A stretch of DNA of 64,000 bases from Lysobacterales bacterium (lineage in GTDB: Bacteria; Pseudomonadota; Gammaproteobacteria; Xanthomonadales; Rhodanobacteraceae), in contig JBBSOU010000002.1 of NCBI GenBank assembly GCA_038259445.1, forward strand, positions 561-64,560. The letters are read 5' to 3'. The position numbers and the translations under genes were made by a program. The first letter of the stretch is position 1. Each line of letters begins with the position of its first letter. Under the pieces are notes generated by a model. It worked only from the letters and a program-made list of their open reading frames with translations, had not been told where the DNA came from and did no database searches. Shown piece after piece: positions 1 through 64,000 of this stretch.

Positions 1-80
1 GCGAATAGTGGGTGTGCCGGATCATGCTTCCTGGGCAATGATTGCGGACGCCTCACATTTTCTTCCCCGCGTCGCTGACT

Positions 81-560
81 TCAATTCCCACAAGACATAG
101 CCACCCGTCCATTTACTCGGTCGAACGCAGCGCCGTCGACTACCCCAAGCGCCCGAGACGCCGATTCAACAGAATCTTTCGCAACAAGAATGCCGTTATA
201 GCTACTTTGACCTATAAAAACGGCGACCAATGTTCTCTCTTTCGAATAGAGCAGTCTGACTTCATTGTCAGGCATCCTGCCGCCAAGTATTGCTATGGGA
301 AACTCGATTGCCAACTTATTCATCGGGGCCGCAAACGAGCCTGGTCCTGCAAGCCGCCCAGCTACAAGCTCAGACTCGTCAAAGACTCTGGAAAATATAC
401 TTTCGTCGGCCCACTCGGCCAAGCCTTTACTTAAAGTACTTGACGCGAGGATCGGCGTAAACTGAACTTCGCAGACAGAGCTTCGGCATCCACACAGAAA
501 AGCAACGGAAAGAAAGAACGTAGCGTGAGAAATCCATCTGCGTACAGCGCACCTATTCAC
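81..560 (-). CDS. Putative small lipoprotein (hypothetical)
   Basis: Part of minus ORF 81..692. An in-frame GTG at 560 gives N-terminus MNRCAVRRWISHATFFLSVAFLCGC (basic n-region, hydrophobic core, LCGC lipobox-like). Codon third positions are markedly AT-richer than the rest of the window. Start and reality uncertain. Confidence 0.35.
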   Translation of the reverse strand: MNRCAVRRWISHATFFLSVAFLCGCRSSVCEVQFTPILASSTLSKGLAEWADESIFSRVFDESELVAGRLAGPGSFAAPMNKLAIEFPIAILGGRMPDNEVRLLYSKERTLVAVFIGQSSYNGILVAKDSVESASRALGVVDGAAFDRVNGRVAMSCGN

Positions 561-767
561 CCCCCGAACTCCATGATTCGTATCCGTATGTCGCGAACCG
601 GGCTGCTTGAAGGCGCTGATTTCCGAACAGGAGCCTTGGGTGCGAAACCGAGGGTCGACCATGCGTTCTTGGCCGAGCACCGCGCATCTCATCGGATTGG
701 TCGTTCGTGGAGGCGGAGCTCAACGCCGACGTCGTGCGCGCGGGGCTTGTCGAATCACGCGATGGCG

Positions 768-793
768 CTGGGTACCGGCAAGCCGGAACCCAG
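768..793 (-). terminator. Imperfect 12-bp hairpin 10 nt after pufC stop (possible 3' end or stabiliser of puf mRNA)
   Basis: CTGGGTACCGGC-AA-GCCGGAACCCAG, one central mismatch. No U-tract follows on the minus strand. Confidence 0.3.
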
Positions 794-802
794 CGATGCG
801 CT

Positions 803-1915
803 TTACTGCGAGCTTGCCGATACCGCCGGCTCGGCCGGTTGGGGTTCGGGCAATTCCTCGGGTGCGGCTTCAACCGGCATTGCTGCCGGCGGAGCCACCA
901 CGGGTGGTGCCGCGAAGGCTGTGTAGTCGGCGAGCATCGGCGCACCATAGAGCGGTTTGGCGGCGCCCTGATGACACGTTGCGCAACCGACCTTCGGGCC
1001 GTCTCCGGCGACTCCCAGTCGCTTGGGTGGCAGCAATGACGCGAGCGGATTCAGGTAGGCGACGTTGAGGTCGCGAACGAGACGGATGCCATACCAGGCG
1101 GTGACGCGAACCGGATTGCTCTGGTTCCAGTCGATGAACGAGCGACTGTTGTGGCAGTGCGTGCAGTTGACTCCGAGCGACTGCGACATGTGCATCATGA
1201 GGCCGTAGGTCCATTCGGTCTGCTTGATCGAGGTCGGGTCATTGGTCGCCAGTGCGGTCCTCGAGACGACACGTATCTCGGTTGCGTCCTGCAGGAATGT
1301 CGTGAACGGGTCGAACGGCAGCGAGGTCATGCCGACTTCGGCAGTGGCGATGTTCTGCCCTGCCCGATTGCCGGCAAACTTCGACTTGACGCCGTCGTTC
1401 TCGAGATGCGCGAACCAGATGCCCTGGGGTACCGGATTGCCTCGATGGCACGTGTAGCACGTGACACCGGTCTCGGCGACATGCGGCTTCCATGACGAAT
1501 TGATGTGCTGGGTCATTTCGATCATGCGCCGCGACACGACCTTCGTATACTTCTCTTCTGACGCGAGATTGGCCGGATTGTGACAGTACGCACAGCCCTC
1601 TTCCGGCGAAACCCAGGCAGTCATGGCGTTCATGAGGCGCGTGAATTCGGCCAGGTCGAGATGCCCGAGCGCCGGAACGTTCTGATAGATCGACGAGGCA
1701 AGCACGCCGCTGGCAGCAGATGCCGGCAACGCTTCGGGCATTGCGTTGGCGGCCCGCTTGTCGGCGAGCAGACGCGGGTTCTGCACATCGACCATCGCGG
1801 TGCCGCGATAGCCTTCCTGCGTCGAGACCGGAATCGGACGTTCGCAACCGGCCAGCAGCAGCAGTGCGCCGGCGAGGACGGTGGCCCGGCCGAGAACCGA
1901 GTTCAGTGCGTTCAT
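803..1915 (-). CDS. pufC: Photosynthetic reaction centre tetraheme cytochrome c subunit
   Basis: Four CxxCH motifs (CAYCH, CYTCH, CTHCH, CATCH). N-terminal signal with LLAGC lipobox. ATGA overlap with pufM stop. Position after pufM. Confidence 0.95.
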
Positions 1916-2895
1916 TGGCCTGCTCCCGGCGCGAGTGCGGGATCAACAACCGGCGGGAACACGTTTGGATAGGTCGCCACGAGGCCATGCTCGATGCCCC
2001 ACAGGTACCAGTTGTCGACTACCGTACCGGTGAGAAGGATACCGATGCCGCCAGTGAGCGGGGTGAGAACCGCGAACCACCATGCCCAGCGATGGATGGA
2101 TTCCATCGTCGCGTTGAAGCCCATCGTCCAGCGCCAGAACAGGGCGGCGCGTTCCGACGCGGTACCGCGGTCGGCAATCTGCTCGAGCTCGCGCTCGCCG
2201 CCGTAGCGGCTCACGGCGAGGATCGTCGCACCGTGCATTGCGAACAACAGGGTCGATCCGTACAGGAACGCGATCGAGAGCATGTGGAACGGGTTGTAGA
2301 ACAGGTTGCCGTAGCGGATCGAGAACGCGGCAGTCCAGTCCAGGTGCGGGAAGATGCCGAACGGCACCGCTTCACCCCAGCTGCCCATCATGACCGGGCG
2401 CAGGAAGCCGAGCACGACCATCAGCCAGATCGCCGAAGCGAAGGCCCAGGCCACATGCGTGCCCATGCCATGTGCCTTGGCGCGCTTGTACATGCGCACG
2501 CACCAGAGGACCACCGATATGGTCATGAAGAAACCGGCGAGAATCCACCAGCCACCCTGGTTCAGCGGTGGAATCCTCAGACCATTCGCAGGTGCCGGCG
2601 GCTCGAGTGCGAGCCATGGCAGTTGTCGAATGAACTGGATCGGATCCCAGTTGACCGAGGCGAGCATGTTGAGTCCGACGATCTCGAAGGCGAGAAAGCC
2701 GAACAGCAGCGAGGTCACTCCGGTCCAGCCAAGATACACGGGCCCGATCTGCGCATCGCCGAACTTGCCGAGCAAGTACGAGAAGAACGGTTTGATCTCG
2801 CGTCCGCCGCCGCCCGTTGCCGGGTCCAGTGGCACGCCCGGGTAAGCCGGTGCAGTGACCTGCAGTCGCGTGAAGATATTCTGATACTCAGCCAT
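1912..2895 (-). CDS. pufM: Reaction centre M subunit
   Basis: Starts [13 protein letters not shown] (internal Met of ORF 1912..2949). ATGA overlap with pufL stop at 2895. Typical RC-M helices. Confidence 0.95.
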
Positions 2896-3734
2896 CACAT
2901 GCCCCCCGGCGACTGCCAGATCGGTAGGTTGAGCCACCACGACCACCACTCAGGCCATCCGCGCGTCCAGAACGGACCGCTGATGATGATGCAGATCGCA
3001 CTCCAGAAGCCGGCGCTCAGGGCCAGGAACAGGCCGAGACGATGGATGCCGAGGGTGCCGATCGAGTAGCCGATCGTGTCGCGGAAAAACGTGTTCTCGT
3101 GCTCGGCGGTCTTCATCACTTCGCCTTTGCGCGGATTGGCCGCGGAAAGGATCAGCGAACCGTGCAGAGACAGCGCAAACACGGTGGCGAAGAAGAAACT
3201 CACCGCGAGCATGTGCGCCGGGTTGTAGTGGAAATGCAGGTACTGGTAACCGGTGTTGGACACCCAGTCGAGATGACTGGTGATGCCGTACGGGAAACCG
3301 TGGCCCCATGCGCCCATCAGCATCGGCCGGATAACGACCAGCGCGATGTAGGCGAAGATCGCGACGCCGAACGCAAACGGGACGTGCAGTCCGATGCCGA
3401 GCTTTCGACAGATCTCGACTTCACGCAGCGCCCAGGAAATGAACGAGCCGATCGCACATATCGTGATGATCTGCCATAAGCCGCCTTCCTTGAGCGGCGC
3501 CAGACCGAGACCATACGACAGGTCCGGTGGCGCGATGTTGATTTGCCAGAGATTCCAGGTCGGCCCCAGTGCCGCACCGTAGACGATCAAGGCCGTCCCC
3601 AGCGTAGCGAAGAAAATGGTGGTCACACCGAAGAACCCGACATAGAACGGGCCAACCCAGAAATCGAACAGGTCGCCGCCGAGCAATGTGCCGCCGCGGA
3701 CCCGGTACTTCCTTTCAAAGCTGAGCATACTCAT
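2895..3734 (-). CDS. pufL: Reaction centre L subunit
   Basis: [36 protein letters not shown] is a classic PufL N-terminus. 279 aa. Confidence 0.97.
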
Positions 3735-3760
3735 ACGCCACTCCCACGCGTTTTACCTGT

Positions 3761-3837
3761 ACTTCCCACGCCGTGGGGAAGTCCGTACTGCTCATTGGGT
3801 CCGCAATTTGGAGGGTCCGAGGTTTCCCGGACCCTCC
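3761..3837 (-). promoter_or_regulatory. Two intercistronic stem-loops between pufA and pufL
   Basis: ACTTCCCAC-GCC-GTGGGGAAGT (3761..3782, one bulge) and perfect GGAGGGTCCG-aggtttcc-CGGACCCTCC (3810..3837). Confidence 0.5.
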
Positions 3838-3871
3838 CGCTTACGCCAACCAACTTTCTTCGGAAAATCGC

Positions 3872-4072
3872 CTAGCCGACCGGCCGTGGCGAATTGTCCG
3901 AAACTGCCGCTGGCGTCCTGCCGTTTGCACCTTCGAGCCAGTTGAACCGATCCGTGCTGAGCAGGATGAAATGAATCAGCAGGGCCAGTACGAACAGGAA
4001 CGTGAACAGTGCAACGAGGGACTTCCGTGGATCGAACAACAACCATACTCTCCACATGTTCTTTGCCTCCAA
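3872..4072 (-). CDS. pufA: Light-harvesting 1 alpha polypeptide
   Basis: [44 protein letters not shown] matches the LH1-alpha pattern (IHxxLLST, NW). Start is either 4072 or the Met at 4057. Confidence 0.9.
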
Positions 4073-4129
4073 AATGTTACGAATTCAACAGTGACATGGT
4101 GCGCGATCACAGTGCAGGACATGCGTCCA

Positions 4130-4279
4130 TTACTGCAGCCACGGCCTCCACTGCCACACCAGGAAATGCGCAACGATGGCGATGGCGGTGAAGATGATGA
4201 AGCTGGTGATGAAGATCTTGTGGAACTCCTTCGCCTCCTGCTCCGTCAAACCCGTCAGCGACCGTCTTTCGTCAATCAT
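4130..4279 (-). CDS. pufB: Light-harvesting 1 beta polypeptide (49 aa, below the ORF-track cutoff)
   Basis: My translation: [49 protein letters not shown]. Has the LH-beta hallmarks (EAxEFH, AHxLxW..RPW). GGAG lies 6 nt upstream of the ATG. Confidence 0.9.
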
Positions 4280-4408
4280 GGTCTACTCCATTGGCCTCTC
4301 GGCCGGCACCACGCAACCCCGCGTAGCCGGGAACGCTTCGGCGATGGACCGACGAAGCAGATTCGGGACCCGCGTGTCGCCGGGCAATGACTGAAGCGAA
4401 ACAGGAAA

Positions 4409-5860
4409 TCATGCGGGCTCTCCGTCGGTGAGCGCGCTGCGTGAACGGGTCACGCGCGCGACTGTCACTTCGACTTCGCCAGCCTTGCGTGCCTCGCGCT
4501 CGGCGCGATCGCGCAGACGCTTGGCGGCGGAAATGCGGATCAGCACGGGCTGCTGCTCGAGCAACTCGTCGAGCAACGCCTTGGCATCGTCGAGCCACGG
4601 GATCTGCGTGCTGAGTTTGGTCGGAGTCGGATCGACCTTGTCGAGGTCGCTGCCGAGCGGAAGAATGTGGAACAAGGCGTCGAACAACGCGTTGCAGAAC
4701 TCCTGCACGATGTAGGTGGCGCCGGAGTAGCCCATGAACGGCGTGCCGATGTGGCGCCGGATGATCGCGCCAGGGAACGAGGAAGGCACGAAGCTCGCGC
4801 GGCTGCCGATCTCGGCCAGGTACATGCGCTCGTTGTAGCTGCCGAACATGACCAGCGGCGGCTTCTCGTGTACGAGCTTGCGTACCGCGGCGTTGTCGGT
4901 CTTCTCGCCGGGCAGTCGCGAGATCGCGAAGTTGCACGGCATGCCCATTTCCACTTCGAGAAAATTGCGCACGCCGCGCGCGTAGGTGTCATTGGCGACG
5001 ATCGCGAAGCTCGCGGTAGCGAAGAAATCCTGCGTGACCGAACGCCACAGATCCCAGATCGGCTTGATCGTGGTGTGCTTCTCGCGCTCGATGAACGGCT
5101 CCGGATCGAGGTCGAGCAGTTCGCCGAGCGTGCGCAGGAACTTGGTCGTGCTGTGCAGGCCGATCGGCGCCTGAAGGTACGGGCGATCGAGCGATTCGCA
5201 GAGCAGGCGCCCGAACTCGCGGTACATGCAGATGTTGACATCGGCATCAATCAGCTTCGGCACATCGGCAAGATGGCTGCCGAGCGGGAACACGAGATTG
5301 ATGTCTGCACCGATGCCTTCGATCAGGCGGCGCATCTCGGCGAGATCGCTCGGCGTGTTGAACGTGCCGTAGCACGGTCCGATGATGTTGACGCGTGGCT
5401 TCTTGTCGGGCGTGCGCGGCTTGCGCGCGGGCACCTTCTTGATGCCGTACTGGGTCCACAACCAGTTCATCGCGCGGTTCGCGCATTGCCACTGGTCTTC
5501 GTCGATCGTGCGCGGCAGGAAGCGCATGAGGTTGGTGCCTTCCGGCGTCACGCCGCCACCGATCATCTCGGCAATCGAACCGGTGACCACAACGGCGGGC
5601 TGGTCCGGATCGAGCACCGCGTGCGCGCGTTTCATTGCGCCTTCGGTGCCTTCGCGGCCGAGCTGTTCTTCGGCGAGACCGGTGACCACAATCGGCAATT
5701 CGTGCGGCGGCAGGGCGTCGGTGTAATGCAGCACCGACGTGACCGGAAGATTCTCGCAGCCGACCGGCCCGTCGATCACGACCTGCAGACCCTTGATCGC
5801 GGTGAAGACGTAGACGGCGCCCCAATAGCCACCGGCACGGTCGTGATCGAGAACCAGCAT
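4409..5860 (-). CDS. bchZ: Chlorophyllide a reductase subunit Z
   Basis: Internal Met of ORF 4409..6295: [44 protein letters not shown] overlap with bchY stop at 5860. Confidence 0.94.
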
Positions 5861-7386
5861 CAGATCGGCTCCTCGACAGTCGAGGCCTTGGCCGCTTTGG
5901 CGACCTTCTTCCTGTACTGCTCGCGATACTCGGGACGATCCTTCGGCACGCCTTCCCAGACACCGGCGTTGTGGCCTTCGCCGACGCCGGAGAAAAAAGA
6001 CTCCATCGTGTCGAAGCGTTCCTTGTTGGCAATCGCCGCATTGACCACGGTCGCCAGCGAACCGGCGCCGGAGGGGCCCATCAGCGGACGTGCGGAAATG
6101 AGGTTGGTGAAATACAGCGACGGCGTACGCGCGGTCTTGGCCGCCTGCACGACCGGCGTGGTGCCGATCGCGAGGTCCGGCTCGAACTCGCGGAATGCGG
6201 CAAGATCCTGCTCGAGCGATGCGCGGTACTGCACGTGAACTCCGTGCGACTGCAGCCAATCGAGATCGGCACTGCTCCATTCGGTTTTCGGACACGCGGT
6301 GCCGACGTAACGTACATCCGCTCCGCTCTCGACGAGCAGGCGCGCGACCAGCAATTCCGATCCTTCATAGCCGCTGACTGTGATGCGACCCTTGATCGGC
6401 ATCTTCGCGAGCGCCGCCTTGATCATCGGCAGAAAGCGGTTCTTGGCTGCATCGATCTTCGCCTGCTCGACATTCGCGGCCTGTCCGATAGCCTGCAGCC
6501 AGGCTTCGGTACCGTCATGGCCGACGGGCGCCGAACCGACAATCGGTCGACCGGCAGCGACGAACTCGCGCACGCTGGCGGTATAGAACGGATGCAGGGC
6601 GGCGACCACGGAACCGTCGAGCGCGGCATAGAGATCTCGCCACTCGCGGGTCGGCACGACCGGACCGGCGGCCAGACCCATCGGTTCGAGCATCATGCCG
6701 ATGCCGACCGGATCAACCGGGAACACTTCACCCAGCAGGGTTACCGCGGGCTTCTCGCTGCGGCCGCCGCGCGGCGCCTGCACCGGCCCCGCTTCGATCT
6801 CGTTGCGCGCGTAGCGCAGCATCGCGCCGGCCAGCACGTCTTTCGCTTCGGCGTGTGTCGGCACGCCAAAACCCGGCACGTCGATTCCGATGATGCGCAC
6901 GCCGTTGATTTCCTTCGGCAGCAGTTGCAGCGGTACACCGCTCGCCGTCGGCACGCACAGGTTGATGATGACGATCGCGTCGTAGAGCAGCGGATCGGCC
7001 AGCGCGTGTACGGAATCGCGGATGTCCTCGAACAGCTTGCCGGTGACCAGGCTCTCGGAATTGAAGGGCACATAGCCCACCGTTCGCCGCGCACCATAGA
7101 AGTGCGAGGTGAACGTCAGCCCGTAGACGCAACAGGCCGATCCGCTCAGGACGGTCGCGGTGCGACGCATGCGCAAGCCGACGCGCAGCGATCCGAATGC
7201 GGGGCACATCGATTGCGGCTGGTCGTGCGGTCCTTTCGGATAGTCCGTCGCGTAACGCTCGAGCGTTTCGCTCTTGCCGGCGGCCCTGGCCGCTTCGAGC
7301 ATCGCATCCTTTCCCGAGTGACAGCCCAACCCGTCGAGCTTGGTCGCTTCCGGGTTGGCCAGGGGCTGGGCTTTTATGACGGACAT
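5860..7386 (-). CDS. bchY: Chlorophyllide a reductase subunit Y
   Basis: Nitrogenase-like fold. Lies between bchX and bchZ. Start taken at MSVIKAQPL (7386); the upstream 23 codons are Arg-rich and overlap bchX. Confidence 0.9.
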
Positions 7387-7397
7387 GAATAGGCGAC

Positions 7398-8411
7398 TCA
7401 GACGGTTTCGTAGACGACTTCGAGTGACGGCTTGTGGATCTCGGTCTTGCCGCACATGTCGAACTCGGTTGCCGGTTGCAGCACCACGTTGCGACCCACC
7501 ACATCACTGGAGAACAAGCCGAGCAGCTCGTCCTGCGACAGCGGGTTAGGCCGTACCGGCGGTGCTTCACCGACATTCGTGGCCAGCGTCTCGAACAGCG
7601 AGGCCCACTGGGTGCCGGGGCGGCCGATGATTTCGTAGCTGGCGCTCTTGCGCCGGATGTCGTCGTCGGCAGGAATCGCGGCGAGGATCGGAATGCCGAC
7701 CCGCTCGGCGAAGGCCGCGGCCTCGCCGGTGCCATCGTCCTTGTTGATCACCACCCCGGCGACGCCGACATTGCCGCCGAGCTTGCGGAAGTACTCCACC
7801 GCCGAGCAGACGTTGTTGGCGACGTACAGCGACTGCAGGTCGTTGCTGGCGACCACGATCACCTTCTGGCACATGTCGCGCGCGATCGGCAGACCGAATC
7901 CGCCGCAGACGACGTCACCGAGGAAATCGAGAAGAACATAATCGAAGCCCCACTCGTGGAAACCAAGCTTCTCGAGCGTTTCGAAACCGTGGATGATGCC
8001 GCGTCCACCGCAACCGCGGCCGACTTCGGGACCGCCGAGTTCCATCGCGAAGACGCCATCGCGGATGAAGCAGACGTCGCCGATCTTGACCTGCTCGCCG
8101 GCCAGCTTCTTCTTTGAAGACGTTTCGATGATGGTCGGACAGGCGCGACCGCCGAACAGCAGCGAGGTGGTGTCGCTTTTCGGATCACATCCGATCAGCA
8201 GCACCTTCTTGCCTTGCTGCGCCATCATGTAGCTGAGATTGGCCAGCGTGAAGCTCTTGCCGATGCCGCCCTTGCCGTAGATCGCGATGATCTGTGTTTC
8301 CTTGGTCACCGGACCGGTGGCTACCGGATCAGGACCGATGGCGGCCTCGGCACGCAACGCATCATCGATGACGCGCAGCGGGATGGTTGCGCCTTCGCCC
8401 AGTGAACTCAT
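7398..8411 (-). CDS. bchX: Chlorophyllide a reductase iron protein subunit X
   Basis: NifH-like, with [14 protein letters not shown]-loop and CGGF cluster motif. Start at MSSLGEG makes an ATGA overlap with the bchC stop. Confidence 0.93.
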   Translation of the reverse strand: MSSLGEGATIPLRVIDDALRAEAAIGPDPVATGPVTKETQIIAIYGKGGIGKSFTLANLSYMMAQQGKKVLLIGCDPKSDTTSLLFGGRACPTIIETSSKKKLAGEQVKIGDVCFIRDGVFAMELGGPEVGRGCGGRGIIHGFETLEKLGFHEWGFDYVLLDFLGDVVCGGFGLPIARDMCQKVIVVASNDLQSLYVANNVCSAVEYFRKLGGNVGVAGVVINKDDGTGEAAAFAERVGIPILAAIPADDDIRRKSASYEIIGRPGTQWASLFETLATNVGEAPPVRPNPLSQDELLGLFSSDVVGRNVVLQPATEFDMCGKTEIHKPSLEVVYETV

Positions 8412-9409
8412 GCGTAGGATCTCCAATCAAGAATCATCTTCAGGCACGCGGGATCGCCGAATGCGGTGCGGTAGGCGGCGTCGGCTTCCGACGCATCCCT
8501 GCGGTGCGTGATGAGGTCGTCGAGGGACAGCTTTCCGGATTCCGCCAGCGCCTTGACGGCGTGCAGATCCGACTCGACCCATTGCGCGGCGATTCGCAAC
8601 CGCGCCTCACGCATGAACGCGGGCGAGAAAGAAAACGACAACATGTCGCTGTAGAAACCTGCGAGGACGACTTCGCCACCCATGGCGAGTCGCGAGATCA
8701 GCGTGTCGAGCAGTGAGGCGTCGCCACTGACATCACAGATCGAGCGATAGTCGCGGCGCGGATCGGCGGAAGGATCGACAACGGTGTAACCGACCGCGCC
8801 CTCGGCGCGCGCGGGATTGACTTCCCACACCGTCGGCGCAGCGCCGCCGGTGGCCAGCGTGATGCGCGCGAGCAGTCGACCGAGCACACCGTGACCAACG
8901 ATCAGATCGGGATGACGCAAGCCGTCCGGGGCGATCGCGTGATACGCGGTGGCCGCCAGTGCGAGCAACACGGCCTGTTCGCCAAGTCGCTCCGAGACAG
9001 GGATGACACGGGCACCGGGGACAACCAGACACGCCGCAGCGCCACCAAACAGACCGCGTACGGGTCCAAAGCACTTGGCGCCCGGAACGAAAACCGTATC
9101 GCCGACGCTGTTGCCGGAGCGTGAACCTGCTTCGCGGATGCGTCCGACGGATTCATAGCCGGGTACGAGCGGATAGCCCATGCCGGGGAAAGCGGGCATG
9201 CGTCCGGTCCACAGCAGACGCTCGGTACCGGTGCTGATGCCACTCCAGTCGATGTCGACGACAACATCTTCATCGCCCGGAGGCGACAAATCGAGCTGCG
9301 CGAGCCGGAGTTGCTCGGGTTGCTCGAAAACGACAGCTGTCGTGTTGATCACTCTCTCCCGCTTTTGCCTGGGTACGACCGACGATGTCATCGGTGCACC
9401 GGGGTTCAT
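8408..9409 (-). CDS. bchC: Bacteriochlorophyllide a dehydrogenase (2-desacetyl-2-hydroxyethyl)
   Basis: Zn-ADH-like. TTAVVFEQPEQLRLAQLDL..WSGISTGTERLLWTGRMP is typical of BchC. An alternative start is the Met at 9391. Confidence 0.92.
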   Translation of the reverse strand: MNPGAPMTSSVVPRQKRERVINTTAVVFEQPEQLRLAQLDLSPPGDEDVVVDIDWSGISTGTERLLWTGRMPAFPGMGYPLVPGYESVGRIREAGSRSGNSVGDTVFVPGAKCFGPVRGLFGGAAACLVVPGARVIPVSERLGEQAVLLALAATAYHAIAPDGLRHPDLIVGHGVLGRLLARITLATGGAAPTVWEVNPARAEGAVGYTVVDPSADPRRDYRSICDVSGDASLLDTLISRLAMGGEVVLAGFYSDMLSFSFSPAFMREARLRIAAQWVESDLHAVKALAESGKLSLDDLITHRRDASEADAAYRTAFGDPACLKMILDWRSYA

Positions 9410-9416
9410 CTACGAG

Positions 9417-9460
9417 TGTTAGTTTAGAGTGACTATTCGAAGTGTCAAGAAAAACTGACG
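9417..9460 (-). promoter_or_regulatory. bchC promoter region with two PpsR/CrtJ-type palindromes 8 bp apart
   Basis: Plus strand: TGTTAGTTTAGAGTGACT (9417..9434), 8 nt, TGTCAAGAAAAACTGACG (9443..9460). Minus sense contains TTGACA (9448..9443)-N16-TAAACT (9426..9421). All of this sits in the 52-nt crtF-bchC gap. Confidence 0.55.
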
Positions 9461-9461
9461 A

Positions 9462-10592
9462 TTATTTTCTCGCCGCGATCGGCCTTGGCCGGGCGACCAT
9501 CAGCCGGGTCTGGATCGGCAGTGACGTGGCAACCATCCGCCCCTCGTTGAATCCGGACTGGCGCAGCAGCTCGCCCAGAGCGGCCGGGGTGCGCGCACGG
9601 CCACTGCCCATCGCCAGCAGGTAGAACCCGAAATAGGCATCGCCCATCGCCTCCGCGCCGCCCGTTCCGGCCATCGGCTCGGCAATCAGCAGCGTTCCGT
9701 CATCCGGCAAGACGCGCCGGATCGCCGACAGGATGCGCAGCACCGAGGCGTCATCGTGGTCATGCAGGACGCGCACGAGCGAAACGACGTCGGCGCCCTC
9801 GGGCAGTGGGTCGGTCAGGAAACTCCCACCGAAAATGCGCGCACGCCCCGACAGGCCCGCGGCGTCGAATCGCGCCTGCGCGCGCGCGGCGACCGCCGGC
9901 AGGTCGAACAACAACAGTTGCAGGTGCGGCACCTGCGCGCCGACGGCCGCGAGAAACGTTCCATCGCCGCCGCCGACGTCGAGCAGGCAGCGATGTCGGT
10001 CGAGCGCATAGGCATCGAGCACCTGCTCGGCGACCAGCGGCTGGGATGCGCTCATCAGTGTGCTGTAGCGGTCGACGTTCGGCGCGGCAAGGGTCGACGG
10101 ATCGTCGCTGCGCGCATAGGCCCAGTACCGCGCGAGCTCGCCGCCGCCGCGCGCACGCAACATCGCTACCGGATCATCGAGGTCTGCGTAGAGGATCGCG
10201 TGGTGTTCGATCATCGAAAGCACCGCTTCGTTGCCTACCAGCGACGCGCCGAGCGCGCCGAGCGCATAGCGGCCGCGACGCCGCGCCAGCAGCCGTAACG
10301 AAACCGCCGCATCAAGCAGACGAGTGCTGGCATCGATGTCGAGGTCGACGCGTTGTGCGAACTGTTCGGCGGACAACGGCCCTTCGGCGAGGATCTCGAA
10401 CGCGCGCAGGCGCGTGCAGGCGAGCAGTACCTGCGTGTAGACGAAGCCGGCACAGAGATCGAAAAGTTGCCGCGCACGACGGCGCGCGATCGGACGGGTC
10501 ATCGGGAACGCTGCAGCCCATCGCCGGAATCGCGCGTTGCCGATCAGGCGATCGGCAACGGCATGACAGCGGTCGATCCAGCCGGGCATCAC
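9462..10592 (-). CDS. crtF: Hydroxyneurosporene / demethylspheroidene O-methyltransferase
   Basis: Class I SAM methyltransferase motif LLDVGGGDGTF. Plant-type O-MT dimerisation N-domain. Synteny crtE-crtF-bchC. Confidence 0.87.
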   Translation of the reverse strand: MMPGWIDRCHAVADRLIGNARFRRWAAAFPMTRPIARRRARQLFDLCAGFVYTQVLLACTRLRAFEILAEGPLSAEQFAQRVDLDIDASTRLLDAAVSLRLLARRRGRYALGALGASLVGNEAVLSMIEHHAILYADLDDPVAMLRARGGGELARYWAYARSDDPSTLAAPNVDRYSTLMSASQPLVAEQVLDAYALDRHRCLLDVGGGDGTFLAAVGAQVPHLQLLLFDLPAVAARAQARFDAAGLSGRARIFGGSFLTDPLPEGADVVSLVRVLHDHDDASVLRILSAIRRVLPDDGTLLIAEPMAGTGGAEAMGDAYFGFYLLAMGSGRARTPAALGELLRQSGFNEGRMVATSLPIQTRLMVARPRPIAARK

Positions 10593-10709
10593 GTGCGCGG
10601 CCCGCAGCGCGGTTCACGCCCGAGGGCAACCAGCACCGTGAAACGATTGCCGGAATCGGGAATGCTCAAAAGATCGTGGGCGCCGGGATGGCAGACATCG
10701 CGCAGGCGA

Positions 10710-11579
10710 TCACGCGGCCTGCAGGATGTCCCGCGGCAACAGGCCATGGGCCTGGGCCAGGATCACCTCGCGAAGCAGCGCGGCGCCCGGGCAATCGGGT
10801 ATCGACGCGGTCGCCTCGTCGACCAGTCGCTTGACGCAGGCGATCGCGCCGGCCAAGCCGAGTTGCGCGACCGCACTCGGACGGCCGAGTTCGGCATCGC
10901 GCCCGACCGGCTTGCCGATGTCGGCAGCATTGCCGGCGACATCAAGGATATCGTCGGCGACCTGGTACGCGGCGCCGATGCGTTCGCCGAGCATGCTCCA
11001 CGCTGCCGCGTCGGCAACACCGGCGGCCACTGCGCCGGCCATCGTGGCGGCGGCGAACAACGATCCGGTCTTGGCCTGCTGGTATTGCGACAGTGGCGCG
11101 TCTGTCTCGCATTCCCACGCCTGTCCGGCGACGATGCCACCCGCCGTGCCAACCGAGCGGCCGATGATGCGGATCAAGCTCGGCAGTCGCGCCGGTGCCA
11201 GCCGGCAACTGTCGGCGAGTACCTCGAAGGCGAGCACGATCATCGCATCGCCGGCCAGCACGGCGAGCCGTTCACCGAACGCCTTGTGCACTGAAGGTTT
11301 GCCGCGACGGGTCGTGGCATCATCGAAACACGGCAAGTCGTCGTGAACGAGTGACGCGCAATGCAGGAGTTCGATCGCCGCTGCGGCTGCGTCGACGATC
11401 GCCGGATGGTCTTCGGCGCAGGCCTGCGCGACGGCCAGGCACAGTCTCGGACGGATGCGCGCGCCGCCGGGAAACACCGCATAGCGAATCGCCGCGGCAA
11501 GTCGTGGCGGGCAGCCCGCCGACTCGCCCGGCTCCAGCGCCGCCAGCAAGGCCTGCTCGATTCGCGGCACGGAATTCAT
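10710..11579 (-). CDS. crtE: Geranylgeranyl diphosphate synthase
   Basis: Polyprenyl synthase motifs: LVHDDLPCFDDATTRRG (FARM) and YQVADDILD (SARM). Confidence 0.92.
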   Translation of the reverse strand: MNSVPRIEQALLAALEPGESAGCPPRLAAAIRYAVFPGGARIRPRLCLAVAQACAEDHPAIVDAAAAAIELLHCASLVHDDLPCFDDATTRRGKPSVHKAFGERLAVLAGDAMIVLAFEVLADSCRLAPARLPSLIRIIGRSVGTAGGIVAGQAWECETDAPLSQYQQAKTGSLFAAATMAGAVAAGVADAAAWSMLGERIGAAYQVADDILDVAGNAADIGKPVGRDAELGRPSAVAQLGLAGAIACVKRLVDEATASIPDCPGAALLREVILAQAHGLLPRDILQAA

Positions 11580-11634
11580 GGTGCAATCCCCTTCGTGGCT
11601 GGCAGACTCGTCATTCTGCGTTGTCGAACACGGG

Positions 11635-11676
11635 TGTCATCAACTCTAGACACTGGCCCGTGGCCAGTCAACGACA
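11635..11676. promoter_or_regulatory. crtE/crtD divergent control region: PpsR-type palindrome pair overlapping a crtE promoter
   Basis: Perfect TGTCATCAACTCTAGACA (11635..11652), 6 nt, CGTGGCCAGTCAACGACA (11659..11676). On the minus sense, TTGACT (11671..11666)-N17-TAGAGT (11648..11643). Confidence 0.55.
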
Positions 11677-11692
11677 AAGTTTCCGGAGGCCC

Positions 11693-13240
11693 ATGGGCTC
11701 GCTCAGACAGCAACACGTGATCGTGATCGGCGCAGGCGTAGGCGGACTTGCGGCGGCCCTCGAACTCGCCGCGCGCGGCGTGCGCGTCACCGTGCTCGAG
11801 CGCGAAACGACACCGGGCGGCAAGTTGCGCGAGGTCAAGGTCGGCGACTGCGTCATCGATGCGGGACCAACCGTATTCACCATGCGCTGGGTTTTCGAGG
11901 AGCTGTTCGATGCAGCCGGGCTGTCGTTCGCCGCGCACGTCGATTGCGAGCGTGCCTCGACACTCGCGCGGCATGCGTGGGCCGACCAGAGCCAGCTCGA
12001 TCTGCATGCCGACCTCGAACACTCGGCCGAAGCGATCGCACATTTCGCGGGCGCCGCCGAGGGTCGCCGCTATCTCGAGTTCGCTGCGCGCGCGCGCGGC
12101 ATCTACCGCACGCTCGAAGGACCCTTCATGCGTAACGCGTGCGCCAGTCCGGCGGCGCTGATCCGCGCCGTCGGCTCCCGCGGACTTGCCGACCTTTGGC
12201 GCATTTCGCCGTTCACGACGCTGTGGCGGGCACTCGGCACGCATTTCCACGATCCGCGCCTGCGCCAGCTTTTCGCGCGCTATGCCACGTATTGCGGGTC
12301 GTCGCCGTTCAGCGCCCCGGCCACGCTGATGCTGGTCGCGCACGTCGAGCAGGAAGGCGTGTGGATGATCCGAGGCGGCATGCACCGGCTGGCGATCGCA
12401 TTGGCTGACGCCGCGCAGGGCCGCGGCGCGCAACTGCATTACGCAACCGACGTCGCCGCGATCAACGCCGCACATGGGCGCGCCTGCGGCGTGACGCTGC
12501 GCACCGGCGAGCGCATCGAGGCTGATGCGGTGATCGTCAATGCCGACAGTGCCGCGATCGCGACCGGCCTGTTCGGCGGCGATGCGGCGCGGGCCGCGCC
12601 TCCGATCCGCGGCGTCGAACGCTCGCTTTCGGCGATCACCTGGATGATGCGCGTGCACACCGAAGGCTTTGCCCTGCATCGCCACAACGTGTTCTTCTCG
12701 CAGGACTACCAGCGCGAGTTCGATGACGTGTTCCGACGCCGCCAGGTGCCTTCCGGGCCGACCGTGTATGTGTGTGCGCAGGATCGTGGTGATGAAGACG
12801 ATGCCGGCACCAGCGCGCAACGATTGCTCATGCTCATCAACGCGCCAGCGGATGGCGACCGGCACCTCTACGACAACGCGGAGATCAATGCATGCGAGAA
12901 AAACAGTCTCGATCTGCTCAAGCGCTGCGGGCTGACCGTGCATCGCCATCCGGCATCGACGCAGGTCGCGACACCGACCGATTTCCATCGCCTGTTTCCG
13001 GCGACCGGTGGCGCGCTGTACGGGCCGGCGTCGCACGGATGGACGGCATCGTTCAAGCGCAAGGGAGCGCGCACGCGCATGCCGGGCCTGTATCTGGCGG
13101 GGGGCAGCGTGCATCCGGGACCGGGAGTGCCCATGGCGGCGCTGTCAGGACGCCTGGCGGCCGCCAGCCTGCTCGAGGACCGCGCTTCGACGGCAGCGTT
13201 GCGCACAACGGCTACGCGTGGTGGTACGTCGACGCGCTGA
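11693..13240 (+). CDS. crtD: Hydroxyneurosporene / methoxyneurosporene 3,4-desaturase
   Basis: Internal Met of ORF 11195..13240: MGSLRQQHVIVIGAGVGGLAAALELAARG (FAD GxGxxG). GGAGG lies upstream. CrtI-family C-terminus LAGGSVHPGPGVPMAALSG. Confidence 0.9.
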   Translation: MGSLRQQHVIVIGAGVGGLAAALELAARGVRVTVLERETTPGGKLREVKVGDCVIDAGPTVFTMRWVFEELFDAAGLSFAAHVDCERASTLARHAWADQSQLDLHADLEHSAEAIAHFAGAAEGRRYLEFAARARGIYRTLEGPFMRNACASPAALIRAVGSRGLADLWRISPFTTLWRALGTHFHDPRLRQLFARYATYCGSSPFSAPATLMLVAHVEQEGVWMIRGGMHRLAIALADAAQGRGAQLHYATDVAAINAAHGRACGVTLRTGERIEADAVIVNADSAAIATGLFGGDAARAAPPIRGVERSLSAITWMMRVHTEGFALHRHNVFFSQDYQREFDDVFRRRQVPSGPTVYVCAQDRGDEDDAGTSAQRLLMLINAPADGDRHLYDNAEINACEKNSLDLLKRCGLTVHRHPASTQVATPTDFHRLFPATGGALYGPASHGWTASFKRKGARTRMPGLYLAGGSVHPGPGVPMAALSGRLAAASLLEDRASTAALRTTATRGGTSTR

Positions 13241-14100
13241 GCGACGACGGCGCGCATGGCCTCACGCTGATCGCATTCATCGGCAGCGTGTTCTCGCCGT
13301 ACTACGCGTGGGCGCGGCGACAGGGACCGGTCGATCCGGCCAACCACTGCGCATTCAACATCGCGCTGTATGGCGATCGTGGCAAACGCTGGGCAATGAC
13401 CGAACGCGGCCAGACGTCGATGCAACGCGACGCGACGCACTTCGAGGTCGGGCCAAGCCGCATGCACTGGCATGCCGATGCGCTGCACATCGATATCGAC
13501 GAGATCTGCGTGCCTTTGCCGCGGCGCATCCGCGGCCGTATCCGCGTGCTGCCGAATGCGCTGGTCGAGCACACCGCGCATCTCGACGTCGCCGGTCGCC
13601 ACCGCTGGCGCCCGCTGGCGCCGTCCGCGCGCATCGAGGTCATGCTCGAATCGCCCGCCCTGCACTGGACCGGCAATGCCTATCTCGATTCCAACGACGG
13701 TGACGAACCGCTCGAATCGACCGTGCGTGACTGGTGCTGGTCACGCGCCGACGTGCGCGAGGGCAGCGCGGTGCTCTACGACGTGCGCGAGCGCAGCGGT
13801 GACCGCACGTCGCTGGCACTGACTTTCGCGCGTGACGGTTCGGTCGGCACGTTCACGCCACCACCTCTCGCGGCGCTACCGACCACTGGCTGGCGCATCG
13901 CTCGCGCAACACGCTCGGACAACGGCATCGCTCGCGTCGAGCGCACGCTCGAGGACACACCGTTCTATGCGCGCTCGCTGATCGACGCACAACTGCTCGG
14001 CCAGTCGATTCGCGCCGTGCACGAGAGCCTCGACCTCGATCGCTTCCGTTCGCCGATCGTGCAGGCGATGTTGCCGTTCCGGATGCCGCGCCGGCGCTGA
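13039..14100 (+). CDS. crtC: Acyclic carotenoid 1,2-hydratase (hydroxyneurosporene synthase)
   Basis: GYAWWYVDALSDDGAHGLTLIAFIGSVFSPYY is a CrtC hallmark. The only canonical in-frame start upstream of the conserved block is ATG 13039, so the listed 5' end overlaps crtD by 202 nt. True start uncertain. Confidence 0.82.
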   Translation: MDGIVQAQGSAHAHAGPVSGGGQRASGTGSAHGGAVRTPGGRQPARGPRFDGSVAHNGYAWWYVDALSDDGAHGLTLIAFIGSVFSPYYAWARRQGPVDPANHCAFNIALYGDRGKRWAMTERGQTSMQRDATHFEVGPSRMHWHADALHIDIDEICVPLPRRIRGRIRVLPNALVEHTAHLDVAGRHRWRPLAPSARIEVMLESPALHWTGNAYLDSNDGDEPLESTVRDWCWSRADVREGSAVLYDVRERSGDRTSLALTFARDGSVGTFTPPPLAALPTTGWRIARATRSDNGIARVERTLEDTPFYARSLIDAQLLGQSIRAVHESLDLDRFRSPIVQAMLPFRMPRRR

Positions 14101-14125
14101 CACGATTCACTGCTGACCAACAGGG

Positions 14126-14317
14126 TCAGTCGCGCGGTGATGCGGTATCGCGTTCGACGCTGACCGGCGCGGCCGACGCGTTGGTGTCATCGCCGCGCAA
14201 GGCACTGGATTTGCGTTCCCGATCGCGCCGCAGCGCGCGGTTGACCGAGACGAGTTCCCACACCAGATAGGCCAGCAGCGCGCCGAACACGATCAGCACT
14301 TCGATCAGGCCGGCCAT
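14126..14317 (-). CDS. Small single-TM protein, 63 aa (hypothetical)
   Basis: MAGLIEVLIVFGALLAYLVWELVSVNRALRRDRERK..., preceded by GAGGAGG 5 nt from the ATG. High GC3. Lies 43 nt downstream of the crtB stop on the same strand. Hidden inside spurious ORF 14126..14665. Confidence 0.5.
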   Translation of the reverse strand: MAGLIEVLIVFGALLAYLVWELVSVNRALRRDRERKSSALRGDDTNASAAPVSVERDTASPRD

Positions 14318-14360
14318 TGCCACCTCCTCGATGCCGCTGCCGATGACGCAGCCACACGGT

Positions 14361-15467
14361 TCAACGCAACGATCCGGAATCAGCCAGTCGGTCGCCGTAG
14401 CGCGCACGCGCGACCATGCGCTCGCGGCGTTCGAGACGCTCGAAGAGGTCGAGCACCCAGAGCACGCGCGACTTGAAGAACCACCACGGCAACACGTGCA
14501 GCGTGCCGCTGCGCGTCGACGGTTGCATGCTGCAGGCAACAACCGCATCGACGAGATAGCGCGTCGCGGCGAGCGGCGGCAGCGCCTCGCCATGGACCGG
14601 ACCGACGTCGACGAGATAGGACTGCGCGAGCAGCCAGGCCTTGCGCGAGCGCGAAACCACGGCACGGCGTGACACCGAATCGTTGCCGGCGCGACGCACC
14701 ACGCGACCGATGTCGGCGTAAATCAATCGCGCCGCGTTGATGCCGGGTCGACACGCCGGTGCAAGCTCGGCCACGCCGGACTGCACGCGCGCGTAAAGCT
14801 CGTCGGCGCGGGCCAGCAAGCCCGCGACGACAAGACGCAAGCCCTCCGTGCACTGCGGCGCGGCGAGCCACTGGTCGGGATCAATGTCGGCGCGCTGCAG
14901 CGCATCGAGTGGCAGGTAGAGGCGACCCGCACGCGCATCCTCGCCGACGTCACGGGCAATATTGGTCAACTGCATCGCCACGCCCAGATCGCACGCGCGC
15001 GCCAGCGCACTGCTGCTGCGTGCGCCCATCAACACTGCCATCATCGCGCCGATCGTGCCGGCGACACGTGCGGCGTAGGCCTCGAGTTCTTCGAGCGTCG
15101 CATAGCGGCGTCCCTGCGCATCCCATTCGAACCCCTCAATCAGGGCGTCGAGCAGTTCACGCGGCAGCACGTGTGTCCTGACCACGCCGGACAAGGCGCG
15201 ATCGGCAGCGAAGCCGTGCGGGGTTCCGGCATAGATCGCGTCGAGTCGTTCACGCAGATGGGCGACCGCGGCAGCACCGCCGATGTGCAGATCGACGGCA
15301 TCGTCGGCGTCGCGGCAGAACGCGTACAGCACGGTTGCCGCATCGCGAATATCGACCGGCAGGATGCGCGAGGCCGCGGCGAAAGACTTCGAGCCGGCCC
15401 GCAACGCGGCGCGACAGGCGGCGAGATCGCCGTGCGGATCAGGATGCGCGCGCGAATGTGACTGCAT
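14361..15467 (-). CDS. crtB: Phytoene synthase
   Basis: ILPVDIRDAATVLYAFCRDADDAVD and NIARDVGEDARAGRLYLP squalene/phytoene synthase motifs. Start at MQSHSRAH, overlapping the crtI end by 29 nt. Confidence 0.92.
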   Translation of the reverse strand: MQSHSRAHPDPHGDLAACRAALRAGSKSFAAASRILPVDIRDAATVLYAFCRDADDAVDLHIGGAAAVAHLRERLDAIYAGTPHGFAADRALSGVVRTHVLPRELLDALIEGFEWDAQGRRYATLEELEAYAARVAGTIGAMMAVLMGARSSSALARACDLGVAMQLTNIARDVGEDARAGRLYLPLDALQRADIDPDQWLAAPQCTEGLRLVVAGLLARADELYARVQSGVAELAPACRPGINAARLIYADIGRVVRRAGNDSVSRRAVVSRSRKAWLLAQSYLVDVGPVHGEALPPLAATRYLVDAVVACSMQPSTRSGTLHVLPWWFFKSRVLWVLDLFERLERRERMVARARYGDRLADSGSLR

Positions 15468-16977
15468 CGGGTACCACCGTATCGAGTACGCGCGCCGAAG
15501 ACAGCACGCCGGGCACGCCGGCACCGGGATGTGTTCCGGCCCCGACCAGGAAAAGGTTTTCGACATCTTCACTGCGATTGTGCGGACGGAACCACGCACT
15601 CTGGTGCAGCACCGGCTCCATGCCGAAGGCCGCGCCCTGGTAGGAGTTGAGGCGGTCCTTGAAGTCCTGCGGCGTGAGCACGCGCGAGGTCACGATGTGT
15701 GCGCCGAGTCCGGGCAACACGGTTTGCTCGAGACTCCTGCACAAGGCCTCACGGTAGCGCTCGGCGATCTCGTCCCAGCGCGTTCCGCTGCCGAGGTGCG
15801 GCACCGGCGACAGCACGTAGAACGCATCGCAGCCGGGCGGCGCGAGCGACGGATCGGTCGCGGTCGGGCGATGCAGATAGAGACTGAAATCATCAGCCAG
15901 CACCTTGTGCGCGAAGATGTCCTCAAGCAGGCCCTTGTAGCGCGGCCCGAGCAGGATGCTGTGATGCGGCACGTCCGCGTACTGGCGGTCGGTGCCGAAG
16001 TACCAGACGAACAGGCTCATCGAATAGCGCGCATTGTCGATGCGTCGATTGGTCCAGCGCCGCCGTGACGTGGCCGGAACCAGATGCCGATAGGTCCACG
16101 CCGAGTCGGCATTGGAAACGACCACGTCGGCATCGATGGTCGCACCGGAGGTGAGACGCACGCCGCGCGCCGTGCCGTTGTTGACGACGATCTCGGCGAC
16201 CTCGCGCTCGCAGGCAACCGTGCCACCCTGCCCTTCAATCAGGCCAACCAGTCCACGCACGAGTTGGCCGGTACCACCCATCGCGAAATGCACGCCCCAG
16301 CGGCGCTCGAGATAAGCGATCAGGCAATAGATCGACGGTGCAGAAAATGGATTGCCGCCGATCAGCAGCGGATGGAAGCTGAGCGCGACACGCAGGCGTG
16401 GATCCCTGATGAACCCGGAGACGAGGCCATGCACAGTGCGATAACTGGCCAGTCGCATCATCGCCGGCACGATGCGCAGCATGTCGGTGAATGAGTCGAA
16501 CGGCACGTGGCCGAGTTGTTCGAAGCCGACGCGGTAGATTTCCTCGCTGGCCTTCATGTAGCGGTGGAAACCGGCGACATCATCGGCCGAAAAGCGCGCG
16601 ACTTCGGCATCCATCGCGTCGGCATCGCCCGAGTAATTGAAGACCGCACCGTCGTCGAAACGAATGCTGTAGAACGGCGTTACCGGACGCAGTTCAACGT
16701 CGTCGGCAAGGCGCTTGCCGCACAGCGCCCACAGTTCCTCGAAAAGGAACGGCGCGGTGACGATGGTCGGACCGGCGTCGAAGGTGAAACCGTCCTGACG
16801 GTAGACGTAGGCACGACCACCGGGAGCATCGAGCTTTTCAAGCACGCTGACGCGATATCCGCGCGCTCCCAGCCGCACCGCTGCGGCGAGCCCGCCGAAG
16901 CCGCTGCCGATGACGACGGCGTGCGGTTTTTCGCCGGCGCCGCGTGGCGCAGTCGGCAAGCTGTGAAGTGTCAACAT
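15439..16977 (-). CDS. crtI: Phytoene desaturase
   Basis: HAVVIGSGFGGLAAAVRLGARGYRVSVLEKLDAPGGRAY and C-terminal LVGAGTHPGAGVPGVL. Confidence 0.95.
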   Translation of the reverse strand: MLTLHSLPTAPRGAGEKPHAVVIGSGFGGLAAAVRLGARGYRVSVLEKLDAPGGRAYVYRQDGFTFDAGPTIVTAPFLFEELWALCGKRLADDVELRPVTPFYSIRFDDGAVFNYSGDADAMDAEVARFSADDVAGFHRYMKASEEIYRVGFEQLGHVPFDSFTDMLRIVPAMMRLASYRTVHGLVSGFIRDPRLRVALSFHPLLIGGNPFSAPSIYCLIAYLERRWGVHFAMGGTGQLVRGLVGLIEGQGGTVACEREVAEIVVNNGTARGVRLTSGATIDADVVVSNADSAWTYRHLVPATSRRRWTNRRIDNARYSMSLFVWYFGTDRQYADVPHHSILLGPRYKGLLEDIFAHKVLADDFSLYLHRPTATDPSLAPPGCDAFYVLSPVPHLGSGTRWDEIAERYREALCRSLEQTVLPGLGAHIVTSRVLTPQDFKDRLNSYQGAAFGMEPVLHQSAWFRPHNRSEDVENLFLVGAGTHPGAGVPGVLSSARVLDTVVPDAVTFARAS

Positions 16978-17011
16978 CTTGTGACAATATAGAAGTCAGA
17001 TTGAACTGACA
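16969..17011. promoter_or_regulatory. crtI/idi divergent control region with PpsR-type palindrome pair
   Basis: Perfect TGTCAACATCTTGTGACA (16969..16986, spans the crtI ATG), 7 nt, AGTCAGATTGAACTGACA (16994..17011). Minus sense has TTGTCA-N15-TATATT ending 8 nt before the crtI ATG. Confidence 0.5.
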
Positions 17012-17099
17012 ACTGAGCTCGCGGCGCCGGCCGAGCGGCCTCGAATCGCGGTTCCCTCATGGTCGGAAACACCGGCGTATCACGCACAGGAGGTTCCAC

Positions 17100-17702
17100 T
17101 TGCTTGGCGAACGCGCCTCCCGTGACACGGTCGTCTCGTTCGACAACGAGCCGCTGATCCTGGTCGACGAGAACGACGTTGAAGTCGGCCATCTGGCCAA
17201 GGCCGATGCGCATCGCGGCGGCGGTCGGCTGCATCGCGCATTCTCGCTGTTCGTGTTCGATCTGGACGGGCGACTGCTGTTGCAGCGGCGTGCGGCGGTC
17301 AAGCGGCTGTGGCCCGACTTCTGGTCGAACACCTGCTGCAGTCATCCGCGGCGTGGCGAAGACATGGAAAAGGCCATCCATCGTCGGCTGAATGAAGAAC
17401 TGCAGTTGAGCTGTTCGCTCGAGTTCCTCTTCAAGTTCCAGTACCAGGCCCAGTTCGACGAGGAAGGTGCCGAGAACGAACTGTGCTCGGTGTTTGCGGG
17501 GCACACCAATGACCGTCCGCAGTTCAACCGCAGCGAGATTTCAGAACTGCGCTACGTCGATCCGGATGCGCTCGATCTCGAGATGCTGAGCGAACCCGAT
17601 GCGTTCACGCCATGGTTCAAGATGGAATGGGCGCAATTGCGTCGATCCGCGTTGCCGAGCCAGCCGCGCTCCGACCTGCGCCGCGCATCCTCGCGACGCT
17701 GA
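17100..17702 (+). CDS. idi: Isopentenyl-diphosphate delta-isomerase, type 1 (Nudix)
   Basis: LHRAFSLFVFDLDGRLLLQRRAAVKRLWPDFWSNTCCSHP. TTG start with AGGAGG upstream. Confidence 0.9.
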   Translation: MLGERASRDTVVSFDNEPLILVDENDVEVGHLAKADAHRGGGRLHRAFSLFVFDLDGRLLLQRRAAVKRLWPDFWSNTCCSHPRRGEDMEKAIHRRLNEELQLSCSLEFLFKFQYQAQFDEEGAENELCSVFAGHTNDRPQFNRSEISELRYVDPDALDLEMLSEPDAFTPWFKMEWAQLRRSALPSQPRSDLRRASSRR

Positions 17703-17711
17703 GCCGCTTGC

Positions 17712-19529
17712 TCAGGCTGAGCCGACACGCTTTACCGCCGCCGACAACGACGCGGCGTCGGCATACGGTAACGGCAGGTAGTGGGCGTTCATCGCGTCGG
17801 CAAGGCTTTGTGCCTGCGGCTGTGCGCGCACCGAAATGTCGACGAACAGCGTCATGATGCGTTCGCTGCGCACGCAGCGTGCAGCCGCCAGCGCTTCCGC
17901 TGCAGCGCGTTCCCTGCCGCCGCTGCCGTCGCGCGCGACGTTGGCCTGACCGTCGGTCAGAAACACCAGCGTCGGTGTCTGTCCGGCTCGGCGTACGCGC
18001 AGCGCGAGTTCCACTGCGGCATCGATGGCGGTCGCCATCGGCGTTCCCGCACCACCGGGCAGACCGGCCAGATTGCGCTTCGCACGCACCAGCGAGCGCG
18101 TCGGTGGCAGCAGTAATTCTGCGCCGCGACCGCGAAACGAAATGACCGCGACCTGATCGCGACGCACATAGCAGTCGGCGAGCAGCAACTCGACCGCACC
18201 CTTCGCCTCGGCGAGCCGATTGAGCGCTGAAGAGCCGGACGCATCGACGACGAAAATCGTTGTCGTCTGCGTGCGCTGCTGGAAGCGCGTGACATGGAAA
18301 TCCTCGCGTCGGATCTCGATTCGGCGCAGCGCTTCCCCGCCACGCGCAGCATGTCGCAGCCGCTGCCACGGCGCCGCCGCACGCAAGGTCTCGATCAGGT
18401 TCAGACGCACGCCGCCGCCGGGATCGCCGCGACGCACGCCGGCGGGTCGACCGCGCAGCAACGACGCTCGCGCCGCGCCGACCCGCCCTTCGCTGCGCGC
18501 CGATTGGGCGAGCGCCTTGCCATCGCGCAGTCGATCGAGCAATCCCTTCGGAATCGCCGCCAGTACGGCCTCAAGCACGCGATCCTCGGGTGGCGAGTCG
18601 GCGTCGTCACGCTCGCCCTGTTCGCGCTCGTCCGGCGGCGACGGCTCGGTGGCGCCACTTTCGTCTTTTGGCGGTTCGACGTCCTCCGGCGCATCGGCGG
18701 GATCCTGCGCCTGCTCGGCGTCAGCCTCCATTGGCGGAACCGTGGTCGCACGCGGCGCGAGAACGAGCCGTGCGGCGCTGGCGGCATCGCATTCTTCGAC
18801 GCGCGTTCGCCCACCCAGTGCAGCCAGCGCGCGCGCGGCGCGAACTGCCAGCAGCGAGGCGCGGATCGAGGCGATGCCGAGGCGCAGGGCCGTGACACAC
18901 AGCAGTTCGACGACATCGTCCTCGACGACGACCGAGGACAGGCGCGCGCGCGCCCGCGCCACGGCACCGAGATCTGCCGGCACTTCGTCCCCGAGGTCGA
19001 CACGCAAGGCCGTGAGGTCGAGCAGGAAGGCCAGACGATCGAGCAATTCGACGCGTGGAAACTCGTCCTCGCCGATTCCCTCATCGAGTGCGACCACGCC
19101 GAAGCGCGTCGCCCTGCGTGACGCGATACCGCTGCGCTCGAGCGCGATCGTTCCGGTATCGAGTGCGGCCGTGACCAGCGCGACGGCCGGGGCCGTCCAG
19201 CGCTCCGCCATCGCCAACACGGCGATGCCGCCATCGACTTCGCCGAGCACCCCGGTCTGCGCGACGGCGCGCCCGGCGCGCAGGGTCGCGGTGAGATCGA
19301 GACCGCCGATCAGGCGATCGACCGAGATGTGCGCGGGAACGCGGCGCATGCGGCTCGGGTCAGGCAACACGCAACGCAGCATTTCCAGCCAGCGATCGCG
19401 CACCGGGCCATGCGCAGCGCGCAGGCAGGCTCCGCCGAGTCCGGCCGGATCGATCGCGAGCAGCGTCGCGGCCAGCGAGGCATCGCTCCAGCGCTGCCGA
19501 TCCTCGTCCGATGCCGCAGCCGCCTTCAC
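17712..19529 (-). CDS. bchD: Magnesium chelatase subunit D
   Basis: AAA-like N-domain, acidic/Pro-rich linker, C-terminal vWA domain (IFVVDASGS). GTGA overlap with bchI stop. Confidence 0.93.
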   Translation of the reverse strand: MKAAAASDEDRQRWSDASLAATLLAIDPAGLGGACLRAAHGPVRDRWLEMLRCVLPDPSRMRRVPAHISVDRLIGGLDLTATLRAGRAVAQTGVLGEVDGGIAVLAMAERWTAPAVALVTAALDTGTIALERSGIASRRATRFGVVALDEGIGEDEFPRVELLDRLAFLLDLTALRVDLGDEVPADLGAVARARARLSSVVVEDDVVELLCVTALRLGIASIRASLLAVRAARALAALGGRTRVEECDAASAARLVLAPRATTVPPMEADAEQAQDPADAPEDVEPPKDESGATEPSPPDEREQGERDDADSPPEDRVLEAVLAAIPKGLLDRLRDGKALAQSARSEGRVGAARASLLRGRPAGVRRGDPGGGVRLNLIETLRAAAPWQRLRHAARGGEALRRIEIRREDFHVTRFQQRTQTTTIFVVDASGSSALNRLAEAKGAVELLLADCYVRRDQVAVISFRGRGAELLLPPTRSLVRAKRNLAGLPGGAGTPMATAIDAAVELALRVRRAGQTPTLVFLTDGQANVARDGSGGRERAAAEALAAARCVRSERIMTLFVDISVRAQPQAQSLADAMNAHYLPLPYADAASLSAAVKRVGSA

Positions 19530-20554
19530 GGTCCGAAAACGTTGCCGATGGCGCGCTCGACACGCACGCCGGAGCCGGAATCATCGAGCGGATCGCGGCG
19601 CATGCGGTGACGCAAGGCCGGCGCAGCGATGCGGCGCAGATGCGCGTCGGCGACGCTGCCGTCGCCGTCGAGGCTGGCCAGCGCGCGCGCCGCGCGGATC
19701 AGGGTGAGCTCGCCACGAAGGCCATCGGTGCCCAGCGCGATGCACAGCTGCGCGGCACGCTCGATCGCCGCATCGGGCACGATCACCTCGGCGATATGCT
19801 GGCGCGCGGCGACAATGCGCTTGCGCACGCGGTCCTCTTCCTTCTTCCAACGCAGGCAGAAAGCCTCGCGATCGCGCTCGAAATCATCACGCCGCCGCAC
19901 CACCTCGATGCGCGACGGCAGATCGATCGGCGTCTTCACATCCACCGAAAGGCCGAAGCGGTCGAGCAATTGCGGACGCAACTCGCCCTCTTCCGGATTG
20001 CCGCTGCCGATCAGCACGAAGCGCGCCGGGTGGCGCACCGAAAGGCCCTCGCGTTCGACCACGTTCTCACCCGAGGCGGCGACATCGATGAGCAGGTCGA
20101 CCAGGTGATCCTCGAGCAGGTTCACTTCGTCGACGTAGAGGAATCCGCGGTTCGCACGCGCGAGCAGTCCGGGCTCGAATGCCTTGACCCCCTGCGACAG
20201 CGCGCGCTCGAGATCGAGTGCGCCAACCACGCGGTCCTCGGTTGCCCCGAGTGGCAGATCGACTACCGGAACCGCCATGCGGTGCGACTTTGGTGGCGTC
20301 CTCGCATGCACGTGGCGGCACGCCTCACACCAGCTGCCGGGGGCCTGCGGATCGCAGCCGTAGACACAGCCGACGATCGCCTTCATCGGCGGCAGCAACG
20401 CGGCCAAGGCACGCACCGCGGTGGATTTGCCGGTGCCGCGGTCGCCGAACACCATGACGCCGCCGATGCTCTGATCCACTGCCGCGATCAGCAGCGCGAG
20501 CTTCATTTCATCCTGGGCGACGATCGCGGAAAACGGAAATTGTTGCTGTGGCAT
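19526..20554 (-). CDS. bchI: Magnesium chelatase subunit I
   Basis: Internal Met of ORF 19526..20920: MPQQQFPFSAIVAQDEMKLALLIAAVDQSIGGVMVFGDRGTGKST (Walker A). Confidence 0.95.
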   Translation of the reverse strand: MPQQQFPFSAIVAQDEMKLALLIAAVDQSIGGVMVFGDRGTGKSTAVRALAALLPPMKAIVGCVYGCDPQAPGSWCEACRHVHARTPPKSHRMAVPVVDLPLGATEDRVVGALDLERALSQGVKAFEPGLLARANRGFLYVDEVNLLEDHLVDLLIDVAASGENVVEREGLSVRHPARFVLIGSGNPEEGELRPQLLDRFGLSVDVKTPIDLPSRIEVVRRRDDFERDREAFCLRWKKEEDRVRKRIVAARQHIAEVIVPDAAIERAAQLCIALGTDGLRGELTLIRAARALASLDGDGSVADAHLRRIAAPALRHRMRRDPLDDSGSGVRVERAIGNVFGP

Positions 20555-20708
20555 GCTCGCTGGGGTCCACGACGGTGTGCGTGAATGCACGGGCGGAAGC
20601 GCTACGATGCGCGTCGTCGCCGGTGCGATTCGAACGGGTCTCAAGCTTAGCAGACACGCTTTGCTGCCCAGCACTGCGACCGCCCACAGCATTCCCTGAT
20701 TCCTGACA

Positions 20709-22238
20709 ATGTCGCGAAACCTGCCGAAGTACCTGGTCGCCTTTGTCGCCAGCATGGCGATCGTCAGCGCGCTGTTGCGCCTGGTCGCGAGTGATGACGA
20801 CCTGGTCGTCTCGACCACGCGGATTGGCGAGATCCCTGTCACGACGTTGCAGCGCGCTGACACGGCACGCGCACCGGCGATCGTGATCGCGCACGGTTTC
20901 GCCGGCTCGCAGCAACTCATGCAGCCGCTGGCAACAACGCTGGCGCGTAGTGGCTACCTCGCGGTGAGCTTCGATTTTCCCGGCCATGGTCGCAACACCG
21001 AGCCACTCGACGCTGGTCTTGCCGATCTTGCAAGAATGCAGCGTCATCTGTTCGCGACCCTCGAATCGGTGATCCGTCACGCGCGCGGGCTCGGCGCCAG
21101 TGACGGTCGCATCGGACTCGTTGGCCATTCGATGGCCGCAGAAATCGTTACGCGCCACGCCGACCGCAATCCCGACATCGAGGCAACCGTCGCCCTCTCG
21201 TTGTTCCTGCCGAAGCCGCAGGTTCTCAATCCGCGCAACCTGTTGATGATCGACGGCGCACTCGAAGCAGGCATGCTGCGCGAGCAGGGCATCGCGATGA
21301 TTTCGGCAGCGATAGGGCGCAATGCCGAGCCCTCGGTGACCTACGGCGATTTCAGCACCGGCAACGCCCGTCGCGTCGTCTTCGCGCGCGGCGTCGAACA
21401 CGTTGGCGTGCTCTACGCTGGCGACAGCCTGCGCGAGACGCGCGACTGGATGAACAAGGCCCTTACTCACGGCAGCGAAGCCGCGCTCGACCGGCGTGGC
21501 CCCTGGCTCGGCCTGCTGTTCGGAGGACTCTTTGCACTCGCATGGCCGCTCTCTGGCCTGGTTCCGCGGCTCGGCGCGGAATTCTCGCAACCGGCGCGCG
21601 ACTGGCGTCGGCTGCTTGTGCCGGCATTTGTGCCGGCGGTGCTGACGCCGTTGCTGCTGGGCTGGGCCCCGGCCCGCGCGATGCCGATCCTGCTCGCCGA
21701 CTATCTCGTGCTGCACTTCGCCGTGTACGGCATGTTGACGCTGGCCGTGATGGCTATGATGGGACGATCACGCGCGACACACGGCAATGCGCCGTTTCCG
21801 CTCGCCCGCTTCGTCGCGGTAGCCATGGCCGTCACGGCTTACAGCATCGTGGTTCTCGGCGGACTCGTCGATACCTGGTTCAACGCGTTCTTTCCGCCCG
21901 GCGCACGAGCACCGTGGATCGTCGTCATGTCTGCCGGTACGCTGCTGTACTTCCTCGCCGATGAGTGGCTGACCCGTCGACATGCACCAATGCGTTTTGC
22001 CTACGCGCTGACCAAGCTGTGTTTCATCGTTTCGCTGCTGATCGCGATCGCGCTCAATCTCGACGAACTTTTCTTTCTGGCGATCATCGTGCCGGCGATT
22101 GTGTTGCTGTTGTGCCTATACGGACTATTCAGTCGCTGGCTGCTGGCCAGCAGTCGTGAGCCGATGCTGGCGGGCGTGAGCAATGCGCTCGTGTTCGCGT
22201 GGTTCATCGTGGTGACGTTTCCGATGGTCGATCGATGA
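20709..22238 (+). CDS. Alpha/beta-hydrolase domain fused to a roughly 8-TM C-terminal membrane domain (function unknown)
   Basis: N-terminal TM, then IVIAHGFAGS...LVGHSMAAE (nucleophile-elbow-like), then about 250 aa of hydrophobic segments. Followed 10 nt later by the heme oxygenase gene. Confidence 0.7.
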   Translation: MSRNLPKYLVAFVASMAIVSALLRLVASDDDLVVSTTRIGEIPVTTLQRADTARAPAIVIAHGFAGSQQLMQPLATTLARSGYLAVSFDFPGHGRNTEPLDAGLADLARMQRHLFATLESVIRHARGLGASDGRIGLVGHSMAAEIVTRHADRNPDIEATVALSLFLPKPQVLNPRNLLMIDGALEAGMLREQGIAMISAAIGRNAEPSVTYGDFSTGNARRVVFARGVEHVGVLYAGDSLRETRDWMNKALTHGSEAALDRRGPWLGLLFGGLFALAWPLSGLVPRLGAEFSQPARDWRRLLVPAFVPAVLTPLLLGWAPARAMPILLADYLVLHFAVYGMLTLAVMAMMGRSRATHGNAPFPLARFVAVAMAVTAYSIVVLGGLVDTWFNAFFPPGARAPWIVVMSAGTLLYFLADEWLTRRHAPMRFAYALTKLCFIVSLLIAIALNLDELFFLAIIVPAIVLLLCLYGLFSRWLLASSREPMLAGVSNALVFAWFIVVTFPMVDR

Positions 22239-22247
22239 TGCGTCTTC

Positions 22248-22916
22248 ATGCACGCTGATTCCGACTCCGTGTCACTGGCAGCCCGCCTGCGTGCCGGCAC
22301 GCGCGACCTGCACGGTCGCGCCGAGCGCACTGGTGTGATGCGCCCGCTGCTGCGCGGCACGCTCGAACGCGATCGCTACTGCCTGCTGTTGCGCAACCTG
22401 CATGCGATCTATGCCGCTCTCGAACACTGCCTCGACCAGCACGCCCGCCACGCCGGGCTGGTACTCATCCACGATCGCGCTTTGCACCGCGCCGCAGCAC
22501 TGCGTGCCGATCTCGTGCACCTGCACGGCAGCCGCTGGGAATCCGAGCTCGCGCTCGCCGTGCACGCGCGCGATTACGCCGGACACCTGCATCACCTGTC
22601 GGACCGTGATCCGTTGCATTTGGCCGCGCATGCGTACGTGCGCTATCTCGGCGACCTCAATGGCGGCCAGATGCTCGCGCGGATCGTGCAGCGGTCATTG
22701 CAGTTGCACGATGACAATGGAACGGCGTTCTACCGCTTCACGACCGAAGCGCCGTCAGTGCTCGAACCCCGGCTGCGCTCGGGCCTCGATGCGCTCGCAC
22801 TCTCGGCAGACGACCGTGACACCATCGTCGACGAAGCTCGCCAGGCTTTCATCCGGCATTGCGACCTGTTCGAGGAACTCTCGGCGATGGCGATTCAGTC
22901 GCGATCGCGGGTGTAG
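22248..22916 (+). CDS. bphO: Heme oxygenase (biliverdin-producing, phytochrome-associated type)
   Basis: LRAGTRDLHGRAERTGVMRPLL..YLGDLNGGQML are heme oxygenase family features. Adjacent to the bacteriophytochrome. Confidence 0.85.
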   Translation: MHADSDSVSLAARLRAGTRDLHGRAERTGVMRPLLRGTLERDRYCLLLRNLHAIYAALEHCLDQHARHAGLVLIHDRALHRAAALRADLVHLHGSRWESELALAVHARDYAGHLHHLSDRDPLHLAAHAYVRYLGDLNGGQMLARIVQRSLQLHDDNGTAFYRFTTEAPSVLEPRLRSGLDALALSADDRDTIVDEARQAFIRHCDLFEELSAMAIQSRSRV

Positions 22917-25117
22917 ACGCCGAACTGCTCGTAGATCGCCGTAGCGCGCCGGGTCGCTTCCTGCAACTCGTCGATCAGGCGCGCGACCGCAGGATTGGCA
23001 CCGCCATCGACAATGTCGAGTGCGGCAATGCGCGTGCTCGCATGGATCGCGCCGACCACGCCATCGCCGACCTCGGCGAATGCATCGATGGCTGCACCAC
23101 GACTCGGGAAACTGCCGTCGGGATTCAACGCACCCTCGAGCTCGCGCCGCGCATGATCGGCATTCTTCGCCGCGGTCAGGTCCACGAATATCAGGATATA
23201 GCCGAGTCTGTCGCCGTTTGATCCGGCAACCACATCGGCACGCACGCCGACCGGAACCGGCGTCGAGGTCTGGGCCAGGAAACACAGTTCGCCGCGCCAC
23301 GGAACGCCCTTCTCGCGCAATGTCTTGAGCATGCCGAAGGCCGCTTCGGGATCGGTGAACGCGGCGGCCAGTTCGTCGAGCGTGGCGAATCGCGTCGCGC
23401 CTTGGTTGACCGCCTTGTCGAACATGTCGTTGCTGTAGAGCACACGACTGTCGGCGGCGGCGATCACCACCGGCTCGCGCGAATTCTTGACCGTGACCCT
23501 GACCAGGTCGAGCTGGTGCTGCGCAATCAGCAGCCGCACGGCCTGGATCTGCAGGATCACGTCGATCAAGGTCGATCCGATCGCGCGTGCCAGCGCGATG
23601 TCGGCGTTGGACCATGGCACGGCCGTGCCGCGAACGATCTGTGACCACGCGGCGAACGATCGGCGCGGCGACAGGTTCATCGGATCGTTGTCGATGACTG
23701 CCTTGTTCGGATCGCCGGCCCAGGTGATCTCGCTGAGCTGTTCGCGTCGGAACCAGACCAGGAAGTCCGGACGCGACGTCGACAATTCGATCGCGAGAAT
23801 GCCGCTGGCGGTCGGACTGGACGGCGCCAGCGAGGGGAAATCGCGCTCGATCGACGCGCTGCAGTAGATGCCGTCGGCACAACGATCGACCATCGCATGG
23901 AGCAGTCCGCGCAATTGTGGCGTCGAAGGAACGTCGCCACTGGTCAGGATCTCGCCTTCGAAGTAAAGCGCTGCACCGGTCGCACCGAGCGGTTGCAGCA
24001 GCGTCTGCGGCGAGCGGAACAAGGCGCGTCGCCAGTCGCCGTCGGTCGAGGTTGCGTCGATCAGGCGCTGTTCCAGCGCGCGCACGAGAATGACGCCCTG
24101 CGCGTGCGCATAGTTCTCGACCGCACTGATGCGCATCGAGATCACTTCAGCGAGCAAGCCACAGGCGGCGCGCAGCGAGCAGCTGACGTGGCGCGGTGTG
24201 TAGTGGTGGCAGGCGATCAGCCCCCAGAGTCGCCCCTCGCGCACCAGCGACACCACCAGCGTCGCCGTCACGCCCATGTTCTTGAGGTACTGCAAGTGCA
24301 ACGGCGACATGCTGCGCAATCCGCACAGTGACATGTCCAGGCCATCGCCGTGCGGAGCTATCGGCACCGGTTCGTAGTTGACGTCGACCAGGATGCGGAC
24401 CCGGTTGTTGACGTAGAGCGCACGCGCGCGCTGCGGAATGTCGGTCGCAGGGTAATGATGTCCGAGCAGGGAATCGAGCGACGGATCGCACGCTTCGGCG
24501 ATGATTTCACCGTGCCCGTCGGGATCGAACTTGTACACCATGACCCGGTCGTATCCGACCAGCTCGCGCAGCGTGTGCACGGCGGTATCGGCCAGCATCG
24601 GAATGGTCGTGGCGGTCGTGATGCGCTCGACGGTAGCGGCCAGCATCGTCTGCAACAGCAAAGGCGTCGACACGCGGGCGATTTCGTCCTCGCTGCCGCG
24701 ATCGATCGGCTCAAGTTCGACGATCAGCAGTCCGTCGGCATTCCGATGCAGCGCGCCTTCGAACCAGAGGGTGCGGTCGGCGCCGACCGGGCGCAGATGG
24801 CAGGTCAGCGCCTTCGCCTCGGCAAGATCATGACTCGACACGAGACCGCGCACGCGCGCACCGAAATCGCCACCGAGTGCGTCAATCGGATGGCCGATCC
24901 AGGCATCGGTGGCGACACCGAACTGCTGACCGGCATTCGCGCTCGCGCTGCGTACCGTGAAGTTCGCGGGATCCAGCACGAACAGCCATCCATGCGGCTG
25001 GATCGATCCGGCCAGATGGATCAGTTCACGCTCGCAATTGGTCAGGTCGGCCTGGCCGAACGCCGGAGCGACGGCGACCTCGATCTTCGATGCAACGAGT
25101 GCGCCGCGGCGATTCAT
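22895..25117 (-). CDS. bphP: Bacteriophytochrome with PAS/PAC plus helical (HOS-like) output, no histidine kinase
   Basis: DLTNCERELIHLAGSIQPHGWLFVL (chromophore Cys), YPATDIPQRARALY (DIP), LSPRRSF (PRxSF tongue). The C-terminal 230 aa have no H-box or ATPase motifs. Confidence 0.92.
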   Translation of the reverse strand: MNRRGALVASKIEVAVAPAFGQADLTNCERELIHLAGSIQPHGWLFVLDPANFTVRSASANAGQQFGVATDAWIGHPIDALGGDFGARVRGLVSSHDLAEAKALTCHLRPVGADRTLWFEGALHRNADGLLIVELEPIDRGSEDEIARVSTPLLLQTMLAATVERITTATTIPMLADTAVHTLRELVGYDRVMVYKFDPDGHGEIIAEACDPSLDSLLGHHYPATDIPQRARALYVNNRVRILVDVNYEPVPIAPHGDGLDMSLCGLRSMSPLHLQYLKNMGVTATLVVSLVREGRLWGLIACHHYTPRHVSCSLRAACGLLAEVISMRISAVENYAHAQGVILVRALEQRLIDATSTDGDWRRALFRSPQTLLQPLGATGAALYFEGEILTSGDVPSTPQLRGLLHAMVDRCADGIYCSASIERDFPSLAPSSPTASGILAIELSTSRPDFLVWFRREQLSEITWAGDPNKAVIDNDPMNLSPRRSFAAWSQIVRGTAVPWSNADIALARAIGSTLIDVILQIQAVRLLIAQHQLDLVRVTVKNSREPVVIAAADSRVLYSNDMFDKAVNQGATRFATLDELAAAFTDPEAAFGMLKTLREKGVPWRGELCFLAQTSTPVPVGVRADVVAGSNGDRLGYILIFVDLTAAKNADHARRELEGALNPDGSFPSRGAAIDAFAEVGDGVVGAIHASTRIAALDIVDGGANPAVARLIDELQEATRRATAIYEQFGVYTRDRD

Positions 25118-25179
25118 GGGCGATCAGGGGCTGCGCGGAGGGGAGCGGCGAAGCGCGGGCTCGAAGCCTGCTCGGGACT

Positions 25180-26397
25180 TCAATGGAAATGCCGCTGGCG
25201 GGCGCGTGAACCTGACGCGTCCAGTCCGAGCGGTTCATGCACCACGTGAATCGTGAAGCCGATCGCTTTCGCATCATCGATCAGCGCGGCAGAAACTTCG
25301 ATTTCGAGCGGGGCGGCGTCACCGCGCAGCAACTGCGCACGCAACAGGCCGGAACTGCCATTGGCGCGGATCGTGGCGATCAGCGCGGCAATCGGAGCGG
25401 ATTCCGTACGCAGCCACGCCGACAGAGCGGTGCCGTCAAGCGAGTCCCCGGCATCGGCGTGGACGAGATCGCGGAACGATTTGTTCGCAAAGATGATCCG
25501 GCCGGTAGTGGCGCAGATCACGACCGCGTCGCACAGGCTCTCGAGCAGCTTGACGACCAGCGAATCGGCACGCGCGACGGTGCTGGCGACGACAACCGGG
25601 GCGTCGTCGAGCGATCCGATGCGCAGCAACAGCACGCTGCCGGCGTCGGCATCGCAGACTTCGATCGTCACACCGAGGTCGATGTCGCGATCGAGCAGGC
25701 GGATGTGGTGCTGGCGCGAGCGCTCGGCGAATCGCGCGGAGTCGAACAGTTGCCCGAGGACCGGCTGCGAGGACTGATCCATCGTGGCGTACAGCGACAA
25801 GCCGATCATCGCTTCCATGCCGAGACGGAACAGCGCAGCGGCAGCATCGTTGGCATCGACCACGGCAAAGGTCACCGGATCGATGAGCAGCAAGGGCCCT
25901 TCCGACTGCCCAAACAGCAGACGGTGGCGAGTTTCGAATTTGCGCCGCTGCCAATAGTCGCGCTCGATCGACTGCTGTGCATCGAGCAGGCGCTGCTGCA
26001 GCGCTGAAACCAGGCGCAGGTCGCGTCCAACGGCCAAAGTGAGACCGCACTGACCCAGTCGAACGGCGGTGTAGGCGACCGGAATCTCGACGCCCAGCGC
26101 AGACGGGTGCGTCAGTTGGCGTTGTCGGGAGACACCACTGCTGCCGACATCGGCTAGAAATTCATCGACCTTGAGTCGCGTTTCAACGGTGACCGTGTCG
26201 GTCCAGCGACGCCCGACCCACGCGTTGGCGCCGTGATCGTCGGCCTGCGACGGGCCGCAGGCCACATTCGTGATGACGCCGTCTTCATCGATAACGAGGG
26301 CAATGTCACACGCTACCGTCACCAGCATTTCCGCCAGCTCGGGGGCCAATCGAGACAGTGGGCTCAGATCTGCCGGCCCACCGTTTCCGGTGCTCAT
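25180..26397 (-). CDS. PpsR/CrtJ-like PAS protein lacking the C-terminal HTH
   Basis: Collinear with the full-length PpsR at 30902..32326, including the Q-linker (LQQRLLDAQQSIERDYWQRRKFETRHRLLF). Stops about 20 aa after the last PAS. Only 62 nt remain before bphP. Confidence 0.85.
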   Translation of the reverse strand: MSTGNGGPADLSPLSRLAPELAEMLVTVACDIALVIDEDGVITNVACGPSQADDHGANAWVGRRWTDTVTVETRLKVDEFLADVGSSGVSRQRQLTHPSALGVEIPVAYTAVRLGQCGLTLAVGRDLRLVSALQQRLLDAQQSIERDYWQRRKFETRHRLLFGQSEGPLLLIDPVTFAVVDANDAAAALFRLGMEAMIGLSLYATMDQSSQPVLGQLFDSARFAERSRQHHIRLLDRDIDLGVTIEVCDADAGSVLLLRIGSLDDAPVVVASTVARADSLVVKLLESLCDAVVICATTGRIIFANKSFRDLVHADAGDSLDGTALSAWLRTESAPIAALIATIRANGSSGLLRAQLLRGDAAPLEIEVSAALIDDAKAIGFTIHVVHEPLGLDASGSRARQRHFH

Positions 26398-26480
26398 TAC
26401 CTGCTCCTGCTCAGCGTGCGCGGATGCGACGCCTGTCCATCGACAACCAAGTCACGTTGCTGTCCCTCGCGATCATAGTC

Positions 26481-26792
26481 CTATTTCGCACACTGCGGTG
26501 AACGGGTTTGCGCATGCGTCAGCCAGCGCCTCGACACATCGAGCAGGTGACCGGCGAACGAAGCGGTCAGCGCAGCGCCGATCCACGGCCACGACATGCC
26601 GCCGAGTGCCGCACGCAGGGCCAGCAGAAGGCAGAATCCGGAAGCGAGATTGGCCAGCATGTCGACAAAGGCGATGCCACGGCCGGTGCGGCGATGATGC
26701 AGCCCGAGCACGATCGCTTCGATCACCATCACCAGCAGCACGAGGTCCACGACCCGGCCGCTGCTGAAAAACTCCTGCATGGCTGCTTGCAT
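26481..26792 (-). CDS. Hypothetical 3-TM membrane protein (103 aa)
   Basis: High-GC3 frame, three hydrophobic segments. Lies between tspO and the ppsR-like gene on the same strand. No family recognised. Confidence 0.5.
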   Translation of the reverse strand: MQAAMQEFFSSGRVVDLVLLVMVIEAIVLGLHHRRTGRGIAFVDMLANLASGFCLLLALRAALGGMSWPWIGAALTASFAGHLLDVSRRWLTHAQTRSPQCAK

Positions 26793-26814
26793 CGTTGTCG
26801 CGACCGTTAGCCGC

Positions 26815-27309
26815 TCAGTTGCCGGCGAACGGACCGTTCAGGCGCACGATCGTCAAGTTGAGGAACGCGGCGAAAGAAACCCACAGCAGGTAGGGTGTCA
26901 ACAGCCAGCTCGATGCGCGCGAATACGGCCACATGATCACCATCAGCGTGACGATCGAGGACCACAGCAACGCCACTTCGTAGAGCGCGTAGTCGGGACG
27001 GTGCATGCGGAAGAACAGCAGGCTCCAGGTGACGTTGAGCACGATGTTGACGAGAAACAGGATGACCATGCGACGACGGCTGCCGACATCGGGCGCGCGG
27101 CGCCAGGCGAGCAGTGACGAGATCGCGGCAAGAAGAAAGATGGTCGTCCAGACCGGTCCGAACAACCAGTCCGGCGGCTGCCAGGACGGCTTCTGCAACG
27201 CGTAGTACCACTCGCCGATATCGGTCGTCAGCGCGCCGCCCGCGCTCACTACCACGGTCAGCAGCAGCGCCAGTCCGACGGGTTTCCAGGTCAGTCGAGG
27301 GACTTGCAT
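26815..27309 (-). CDS. tspO: Tryptophan-rich sensory protein
   Basis: GEWYYALQKPSWQPPDWLFGPVWTTIF is the TspO/MBR signature. ATGA overlap with bchP stop. Confidence 0.92.
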   Translation of the reverse strand: MQVPRLTWKPVGLALLLTVVVSAGGALTTDIGEWYYALQKPSWQPPDWLFGPVWTTIFLLAAISSLLAWRRAPDVGSRRRMVILFLVNIVLNVTWSLLFFRMHRPDYALYEVALLWSSIVTLMVIMWPYSRASSWLLTPYLLWVSFAAFLNLTIVRLNGPFAGN

Positions 27310-28523
27310 CAGGCTGGCCGCAAGCCGAGCAGATGGGCGATGTCCTTGAAGAAGATACGTACATGCGCCATCGGCTTGGCACGCACCAGTTCCTTGTTCA
27401 TGTAGGCCTCGAAAGTGAGTTTCTGCACATCGGGATCCTTGCAGATGGTGACGAAGCGCTCGCGTCGACGCTCGGTCGTGTACCAGAACCGCTGCATGAT
27501 CCCCAGCACCCAGAATACCTTGCCATGCAGCTTCATGAAGCGTTTGCGCGCGAGTTTGAGCGAACGCACGTCGCCGGTGGCCAGCAGTGCCTCGACCGCC
27601 TGCGCGGCGAATTGTCCGCCAACCATCGCATAGTAGATACCCTCGCCCGAGGCCGGCGCGACGACGCCAGCCGCATCGCCGGCGAGCACGACGTCCTTGC
27701 CGTTGTCCCAGCGTGACAGCGGCTTCATCGGGATGGGCGCGCCTTCGCGACGGATCGTTTCGCCATCGAGTCCGCTGGCGCTGCGCAGTGCACTGACCGA
27801 GGCACGCAGCGAAAATCCCTTGTGTGCGCTGCCGGTGCCAACGCTGGTGGTATCACCGTGCGGGAAAACCCACGAATAGAAATCCGGTGAAAGCGCGCCG
27901 CGGTAGACGACGTCACACCGCTGCGCGTCGAAGCCCGGAGGCGTTTGCGCCGCGGCCGGCGAACGGATGATCTCGTGATAGGCGAACACGTAGCGCATCT
28001 TGTCGGCGCCGGGAATGGTCTGTCGCGCCACTTCAGAGGTCGCACCATCGGCGCCGATCACCGCACGCGCGCGCACCCGGCGCATCGATTTCTCGCCATC
28101 GCGCAGCGACGCGTTGTACTCGATCACGGCGGTGCCGTCGGCATCGCGCGAAAAGCGCTTGAACATGCCTGCACGCAATTCGGCTCCGCTTTCGACGGCA
28201 CGCTCGCGCAGCCACGGATCGAAGGCATCGCGGTCGACCATGCCGACGAAGCCGTTTTCGATCGGGATGTCGACGTTCTTCGCGGAAGGCGCGACCATGC
28301 GCGCAGAGGTGATTCGCGCGACCAGCAGTTCGTCGGGCACGTCGAAATCGCGGATCAGTCGCGGTGGAATCGCGCCGCCACAGGGTTTCGGTCGTCCGGC
28401 GCGATCGAGCAGCAGCACCGACCTCCCGCTGGCCGCGAGCTGGCGTGCAGCGGTCGCGCCGGAAGGCCCGCCACCGACGACGACGACATCGAACGATTCG
28501 GTCTCACTGGGTGGCAGGTTCAT
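27309..28523 (-). CDS. bchP: Geranylgeranyl diphosphate / bacteriochlorophyllide reductase
   Basis: Internal Met: MNLPPSETESFDVVVVGGGPSGATAARQLA..CGGAIP. ATGA overlap with the upstream pucC-like gene. Confidence 0.93.
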   Translation of the reverse strand: MNLPPSETESFDVVVVGGGPSGATAARQLAASGRSVLLLDRAGRPKPCGGAIPPRLIRDFDVPDELLVARITSARMVAPSAKNVDIPIENGFVGMVDRDAFDPWLRERAVESGAELRAGMFKRFSRDADGTAVIEYNASLRDGEKSMRRVRARAVIGADGATSEVARQTIPGADKMRYVFAYHEIIRSPAAAQTPPGFDAQRCDVVYRGALSPDFYSWVFPHGDTTSVGTGSAHKGFSLRASVSALRSASGLDGETIRREGAPIPMKPLSRWDNGKDVVLAGDAAGVVAPASGEGIYYAMVGGQFAAQAVEALLATGDVRSLKLARKRFMKLHGKVFWVLGIMQRFWYTTERRRERFVTICKDPDVQKLTFEAYMNKELVRAKPMAHVRIFFKDIAHLLGLRPA

Positions 28524-29878
28524 GCAGCTTTCTCCCCATTGGTCATCGCATTCGCGAGGTCGGCAAGCGGCCTGGACGATTGCGACGATACGGTCGATTG
28601 GTGGACACCTGCAGCGATCACTGCGGCGACCATGAACAGCAGTCCTTCGACTGCAAAGACGATTCCATAGGCCATGCCCTGCGAGTCGAGCAGCACGCGC
28701 GCGAGGTCGCTTCCGGCGGCGCCGAGAAAGCCGCCGACGCCGAACGCGATGGCCTGTGCCGCACCCCACAACCCCATGCGCACGCCTTCCCGCGACTCTC
28801 TACCCGCGCCGGCCAGGGCCATCATCGAGCCGATCGCCGCAACCGCGAACGCGCCGTTCGAGGCGCCGAGCAGAAACACGTTGAGCGAGAGCGGCCAGCC
28901 CGGACCAACCCAGCCGGCGACGGCCAGACCTGCCAGTGCGAATGATGAGGCGATGCAGCCGAGGATGGTCCATGTGCGCAGCGAACCGAGACGCGGTCCG
29001 CCGATGATCGAGCACGCCACCGCAACGAGGATCATGCCAAGCAGTACGCCGCTGTTCTGGACGCCGGAAAGCTGTGTCGATTGTCCCGGCGTCATGCCGA
29101 ACACCGAGCCGGCGAACGGCTCGAGGATCAGATCCTGCGCGCTGTAGGCAAGCATCGAGACGAACACGAATCTCGTGAAGCGGCGCGCCTGCGGCTCGCT
29201 CCAGACCTGCGCAAGCGCTTCGCGAAAGGCCGGCTTGACCACGACCGCGGCGGCATCGCCGACGACGATCGGTCGCACTGGCGGCTCGAGGCCGCGCACG
29301 ACCAGCAAAGTCAGCGCCAGCGCGACGATCGAGACCACGGCGGTGATGGCGACGAGGCGACTGGCCGAGTACGGATCGAGGACCTTGCCGACCGCCAGCG
29401 TGGTGACGACGAAGCCGAGGATCATCATCACCCAGACCACGGTTGCCGCCGCGGCGCGGCGGCGCTCGACGACGCGCTTGGCGAGCAACACGAGCAGCGA
29501 GGTTCCGGCAGCGCCGACGCCGACACCGATCAGCATGAAGGCGATCGCCGCCAGCACGATGCCGGCGCTCACGTTGGTCTCCATCCAGCCGATCGCGATC
29601 GCTGCGAGCACCGCGCCGATGCCGAGCGTGACAATGCCGCCGATGATCCATGGCGTGCGCCGTCCGCCGACGTCTGATCCGTAACCGAATCGCGGACGCA
29701 ACATCTGCACCGCGTAATGCAGTAGCACGAGTGCGCCAGGCAGCATCGCCGGCAGCGCCAGTTCGACGACCATGATGCGGTTCATGGTCGAGGTCGACAG
29801 CACGACGATCGAGCCAAGCGCGGTCTGCACGAGGCCGAGCCTGACGATGCCGCCCCAACCGAGCATGGCGGCGCTCAT
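28520..29878 (-). CDS. PucC/LhaA-family MFS protein (bch2-like)
   Basis: MSAAMLGWGGIVRLGLVQTALGSIVVLSTSTMNRIMVVELALPA. 12-TM character. Lies between bchG and bchP. ATGA overlaps on both sides. Confidence 0.87.
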   Translation of the reverse strand: MSAAMLGWGGIVRLGLVQTALGSIVVLSTSTMNRIMVVELALPAMLPGALVLLHYAVQMLRPRFGYGSDVGGRRTPWIIGGIVTLGIGAVLAAIAIGWMETNVSAGIVLAAIAFMLIGVGVGAAGTSLLVLLAKRVVERRRAAAATVVWVMMILGFVVTTLAVGKVLDPYSASRLVAITAVVSIVALALTLLVVRGLEPPVRPIVVGDAAAVVVKPAFREALAQVWSEPQARRFTRFVFVSMLAYSAQDLILEPFAGSVFGMTPGQSTQLSGVQNSGVLLGMILVAVACSIIGGPRLGSLRTWTILGCIASSFALAGLAVAGWVGPGWPLSLNVFLLGASNGAFAVAAIGSMMALAGAGRESREGVRMGLWGAAQAIAFGVGGFLGAAGSDLARVLLDSQGMAYGIVFAVEGLLFMVAAVIAAGVHQSTVSSQSSRPLADLANAMTNGEKAA

Positions 29879-30801
29879 GCGCCGGCCTTGACGAGGTCGC
29901 GCAGTGCAAATGCGCTGACCAGCATGCCGATCACGTACAAGGTGACGCCGAGCCCGCTGTACCAGATGGCACGCTCGAATGGACTCTGCAGAAACCGCCA
30001 CATCAGCGCGAGTTGCGCAACCAGCAGAGCACCGACCGCGATCGCGTAGCCGTCCTGGCCCCAGAACATCAACTGGAAGACAACGACGACCTGGGCCAGC
30101 GCCATGAACGCGCACGCGACCAGAGCAGCGCCGTCGGCACCGAGCAGGACCGGCAACGAATCGATGCCCATCTTCTCGTCGCCGACCATCGACTTGAAAT
30201 CGTTGAGCGTCATGATGCCGTGCGCACCTAGGCTGTAGACCACCGCGAGCAGGATCGAGCGCGGGTCGGGCATCGTGCCGGCGACCATGACGGCACCACC
30301 GGTGACCCATGCGAGACCTTCATAACTGAAACCACAGGCGGCATTGCCGAGCCAGCCGTTGCGCTTCAGTCGCAACGGCGGCGCACTGTAGGCCCAGGCG
30401 AGCACGAGTCCGACCACGGCGGCGCCGAAGCCCCATGGACCGAGCAGCGATGCAACGAGCAGGGACAGGCCAGTCCACAGGATGGCCAGATACAAGCCCC
30501 AGCGCCCGGGCACTCGCCCCGACGGAATCGGCCGTTTTGGTTCGTTGATGGCGTCGACATGGCGATCGAACCAGTCATTGACCACCTGGCTGGTCGCGCA
30601 CACGAGCGGTCCGGCCAGAATGATGCCGACAATGATCAGCAGCCAGTTGCCTTGCGCCGGCATGCCCGACGCCACCGCACCGCAGGCGAACGCCCACATC
30701 GGCGGGAACCAGGTGATCGGCTTGAGGAGTTCCGCAACGGCAGAAAGGGCAGGCCGAGCCATGCAAATCCAGGAGAAGACGCGCGATCGAGGGTTGCACA
30801 T
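29875..30801 (-). CDS. bchG: Bacteriochlorophyll a synthase
   Basis: UbiA prenyltransferase. ELLKPITWFPPMWAFACGAVASG and NDWFDRHVDAINEP. An alternative start is the Met at 30762. Confidence 0.9.
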   Translation of the reverse strand: MCNPRSRVFSWICMARPALSAVAELLKPITWFPPMWAFACGAVASGMPAQGNWLLIIVGIILAGPLVCATSQVVNDWFDRHVDAINEPKRPIPSGRVPGRWGLYLAILWTGLSLLVASLLGPWGFGAAVVGLVLAWAYSAPPLRLKRNGWLGNAACGFSYEGLAWVTGGAVMVAGTMPDPRSILLAVVYSLGAHGIMTLNDFKSMVGDEKMGIDSLPVLLGADGAALVACAFMALAQVVVVFQLMFWGQDGYAIAVGALLVAQLALMWRFLQSPFERAIWYSGLGVTLYVIGMLVSAFALRDLVKAGA

Positions 30802-30813
30802 GACACCGCAACC

Positions 30814-30831
30814 TGTCCAGCCTTGTTGACA
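30814..30831. promoter_or_regulatory. Single consensus PpsR-type palindrome upstream of bchG
   Basis: TGTCCAGCCTTGTTGACA (TGT-N12-ACA) in the 100-nt ppsR-bchG gap. Confidence 0.4.
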
Positions 30832-30901
30832 CCGATATCGACGTCCACGGCTGCGGCCGATTGACCGACCCCGCCGAGACCGTGCGCGAGCGTAATCCGC
30901 G

Positions 30902-32326
30902 TCAGCCCGGCGGATTCTCGTCGGCGTCGGTCGCCGGATCGATCAGACCATAACGGCGCAGTTTGACGTAGAGGCTCTGCCGACTCAGACCGAGCACCTC
31001 GGCTGCCGACGCGCGGTTGTCCTGGGTCAGCTGCAGCGCGGCTTCAATGCACAGTTTCTCGATCAGGTCGGTGGCATCGCGGACCAATTCCTTGAGTGGC
31101 ACGCGGCCAACCAGTTCGGTCAACTGCTCGACCGAGCGCGGCTGATGGACCGCACTCTCGATCACGTCGGCGGTCACTCGCCGGCCAACGTTGCGGATGT
31201 TGAAGCCGAGACAGGGCGGGTCAGCCATCGGGATCGAGACACCCGATATTTCCACATCGGCGGCCGCGCCGTGCTCACCGGTCAGGGTGGTCGAGAACAG
31301 GCGGATCGTGCCGTGCTGGCGCAGGTTGGCCATGAGCACGCTGAAATCCACGCGCGAACGACCGATCCAGCGATCGAGCGACTCGCCGCGCACCTGTGAT
31401 TCAGAGGGCATCTGGGCAAGATCGAGAAAGGCGCGATTGGATGCAACGATGTTGCCATCGATGTCGGTGACGGCGAACGCATCAGCGGAATGCTCGACGG
31501 CCCTGAGGACGGTCCTCGGCAGCATCGCGTTGCCGACCTCGGCACGCGCCGCGGAAATCCGCAGCAGGTACAGCGCGTCGTTGCCTTGCCGGAAATAGAA
31601 CGACGACACCGAGTACTCGCGGCGGTCGGCACCCAAGCGTATCGAGACGTCATCTGCACGCACTGCGGTGCGCACGCCGGCGATCAAGGTGTGCACGACG
31701 TGCACGCTTTCAGCACCGAAACATTCGACCAGCGTGCGTCCGACGACGCGTTTGCCCGCTTCGCCGAGCAAGTCGCCCGCGGTTGGATTCGCCTCGATCA
31801 CCTTCTCGGTGGCGGCATCGATGATGAGGATCGCCTCGGAAGACATCTGGAACAGCACGCGGTAACGCGTTTCGACATTGCGCAGTCGCCAGTAGTCGCG
31901 CTCCATCGACTGTTGCGCGTCGACCAGCCGCTGTTGCAGGTTGGCCATGTCGCGCAGGTCGCGCCCGAACACGACGATGCGTCCCTGACTGCCGAGCTTG
32001 ACCGCGGAGTACAGCACGGGCACGTCGGCACCGCGCGTGGAACTGTGATTGACGTGGCGCCATTTGTGGTCGCCATTGCTGCCGGCATCGCGCAACAGCG
32101 CTTCCACCTTTGACCGGCTATCCGGAGTGACCGTCTCGATCCACGGCTGGTCGATCCATTTTCGGTAGCCCTCGCGCGCCATCTCGGCGCTGCCGAACGA
32201 CACGTCGAGAACGACGCCATCGGCATCGAGCACCAGCGAGACATCGGCCGCCGCCGACACCAGAGCCGCCGCCGCCGCCGCGTCGAGACTGCCCAGCACG
32301 ACGCCAGGGCTTTCGACGGGGATCAC
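30902..32326 (-). CDS. ppsR: Photosynthesis gene repressor PpsR/CrtJ (full length)
   Basis: PAS-Q-PAS-PAS plus C-terminal Fis-type HTH: LIEKLCIEAALQLTQDNRASAAEVLGLSRQSLYVKLRRYGL. Confidence 0.93.
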   Translation of the reverse strand: MIPVESPGVVLGSLDAAAAAALVSAAADVSLVLDADGVVLDVSFGSAEMAREGYRKWIDQPWIETVTPDSRSKVEALLRDAGSNGDHKWRHVNHSSTRGADVPVLYSAVKLGSQGRIVVFGRDLRDMANLQQRLVDAQQSMERDYWRLRNVETRYRVLFQMSSEAILIIDAATEKVIEANPTAGDLLGEAGKRVVGRTLVECFGAESVHVVHTLIAGVRTAVRADDVSIRLGADRREYSVSSFYFRQGNDALYLLRISAARAEVGNAMLPRTVLRAVEHSADAFAVTDIDGNIVASNRAFLDLAQMPSESQVRGESLDRWIGRSRVDFSVLMANLRQHGTIRLFSTTLTGEHGAAADVEISGVSIPMADPPCLGFNIRNVGRRVTADVIESAVHQPRSVEQLTELVGRVPLKELVRDATDLIEKLCIEAALQLTQDNRASAAEVLGLSRQSLYVKLRRYGLIDPATDADENPPG

Positions 32327-32428
32327 GCGCGTCGCTCATTTTTCGACATGGACCTCAACGACCTCGAGCCTGCGTTCCAGCACCCACCCTCCAAAGCATT
32401 GCCACACGAGATCGTGCCGGTTCCCGCC

Positions 32429-33352
32429 TCAGCGTTCGCGCAGCGTGACCAGCATTTCCGCATGCGCGAGCGCATCGCGCGGATCACACGCACAGGCATC
32501 CGCGCCGAGCCCATTGGCGAACTCCGGATGCGCATCGAAAACCTGTCCACCAATCATCATTCCGACCCTGGCATTGCGCGATACCTTGCGCAGGTCGGCC
32601 AGGTCGGCCACGAGCAGCGGCAGGCGAGCTTCGCAGGTTGCCGAAATGTCGATCACGTCGAACCAGTTCGAGCCGACGATATCGAGCAACTGCGCGCGTG
32701 AACGCGGTGGCGCGCGCCACACTTCCCAGCCGGCGCGATGAAAGAACTCGGCGGAAAGGCAACGATAGAACTCGGTGACCATGTAGACGCCAAGCATGCT
32801 CTGTTCACCCGGCGCAGATAGCAGCAGCGCCTTCGGACCCTGCGGGCGACACTCGCCTTCGTCCGAAAACTCCGGACTGAGCTCGCGCAGCACCTGTTGC
32901 AGGTGAAGCATGCCTATCGCGATTTCCTCGTAATGACAGAGATCGGCCTCCCACAGATCCGACAGGCGACGCGCCGCCGGCATCAGCAGGTCGAGATAGA
33001 TCGATTCGAGTGGCACGTCGCTGGCGCGGCGTCTGGCGACCGACTCGAACGCCGCCGTCATCTCCGGCGCCATGATCAGGTCGGTGAAGGCAATGACGTC
33101 GGCCGTATTCAGCCCGCCGTCCGCTGCGGAGGTCACAAGCGGCGACCGCTGCGTGCGGTGCGCCACCATCAATCGCGGGATGACCTCGCACTGAAGTGTT
33201 CGCGCCAGAGCCCCGGGCGAACCTGCGTCGTCGGCGACTACACCATGCGCGGCATGTGCCGCGGCTGCGGCTCCACTTCCACTGCGCAGGCTTTCCGCAT
33301 CATTGTTCCATGCACCCTCGCGGGCTGCGTGGTCCTGTCTCAAGCCGTTCAT
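32429..33352 (-). CDS. aerR: AerR/PpaA-type regulator with B12-binding-like (SCHIC) domain
   Basis: C-terminal Rossmann-like domain LLLSAPGEQSMLG...DISAT...MIGGQVF. Synteny between bchF and ppsR. Start chosen at MNGLRQDH, preceded by GGGGGAGGAAACCAG. Confidence 0.78.
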   Translation of the reverse strand: MNGLRQDHAAREGAWNNDAESLRSGSGAAAAAHAAHGVVADDAGSPGALARTLQCEVIPRLMVAHRTQRSPLVTSAADGGLNTADVIAFTDLIMAPEMTAAFESVARRRASDVPLESIYLDLLMPAARRLSDLWEADLCHYEEIAIGMLHLQQVLRELSPEFSDEGECRPQGPKALLLSAPGEQSMLGVYMVTEFYRCLSAEFFHRAGWEVWRAPPRSRAQLLDIVGSNWFDVIDISATCEARLPLLVADLADLRKVSRNARVGMMIGGQVFDAHPEFANGLGADACACDPRDALAHAEMLVTLRER

Positions 33353-33602
33353 CTGGTTTCCTCCCCCAAACACGCGACGATTGGAACGCTTCGTCGCTGG
33401 GGTGAGGCTCTGGGCTGCCTGAAGCGCCCGGTCCACCCTCGTTTCAGGTCTCTGCCGACTCGGCCGACCCGTTTTTGGCGACGAACCCTTGCCTTCACGA
33501 AGATGAATGCCGGGTGAAGTTTCACCCGCTTCAAGGCAATCCGGATCGTCCCACCGAAGGCGAGGTTCGTCAACTTGGGTTTTGAGTACTGCGTTCAAAG
33601 AG

Positions 33603-33659
33603 TGTCAACTCAACTGGACGTCTTATTTTGTTGACAGTATCAGACTGCAGGACTAGATT
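33603..33659 (+). promoter_or_regulatory. bchF-operon promoter with two PpsR-type palindromes 8 bp apart
   Basis: TGTCAACTCAACTGGACG (33603..33620), 8 nt, TGTTGACAGTATCAGACT (33629..33646). TTGACA (33631..33636)-N17-TAGATT (33654..33659). The bchF ATG is at 33689. Confidence 0.55.
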
Positions 33660-33688
33660 CGAGCGGTATCGAAGATGAGCAGCAGAGC

Positions 33689-35487
<1,799 letters not shown>

Positions 35488-35488
35488 C

Positions 35489-37061
35489 ATGCAGCTGACG
35501 CTCTGGACCTATGAAGGCCCGCCGCACGTCGGCGCGATGCGCGTCGCCACCGCGATGCGCGAGGTGCACTACGTTCTTCATGCACCGCAAGGCGATACCT
35601 ATGCGGATCTGCTGTTCACGATGATCGAGCGGCGCAACCGCCGTCCACCGGTCACCTACACGACATTCCAGGCGCGCGACCTCGGCGGCGATACCGCCGA
35701 GCTGTTCAAGAACGCCGCACTCGAGGCCTACGAGCGTTTCCAGCCGAAAGCGATGCTGGTCGGTGCATCATGCACGGCCGAACTCATCCAGGATGACCCT
35801 GGTGGCCTTGCGCTCGCTCTCAATCTGCCAATTCCGGTGGTCGCGCTCGAACTGCCTTCGTACCAGCGCAAGGAGAATTGGGGCGCGTCGGAAACCTTCT
35901 ACCAGCTCGTGCGCGCGTGCGCCGGGCCGTCGATGCCGCCGCCCGGAACGGTGCGCGCGCCACGCGCGGAAGGTCAGCGCGCACGCTGCAACATCCTCGG
36001 ACCGACAGCGCTCGGCTTTCGCCATCGCGATGACCTGCGCGAGATAAGCGGCTTGTTGAACCGGCTCGGTGTCGACGTGCATGTGACCGCGCCGCTCGAT
36101 GCAACGCCAGCTGATCTGGCCAGACTCGGCGAAGCCGATTTCAACGTTGTCCTGTATCCCGAGATTGCCGGCCAGGCGGCGACCTGGCTGCAACGCTCAT
36201 TCGCGCAACCGAGCGTGAAGACGATTCCGATCGGCGTCGGCGCGACGCGCGAGTTCATCGCCGAAGTCGCACACCTCGCGGGTATCGATGCGTCGACATT
36301 GCTCGAGGATCCCGGATCACGTTCGGTCTGGTATTCACGCAGTGTCGATTCGACCTACCTGACCAACAAGCGCGTGTTCGTGTTCGGCGACGCCACGCAT
36401 GCGGTCGCAGCGGCGCGCTTCGCCAGTGAGGAACTCGGCTTCTGCGTCGTCGGCATCGGCACCTACAGCCGCGAGTTCGCGCGCGAGGTTCGCGAGGCAG
36501 CGGTCAAATACGGTGTCGAGGCGTTGATCACCGACGACTACCTGCAGATCGAGGCCAAGGTTGCCGAACTGCAGCCGGAACTCGTGCTCGGCACGCAGAT
36601 GGAGCGCCACATCGCCAAGCGCCTCGGCATTCCGTGTGCGGTGATTTCTGCGCCGGTGCACGTGCAGGACTATCCGGCGCGCTACTCGCCACAGATGGGT
36701 TTCGAAGGCGCCAACGTGCTGTTCGACACCTGGGTGCATCCGCTCATGATGGGTCTCGAAGAGCATCTGATCACGATGTTCCGTGACGACTTCGAGTTCC
36801 ATTCAGACGCCGCTCCCTCGCATCTTGGCGGCGCCGTCAGCGAGAAGCGCAGTGACGTCCAGACGGCGCCTGTCGAGAGCCTCGTCAGCGCGGTCAATGC
36901 GGACATTGCGGCGCCCGCTGCAACGACTCTGGCATGGGCAGTCGACGCCGAGATCGAGCTGAAAAAGATACCGTTCTTCGTGCGCGGCAAAGCACGCAGG
37001 AATACCGAGCGCTTCGCTATGGAGCGTGGCGTGACAATGATTACGGTGGAGGCGCTCTACG

Positions 37062-37087
<26 letters not shown>
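35489..37087 (+). CDS. bchB: Light-independent protochlorophyllide reductase subunit B
   Basis: [38 protein letters not shown]. Confidence 0.95.
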
Positions 37088-42428
<5,341 letters not shown>

Positions 42429-42432
<4 letters not shown>

Positions 42433-43889
42433 AGCTCAACGACGCCCTGGCCAAACGCTGGACCCGGCTGGCGCCGGAGTTGCTCCCGTTTGCCGATGCT
42501 GCCACGCCCGAGTTGCCGCTTGGACGCCTGTTGCGGCTATCACTGTTCCAGGTTTCTGTCGGCATGGCCATCGCCTTGCTGGTCGGCACGCTCAATCGCG
42601 TCATGATCGTCGAGCTCGCCGTTCCTGCGGCACTGGTCGGCATCATGATCGCGTTGCCGCTGGTATTCGCACCGTTCCGCGCGCTGATCGGTTTCCGTTC
42701 CGATACGCATCGCTCGGTACTCGGCTGGCGCCGCGTGCCCTACATCTGGTTCGGCTCGCTGCTGCAGTTCGGTGGTTTCGCGATCATGCCGTTCGCGCTG
42801 ATCGTGCTGTCGGGCGATACCAATGGCCCGATTCTCTACGGGCAGATCGCGGCTGCGCTGGCCTTCCTGCTGGTCGGCGCCGGCATGCACACGACGCAGA
42901 CGGTTGGACTGGCGCTCGCCACCGACCTCGCCACCGATGAAGCGCGCCCGCGCGTGGTCGCCCTGATGTGCTCGATGTTGCTGCTCGGCATCGCCATCAG
43001 TTCGGTCGTGTTCGGCGTGCTGCTTGCCGAGTTCAGCCAGCTGCGCCTCATCAAGGTGATCCAGGGCGCGGCGGTGGTCACGATCGTGCTCAATCTGGCT
43101 GCGCTGTGGAAACAGGAAGCGCGCAATCCCGAACTGGCGTCGCGCGACCGGGTCATTGCGACCTTCGGTGAATCCTGGAAGTCGCTGAGCGTCGATTCGC
43201 TCAGTCGGCGCCGACTCATCGCACTCGGCCTCGGCACCGTCGGCTTCGCCATGCAGGACATCCTTCTCGAGCCTTACGGCGGACAGGTCTTCGGCCTCTC
43301 GGTGTCGTCGACGACGATGTTGACCGCGATATGGGCTCTCGCCGGCCTCGGTGGCTTCATCATCGCCGCGCGTGCGCTCGAGAAGTCCTTCGATACCTAT
43401 CGCATGGCATCGCTCGGAACGATCGCCGGCGCGATCGGCATCACTGCGATCATCTTCGCCGCGCCGACACGCTCGACGGCCTTGTTCACGGCCGGCGTCG
43501 GCATCATCGGTTTCGGTGGCGGCCTGTTCGCGCACAGCACACTGACGGCTGCGATGCGTCTCGCACCGATCGGCCAGGTCGGTCTCGCCATCGGCGTCTG
43601 GGGCTCGGTACAGGCCACGGCGTCGGGTGGCGCGATGGCCCTCAGCGGCGTCTTGCGCGACACGTTCAACAGCTTCGCCGCCAGCGGACAATTCGGCGCC
43701 GCGCTGAATGGCCCGGCGACCGGCTACGGCATCGTCTTCACCCTCGAGATTCTCCTCATGTTCGCTACGCTCGTCGCATTGGGTCCGCTGGTTCGACCCA
43801 ACTCGCGCGAGGCCAAGGCGTTTCCAGCCGATTCGGCGCGTACGTCGAATCACCCCATCAGTTCCCTCAGCAGGGAGATCGTCACGTGA
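42429..43889 (+). CDS. lhaA: LH1 assembly protein, PucC-family MFS
   Basis: LLRLSLFQVSVGMAIALLVGTLNRVMIVEL. Synteny bchM-lhaA-puhA. GTGA overlaps on both sides. Confidence 0.88.
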
Positions 43890-44659
43890 GCCCAGGCGCC
43901 ATTACCTCATCCATCGACATTGCACAGGTCGTTCTCTATCTTTTCTGGTTCTTTTTCGCCGCTCTGATCTTCTATCTCCGGCGCGAAGACAAGCGCGAGG
44001 GCTATCCACTCGAGGACGCCAACGCGTCGCCCGGATCATTGCGCGACGGCTTTCCGGGACGACCGGACGCGAAGACCTTCGTGCTCGCGCACGGCGGCAC
44101 GCGCACAGTACCCGCCGAGTCGAACCCGGCCGCGCGCCGGTCGCTCAACGCGACGCCCACCGGCACGTGGGAGGGAGCGCCGATTGAGCCGACCGGCAAC
44201 CCGATGCTCGCCGGCGTCGGCCCGGGTTCGTGGGCGGATCGCCCCGACGAGCTCGACATGACCTACGAAGGCGAGCCTAAGATCGTGCCGTTGCGTGTCG
44301 ATCCTGACTACAACCTCGACCATCGTGATCCGGATCCGCGCGGCAAGGAAGTCATTGGCGGCGATGGCAAGGTCGGCGGCATCGTCACCGATATCTGGGT
44401 CGATCGATCCGAACGCCTGTTCCGTTACCTCGAAGTGGAGGTTCCCGGAGGCCGTCGCGTCCTGCTCCCCGTGAACTTCTCGAAGATCAACGATCGCGGC
44501 ATCGTGCGGGTGGGCTCGATCATGGCGGCCCACTTCGCCGACGTGCCGGGCTTGCGCAATCCCGACCAGATCACGATGCTCGAAGAAGAAAAGATCGTCG
44601 CCTATTACGGTGCCGGTACGCTGTATGCCGATCCGTCGCGGCTGGAGCCGTGGTTGTGA
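43886..44659 (+). CDS. puhA: Reaction centre H subunit
   Basis: GTG start after GGGAG. SIDIAQVVLYLFWFFFAALIFYLRREDKREGYPLE plus PRC-barrel C-terminus (GKVGGIVTDIWVD). Confidence 0.92.
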   Translation: MSPGAITSSIDIAQVVLYLFWFFFAALIFYLRREDKREGYPLEDANASPGSLRDGFPGRPDAKTFVLAHGGTRTVPAESNPAARRSLNATPTGTWEGAPIEPTGNPMLAGVGPGSWADRPDELDMTYEGEPKIVPLRVDPDYNLDHRDPDPRGKEVIGGDGKVGGIVTDIWVDRSERLFRYLEVEVPGGRRVLLPVNFSKINDRGIVRVGSIMAAHFADVPGLRNPDQITMLEEEKIVAYYGAGTLYADPSRLEPWL

Positions 44660-45318
44660 CTCACGAAGCTGCAACGACGGTCAAGGAGCTGCCGGAAGCA
44701 TTGCCGGAGGGTGAGCGTATCCTCTGGCAAGGCGGTCCGGCGTGGCGATCGCTGTGGCGCCGCGCATTCCATGGCCGCACCATCGCCATCTATTTCGCGG
44801 CATTGATCCTGCTGCGCGGAATCAACGTGTGGTGGGGCGGCGGAAGCCTGCTCGATGCGATCGTGGCGATGGCCTGGTTGCTGCCGGCGGCATTGTTCGC
44901 GCTGGCCGTGGTGACCGTCGTGGCATGGCTGACGGCACGTGCGTCGTGGTACACGATCACCGACCGCCGCGTCGTCATGCGCATCGGCATCGTCCTCGAA
45001 GTGACCTACAACTTCCCGTTCAAGGTCATCGACGAAGTCGGCCTGCGCGTCTACGCCGACGGCACCGGTGACCTGCCACTGTGCTTCATGCCCGGTGAGC
45101 AGATCGCCTATGTGCACCTGTGGCCGCACGCGAAGCCATGGCATTTGCGTCGCACCCAGCCGATGATGCGCTGCATACCCGACGCGACCAGTATCGCGGC
45201 GCTGTTGTCGGGCGCGATGGCCGCACGCACCGGTGGCTCGGCATTGCCGATCCATGCCAGTGCCGTGGCCGGGCCGACCGGCCGTGAACGCAGCCATGCA
45301 ACGACCAGTGCGGCCTGA
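44650..45318 (+). CDS. puhB: Photosynthetic complex assembly protein PuhB
   Basis: LPEGERILWQGGPAWRSLWRRAF..., two TM segments plus a bacterial-PH-like domain. Synteny. Confidence 0.8.
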   Translation: MVVTHEAATTVKELPEALPEGERILWQGGPAWRSLWRRAFHGRTIAIYFAALILLRGINVWWGGGSLLDAIVAMAWLLPAALFALAVVTVVAWLTARASWYTITDRRVVMRIGIVLEVTYNFPFKVIDEVGLRVYADGTGDLPLCFMPGEQIAYVHLWPHAKPWHLRRTQPMMRCIPDATSIAALLSGAMAARTGGSALPIHASAVAGPTGRERSHATTSAA

Positions 45319-45333
45319 TTGCGGAGTTTCGAC

Positions 45334-45882
45334 ATGAGTGAACATTCCCACCACATGACCTTCCCGAAAGTGCCGCTGTACGCGGCCTTCGCCTTGATTC
45401 TGCTCGCGATCGTGCTGGTCATCGGCGTGCGCCTCACCGGCGTTGGCGAATTGCGCACGCCGCAGAAGGAAGTAGTCGCCGAAAGAATGCTGCAATTCGA
45501 CGACCATCAGGACGGCAGCATTTCAGTCAGGGATGCGCGCACCGATGAAGTGATCGAACGGATCGAACCGGGCACCAACGGTTTCCTGCGCAGCACCGTG
45601 CGCGGGCTAGCCCGCGACCGCTGGCGTGACGGCATCGGACGCGAACCGTCATTCCGCCTGACCGGCCGCAGCGACGGACGCCTGCTGCTCGAGGATCCGG
45701 CCACCGGACGACTGGTCGATCTCGGTTCGTTCGGCCCGACCAATGCGGCCGTGTTCGCACGTTTCCTTGAAGGTCGCGCACCGAACCGCAACGGCCAGAC
45801 GGTACCGGGTGCAAGTGCCGACGCGCAGCCATCCGCAATGCAACCCCACGGCCCCGCGATAGCCACTTCGCGCAGCCAGTAA
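45334..45882 (+). CDS. puhC: Photosynthetic complex assembly protein PuhC
   Basis: Single N-terminal TM (FPKVPLYAAFALILLAIVLVIGV) plus a soluble domain. Synteny after puhB. GGAG 8 nt upstream of ATG 45334. Confidence 0.75.
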   Translation: MSEHSHHMTFPKVPLYAAFALILLAIVLVIGVRLTGVGELRTPQKEVVAERMLQFDDHQDGSISVRDARTDEVIERIEPGTNGFLRSTVRGLARDRWRDGIGREPSFRLTGRSDGRLLLEDPATGRLVDLGSFGPTNAAVFARFLEGRAPNRNGQTVPGASADAQPSAMQPHGPAIATSRSQ

Positions 45883-45906
45883 GCGACACGTACAGGAGAT
45901 TTCGCC

Positions 45907-46971
45907 ATGACAGCCACGGTCGCCGCTCGCGCCCCCAATGAGTCTACCCAGCGCGCACAGCAGGACACGATCCTGTCACCACGGTTCTACACGACCGACT
46001 TCGCCGCAATGGACCGCATCGACGTCGCGCCAATCCGCGCGCAGTGGGAAACGCTGATGGCGGAATTCGAGACTGACATCAACGGCGACCATTTCCAGCG
46101 CCCGGCCAATCTCGACAAGGACTATTCGCATCTGCCGCCCGGGCTTTACGAAGAGTTCGTCGATTTCCTGATCAGTTCGGTCACCGCGGAATTTTCCGGT
46201 TGCGTGCTGTATTCGGACATCAAGAAGAAAACCACCAATCCCGACATGCAGAAGCTGTTCGGCTACATGGCCCGCGACGAAGCACGGCATGCCGGCTTCA
46301 TCAACCAGTGGCTCAAGGATTTCGGCATTGCCGTCGACCTCGGCTTCCTGACGCGCGCCAAGAAGTACAAGTACTTCAATCCGAAGTTCATCTTCTACGC
46401 GACCTACCTGTCCGAGAAGATCGGCTATGCGCGCTACATCACGATCTTCCGCCAGATCGAGAAGCATCCCCAATTGCGCTTTCATCCGATCTTCCAGTGG
46501 TTCGATCGCTGGTGCAACGACGAGTTCCGCCATGGCGAAGCGTTCGCACTGCTGATGCGCGCCAACCCGAAACTCCTGACCGGCATCAACAAGTACTGGA
46601 TCCGCTTCTTCGTGCTCGCCGTGTTCGCGACGATGTACGTGCGCGACCACGCGCGACCCGAATTGCACAAGGCGCTCGACTTCGATCCGACCGAGTACGA
46701 CTTCGCGGTGTTCCGCATCACCAGCGAGATTTCCAAGCAGGTGTTCCCACTCACCTTGAATCTCGATGATCCGCGCTTCCGCGCGGGGCTCGAAAGACTG
46801 CTGCACATCAACCGCCGCGTCGAGGAAGAAAAGAAGCGTGGTGGCGTACTGTCGTTGATCAAGCGCGGCGGTCTCGGTGCGAGCGCGGCGATCACCTTCG
46901 TGCGCCTGTACTTCCTGCCCGCGAACGCCAATAGCCTGCCAGCGGACGTGCGTCTCTCACCGGCCTGGTAA
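45907..46971 (+). CDS. acsF: Aerobic Mg-protoporphyrin IX monomethyl ester oxidative cyclase
   Basis: [19 protein letters not shown] and di-iron ExxH-type motifs ([17 protein letters not shown]). Confidence 0.95.
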
Positions 46972-46978
46972 CGCCTGA

Positions 46979-47872
46979 ATGTCGATGACTGCGCATGGAT
47001 GGCCGATCCTGTTCACGCTGTTCCTGTGGTGGTTCAGTACCGGCGCGATCCTTTTTCTGGATGGTCTGCCGAAGCGCACGTATCGCTGGAGCATGACGGG
47101 AGCGACGGTGGTGCTGATCGGTGCGCTGTACGCGTTGTCGATCACCTCGACCGATACCAGCGTGGCTGCGGCGTACTGCGCGTTCACCTGCGCGCTGCTG
47201 GTCTGGGGCTGGCTCGAGATGTCGTTCCTGATGGGCTTCATCACCGGCACGCGAACCGGTGATTGCCCGCCCGACGCGCAAGGTTGGCGACGCGCGCTGT
47301 ACGCGTTCGAGACCATCCTCTATCACGAGGCGGCTCTGGTCTGCGGCGCGCTCGTGATCGCGACAATCACGTGGGATGCGCCGAACCAGCTCGGGCTCTG
47401 GACATTCCTCGTCCTGCTGTTTTCGCGCGCGAGCACCAAACTCAACCTGTTCCTCGGCGTGCGCAACCTCAGCGAGGAGTTCCTGCCCGAACACCTGCGC
47501 TACCTGCAGACCTATTTCACGCGCAAGCCGATGAACCTGCTGTTTCCGCTGTCGGTAACGGTCGGTACCGTACTGGCAGCCGTACTCTGGCAGTCGGCGA
47601 TGGCGGCGAGTCCTGACGTCGCCACTGCAGCCGGACTCAGTTTCCTCGCCACACTGCTGACACTGGCCGTGCTTGAACACTGGTTCCTGATCGTGCCGAT
47701 CAATTTTTCGGCAATGTGGAACTGGAGCCTGCGCTCGCATGCAGCGAGCGCGGGCAATGCGGAATCCTCCAGTGCGTGCTCAGGTCAGGCGGATCCTACC
47801 GCGCACGAACGTTCGCTCGGTTCGAAGTTCGTCCCCGCCGCGGCAAATCCGTCCACATCGATTCGTCGATAG
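46979..47872 (+). CDS. puhE: Putative photosynthetic complex assembly protein PuhE
   Basis: Polytopic. WPILFTLFLWWFSTGAILFLDG. Synteny after acsF. Confidence 0.85.
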   Translation: MSMTAHGWPILFTLFLWWFSTGAILFLDGLPKRTYRWSMTGATVVLIGALYALSITSTDTSVAAAYCAFTCALLVWGWLEMSFLMGFITGTRTGDCPPDAQGWRRALYAFETILYHEAALVCGALVIATITWDAPNQLGLWTFLVLLFSRASTKLNLFLGVRNLSEEFLPEHLRYLQTYFTRKPMNLLFPLSVTVGTVLAAVLWQSAMAASPDVATAAGLSFLATLLTLAVLEHWFLIVPINFSAMWNWSLRSHAASAGNAESSSACSGQADPTAHERSLGSKFVPAAANPSTSIRR

Positions 47873-48141
47873 GTATACGCTGCAACAACACGCGATAGTG
47901 ACTTTTATCGCCACATGGACGACTGCGTTCCGAATTGTTTGGGTCAGTCCACGGTGAAGCACTTCCGCGTCAGTCGGGGCAATGTCGAGTCGATGGGTCG
48001 ACGCGTCGTGAAACAGCGTCGATGGTACGAGTGAACGGAAAAAACGTCATGCATGAGACGTCCAGTGAGGCTGGATGGCACGCCATCATCCCATCCCGTA
48101 TCGATTCCACTGCGATGCGCGCCTGCACGGAGGGTTTGGAC

Positions 48142-50253
48142 ATGAACACCAGCGGCCCTGATCATGGTGCTCGCGTCGAGCGGCTGCACGATCTTGGTGT
48201 GCTCGACACGCCGCCTGAGCGACTGTTCGATGCACTGACGCGCACGGCGTGTCTGGTCACGGCCGCGCCTATATCCCTGGTCAGCCTGGTCGATCAGCGC
48301 CGGCAATGGTTCAAGTCGCGCACCGGTCCCATGGAACTCAGCGAGACTCCGATCGAGATCGCGTTCTGCGCGATAGCGATCCGCACTGATGAACTGCTCG
48401 AGATCAGCGACGCAGCGACTGACCCACGATTCGCCGACAACCCGCTGGTGACCCGCGATGGGGTGCGCTTCTACGCCGGTGCGCCGATCGTTCTGGATGA
48501 CGGAATGCGCATGGGCACCTTGTGCGTCATGGATCATGTCCCGCGCGCGCTGACGCCAGTCCAGCGTAGCGTACTCGTCGAGCTTGCGGCAGCGGTGGCG
48601 CAGGCACTGCAGCAAAGATCAGCGGCCGAGCGCCAGCACGAAACGCTGCGCGAACTCGAACAATCCGAACGCGAGCGCGTACGCGAGCATGTCCGTCTCG
48701 AACACATGCTCGAAGCGACGCGCGCGGCGTCATGGGAGTGGGATCTGCGCAGCGGGGAAATCCGCTTCGACGATCGCTGGGCCGGCATGCTCGGCTACAC
48801 GCTGGCGGAACTCGAGCCAATCTCGATCGCCACGTGGCGCGATCTCATGCATGCCGAAGATCTCGCGAACGCAGAGCCTTTTTTTGCACCGTCCGCAACA
48901 CGGCAATCCCCGTTCCACATGTTCGAGGCGCGCATGCGCCACATGCTCGGACACTGGGTGTGGATCGGTTGGCGCGGCCGCGTCAGCGAATGGCTGGCCG
49001 ACGGCAGACCTGCGACCTTGATCGGCGCAAGCGTCGACGTGACGCCACGCAAGGAAGTCGAACAGCAACTTCGTGAAAGCCAGGCATTTCTCGATCGCAC
49101 AGGCCGCGTTGCCGGTGTCGGTGGCTGGGAAATCGATGTCCTCGACGGTACCTTGCGGCTGTCCGAGCAGGCGTGCCGGATTCATGAAATCCCGATCGGA
49201 AGCGAACTGTCACTCAGGGAGAGCCTTTCCTACTATGTCGTGGAGGCGAGACCGGTGCTCGAAGCAGCCGTACGCAAATGCATGTCCGACGCCAGGGAGT
49301 GGGACCTCGAGTTGCCATTCGTGACAGCTAACGGAAGAAAGATCTGGGTACGCGTGTCTGGGGCGGCAGAAATGCAGGGTGGTCGAGCACGCTGGGTGAT
49401 CGGTGCGCTGCAGGACATCAGCGTGCGCAAGCGCGCGGTACTGGCGCTCGAACTCAGCGAAAAGCGCTTCCGCAGCCTGTTCGAGAACAGCCTGGGCCTG
49501 ATCTGCACGCACGACCTCGACGGCACCATCCTCTCGGTCAATCGTGCACTCGCGCAGTCACTGCATTACCCGGTGGCGGAAATCGTCGGCAGGCCGCTGA
49601 CCGACTTCATGCCGAGAGAGCATCACGCTCTGTTCGAGGAATACCTTGCCCGGATTGCCCATGCCGGTGCCGACTCGGGCACCCTGCATCTCGACTCGGC
49701 TGATGGCACGCAACGCGTCTGGCAGTACCACAACACGCTCGACAATGACGGTGACATCCCGTTCGTGCTCGGACATGCTCAGGACATCACCGATCGCGAG
49801 CGCATGCAGAAAAAACTGAAGTTCCTGAGCACGCGGGACCCCCTAACCGGCTGCTACAACCGACGCTTCCTCACTGAACTCGAGGGCACCGTCGATGACG
49901 AAACCTGGGGCTGCATCGCCATCGATCTCGATCATTTCAAGCGTGTGAACGATGAGTTTGGCCATCAGCGTGGCGATGAAGTGCTGGTCGCCATGGCCCG
50001 ATTCCTCGATGGCCAGCTGCGTGCGGACGATGTAGTCATCCGTGCCGGAGGCGACGAGTTCTTCGTGCTGGTCAGGCAAGGTGACGAAACGCTCACCGCC
50101 GCGATGTGTGAACGCATCCTCGCGAGTCGAGCCCTGGCGCCGATCAGCTTCACGCTTGGCTCCGCCGTGCGTCGTGCCGGCATCACGCTCGAGGAGACGC
50201 TTGCGCGGGCCGATGTGAAGCTCTACGAGCAGCGCGCGATGCGCAGGGAATAG
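48142..50253 (+). CDS. GAF-PAS-PAS-PAS-GGDEF diguanylate cyclase
   Basis: RLHDLGVLDTPPE GAF start, repeated PAS/PAC blocks, RADDVVIRAGGDEFFVL (I-site RxxD plus intact GGDEF). Start chosen at MNTSGPD after GGAGG; ORF 47935 is the maximal extent. Confidence 0.85.
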   Translation: MNTSGPDHGARVERLHDLGVLDTPPERLFDALTRTACLVTAAPISLVSLVDQRRQWFKSRTGPMELSETPIEIAFCAIAIRTDELLEISDAATDPRFADNPLVTRDGVRFYAGAPIVLDDGMRMGTLCVMDHVPRALTPVQRSVLVELAAAVAQALQQRSAAERQHETLRELEQSERERVREHVRLEHMLEATRAASWEWDLRSGEIRFDDRWAGMLGYTLAELEPISIATWRDLMHAEDLANAEPFFAPSATRQSPFHMFEARMRHMLGHWVWIGWRGRVSEWLADGRPATLIGASVDVTPRKEVEQQLRESQAFLDRTGRVAGVGGWEIDVLDGTLRLSEQACRIHEIPIGSELSLRESLSYYVVEARPVLEAAVRKCMSDAREWDLELPFVTANGRKIWVRVSGAAEMQGGRARWVIGALQDISVRKRAVLALELSEKRFRSLFENSLGLICTHDLDGTILSVNRALAQSLHYPVAEIVGRPLTDFMPREHHALFEEYLARIAHAGADSGTLHLDSADGTQRVWQYHNTLDNDGDIPFVLGHAQDITDRERMQKKLKFLSTRDPLTGCYNRRFLTELEGTVDDETWGCIAIDLDHFKRVNDEFGHQRGDEVLVAMARFLDGQLRADDVVIRAGGDEFFVLVRQGDETLTAAMCERILASRALAPISFTLGSAVRRAGITLEETLARADVKLYEQRAMRRE

Positions 50254-50392
50254 GTTCCCTTCCGGGAACGCGGCTGTCGAGGATGCGTTGTCAGGTGACC
50301 ATCGCCCCGGTAACGTGGCGAACGTGCGGGATGTTGGCCGTGACCGCGTCGGGCCGCATTATCGCTTGCGTTGATTGGATGGAGAGTTGCGC

Positions 50393-52162
50393 ATGACGTT
50401 GCGTCTGCTGTGTGTACTGATGGTGCTGGCTGTCGTCGTCGGTCACGCCGACGCTGCGCCACCACCGACCGTGGCCGAGCAGTCCGGCTTCACGCGCACC
50501 GGGCGCTACGCGGAAGTCATCGAGCTCTGTTCCGCCTACGCCGTCGCCTATCCGCAGGCAATCCGCTGCGTGGAGTTCGGCCGTACGCCGGAAGGCCGGC
50601 CGATGCAGGCGCTGATCGCGAGTGCCGACTCGACACTGACGCCGGCCCTCGCACGAGAGCGCAGGCGCCCGGTATTGCTCGTGCAGGGCGGCATCCACGC
50701 CGGCGAGATCGATGGCAAGGACGCGGGTTTCCTCGCCTTGCGCGAACTGCTCGATGGCAGCGCGGCCAAGGGCGCGCTCGGCAAGCTCACGCTCGTCTTC
50801 GTGCCGGTGTTCAACGTCGATGGCCACGAACGCTTCGGCGCATGGAATCGTCCGAACCAGCGTGGACCCAGCGAGATGGGCTGGCGCACGACTGCGCAGA
50901 ATTTCAACCTCAACCGCGATTACATGAAGGCAGATGCACCCGAGATGCAGGCCATGCTGGCGCTGATCCGTGCATGGGACCCGATTGTCTATGCCGACCT
51001 GCACGTCACCAACGGCGCAAAGTTCGAGCACGACATCTCGTTCAACGTCGAACCCCTGCATTCGGGCGACGCCGCACTGCGCAAGGCCGGCCATGCGCTG
51101 CGCGAGAGCCTGCTCGGAAAGCTCGCTGCGCAGGGATCGTTGCCGTTGCCGTTCTACCCGTCGTTCGTCGACGACGACAACCCTGCCTCCGGCTTCGAGG
51201 ACGGCGTCGCCGCGCCGCGCTTCTCGCATGGCTACATGCCGCTGCGCAATCGTTTCGGCGTGCTCGTGGAGACACATTCATGGAAGGACTACCCGACCCG
51301 TGTGCGCGCCACCCGCAACACGGTCATCGGCCTCGTCGAACTGACGGCAACGCACGGCGCACGCTGGCGCGGCCTCGGCGCCGATGCCGACGTGCGCGCA
51401 AAGCGCCTCGGTGGCACCGATGTGCCACTGACCTGGAAGGCAACGGACACGAGCCGCACGATCGAGTTCCGTGGTTACGCCTACACACGAACGCTCTCGG
51501 AAGTGTCCGGCGCGCTGATGACGCGCTATGACGAGAAAAGTCCAGAAGTGTGGAGGATTCCACTGAAGGATGATGTGCAGCCGGCGACGTCGGTTGCAGC
51601 GCCCCGTGCGGGCTACGTGATTCCGCCGGCCCACGCCGAGCGGGTATCCCGACAGCTCGCACTGCATGGAATCTCGTTGCGCAGGATCGCCATCGATAGG
51701 CCGAAGGCCGGTGTGGAGTCATTCCGCGCGCACAAACGGGAGTTTGCTACGAAACCGTTTGAAGGACGCATGCCGGTCGCGCTCGAGGGTTCTTGGCGTG
51801 CCGAGGTACGCGACATCGCGGCAGGCTCGCTGTTCGTGCCGATCAACCAGGCCGGCGCGCGCATCGTTGTCGCCCTGCTGGAACCGCAGGCGCCCGACTC
51901 GATGGCAGCATGGGGCGACTTCAATGGTGCGTTCGAGCGCAAGGAATACATGGAGGGCTACGTCGCAGAGGAGGTGGCACGCGAGATGCTCGCCAAAGAC
52001 CCGGCGCTGGCAGAAGCGTTCGCCCGCAGGCTCGCCACGGAGCCTGCATTCGCCGCAGACCCGCGAGCCAGGCTCGAGTTCTTCGAGCGGCGCCATTCAT
52101 CGTGGGACGAACGCCTGGACCTGTACCCGGTCCTGCGCATCGATACCGATCCCGAAATCTGA
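50393..52162 (+). CDS. Secreted M14-family zinc carboxypeptidase-like protein
   Basis: Signal peptide MTLRLLCVLMVLAVVVGHADA. GGIHAGEIDGKDA, NVDGHERF, NLNRDY motifs. Confidence 0.8.
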   Translation: MTLRLLCVLMVLAVVVGHADAAPPPTVAEQSGFTRTGRYAEVIELCSAYAVAYPQAIRCVEFGRTPEGRPMQALIASADSTLTPALARERRRPVLLVQGGIHAGEIDGKDAGFLALRELLDGSAAKGALGKLTLVFVPVFNVDGHERFGAWNRPNQRGPSEMGWRTTAQNFNLNRDYMKADAPEMQAMLALIRAWDPIVYADLHVTNGAKFEHDISFNVEPLHSGDAALRKAGHALRESLLGKLAAQGSLPLPFYPSFVDDDNPASGFEDGVAAPRFSHGYMPLRNRFGVLVETHSWKDYPTRVRATRNTVIGLVELTATHGARWRGLGADADVRAKRLGGTDVPLTWKATDTSRTIEFRGYAYTRTLSEVSGALMTRYDEKSPEVWRIPLKDDVQPATSVAAPRAGYVIPPAHAERVSRQLALHGISLRRIAIDRPKAGVESFRAHKREFATKPFEGRMPVALEGSWRAEVRDIAAGSLFVPINQAGARIVVALLEPQAPDSMAAWGDFNGAFERKEYMEGYVAEEVAREMLAKDPALAEAFARRLATEPAFAADPRARLEFFERRHSSWDERLDLYPVLRIDTDPEI

Positions 52163-52188
52163 TTTGCGCGCAAGACGATCCGCGCAAA
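52163..52188 (+). terminator. 8-bp perfect hairpin directly after the M14 stop
   Basis: TTTGCGCG-N10-CGCGCAAA. No clear U-tract. Confidence 0.3.
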
Positions 52189-52251
52189 CCCCGAAAGCTA
52201 CCGGTCAACGTTGGATTTCCGGTGAGTCCGTCGACTCATCGGAGAACGCTC

Positions 52252-52920
52252 ATGCATGCACTGTTGCTCGATCGTCGCGCGCAAGCGCGACGCTGGAACT
52301 GGTCGCGAACCGGCAGCATCACGCTCGCCCTGACCCTACACATCACGGCGCTGCTGCTGCTCGCGCTGCCGGTGGATCAGCCTGCTCCGGCGACCGCGCC
52401 AGAGCGCGCGGTGACGACGATCACCTTGATCGAGGCGACTCCGCTGCCTGTCGAGCTTCCGCTGCCGGTCGAACCAAAGCCACTGCCGCGAATTCCGCGC
52501 GAACGCCCCGCGGCTGTGGCTGCGCATGTCCCGGTGACCGAATCGTCGGCAACCACAGCGCTCGCCGTGGCCCCTGCTGCCATCGATTCCCCGGTCGACC
52601 ACCAACCTGTCGCCATGACGGGTCCGGCGAGCGCGGGCGGGACGAACGTGTCGCTGGCCTACATCGACGTGGTCAATCCGCGCTACCCGCGCGACGCGCG
52701 CCGGCTCGGCGAACAGGGCACCGTGCTGCTCAGTGTGCAGGTCGACCGTGACGGACGCCCCACCCGGATCGACATTGAACGCAGCAGTGGCTCACGACGG
52801 CTCGATCGCGCCGCACGCGAGGCGGTGCAGCAGTGGCGGTTTCGACCGGTGCAGGTGGACGGCGTGGCAGTGCCGGCGCGCGGCACGGTGCCGATTGCGT
52901 TCAATCTCGAGCAGATGTGA
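52252..52920 (+). CDS. tonB: TonB-family energy transducer
   Basis: N-terminal TM, Pro-rich spacer (PLPVELPLPVEPKPLP), C-terminal YPRDARRLGEQGTVLLSVQVDRDGRP..SSGSRRLDRAA. Confidence 0.8.
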   Translation: MHALLLDRRAQARRWNWSRTGSITLALTLHITALLLLALPVDQPAPATAPERAVTTITLIEATPLPVELPLPVEPKPLPRIPRERPAAVAAHVPVTESSATTALAVAPAAIDSPVDHQPVAMTGPASAGGTNVSLAYIDVVNPRYPRDARRLGEQGTVLLSVQVDRDGRPTRIDIERSSGSRRLDRAAREAVQQWRFRPVQVDGVAVPARGTVPIAFNLEQM

Positions 52921-52955
52921 CCGGCTCGCTGCCGACGCGTACGCGCGCAGTCCGT

Positions 52956-52985
52956 GTGCCGTCGGGATGCGACTCCCGACGGCAC
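52956..52985. terminator. Perfect 12-bp stem-loop between convergent tonB and mscS
   Basis: GTGCCGTCGGGA-tgcgac-TCCCGACGGCAC. Confidence 0.45.
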
Positions 52986-53071
52986 CCCGCCATCTCAGCC
53001 TTCCGTGGTCGGCGTCGAATCAGACGAATGCCGCCGGCATCGTATATGGCGCAGTAAGGTGGCGAAGTGGC

Positions 53072-53974
53072 TCACCCACTGCGCCCGGACTTCTCGCCGG
53101 GCGACTTTTGCGACATCGGCTCATGTCCGATGGCCATCCCCTGCAGGTCGGCCGGCGCGGCGATGATGCGAATCTCGCGCTGTGGAAACGGGATTCCGAT
53201 GTTCGCGACATCGAAAGCTTTCTTGATGTTCTCCATCAAATCGCATTTGGTCACGAAGAAATCACTGTTGGCGACGTGGCAACGAATACCCAGATTGACG
53301 CTGCTCTCGCCCAGCTCATATACCAGCACATCCGGAGCAGGCTCGGCGAGTACGCGCTCATCGGCGTGCATGATCTTCAGTGCCGCGGCGCGCGCGACAT
53401 CGATGTCGTTGGCGTATCCGATTCCGATGATCAGCTCGATCCTGCGCTGCACATCGGGCGTCAGGTTGATGATCGAGTCGGTCGTGATCAGGCTGTTCGG
53501 CAAAGTGATGGTCTGGTTGTCCACACCACGCAAGCGGGTCTGGAAGATGTTGACGACCTCGACCTTGCCGGTCTCGCCGTTGATGGTGACGACATCGCCG
53601 ACCTTGAACGGGCGCAACGTCACCAGCATCACGCCAGAGGCGATGTTGGAAAGCGAATCCTTGAGCGCGAGGCCTATCGCGAGGCCGGCGGCACCGAGCA
53701 CCGCGATCATCGAGGTCATCGGCACGCCGAGCACCTGCACGACCGCCAGCAACATGACGACCTGCAGCGCGACCTGCACCACACGACCCAGGAACAGCGC
53801 CGCTGTCGGCTCGATGCTGCTGCGTTGCAGGGCACGGCCAATCCATCCGGCCAGCGCCGAGGCGATGCGCAAGCCGATCAGCAGCAGGATCAGCGCGCCG
53901 AGCAGGCGCAGTCCGATTGCGATACCGATCTCGAGCCATTTCGATTGCTCGATCGAAGCAAACCACTCGGCCAT
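53072..53974 (-). CDS. Small-conductance mechanosensitive channel (MscS family)
   Basis: GAAGLAIGLALKDSLSNIASGVMLVTLRPFKVGDVVTINGETGKVEVVNIFQT. Confidence 0.88.
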   Translation of the reverse strand: MAEWFASIEQSKWLEIGIAIGLRLLGALILLLIGLRIASALAGWIGRALQRSSIEPTAALFLGRVVQVALQVVMLLAVVQVLGVPMTSMIAVLGAAGLAIGLALKDSLSNIASGVMLVTLRPFKVGDVVTINGETGKVEVVNIFQTRLRGVDNQTITLPNSLITTDSIINLTPDVQRRIELIIGIGYANDIDVARAAALKIMHADERVLAEPAPDVLVYELGESSVNLGIRCHVANSDFFVTKCDLMENIKKAFDVANIGIPFPQREIRIIAAPADLQGMAIGHEPMSQKSPGEKSGRSG

Positions 53975-54124
53975 TGCAGACTCCCGTTGAGATAAGAATT
54001 GATGCGACCGGAAACATCAGGCGCGTGTGCGACGCAAACCATCGAACACCCTACAGCCGCGCCCGCAATGCGCCAACCCTTGAAGAAGTTTCATCTTCAG
54101 CGCGCTGACGCCTGCCGGCTGACT

Positions 54125-54790
54125 TCAGTCGCGCACGCGGCCGTTGCCTTCGTTGTCCCAGTAGCCGAACAGGCGACGCGCGACGAGCTTGTAGAGGCGC
54201 TTGCCGGACTGCTTCCAGGCGCTTGCGATCCACGAGCGACGGGCGAGCAGGCGTCGCTCGGTCGCGGTCAGTGACTGTGGACAGTAGGTCCGCTTGTGTT
54301 TGAGCAGGTGACGCAGATCCTCGCGGGCAAGCAGGCGGAACAGCGATCCACCACGCTCACGCAACCAGGCAATCTGGAAATCGACCACCGCCGGGCTGCC
54401 ATCGCAGCGCTGCAGCCAGTTCGGCTCCTTGGCGAGATCGTTGTGCACGACGCCGCGCACGCGCAATTGCTTGAGCAGGCGATGGGCCGCACGATAGAAG
54501 GCAGGATCACGTGGCTGCGCGCGCTGCATCGGCGCGCCTTCCATGAAGCTGCGATCTAGCACGCCATCCTGCCACGCGATGAGCTGTGGCACGCCATCCA
54601 CACCGAGCAGCGCAGTGAGCACCCTGGCCTCACGCGCGGCAGCGGTTCGCGCAATCCAGCGTACGCCGAAACGCGCCGAGCGCGTGTCGCGGCGGATCCA
54701 GCGCAACGCGCCTTCGGTGACGATCTCGATGTGTCCGAGCGCGTCGGACTTGAGCAGTTCGCTGGACATGGCCCCTGCATTATCGACCAT
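54125..54790 (-). CDS. Small protein-kinase-like fold protein (Kdo/RIO-like)
   Basis: GVVHNDLAKEPNWL catalytic-loop-like motif. 221 aa. Confidence 0.55.
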   Translation of the reverse strand: MVDNAGAMSSELLKSDALGHIEIVTEGALRWIRRDTRSARFGVRWIARTAAAREARVLTALLGVDGVPQLIAWQDGVLDRSFMEGAPMQRAQPRDPAFYRAAHRLLKQLRVRGVVHNDLAKEPNWLQRCDGSPAVVDFQIAWLRERGGSLFRLLAREDLRHLLKHKRTYCPQSLTATERRLLARRSWIASAWKQSGKRLYKLVARRLFGYWDNEGNGRVRD

Positions 54791-54866
54791 GCGTCGGCAT
54801 ACGTCGCCGCATGGCGCGTTCAGCGTGCTCGGCTACACTGCGCGGCCATCGCAAAGGGCTACCGGA

Positions 54867-55352
54867 ATGTCGAGCGACATCATTCTCTACGCACTGGCCG
54901 CCGCACTCGTGCTGGTCGGCATCGCCGGCACCATCCTGCCGGCCCTGCCCGGTGTTCCTCTCGTGTTCGCCGGCATGCTGGTCGCCGCCTGGGCCGGCGA
55001 TTTCGCCGTGATCGGCTGGCCGACGCTGAGCATTCTCGGCGTGCTCGCGGCGATTGCCATTGCCGTGGATTTCATTGCCGGCGTGCTCGGCGCGAAACGC
55101 GTAGGCGCCAGCGGCTGGGCCCTGTTCGGAGCGGCCGCGGGAACCGTGGTCGGCTTGTTCCTTGGGCTGCCGGGCCTGATTCTCGGTCCGTTCGTCGGCG
55201 CCCTGCTCGGCGAACTGATTGCCGGAAGCACCTTGCGACGCTCGACCACGGTCGGCATCGGCGCGTGGCTCGGCTTCATCTTCGGCACGCTGGCGAAGAT
55301 TGCCCTGTGCTTCACCATGCTCGGTGTGTTCGTTTTCTCACTGCTGATCTGA
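54867..55352 (+). CDS. DUF456-like membrane protein
   Basis: Internal Met MSSDIILYALAAALVLVGIAGTILPALPGVPLVF. Four TM segments. Confidence 0.65.
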   Translation: MSSDIILYALAAALVLVGIAGTILPALPGVPLVFAGMLVAAWAGDFAVIGWPTLSILGVLAAIAIAVDFIAGVLGAKRVGASGWALFGAAAGTVVGLFLGLPGLILGPFVGALLGELIAGSTLRRSTTVGIGAWLGFIFGTLAKIALCFTMLGVFVFSLLI

Positions 55353-56003
55353 CCACGGCGGCAGCACGTAGAAGTACACGCACAGAAACTGCAGCACGCT
55401 GCCGGCCAACACGAACGCATGCCATGTCGCGTGGTTGAACGGCATGCGTTTGGCCATGTAGAACGGCACACCGAGGCTGTAGCAGAGTCCGCCACTGATC
55501 AGCAGCCAGAAGCCGGCCGGCGTCAGGCTCGCATATAGCGGCTGCGCGGCGAGCATGCCGATCCAGCCCATGCCGAGGTACAGCGCCACGCGGACGCCGC
55601 GATGACGCACGCCAAGCAGCTCGATCGCGATGCCGATCAGCGCAATCGCCCAGACGATCGCGAACAGCGTGTAGCCCGTCGCACCGCGCAGGCTGATCAG
55701 CGTGTACGGCGTGTAGCTTCCGGCGATCAGCACGTAGATCGACGCATGGTCGATCACGCGCAGCAGCGGCTTGGCGCCGACGTTCGGGATGCCGTGGTAG
55801 AGCGTGGAGGCCGTGAACAGCAGCACCAGCGACATGCCGTAGACGACGCTGGCACCAAGGTCCCAGGCGTCGCCGTGGCGTGAAGCGGTTGCGACCATGA
55901 GCACGAGCCCGCAAATGCTCAGCACGATACCGAGGCCATGGATAGCACTCGATGCCGCTTCTTCGGCGGGCGGATAGCGCGGATCGAGCACGGGCGTCGC
56001 CAT
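55338..56003 (-). CDS. Hemolysin III / PAQR family membrane protein
   Basis: SAIHGLG...STLYHG...DHASIYVLIAGSYTP. Confidence 0.85.
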   Translation of the reverse strand: MATPVLDPRYPPAEEAASSAIHGLGIVLSICGLVLMVATASRHGDAWDLGASVVYGMSLVLLFTASTLYHGIPNVGAKPLLRVIDHASIYVLIAGSYTPYTLISLRGATGYTLFAIVWAIALIGIAIELLGVRHRGVRVALYLGMGWIGMLAAQPLYASLTPAGFWLLISGGLCYSLGVPFYMAKRMPFNHATWHAFVLAGSVLQFLCVYFYVLPPWSDQQ

Positions 56004-56089
56004 CGGTGCTCCGGTTCCGGGGTGGACTGCGCGACCTGCTCGCGCACCTCGAAGCTAGCGCACGTTCACTCCCCGCGCCACCCTGCCGA

Positions 56090-56533
56090 TCAGCGCCTGG
56101 CGATATGGAAACTGCCGAAGGCCACGCCGACGTCCCAGCCGCGACCCTTGCCCGAGAGCGCGAGCGAGATCGGTCCCTTGGTCACGACACGCGCCGTTGC
56201 AGACTTCGACGCGCCCGCGTGTGCCTCGGCGGTTGCGTAGCCGCCGATGATGTCGTTGATGCCGTAGACCTCGGAGAACCTGCCGATGCCGTCGGTGATT
56301 TCCGACTTGCCGAAGGTCAGTCCGCCGCCCTTGGCGGTGAGCTTGACGTTCATGCGGGTACCGTCGGTGCAGGTGACCGTGCCGGTGCCCGCAGACCGTT
56401 TGTAGAACGCTGACCAGCCCGACATCGAAAAGCGCAGCTCGCAATCGATCGGACCGGCTGCCTGCACGGGCGCAGAGGCGGTAGCGACGGTCAATCCGAG
56501 CAAGAGGATCGAAATGAGGGTTCGCATGGGCAT
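56090..56533 (-). CDS. Exported hypothetical protein
   Basis: Signal peptide MPMRTLISILLLGLTVATASAPVQA. High GC3. Confidence 0.55.
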   Translation of the reverse strand: MPMRTLISILLLGLTVATASAPVQAAGPIDCELRFSMSGWSAFYKRSAGTGTVTCTDGTRMNVKLTAKGGGLTFGKSEITDGIGRFSEVYGINDIIGGYATAEAHAGASKSATARVVTKGPISLALSGKGRGWDVGVAFGSFHIARR

Positions 56534-56758
56534 CTCCTGTCTGGCCTTGCATCATTCTGCTTTCGACAGGGCGCGCAAGACAATCCGTGACGACCCTTGC
56601 CGGGCCCGGCATTACTCTGTCGTTCATCGCAAACGGCATCGCGACCGCCGTTCGCGCATCCCGATTCCGTGTTCCCTTGTGCGGTAAATCCGATTACCCG
56701 GCGGGCAGCTTCTGCCGTACCCTACGCCGACTGCAGACCATGCGGAGCGAGAACGCGC

Positions 56759-57580
56759 ATGTCACTCGACATCCTGATCCATTTGCGCCGCTGCGACGGT
56801 AGCGTGCTGGCCAGCGAGGCCGGTCTGAAACTTGCGGCGCGTCTCGGTGCGCATGCGCTTGGGCTGCATGTCGTCGCGCTGTCGCCGGTGGCGTTTGCTT
56901 CGCCGGAGGCGGTCGCATTGCACTCGGGCGAAGCGAGCACGATCTTCGATGATGCCTGCAAGCGTGCGCCATGGTGGGACGAACAACTTGCCGCGCACGG
57001 GGTCAGTGGCGAGTTCACGGTCGTTCAGAGCGATCCGATCGAGGCGCTGTGTCATGCCGCGCGCTGGTCTGATCTGGTCGTGGTCGAACGCCCGATCCTC
57101 AATCCCGACGCGCCGATCGGCTGGGGCATCGTCTCACGCACTGTGTTCGGGTCGTCAGCGCCGGTGGTCGTGGTGCCTGAATCGGCACGCGTCGGCAATG
57201 TCGGCGAACACATCATGGTCGCGTGGAATGGCAGCCGCGAAGCGACGCTCGCGATACACGGCGCGCTGCCATTGCTGAAGCAGGCGGGCAAGGTCACGGT
57301 CCTCGAAGGTGAAGCGCAGTCGAGCCCGTTCGGCCCGAACTACCTGCCCTCACTCGACCTGCGCGCGTGGCTCGCACGCCGCGGCATCGACGCCCGATAC
57401 ATGCCGTTCACGCCGGCCAGGGAACATGGCCGCGCCGTACTCGACGCCGCCCACGAAATCGACGCCGACATGATCGTGATCGGCGCCTGGGGACATTCTC
57501 GCATCACCGAGCTCGTGCTCGGCGGCGTCACCCGGCATCTGTTCCAGAACAGCGACCTGCCGTTGCTGGTGGCGCACTGA
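56759..57580 (+). CDS. Tandem universal stress protein
   Basis: Two USP halves. C-terminal IVIGAWGHSRITELVLGGVTRHL motif. Confidence 0.75.
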   Translation: MSLDILIHLRRCDGSVLASEAGLKLAARLGAHALGLHVVALSPVAFASPEAVALHSGEASTIFDDACKRAPWWDEQLAAHGVSGEFTVVQSDPIEALCHAARWSDLVVVERPILNPDAPIGWGIVSRTVFGSSAPVVVVPESARVGNVGEHIMVAWNGSREATLAIHGALPLLKQAGKVTVLEGEAQSSPFGPNYLPSLDLRAWLARRGIDARYMPFTPAREHGRAVLDAAHEIDADMIVIGAWGHSRITELVLGGVTRHLFQNSDLPLLVAH

Positions 57581-57612
57581 GTCCTGGCGTCGGCGGACGC
57601 GGACGGACCACC

Positions 57613-58524
57613 TCAATGCGCTTGACGCAACCGGACGCGCGGGTCGACGAGCATGACCGGCAGGATGCCGACCCGTTTCGCGCCCAGGCGTGCCGCATCT
57701 TCACTCACACGAAAGCTCGGCACGCACGCTCGCAGGGTGCGTTCGACACGCAGATCGGGCCATGCGTCGAGCATCCAGGCATCTGCTACGCGTCCATTCG
57801 CTGCGAACGTGATGAAGTATTCGGCGCCGCCGGCCGATGCCGATTTGCCGCGCACCCTGCCCGACTCGAACTGCGCCCGGCTCGGCGAACAGCGCTCACC
57901 GCGCGCCGTGTTCAGCGGATTTTTCGCACGCTCCTGCAGGATTTTTTCGAGGCCCGTGCGAATCGCCGCATCGTAGGACGCGATCATCGCCATCACGCGC
58001 TGCTCGAGTCGCGCAACGTCGCTTTCGGGAAATCCGTCCTGGGCGACCGAGAGCACGGTCGCGTGCACGCCGCGCAGTGAATCGCCCTCATCGGATCGAC
58101 CGATCGCCTGGTAGTGCACGAACATCTGTGCCCAGACGTTCGCTTCGAAGCGATTGCCGGCATCCACTTCGAGGAACACGAGCTTGGCCATCGCCGAGCG
58201 CTGCCCGCGCAGCGCCGCACGCGAAAGATACTCACGCGCCTTGTCGATGTCTTTCGGAAACGGCGACGACGGGTTGCCGTCACCGATGCGATACAACGAC
58301 CCGAGTGCATAGAGCCAGGTCGCATCCCCCTGCATCGCTGCGTCTTCGAACTGTTTGCCCAGTTGACGGCGTCTCTCCATCGGCACGCCGACGTCGAGCA
58401 GGCCCTGCATGACGATCGCGCTCATGCGCTCGTCATGGTCGATGCTCTGCCCCGAAACGGGCGCGGATGCCGCGGCCATCGATACCGCAAGCAACCATCC
58501 GATCAATGAATCCCGCATGTTCAT
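57613..58524 (-). CDS. Secreted Sel1/TPR-like repeat protein, paralog A
   Basis: Signal peptide. LGSLYRIGDG..DIDKAREYLSRAALRGQRSAMAKL. Confidence 0.62.
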   Translation of the reverse strand: MNMRDSLIGWLLAVSMAAASAPVSGQSIDHDERMSAIVMQGLLDVGVPMERRRQLGKQFEDAAMQGDATWLYALGSLYRIGDGNPSSPFPKDIDKAREYLSRAALRGQRSAMAKLVFLEVDAGNRFEANVWAQMFVHYQAIGRSDEGDSLRGVHATVLSVAQDGFPESDVARLEQRVMAMIASYDAAIRTGLEKILQERAKNPLNTARGERCSPSRAQFESGRVRGKSASAGGAEYFITFAANGRVADAWMLDAWPDLRVERTLRACVPSFRVSEDAARLGAKRVGILPVMLVDPRVRLRQAH

Positions 58525-58613
58525 TGCCCTCCGTGGTGTCGTCGGCAACGCGCCAATCATGATCGGGCCGGTCGTCGATGCAACGTGCGACCAATCAGCC
58601 GACGCGACAACCA

Positions 58614-59507
58614 TCAGTCCTGCTTTCGCACCCGGTGCCTCTGGTCGGCGTATTCGATGGGCAACAGTGCGATGACATCCTGCGCGTTGACACTCTCCTT
58701 CACCTCGACCGAGTAACCCATGGCGATTGGTTTCAGGGTGCGGGCGATCGCAAGGTCCGGCCATGCATCAAGCAGCCACAGTTGCCGCACCGAACCGCGC
58801 TCATCAAACGCCACATAGAATTCGGCGACACCCGATTGCGGCCGACCTTGAGTGGGATGAAGCATTCGGGAACGCGTTCGTCCGTCCTTTACCGGCCCGG
58901 ATTTTCGATCGACGTCGGACGCCAGCATTCCCGCGCGAATCCGCGCGTCGTACTGGCCGATCATCATGCCGACGCTGTCATTCAGCGCGGCGCGCTCCGA
59001 AATCGGGAATCCAGTCTGCGCAGCCGCAATGATCGCCGCTGCGAAACTTTCCGAATACCGATCATCGTTGCGCGGCGCAATCTGGTAATAGTGGAAGTAC
59101 ATCTGCGCCCACACATTCGCTTCGAACCGGTTCTTCGCTTCGAGCTCGAGCACCGACAGCTTGGCCATCGCCGGCAGATGGCCGCCGAGTGCGGCGCGCG
59201 AAAGATGCTCACGCGCCTTGTCCGCATTCTTGTCGAAGGCCCGATCCTTTGCCTGGTCACCGCGGCGATACAGCGAACCCAGCACATACAGATTCATTGG
59301 CCGCGGGTCGTTGCCGACCTGCTGTTCGATATCGACGAAGATCTTTTTTCGCGTGGCAAGGTCGACGTCGGGCTCGAGCAGCTGAAGCGAATCGCCGCGG
59401 ATGAGCTCACGCGGCGCGACCGCCTCCGGCGCGGCAGGGTCGGCGGCGAACACGGCACCCGCTGCGGTTGCCAGCAGTACCACCAGCGCTATGCGAATCC
59501 CGAACAT
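58614..59507 (-). CDS. Secreted Sel1/TPR-like repeat protein, paralog B
   Basis: Collinear with paralog A (LGSLYRRGD..ADKAREHLSRAALGGHLPAMAKL..NRFEANVWAQM..LLDAWPDL). Confidence 0.62.
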   Translation of the reverse strand: MFGIRIALVVLLATAAGAVFAADPAAPEAVAPRELIRGDSLQLLEPDVDLATRKKIFVDIEQQVGNDPRPMNLYVLGSLYRRGDQAKDRAFDKNADKAREHLSRAALGGHLPAMAKLSVLELEAKNRFEANVWAQMYFHYYQIAPRNDDRYSESFAAAIIAAAQTGFPISERAALNDSVGMMIGQYDARIRAGMLASDVDRKSGPVKDGRTRSRMLHPTQGRPQSGVAEFYVAFDERGSVRQLWLLDAWPDLAIARTLKPIAMGYSVEVKESVNAQDVIALLPIEYADQRHRVRKQD

Positions 59508-59561
59508 ATCTCCTCCCTGAGGTTGCTGCGCAGCATGCCGAACCATGCTCGCACAAGTAAA

Positions 59562-60575
59562 CTACTTCGCGTGGACAAGCGCCAGCGTCATGTCGAGCAT
59601 GCGGTTGGAGAAGCCCCACTCGTTGTCGTACCAGCTCAACACCTTGACCAGCGTGCCTTCCATGACGCGCGTCTGCGTGGCATCGTAGATCGACGACAAC
59701 GGGTTGTGATTGAAGTCGATCGAGACCAGCGGTTTGGTGTTGATGCCGAGGATGCCCTTGAGCGGACCTTCCGCGGCGGCCTTCACGGCGGCATCGATTT
59801 CGGCCACCGAAGTCGCCCGCGCTGCTACAAACGTCAGATCGACGACCGAGACATTGATTGTCGGTACGCGCATCGCGAAGCCATCAAGCTTGCCGTTCAG
59901 CTCGGGCAACACCAATCCCACGGCCGCTGCCGCGCCGGTCTTGGTCGGAATCTGCGAATGCGTGGCACTGCGCGCGCGACGCAGGTCGGAGTGATAGACG
60001 TCGGTCAGCACCTGGTCGTTGGTGTAGGCGTGGATCGTCGTCATCAGGCCATGCACGATGCCGACCTTCTCGTGCAACACCTTGGCCAGAGGCGCCAAGC
60101 AGTTGGTCGTGCACGATGCGTTAGAGATGACCTCGTGCGCGGCAGTGAGCTTGTCGTGGTTGACGCCGAACACGAACGTGCCATCCACGTCCTTGTCACC
60201 TGGTGCAGAAATGATCACCTTTTTCGCGCCACCGGCGATATGCGCGCCGGCCTTGGCCTTGCTGGTGAACAGGCCGGTCGATTCGAGCACGACATCAACG
60301 CCGTGTTCGCCCCACGGCAACTTCGCCGGGTCGCGCTCGGCGAACACCTTGACGCGATCGCCGTTGACGATCAGATCACCGCCATCGACGCTGACCTCGC
60401 CCGGGAACTTGCCGTGCGCGGTGTCGTATTGGGTCAGGTGCGCATTGGTGTCGGCATTGCCGAGATCGTTGATCGCGACGATCTGGATCTCGCCATTGCG
60501 CTTGGCCTCGTACAGCGCCCGCAGCACGTTGCGGCCGATACGGCCGTACCCGTTGATGGCAACCTTGACTGTCAT
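59562..60575 (-). CDS. gap: Glyceraldehyde-3-phosphate dehydrogenase
   Basis: [20 protein letters not shown] and [12 protein letters not shown] active site. GAGGAG upstream. Confidence 0.95.
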
Positions 60576-60779
60576 GCGGCACTCCTCGAAGGTGGAAAGC
60601 GAAATGAACGAAAATCGACGGGCGTTCATTCTAGCGGCCCCGTCATTTTCGCGCACGGAGCCATTGCAGCGGGGCCAATTCCCGCACTGGATTCGATCCG
60701 CGGATGCGGGAAACCAACACTGAACAATTCGACGTCGCGAAGCTGCTAGATTTTTGCCAACCGTTGCCTTTGCACAACC

Positions 60780-61658
60780 ATGTCACCACTGATCCGCAGC
60801 TTCTTCCATTTCGATTCCGGCACCTGGACACACGTGATCGTCGACCCGTCGACGCTGCTCGCCGTGATCATCGACCCCGTGCTCGATTTCGACGCCGGCA
60901 GCGGCGAGGTGACGACGACCAGCGCGCAGCGCGTGCTCGAGTACATCGACAATGCGGCCCTGACCGTGGCATGGATTCTCGAGACGCACATCCATGCCGA
61001 TCACCTGAGCGCGGCCGCATGGATTCGTTCGCAGCGTGGCGCGGGGGCGCACCGCGCACGAATAGGCATCGGTGCCGGCGTGCGCCATGTGCATGAACGC
61101 GTGGCCGAACGCCTCGACCTGCGCCAGGAATTCGCGAGTGACGGTTCGACCTTCGATCGCTTGTTCGTCGACGGCGATTGCGTCGTCGTTGGTGCCCTCG
61201 ACATCGAGGTCATGGCGACGCCGGGTCACACACCCGATGCCGTGAGCTATCGTGTCGGCGATGCCGTTTTCGTCGGCGATACGCTGTTCGCGCCGCGCCT
61301 GGGCACGGCGCGTTGCGATTTCCCCGGCGCCGATGCCGCCGTGTTGTATCGATCGATCCAGCAATTGTTTGCCCTGCCCGACGACACGCGCCTGTTTCTT
61401 TGCCATGACTATCCCGCCGACGGTGAGGAGCCGGTTGCGCAGACCACGGTCAGTACCCAGAAGGCACACAACGTCATGCTCAACGGCGAAACCAGCGAGC
61501 AGCACTTCTTCGAAGCACGGCGCGCGCGCGATGCCACGCTGCCGGCGCCGAAGCTGCTGTGGCCGTCGCTGCAGGTCAATATCCGTGCCGGGCAGCTGCC
61601 CGAGCCGGAGGACAACGGTGTGTGCATCGTGCGCACGCCGCTGCGCGAGCGGAACTGA
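60780..61658 (+). CDS. MBL-fold metallo-hydrolase
   Basis: [12 protein letters not shown] (HxHxDH). Confidence 0.8.
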
Positions 61659-61662
61659 CCTC

Positions 61663-62484
61663 ATGAACCGTCACGACCTGCATGATGCATGCGTTCTGCG
61701 TGTGCTGCTGCTCGCCCTGCTGGTTGCAGGGATGTCCTTTTCGTCTGTCGCTTTCGCCTGGGGCGGTGCAGGCCATCGCGTCGTTGCGCAGATGGCCGAA
61801 GCACGCCTCAGTGCGCCGGCCGCGGCCGAAGTCCGGCGACTCCTCGCCGTCAGCGGAGCGACGACGATGGCCGATGTCGCAAGCTGGGCCGATGACGTGC
61901 GCGACCTGCCCGGCGAAACGGCGCTCGCCAAGGCGACCACCCGAATGCACTACATCAATTTTGCCGACGAGCGCTGCCTGTATGACGCGGCGCGCGATTG
62001 CCCCGGCGGCCAATGTGTCGTCGGCGCCATCGACCACTACGCGAGCGTGCTCGACGACCGCACGCGTGGCGATGCGGAACGCGCCGAAGCATTGCGCTTC
62101 CTCGTGCACTTCGTCGGCGACGTGCATCAGCCGTTGCATGCCGGCTACCGCAGCGATCGTGGCGGCAACAACCACCAGGTGCAGATCGACGGCAAGGGCA
62201 GCAACCTGCATGCGGTGTGGGATCACGACGTGCTGGCCAGCCACAAGCAGGGGTGGCGCAAGCTCGCCAAGGCCTTGCAACCTTCAGCGGGCAATGTGGC
62301 GACCGGATCAACCCGCGACTGGGCAGAAGCATCGTGCCGACTGACGCGCGACGCCGGTATCTATCCGGCGCGTCGCACGATCGGTCCGGGTTATCTCGAG
62401 GCTATGCGTCCGATCGCCGACCAGCAACTGCAGCGTGCGTCGATCGAACTTGCCGCTCTGCTCGAACGCACTCTGACGCGTTGA
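61663..62484 (+). CDS. S1/P1 nuclease, copy 1
   Basis: Signal peptide then AWGGAGHRVVA, HFVGDVHQPLHAG, NLHAVWD. Confidence 0.85.
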   Translation: MNRHDLHDACVLRVLLLALLVAGMSFSSVAFAWGGAGHRVVAQMAEARLSAPAAAEVRRLLAVSGATTMADVASWADDVRDLPGETALAKATTRMHYINFADERCLYDAARDCPGGQCVVGAIDHYASVLDDRTRGDAERAEALRFLVHFVGDVHQPLHAGYRSDRGGNNHQVQIDGKGSNLHAVWDHDVLASHKQGWRKLAKALQPSAGNVATGSTRDWAEASCRLTRDAGIYPARRTIGPGYLEAMRPIADQQLQRASIELAALLERTLTR

Positions 62485-62575
62485 GTCGGCCGGGAACGTC
62501 GAGTCGAAACTGTGGTCGGAATACCCATGCGATAGCCATGCACGCCACAGTGCACCGCCCCCGAAGGAAACGACC

Positions 62576-63379
62576 ATGAGACTCACGTTGACCCTGACCG
62601 CCCTCGCCGCCGGTCTCGCCCTGTCCGCTGAAGCCGACGCGTGGGGTCCGGAAGGGCATCGCATCGTCGCCGAGATTGCGCAGCGCAATCTGCAGACCTC
62701 CGCACGCGATGAAGTGCTGCGATTGCTCGCGCTCGACGGCACGACGTCGCTCGCCGAGATCGCCTCGTGGGCCGATGCGATACGCGACCAGCCGTCGTTC
62801 GCCGAACTGGCGAAGCTGACGCGACCGATGCACTACATGCGCTTCAGCGATTCCGCCTGTCAGTACGATCCGCCGCGCAACTGCCCCAACGGGAGTTGCA
62901 TCGTGGGCGGCGTCGAACGCTACGTCACGATCCTCGGCGACCGCTCGAAAACAGAAGCCGAGCGCGCGGAAGCGCTGCGCTTCGTCGTGCATTTCGTTGG
63001 TGACATCCATCAACCGCTGCATGCCGGATACCGCAGCGACCGCGGCGGATTCTCGTACCAGATCCAGTACGACGGGCGCGGCACGAGCATGCACGGCGTC
63101 TGGGACTACGAGATCATCGGCAGCCGCGGACTCGAATGGCGCGAGTATGCGCAGCATCTCGACGCGGCCGGCAAACTGCTGGGCACCGACATCGGCACGC
63201 CGGGCGAATGGGCCGAGCAGTCGTGCAGCATCACGCGCGACGGCAACATCTATCCCGATGTTCACACCGTCGACAAGGCCTACATGGAAACGATGCGGCC
63301 AATCGTCGAGAAGCGCTTGCGCGAGGCGGGTGAACGGCTGACGGTGATCCTCAATGCGGCGCTCATTCCAGCGGGGTAG
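62576..63379 (+). CDS. S1/P1 nuclease, copy 2
   Basis: AWGPEGHRIVA, HFVGDIHQPLHAG, SMHGVWD. Confidence 0.85.
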   Translation: MRLTLTLTALAAGLALSAEADAWGPEGHRIVAEIAQRNLQTSARDEVLRLLALDGTTSLAEIASWADAIRDQPSFAELAKLTRPMHYMRFSDSACQYDPPRNCPNGSCIVGGVERYVTILGDRSKTEAERAEALRFVVHFVGDIHQPLHAGYRSDRGGFSYQIQYDGRGTSMHGVWDYEIIGSRGLEWREYAQHLDAAGKLLGTDIGTPGEWAEQSCSITRDGNIYPDVHTVDKAYMETMRPIVEKRLREAGERLTVILNAALIPAG

Positions 63380-63404
63380 CAATCGCCTGACGAGTGCATA
63401 TGTG

Positions 63405-63995
63405 TCAATCGCCAGCTTGCTCCCGACGGGACCGATGCTTCTCGAGCATTGCACGCCACGCTTCGGGCCACGCGCCCTCGCGAGCCATTATTTCGATCTT
63501 CAACTCTGACCCACTCCCGAGCGGTGCCCCGTGGTGAAAGGTTGCAGCTTCTCCGCTACGCAGGATGAGCGAGGGTTCGGACAGGACCACGGCGTTTCGC
63601 ATGTAGCGCAAATTTGCTTCAACGTGATCATCGTCCAATAGCCACAATGTCACTTCGAGTCGCCAATCCACGTCCGCGTCCAGGCGCGTCAGAGCAAATG
63701 GCTCGCCTACCGTTATGTGCAAATCTATCGATGCTGGGTCGTAGGCAGTATTGGAAGGGGGTCCTCGCACGACTGCCCCCGTGGTCAGTACCGCGACTGG
63801 TGACATGTGTGTCGACCCCGGGGGCTCGAAGCGTATGGATACGTCGACTACCGATTCGTCATCCCTCGGAGTTGCGACTGCGTTCCCCGGCTGAGTCGCC
63901 CATGCCGTCACGCTGAGCGCTGCAGCAAGTACGATCACGACGACCGCTCCGGCTCGTCGCCGGATGCTTGCGTACTGCGGCGCGCGCAACGCCAC
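63405..63995 (-). CDS. Hypothetical exported protein (5' end close to window edge)
   Basis: Hydrophobic N-terminus VVVIVLAAALSVTAWA. Start not verifiable so close to the window end. Confidence 0.35.
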   Translation of the reverse strand: MALRAPQYASIRRRAGAVVVIVLAAALSVTAWATQPGNAVATPRDDESVVDVSIRFEPPGSTHMSPVAVLTTGAVVRGPPSNTAYDPASIDLHITVGEPFALTRLDADVDWRLEVTLWLLDDDHVEANLRYMRNAVVLSEPSLILRSGEAATFHHGAPLGSGSELKIEIMAREGAWPEAWRAMLEKHRSRREQAGD

Positions 63996-64000
63996 GATGC

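What the first reader, a model, noticed from the sequence alone, without database searches (positions are those of the whole stretch)
25180..26397. Natural HTH-less PpsR paralog immediately upstream of a non-kinase bacteriophytochrome
What the sequence shows:
- The 405-aa product aligns by eye along its whole length with the full-length PpsR at 30902..32326. This covers the N-PAS, a near-identical Q-linker (LQQRLLDAQQSIERDYWQRRKFETRHRLLF vs LQQRLVDAQQSMERDYWRLRNVETRYRVLF), PAS1 and PAS2.
- It terminates about 20 residues after PAS2.
- Only 62 nt separate its stop from the bphP start, so there is no room for a frameshifted Fis-type HTH remnant.

Established knowledge: in Rhodopseudomonas palustris, the PAS/PAC-HOS phytochrome BphP1 binds the DNA-binding repressor PpsR2 under far-red light. 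An engineered truncated fragment (Q-linker plus PAS1) is enough for that interaction.

Inference: a genomic PpsR that cannot bind DNA could act as a light-controlled decoy or hetero-oligomerising anti-repressor of the canonical PpsR/AerR pair encoded 5 kb away. I do not recall this circuit layout being described.
Basis: partly seen in the sequence, partly recalled or inferred. Interest (0 to 1): 0.78.

Follow-up and report, generated by a model that had tools for sequence, protein, structure and literature searches.

The report
Conserved PpsR paralog without DNA-binding domain
Next to a far-red light sensor in a bacterial photosynthesis gene cluster sits a copy of the photosynthesis repressor PpsR that has lost its DNA-binding end; it is a conserved gene family, so light control here probably works through protein-protein contacts rather than direct DNA binding.

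Summary
ORF 25180..26397(-) encodes a 405-aa PpsR homologue with N-PAS, Q-linker, PAS1 and PAS2. It stops 19 residues after PAS2. No Fis-type HTH exists in any frame, and the 62-nt spacer before bphP is as described.

It is not a recent pseudogene.
- It belongs to a family of about 390-417-aa HTH-less proteins: 43 of the best 120 database hits, 41-47% identical to it.
- Members end at the same point, usually with [VILF]-His.
- dN/dS is 0.02-0.07 in close pairs.
- Members occur in Gammaproteobacteria (Nevskia, Panacagrimonas, Dokdonella, Rhodanobacteraceae) and Betaproteobacteria (Methyloversatilis).
- 15 of 16 HTH-less genes in fetched loci lie immediately upstream of an RpBphP1-like, kinase-less phytochrome.
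- 12 of 12 cluster-embedded loci with enough flank also keep a canonical aerR-ppsR pair.

Phylogeny and an N-terminal signature place the family in the phytochrome-linked (PpsR2-like) lineage. A second lineage in Burkholiales-type clusters (Burkholderiales) has independently crippled its HTH.

The mechanism is inferred, not shown: a far-red-controlled partner acting by protein-protein contacts, most likely on canonical PpsR. No description was found in the literature searched. I rate it a new variant of a known system, of moderate to high interest.

The parts
25180..26397 (-). Short (HTH-less) PpsR paralog, 405 aa. Layout: N-cap and N-PAS (aa 10-126), Q-linker helix (aa 127-163), PAS1 (aa 164-262), PAS2 (aa 276-386), disordered tail (aa 387-405).
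   Evidence: domains, PpsR homology, no HTH; AlphaFold2 model, mean pLDDT 80.9; best structural match is 4HH2, 'PpsR without the HTH motif'; purifying selection in orthologues
25909..26019 (-). Q-linker coding segment (aa 127-163). It contains residues invariant in the short family: Q134, Q141, E145, W149, R152, E155, R157, F162.
   Evidence: By my hand mapping of the alignment, Q141 and E145 correspond to Gln134 and Glu138 of the R. sphaeroides PpsR tetramer interface (PMC3949515).
25180..25188 (-). Conserved natural C-terminus: Phe404-His405 followed by the stop codon. The last two residues are [VILF]-His in 31-32 of 35 family members.
25118..25179 (-). 62-nt spacer between the short ppsR stop and the bphP start. 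It holds no terminator-like site and no HTH remnant.
22895..25117 (-). Bacteriophytochrome, 740 aa: PAS2-GAF-PHY-PAS9 plus a two-helix C-terminus (HOS-like). It has no histidine-kinase domains and has an N-terminal Cys in the NCERE motif.
   Evidence: Pfam; RpBphP1 4GW9, E=1.2e-164, aligned over residues 15-654; C-terminal two-helix region conserved
22248..22916 (+). Heme oxygenase (hmuO/bphO), convergent with bphP. Their 3' ends overlap by 22 nt.
   Evidence: PF01126, E=6e-50. Same position in L001, L002, L004, L005, L006 and L090.
26481..26792 (-). Small predicted membrane protein (103 aa, no Pfam family) between tspO and the short ppsR.
   Evidence: 53-62% identical homologues; present in 14 of 15 short-PpsR loci and in some HTH-type loci
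26815..27309 (-). tspO
30902..32326 (-). Canonical full-length PpsR (474 aa) with a Fis-type HTH. It belongs to the aerR-linked clade.
   Evidence: (TIGR02040, 506 bits)
32429..33598 (-). AerR/PpaA-like B12-binding protein. The listed TTG start is probably too far upstream, because homologues are 283-314 aa.
   Evidence: for homologue lengths

Best explanation
The gene encodes a functional member of a conserved family of PpsR2-lineage proteins that have lost the C-terminal Fis-type HTH. They keep the N-PAS, Q-linker, PAS1 and PAS2 domains.

It is very probably co-transcribed with an RpBphP1-type phytochrome that has a PAS9-HOS output and no kinase. A heme oxygenase that makes the phytochrome's biliverdin lies alongside.

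Shown:
- homology, absence of the HTH, and a conserved end point;
- purifying selection;
- synteny with bphP and hmuO;
- co-occurrence with a canonical aerR-ppsR pair;
- membership of the phytochrome-linked PpsR lineage.

Inferred:
- The protein is the physical partner of the phytochrome, binding it in the far-red-activated Pr state through Q-linker and PAS1, as RpPpsR2 and QPAS1 do.
- Because it cannot bind DNA, it passes the signal on by protein-protein contact.
- The most likely target is the canonical PpsR. The short protein keeps the Q-linker and PAS2 oligomerisation surfaces, so mixed dimers or tetramers could form that carry too few HTHs to bind the paired TGT-N12-ACA sites cooperatively.
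- The phytochrome would then set, by light, how much short protein is free to do this.
- The sign of the response cannot be deduced from sequence: far-red light could derepress or repress.
For: Anatomy:
- triple-PAS PpsR fold, best structural match 4HH2.
- no HTH in any frame and no detached HTH ORF.

Family:
- 43 of the best 120 hits stop 14-19 residues after PAS2.
- 35-member alignment with a conserved terminal [VILF]-His.
- roughly a dozen clusters at 50% identity have this architecture.

Selection:
- dN/dS 0.02-0.07 at dS 0.25-0.31.

Synteny:
- 15 of 16 short genes in loci are directly upstream of bphP.
- 12 of 12 cluster-embedded loci with enough flank also carry aerR-ppsR(HTH).

Lineage:
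- the aerR-linked clade has 100% bootstrap and the short clade 67%.
- the N-cap motif DLSxLSxxAPELA is shared with bphP-linked HTH-bearing proteins (57% identity) but not with aerR-linked ones (28%).
- The gene order bphP-ppsR-...-bchP-MFS-bchG-ppsR matches Bradyrhizobium BrBphP-ppsR2-cycA-bchP-MFS-bchG-ppsR1 (PMC10569730).

Phytochrome:
- an RpBphP1 relative with the HOS region retained.

Mechanistic precedent:
- Q-linker plus PAS1 of RpPpsR2 suffices to bind BphP1 (PMC13058837 citing Redchuk 2017).
- R. sphaeroides PpsR without its HTH still forms dimers and tetramers, Kd about 0.9 uM (PMC3949515).
- Q-linker interface residues are invariant in the short family.
- A second phytochrome-linked lineage deleted 23 residues of its HTH and lost the basic recognition-helix residues. 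This argues that DNA binding is dispensable for this paralog specifically.
Against: - No binding was or could be tested here.
- Q-linker conservation is family-wide, so it does not single out hetero-oligomerisation.
- In the window protein the PAS2-side interface pair is Gly-Leu. Arg is the commonest residue at the first of these positions in the family alignment (17 of 35; Leu 26 of 35 at the second).
- One lineage (P0048/P0129; loci L006, L088, L089) has the trio with no photosynthesis genes nearby. A cluster-encoded PpsR may therefore not be the universal target.
- The published SAXS model of RpBphP1-RpPpsR2 pairs the HOS with the PpsR2 HTH (PMC6899989).
- Bootstrap support for a single origin of the short clade is moderate (67%).
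Confidence: 0.55

Rival explanations
1. It is a phytochrome-only accessory. The short protein binds the BphP, for example tuning its photocycle, dark reversion or oligomeric state, or acting as a buffer. Alternatively it relays the signal to targets other than PpsR. It does not form mixed oligomers with the canonical repressor.
For: - Tight, often near-overlapping linkage to bphP in all lineages.
- The trio short-PpsR-bphP-hmuO occurs away from any photosynthesis genes in three contigs, next to a PAS-GGDEF gene.
- The most conserved part is an N-cap specific to the phytochrome-linked lineage.
Against: - In 12 of 12 cluster-embedded loci with enough flank, a canonical aerR-ppsR pair is kept about 5.5-6.3 kb away.
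- The N-PAS, Q-linker and PAS2 oligomerisation modules are retained, although Q-PAS1 alone is enough for BphP1 binding.
- No alternative output domain is present.
Confidence: 0.25
2. It is an independent redox, heme or tetrapyrrole sensor. The PAS domains and the conserved C-terminal His would bind a cofactor, and the protein would act on PpsR, or on heme oxygenase or TspO-related tetrapyrrole traffic. Its position next to bphP would be only inherited synteny.
For: - The terminal [VILF]-His is conserved in 31-32 of 35 members although the preceding 15 residues vary.
- The neighbours are hmuO, tspO and a conserved small membrane protein.
- Heme binding by PpsR is reported in the literature (cited in PMC3949515).
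Against: - No cofactor-binding signature was found.
- The tail is predicted to be disordered.
- Linkage to bphP is kept even where the surrounding cluster is absent. That argues for a functional tie to the phytochrome.
Confidence: 0.12
3. It is a recent truncation, frameshift pseudogene or assembly artefact of a normal PpsR2.
For: - NCBIfam scores it below the PpsR cut-off.
- In Methyloversatilis sp. RAC08 the orthologue is split into two ORFs, so decay does occur in some strains.
Against: - The same end point recurs in dozens of proteins only 41-47% identical to it.
- The identical protein is found in an independent assembly of run SRR24807092.
- dN/dS is 0.02-0.07.
- There is no HTH remnant in any frame.
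- The terminal residues are conserved.
Confidence: 0.02
4. It still binds DNA through a non-HTH surface and acts as a conventional repressor.
For: None from the tools used here.
Against: - No DNA-binding domain was found by Pfam, NCBIfam or structure prediction.
- There is no TGT-N12-ACA site near the gene.
- PAS domains of PpsR are not known to contact DNA (my knowledge).
Confidence: 0.03

Closest known systems
RpPpsR2 / Bradyrhizobium PpsR2, the phytochrome-linked PpsR repressors, with their partners RpBphP1 / BrBphP
   Same: - The gene sits directly beside a PAS9-HOS, kinase-less bacteriophytochrome.
- It occupies the same slot of the cluster: bphP-ppsR2-...-bchP-MFS-bchG-ppsR1.
- It has the N-PAS, Q-linker, PAS1, PAS2 architecture.
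- It groups with bphP-linked, not aerR-linked, PpsR proteins and shares their N-cap motif.
   Different: - It has no HTH, so it cannot be a DNA-binding repressor.
- It ends in a short disordered tail with a conserved terminal His.
- I could not obtain the RpPpsR2 sequence itself. Lineage assignment rests on bphP-linked homologues from Burkholderiales and on synteny.
QPAS1, the engineered Q-linker plus PAS1 fragment of RpPpsR2 used in optogenetics
   Same: It is an HTH-less PpsR2 derivative. QPAS1 shows that BphP1 binding does not need the HTH.
   Different: - QPAS1 is a monomeric laboratory fragment, three times smaller than PpsR2.
- The natural protein keeps N-PAS and PAS2, the modules that drive dimer and tetramer formation.
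- The natural protein is under selection in genomes.
R. sphaeroides PpsR-deltaHTH crystallisation construct (PDB 4HH2)
   Same: - It has almost the same domain content and length.
- It is the best sequence and fold match.
- The construct still forms dimers and tetramers.
   Different: - It is an artificial truncation of a canonical, AppA-regulated PpsR.
- It shares about 24-25% sequence identity with the window protein.
- It has no phytochrome partner.
PpsR antirepressors AppA (BLUF-SCHIC), AerR/PpaA (B12) and LdaP (LOV)
   Same: The proposed role is the same: a protein that changes PpsR activity in response to light by direct binding. AppA binds the Q-linker.
   Different: - The folds are unrelated.
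- Those proteins carry their own chromophore. Here sensing would be delegated to a separate phytochrome, and the effector is a paralog of the repressor itself.
- Binding to PpsR is not shown.
Dominant-negative paralogs lacking a DNA-binding region, such as Id proteins among HLH factors (analogy from my own knowledge, not tested)
   Same: The concept is the same: a dimerisation-competent relative without a DNA-binding part titrates or poisons the DNA-binding factor.
   Different: The protein families and the domain of life differ. This is an analogy only.

Membership tests
PpsR/CrtJ transcriptional repressors (NCBIfam TIGR02040) | N-PAS, Q-linker, PAS1, PAS2 core homologous to PpsR | tested here: met
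   - TIGR02040 matches profile positions 2-359, E=9e-69.
- 33% identity to the window's PpsR.
- 4HH2 is the best sequence and fold match.
PpsR/CrtJ transcriptional repressors (NCBIfam TIGR02040) | C-terminal Fis-type helix-turn-helix (Pfam HTH_8) | tested here: not met
   - No HTH_8 hit.
- Profile positions 360-442 are unmatched.
- No remnant in six frames.
- No detached HTH ORF.
- The AlphaFold tail 389-405 is disordered.
PpsR/CrtJ transcriptional repressors (NCBIfam TIGR02040) | Whole-protein score above the curated cut-off (275.4 bits) | tested here: not met
   232.6 bits
PpsR/CrtJ transcriptional repressors (NCBIfam TIGR02040) | Binds paired TGT-N12-ACA sites | not testable with these tools
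   The window holds 7 such sites, which is the chance level. None is near 25118..26480.
BphP1-PpsR2 far-red signalling pair (R. palustris / Bradyrhizobium type) | PpsR-family gene adjacent to a phytochrome with PAS9-HOS output and no kinase | tested here: met
   - 62-nt gap on the same strand.
- The BphP has no kinase domains and is an RpBphP1 relative.
- The HOS region is conserved.
BphP1-PpsR2 far-red signalling pair (R. palustris / Bradyrhizobium type) | Partner belongs to the phytochrome-linked PpsR lineage, distinct from the aerR-linked PpsR | tested here: met
   - It lies outside the aerR-linked clade, which has 100% bootstrap.
- It shares the N-cap signature with bphP-linked HTH-bearing proteins.
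- Synteny matches Bradyrhizobium ppsR2.
- RpPpsR2 itself was not in the tree.
BphP1-PpsR2 far-red signalling pair (R. palustris / Bradyrhizobium type) | Partner contains the Q-linker and PAS1 that suffice for BphP1 binding | tested here: met
   Q helix at 127-163 and PAS1 at 164-262 are present and confidently modelled. The sufficiency of Q-PAS1 comes from the literature.
BphP1-PpsR2 far-red signalling pair (R. palustris / Bradyrhizobium type) | Partner is itself a DNA-binding repressor released from DNA on phytochrome binding | tested here: not met
   No HTH
BphP1-PpsR2 far-red signalling pair (R. palustris / Bradyrhizobium type) | Light-dependent physical interaction with the phytochrome | not testable with these tools
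   This needs pull-down, two-hybrid or complex structure prediction.
PpsR antirepressors (AppA, AerR/PpaA, LdaP) | Binds PpsR and alters its DNA binding | not testable with these tools
   Only indirect evidence exists: oligomerisation modules and Q-linker interface residues are retained.
PpsR antirepressors (AppA, AerR/PpaA, LdaP) | Own photosensory or cofactor domain (BLUF/SCHIC, B12-binding, LOV) | tested here: not met
   Only generic PAS hits were found. There are no BLUF, B12-binding or LOV signatures.

The most novel reading that the evidence does not exclude
Phytochrome-linked PpsR paralogs have repeatedly shed their DNA-binding domain: the short family, the Burkholderiales tail-deletion family and possibly P0041/P0099. 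The reason would be that their core job is not to bind DNA. Instead they would act as a far-red-light-gated dominant-negative or co-regulatory subunit of the canonical PpsR oligomer.

The window would then encode a three-protein relay, BphP to HTH-less PpsR to PpsR/AerR. This is a regulatory layout not described for photosynthesis gene clusters. It would also be a natural counterpart of the engineered QPAS1 tool.
Probability: 0.35. Interest if true: 0.78.

Novelty: new variant of a known kind. Interest (0 to 1): 0.62.

Why it matters
Far-red control of photosystem synthesis is understood from two alphaproteobacterial models, R. palustris and Bradyrhizobium. In both, the phytochrome inactivates a DNA-binding PpsR2.

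- **A different wiring.** A conserved, selected PpsR2 relative that cannot bind DNA shows that several beta- and gammaproteobacterial lineages with photosynthesis gene clusters must wire the same sensor differently.
- **A disputed mechanism.** The published SAXS model pairs the phytochrome's HOS helices with the partner's HTH. The QPAS1 result says Q-linker plus PAS1 is enough. Natural partners without any HTH, paired with phytochromes that keep their HOS, favour an HTH-independent contact.
- **Practical use.** These proteins are a ready-made pool of natural binding partners for near-infrared optogenetic tools.
- **Annotation.** Database names such as 'transcriptional regulator PpsR' are wrong for this family.

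Tried and rejected
- **Frameshifted or detached HTH.** I searched six frames of 24700..25500 and all open frames of at least 30 aa in 18 short-PpsR loci, including the whole window. Nothing was found except the canonical PpsR.
- **Recent pseudogene.** Rejected on conserved length, conserved terminal residues, dN/dS, and an identical copy in an independent assembly.
- **PpsR operator near the gene.** TGT-N12-ACA occurs 7 times in the window, against 7.4 expected by chance. None lies near 25118..26480.
- **Promoter and terminator scans of 22500..27500.** No promoter-like site was found, and no terminator between the short ppsR and bphP. This is uninformative for such GC-rich DNA.
- **Q-linker similarity as evidence for heteromerisation.** Rejected as non-specific, since conservation is equally high between all PpsR groups.
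- **Placing RpPpsR2 in the tree.** No supplementary file was held for the one paper tried, so RpPpsR2 is not in my tree.
- **Naming the source organism.** The exact protein is on an unnamed NCBI contig and in Logan run SRR24807092. The genome scan did not return the window's own genome.
- **Literature.** Seven full-text searches found no description of a natural HTH-less PpsR. Subscription-only papers are not covered.
- **Collections not used.** The phage, plasmid and E. coli collections and the RNA tools were judged irrelevant.
Full report
**1. What is in the window**

The ORF at 25180..26397 on the minus strand starts with ATG and encodes 405 aa. It lies in a photosynthesis gene cluster. Going upstream to downstream on the minus strand, the order is:
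- aerR-like (32429..33598)
- full-length ppsR (30902..32326)
- bchG (29875..30801)
- pucC/lhaA-type MFS
- bchP
- tspO (26815..27309)
- a small membrane ORF (26481..26792)
- the short ppsR
- bphP (22895..25117)

A convergent heme oxygenase lies at 22248..22916 (+). Beyond it are an alpha/beta hydrolase, bchI and bchD.

**2. Check of the observation**

The short protein aligns with the full-length PpsR over residues 33-386, with 33% identity and E=1e-56.
- Pfam finds only PAS domains in it and HTH_8 only in the 474-aa paralog.
- NCBIfam's PpsR-CrtJ model matches positions 2-359 of 442, at 232.6 bits against a cut-off of 275.4.
- The protein ends 19 residues after PAS2.
- The spacer to bphP is 62 nt.
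- A PpsR-HTH profile finds nothing in any frame of 24700..25500: at most 0.3 bits, against 79 bits for the control.
- Nothing else in the window matches that profile except the canonical PpsR.

An AlphaFold2 model built on a 35-sequence alignment has mean pLDDT 80.9. It shows three PAS domains, a long helix at 127-163 and a disordered tail at 389-405. Its best structural match is 4HH2, 'PpsR without the HTH motif'. That entry is also the best sequence match among solved structures.

The phytochrome has PAS_2-GAF-PHY plus a weak PAS hit and no kinase domains. It matches RpBphP1 (4GW9) at E=1.2e-164 through PAS9.

The Q-linkers of the two paralogs are 22/30 identical (my count of the two strings quoted in the finding). 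This segment is the most conserved part of all PpsR proteins.

**3. It is a family, not an accident**

A search of 5.8 billion proteins returned 446 relatives. Among the best 120, 43 including the query stop 14-19 residues after PAS2 and have no residues in the HTH columns. They are 391-417 aa long (a few have other called starts) and 41-47% identical to the window protein.

Named sources are Panacagrimonas, Dokdonella, Rhodanobacteraceae and Methyloversatilis. Their annotations read 'transcriptional regulator PpsR' or 'PAS domain-containing protein'. Nevskia appears in the genome scan.

A profile search of 1.84 billion cluster representatives shows roughly a dozen clusters at 50% identity with this architecture.

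In the alignment the last two residues are [VILF]-His in 31-32 of 35 sequences, although the preceding 15 residues vary. The stop position itself is therefore conserved.

Selection was measured as dN/dS:
- 0.02-0.07 between close Methyloversatilis orthologues (dS 0.25-0.31)
- 0.27-0.34 for distant, saturated pairs

The identical protein is also found in an independent assembly of run SRR24807092. These results reject a recent pseudogene or an assembly artefact.

**4. Genomic context elsewhere**

Contigs carrying short homologues from Panacagrimonas (L001), an unnamed MAG (L002, L003), Methyloversatilis (L004), a JGI metagenome (L005) and L090 show one order:

aerR - ppsR(HTH) - bchG - pucC - bchP - tspO - (small ORF) - short ppsR - bphP (727-730 aa) - hmuO (opposite strand)

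I classified every PpsR-like ORF in 86 loci plus the window with profiles for the PpsR core, the HTH, BphP and AerR:

| Class | Number | Context |
|---|---|---|
| Short, no HTH | 16 | 15 directly upstream of bphP |
| Intermediate tail | 2 | 2 directly upstream of bphP |
| HTH-bearing | 41 | directly upstream of bphP, often with overlapping stop and start |
| HTH-bearing | 35 | next to aerR |
| HTH-bearing | 11 | next to neither |

- The 41 bphP-linked HTH-bearing genes come mostly from Burkholderiales: Variovorax, Rubrivivax, Rhodoferax, Rhizobacter, Methylibium, Aquabacterium and others.
- All 12 cluster-embedded short-PpsR loci with enough upstream flank also hold the aerR-ppsR(HTH) pair.
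- The phytochromes linked to short, intermediate and HTH-bearing partners all keep the C-terminal two-helix (HOS) region.

**5. Lineage**

I built a neighbour-joining tree with 100 bootstraps on 361 core columns.
- The aerR-linked canonical PpsR proteins form a clade with 100% support.
- 39 of 42 short proteins form a clade that contains no HTH-bearing protein (67% support).
- P0041/P0099 fall outside it. They are 391 aa, lack the terminal His, and sit in the same synteny (L090), so they may be a separate loss.

The N-cap motif DLSxLSxxAPELAxxxV is shared by short and bphP-linked HTH-bearing proteins (57% identity). It is not shared with aerR-linked proteins (28%).

The gene order matches the published Bradyrhizobium order BrBphP - ppsR2 - cycA - bchP - MFS - bchG - ppsR1 (PMC10569730). 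The short protein is therefore a PpsR2-lineage protein that lost its HTH. I could not add RpPpsR2 itself to the tree.

**6. A second, independent decay**

Seventeen to nineteen of the best 120 hits have a 54-77-residue tail without an HTH_8 hit. Profile-profile alignment shows this tail is the HTH region with two changes:
- a 23-residue deletion that removes the first helix
- a recognition helix changed from 'SRxSLxRRxR' to 'SxESLxQ', so the basic residues are lost

All four such genes examined lie directly upstream of bphP at the border of Burkholderiales-type clusters (L023, L061, L091, L092). They nest among HTH-bearing proteins in the tree.

Loss of DNA binding has thus happened at least twice in the phytochrome-linked paralog. 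Among aerR-linked proteins I saw one case, an orphan in a Gemmatimonadota MAG (L065).

**7. How it most likely works**

Established knowledge:
- RpBphP1 in its far-red-generated Pr state binds PpsR2 and relieves repression (PMC6899989; PMC8707292).
- The Q-linker plus PAS1 of PpsR2 suffices for that binding (PMC13058837 citing Redchuk 2017).
- R. sphaeroides PpsR lacking its HTH still forms dimers and tetramers through N-domain, Q-linker and PAS2 contacts.
- AppA acts by binding the Q-linker and blocking tetramer formation (PMC3949515).

In the short family the conservation pattern is as follows:
- N-cap 82% mean pairwise identity
- Q-linker 69-70%
- N-PAS 61%
- PAS1 and PAS2 about 39%

By my hand mapping of the alignment, Q141 and E145 correspond to Gln134 and Glu138 of the R. 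sphaeroides tetramer interface; both are invariant in the short family. At the PAS2-side partner positions (350 and 351), Arg is the commonest residue at the first (17 of 35) and Leu at the second (26 of 35). The window protein has Gly-Leu there.

My inference is that the short protein binds the phytochrome as PpsR2 does. Having no DNA-binding domain, it passes the signal by protein contact. The most likely target is the canonical PpsR, through mixed oligomers that are poor at cooperative binding to paired operators.

The sign of the response cannot be read from sequence. Confidence levels:
- about 0.9 that this is a functional, conserved, phytochrome-linked HTH-less PpsR2 derivative
- about 0.4 for the PpsR-poisoning step
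- 0.55 for the composite statement

**8. Caveats and rivals**

- Q-linker conservation is family-wide.
- The SAXS-based model of the R. palustris complex uses an HOS-HTH four-helix bundle, which cannot form here.
- The lineage of P0048/P0129 has the trio outside any visible photosynthesis cluster in three contigs. A PAS-GGDEF gene lies upstream in all three, and tspO about 5 kb downstream in L088. A phytochrome-only accessory or another target is a serious alternative.
- The conserved terminal His, with hmuO and tspO as neighbours, leaves room for a cofactor-sensing role.

**9. Novelty**

Seven full-text searches found only three kinds of related report:
- the engineered truncations (QPAS1, PpsR-deltaHTH)
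- the two-PpsR systems of R. palustris and Bradyrhizobium
- the antirepressors AppA, AerR and LdaP

None describes a natural HTH-less PpsR. A 2025 review notes that Methyloversatilis has a photosynthesis cluster with no proof of expression (PMC12654162). I classify the finding as a new variant of a known kind.

Noticed in passing
window 25183..25188 (Phe404-His405); alignment A1: The short-PpsR family ends in a hydrophobic residue plus His in 31-32 of 35 members, although the 15 residues before it are not conserved and are predicted to be disordered. It may be a ligand or a docking or degradation signal. Its function is unknown.
   Followed up: partly
L023, L061, L091, L092; proteins P0035, P0038, P0045, P0058, P0102 and others: A second group of bphP-linked PpsR proteins (437-464 aa; Ideonella and other Burkholderiales MAGs) has a 23-residue deletion inside the HTH. 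It has also lost the basic recognition-helix residues. This is an independent decay of DNA binding.
   Followed up: partly
L006 8001..12283; L088 5940..10189; L089 4898..9162: The trio short PpsR - bphP - heme oxygenase occurs with no photosynthesis genes nearby in one lineage (P0048/P0129). A PAS-GGDEF gene lies upstream in all three contigs. In L088, tspO lies about 5 kb downstream and a GAF-guanylate-cyclase gene beyond it. Whether these genomes have a photosynthesis cluster or any PpsR elsewhere is unknown.
   Followed up: partly
window 26481..26792 (-): A 103-aa predicted membrane protein without a Pfam family lies between tspO and the short ppsR. It is 53-62% identical to ORFs at the same place in L001, L002 and L005. 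It is present in 14 of 15 short-PpsR loci and in some HTH-type loci.
   Followed up: partly
L065 5212..6354: A Gemmatimonadota MAG carries an orphan 380-aa HTH-less PpsR of the canonical (aerR-linked) clade. It lies among MgtC/DUF4010, TonB-receptor and phospholipase D genes and has no HTH remnant downstream. The same MAG has a full-length PpsR on another contig, L084.
   Followed up: partly
cluster of P0073: Methyloversatilis sp. RAC08 proteins AOF81811.1 and AOF80447.1: In strain RAC08 the short-PpsR orthologue appears as two separate ORFs of 194 and 200 aa. This is probably a strain-specific disruption.
   Followed up: no
window 22895..22916: The convergent bphP and heme oxygenase genes overlap by 22 nt at their 3' ends. 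Similar end-to-end overlaps are seen in L005, L006 and L090.
   Followed up: no
window 11635..11652, 16969..16986, 30814..30831: The count of TGT-N12-ACA sites is at chance level (7 found, 7.4 expected). Three of them are extended palindromes (TGTCA...TGACA-like) and are candidate PpsR operators. One lies just upstream of bchG, between bchG and ppsR.
   Followed up: no
window 32429..33598 (-): The aerR-like ORF as listed starts at a TTG and gives 389 aa, whereas homologues in related loci are 283-314 aa. The true start is probably further downstream.
   Followed up: no
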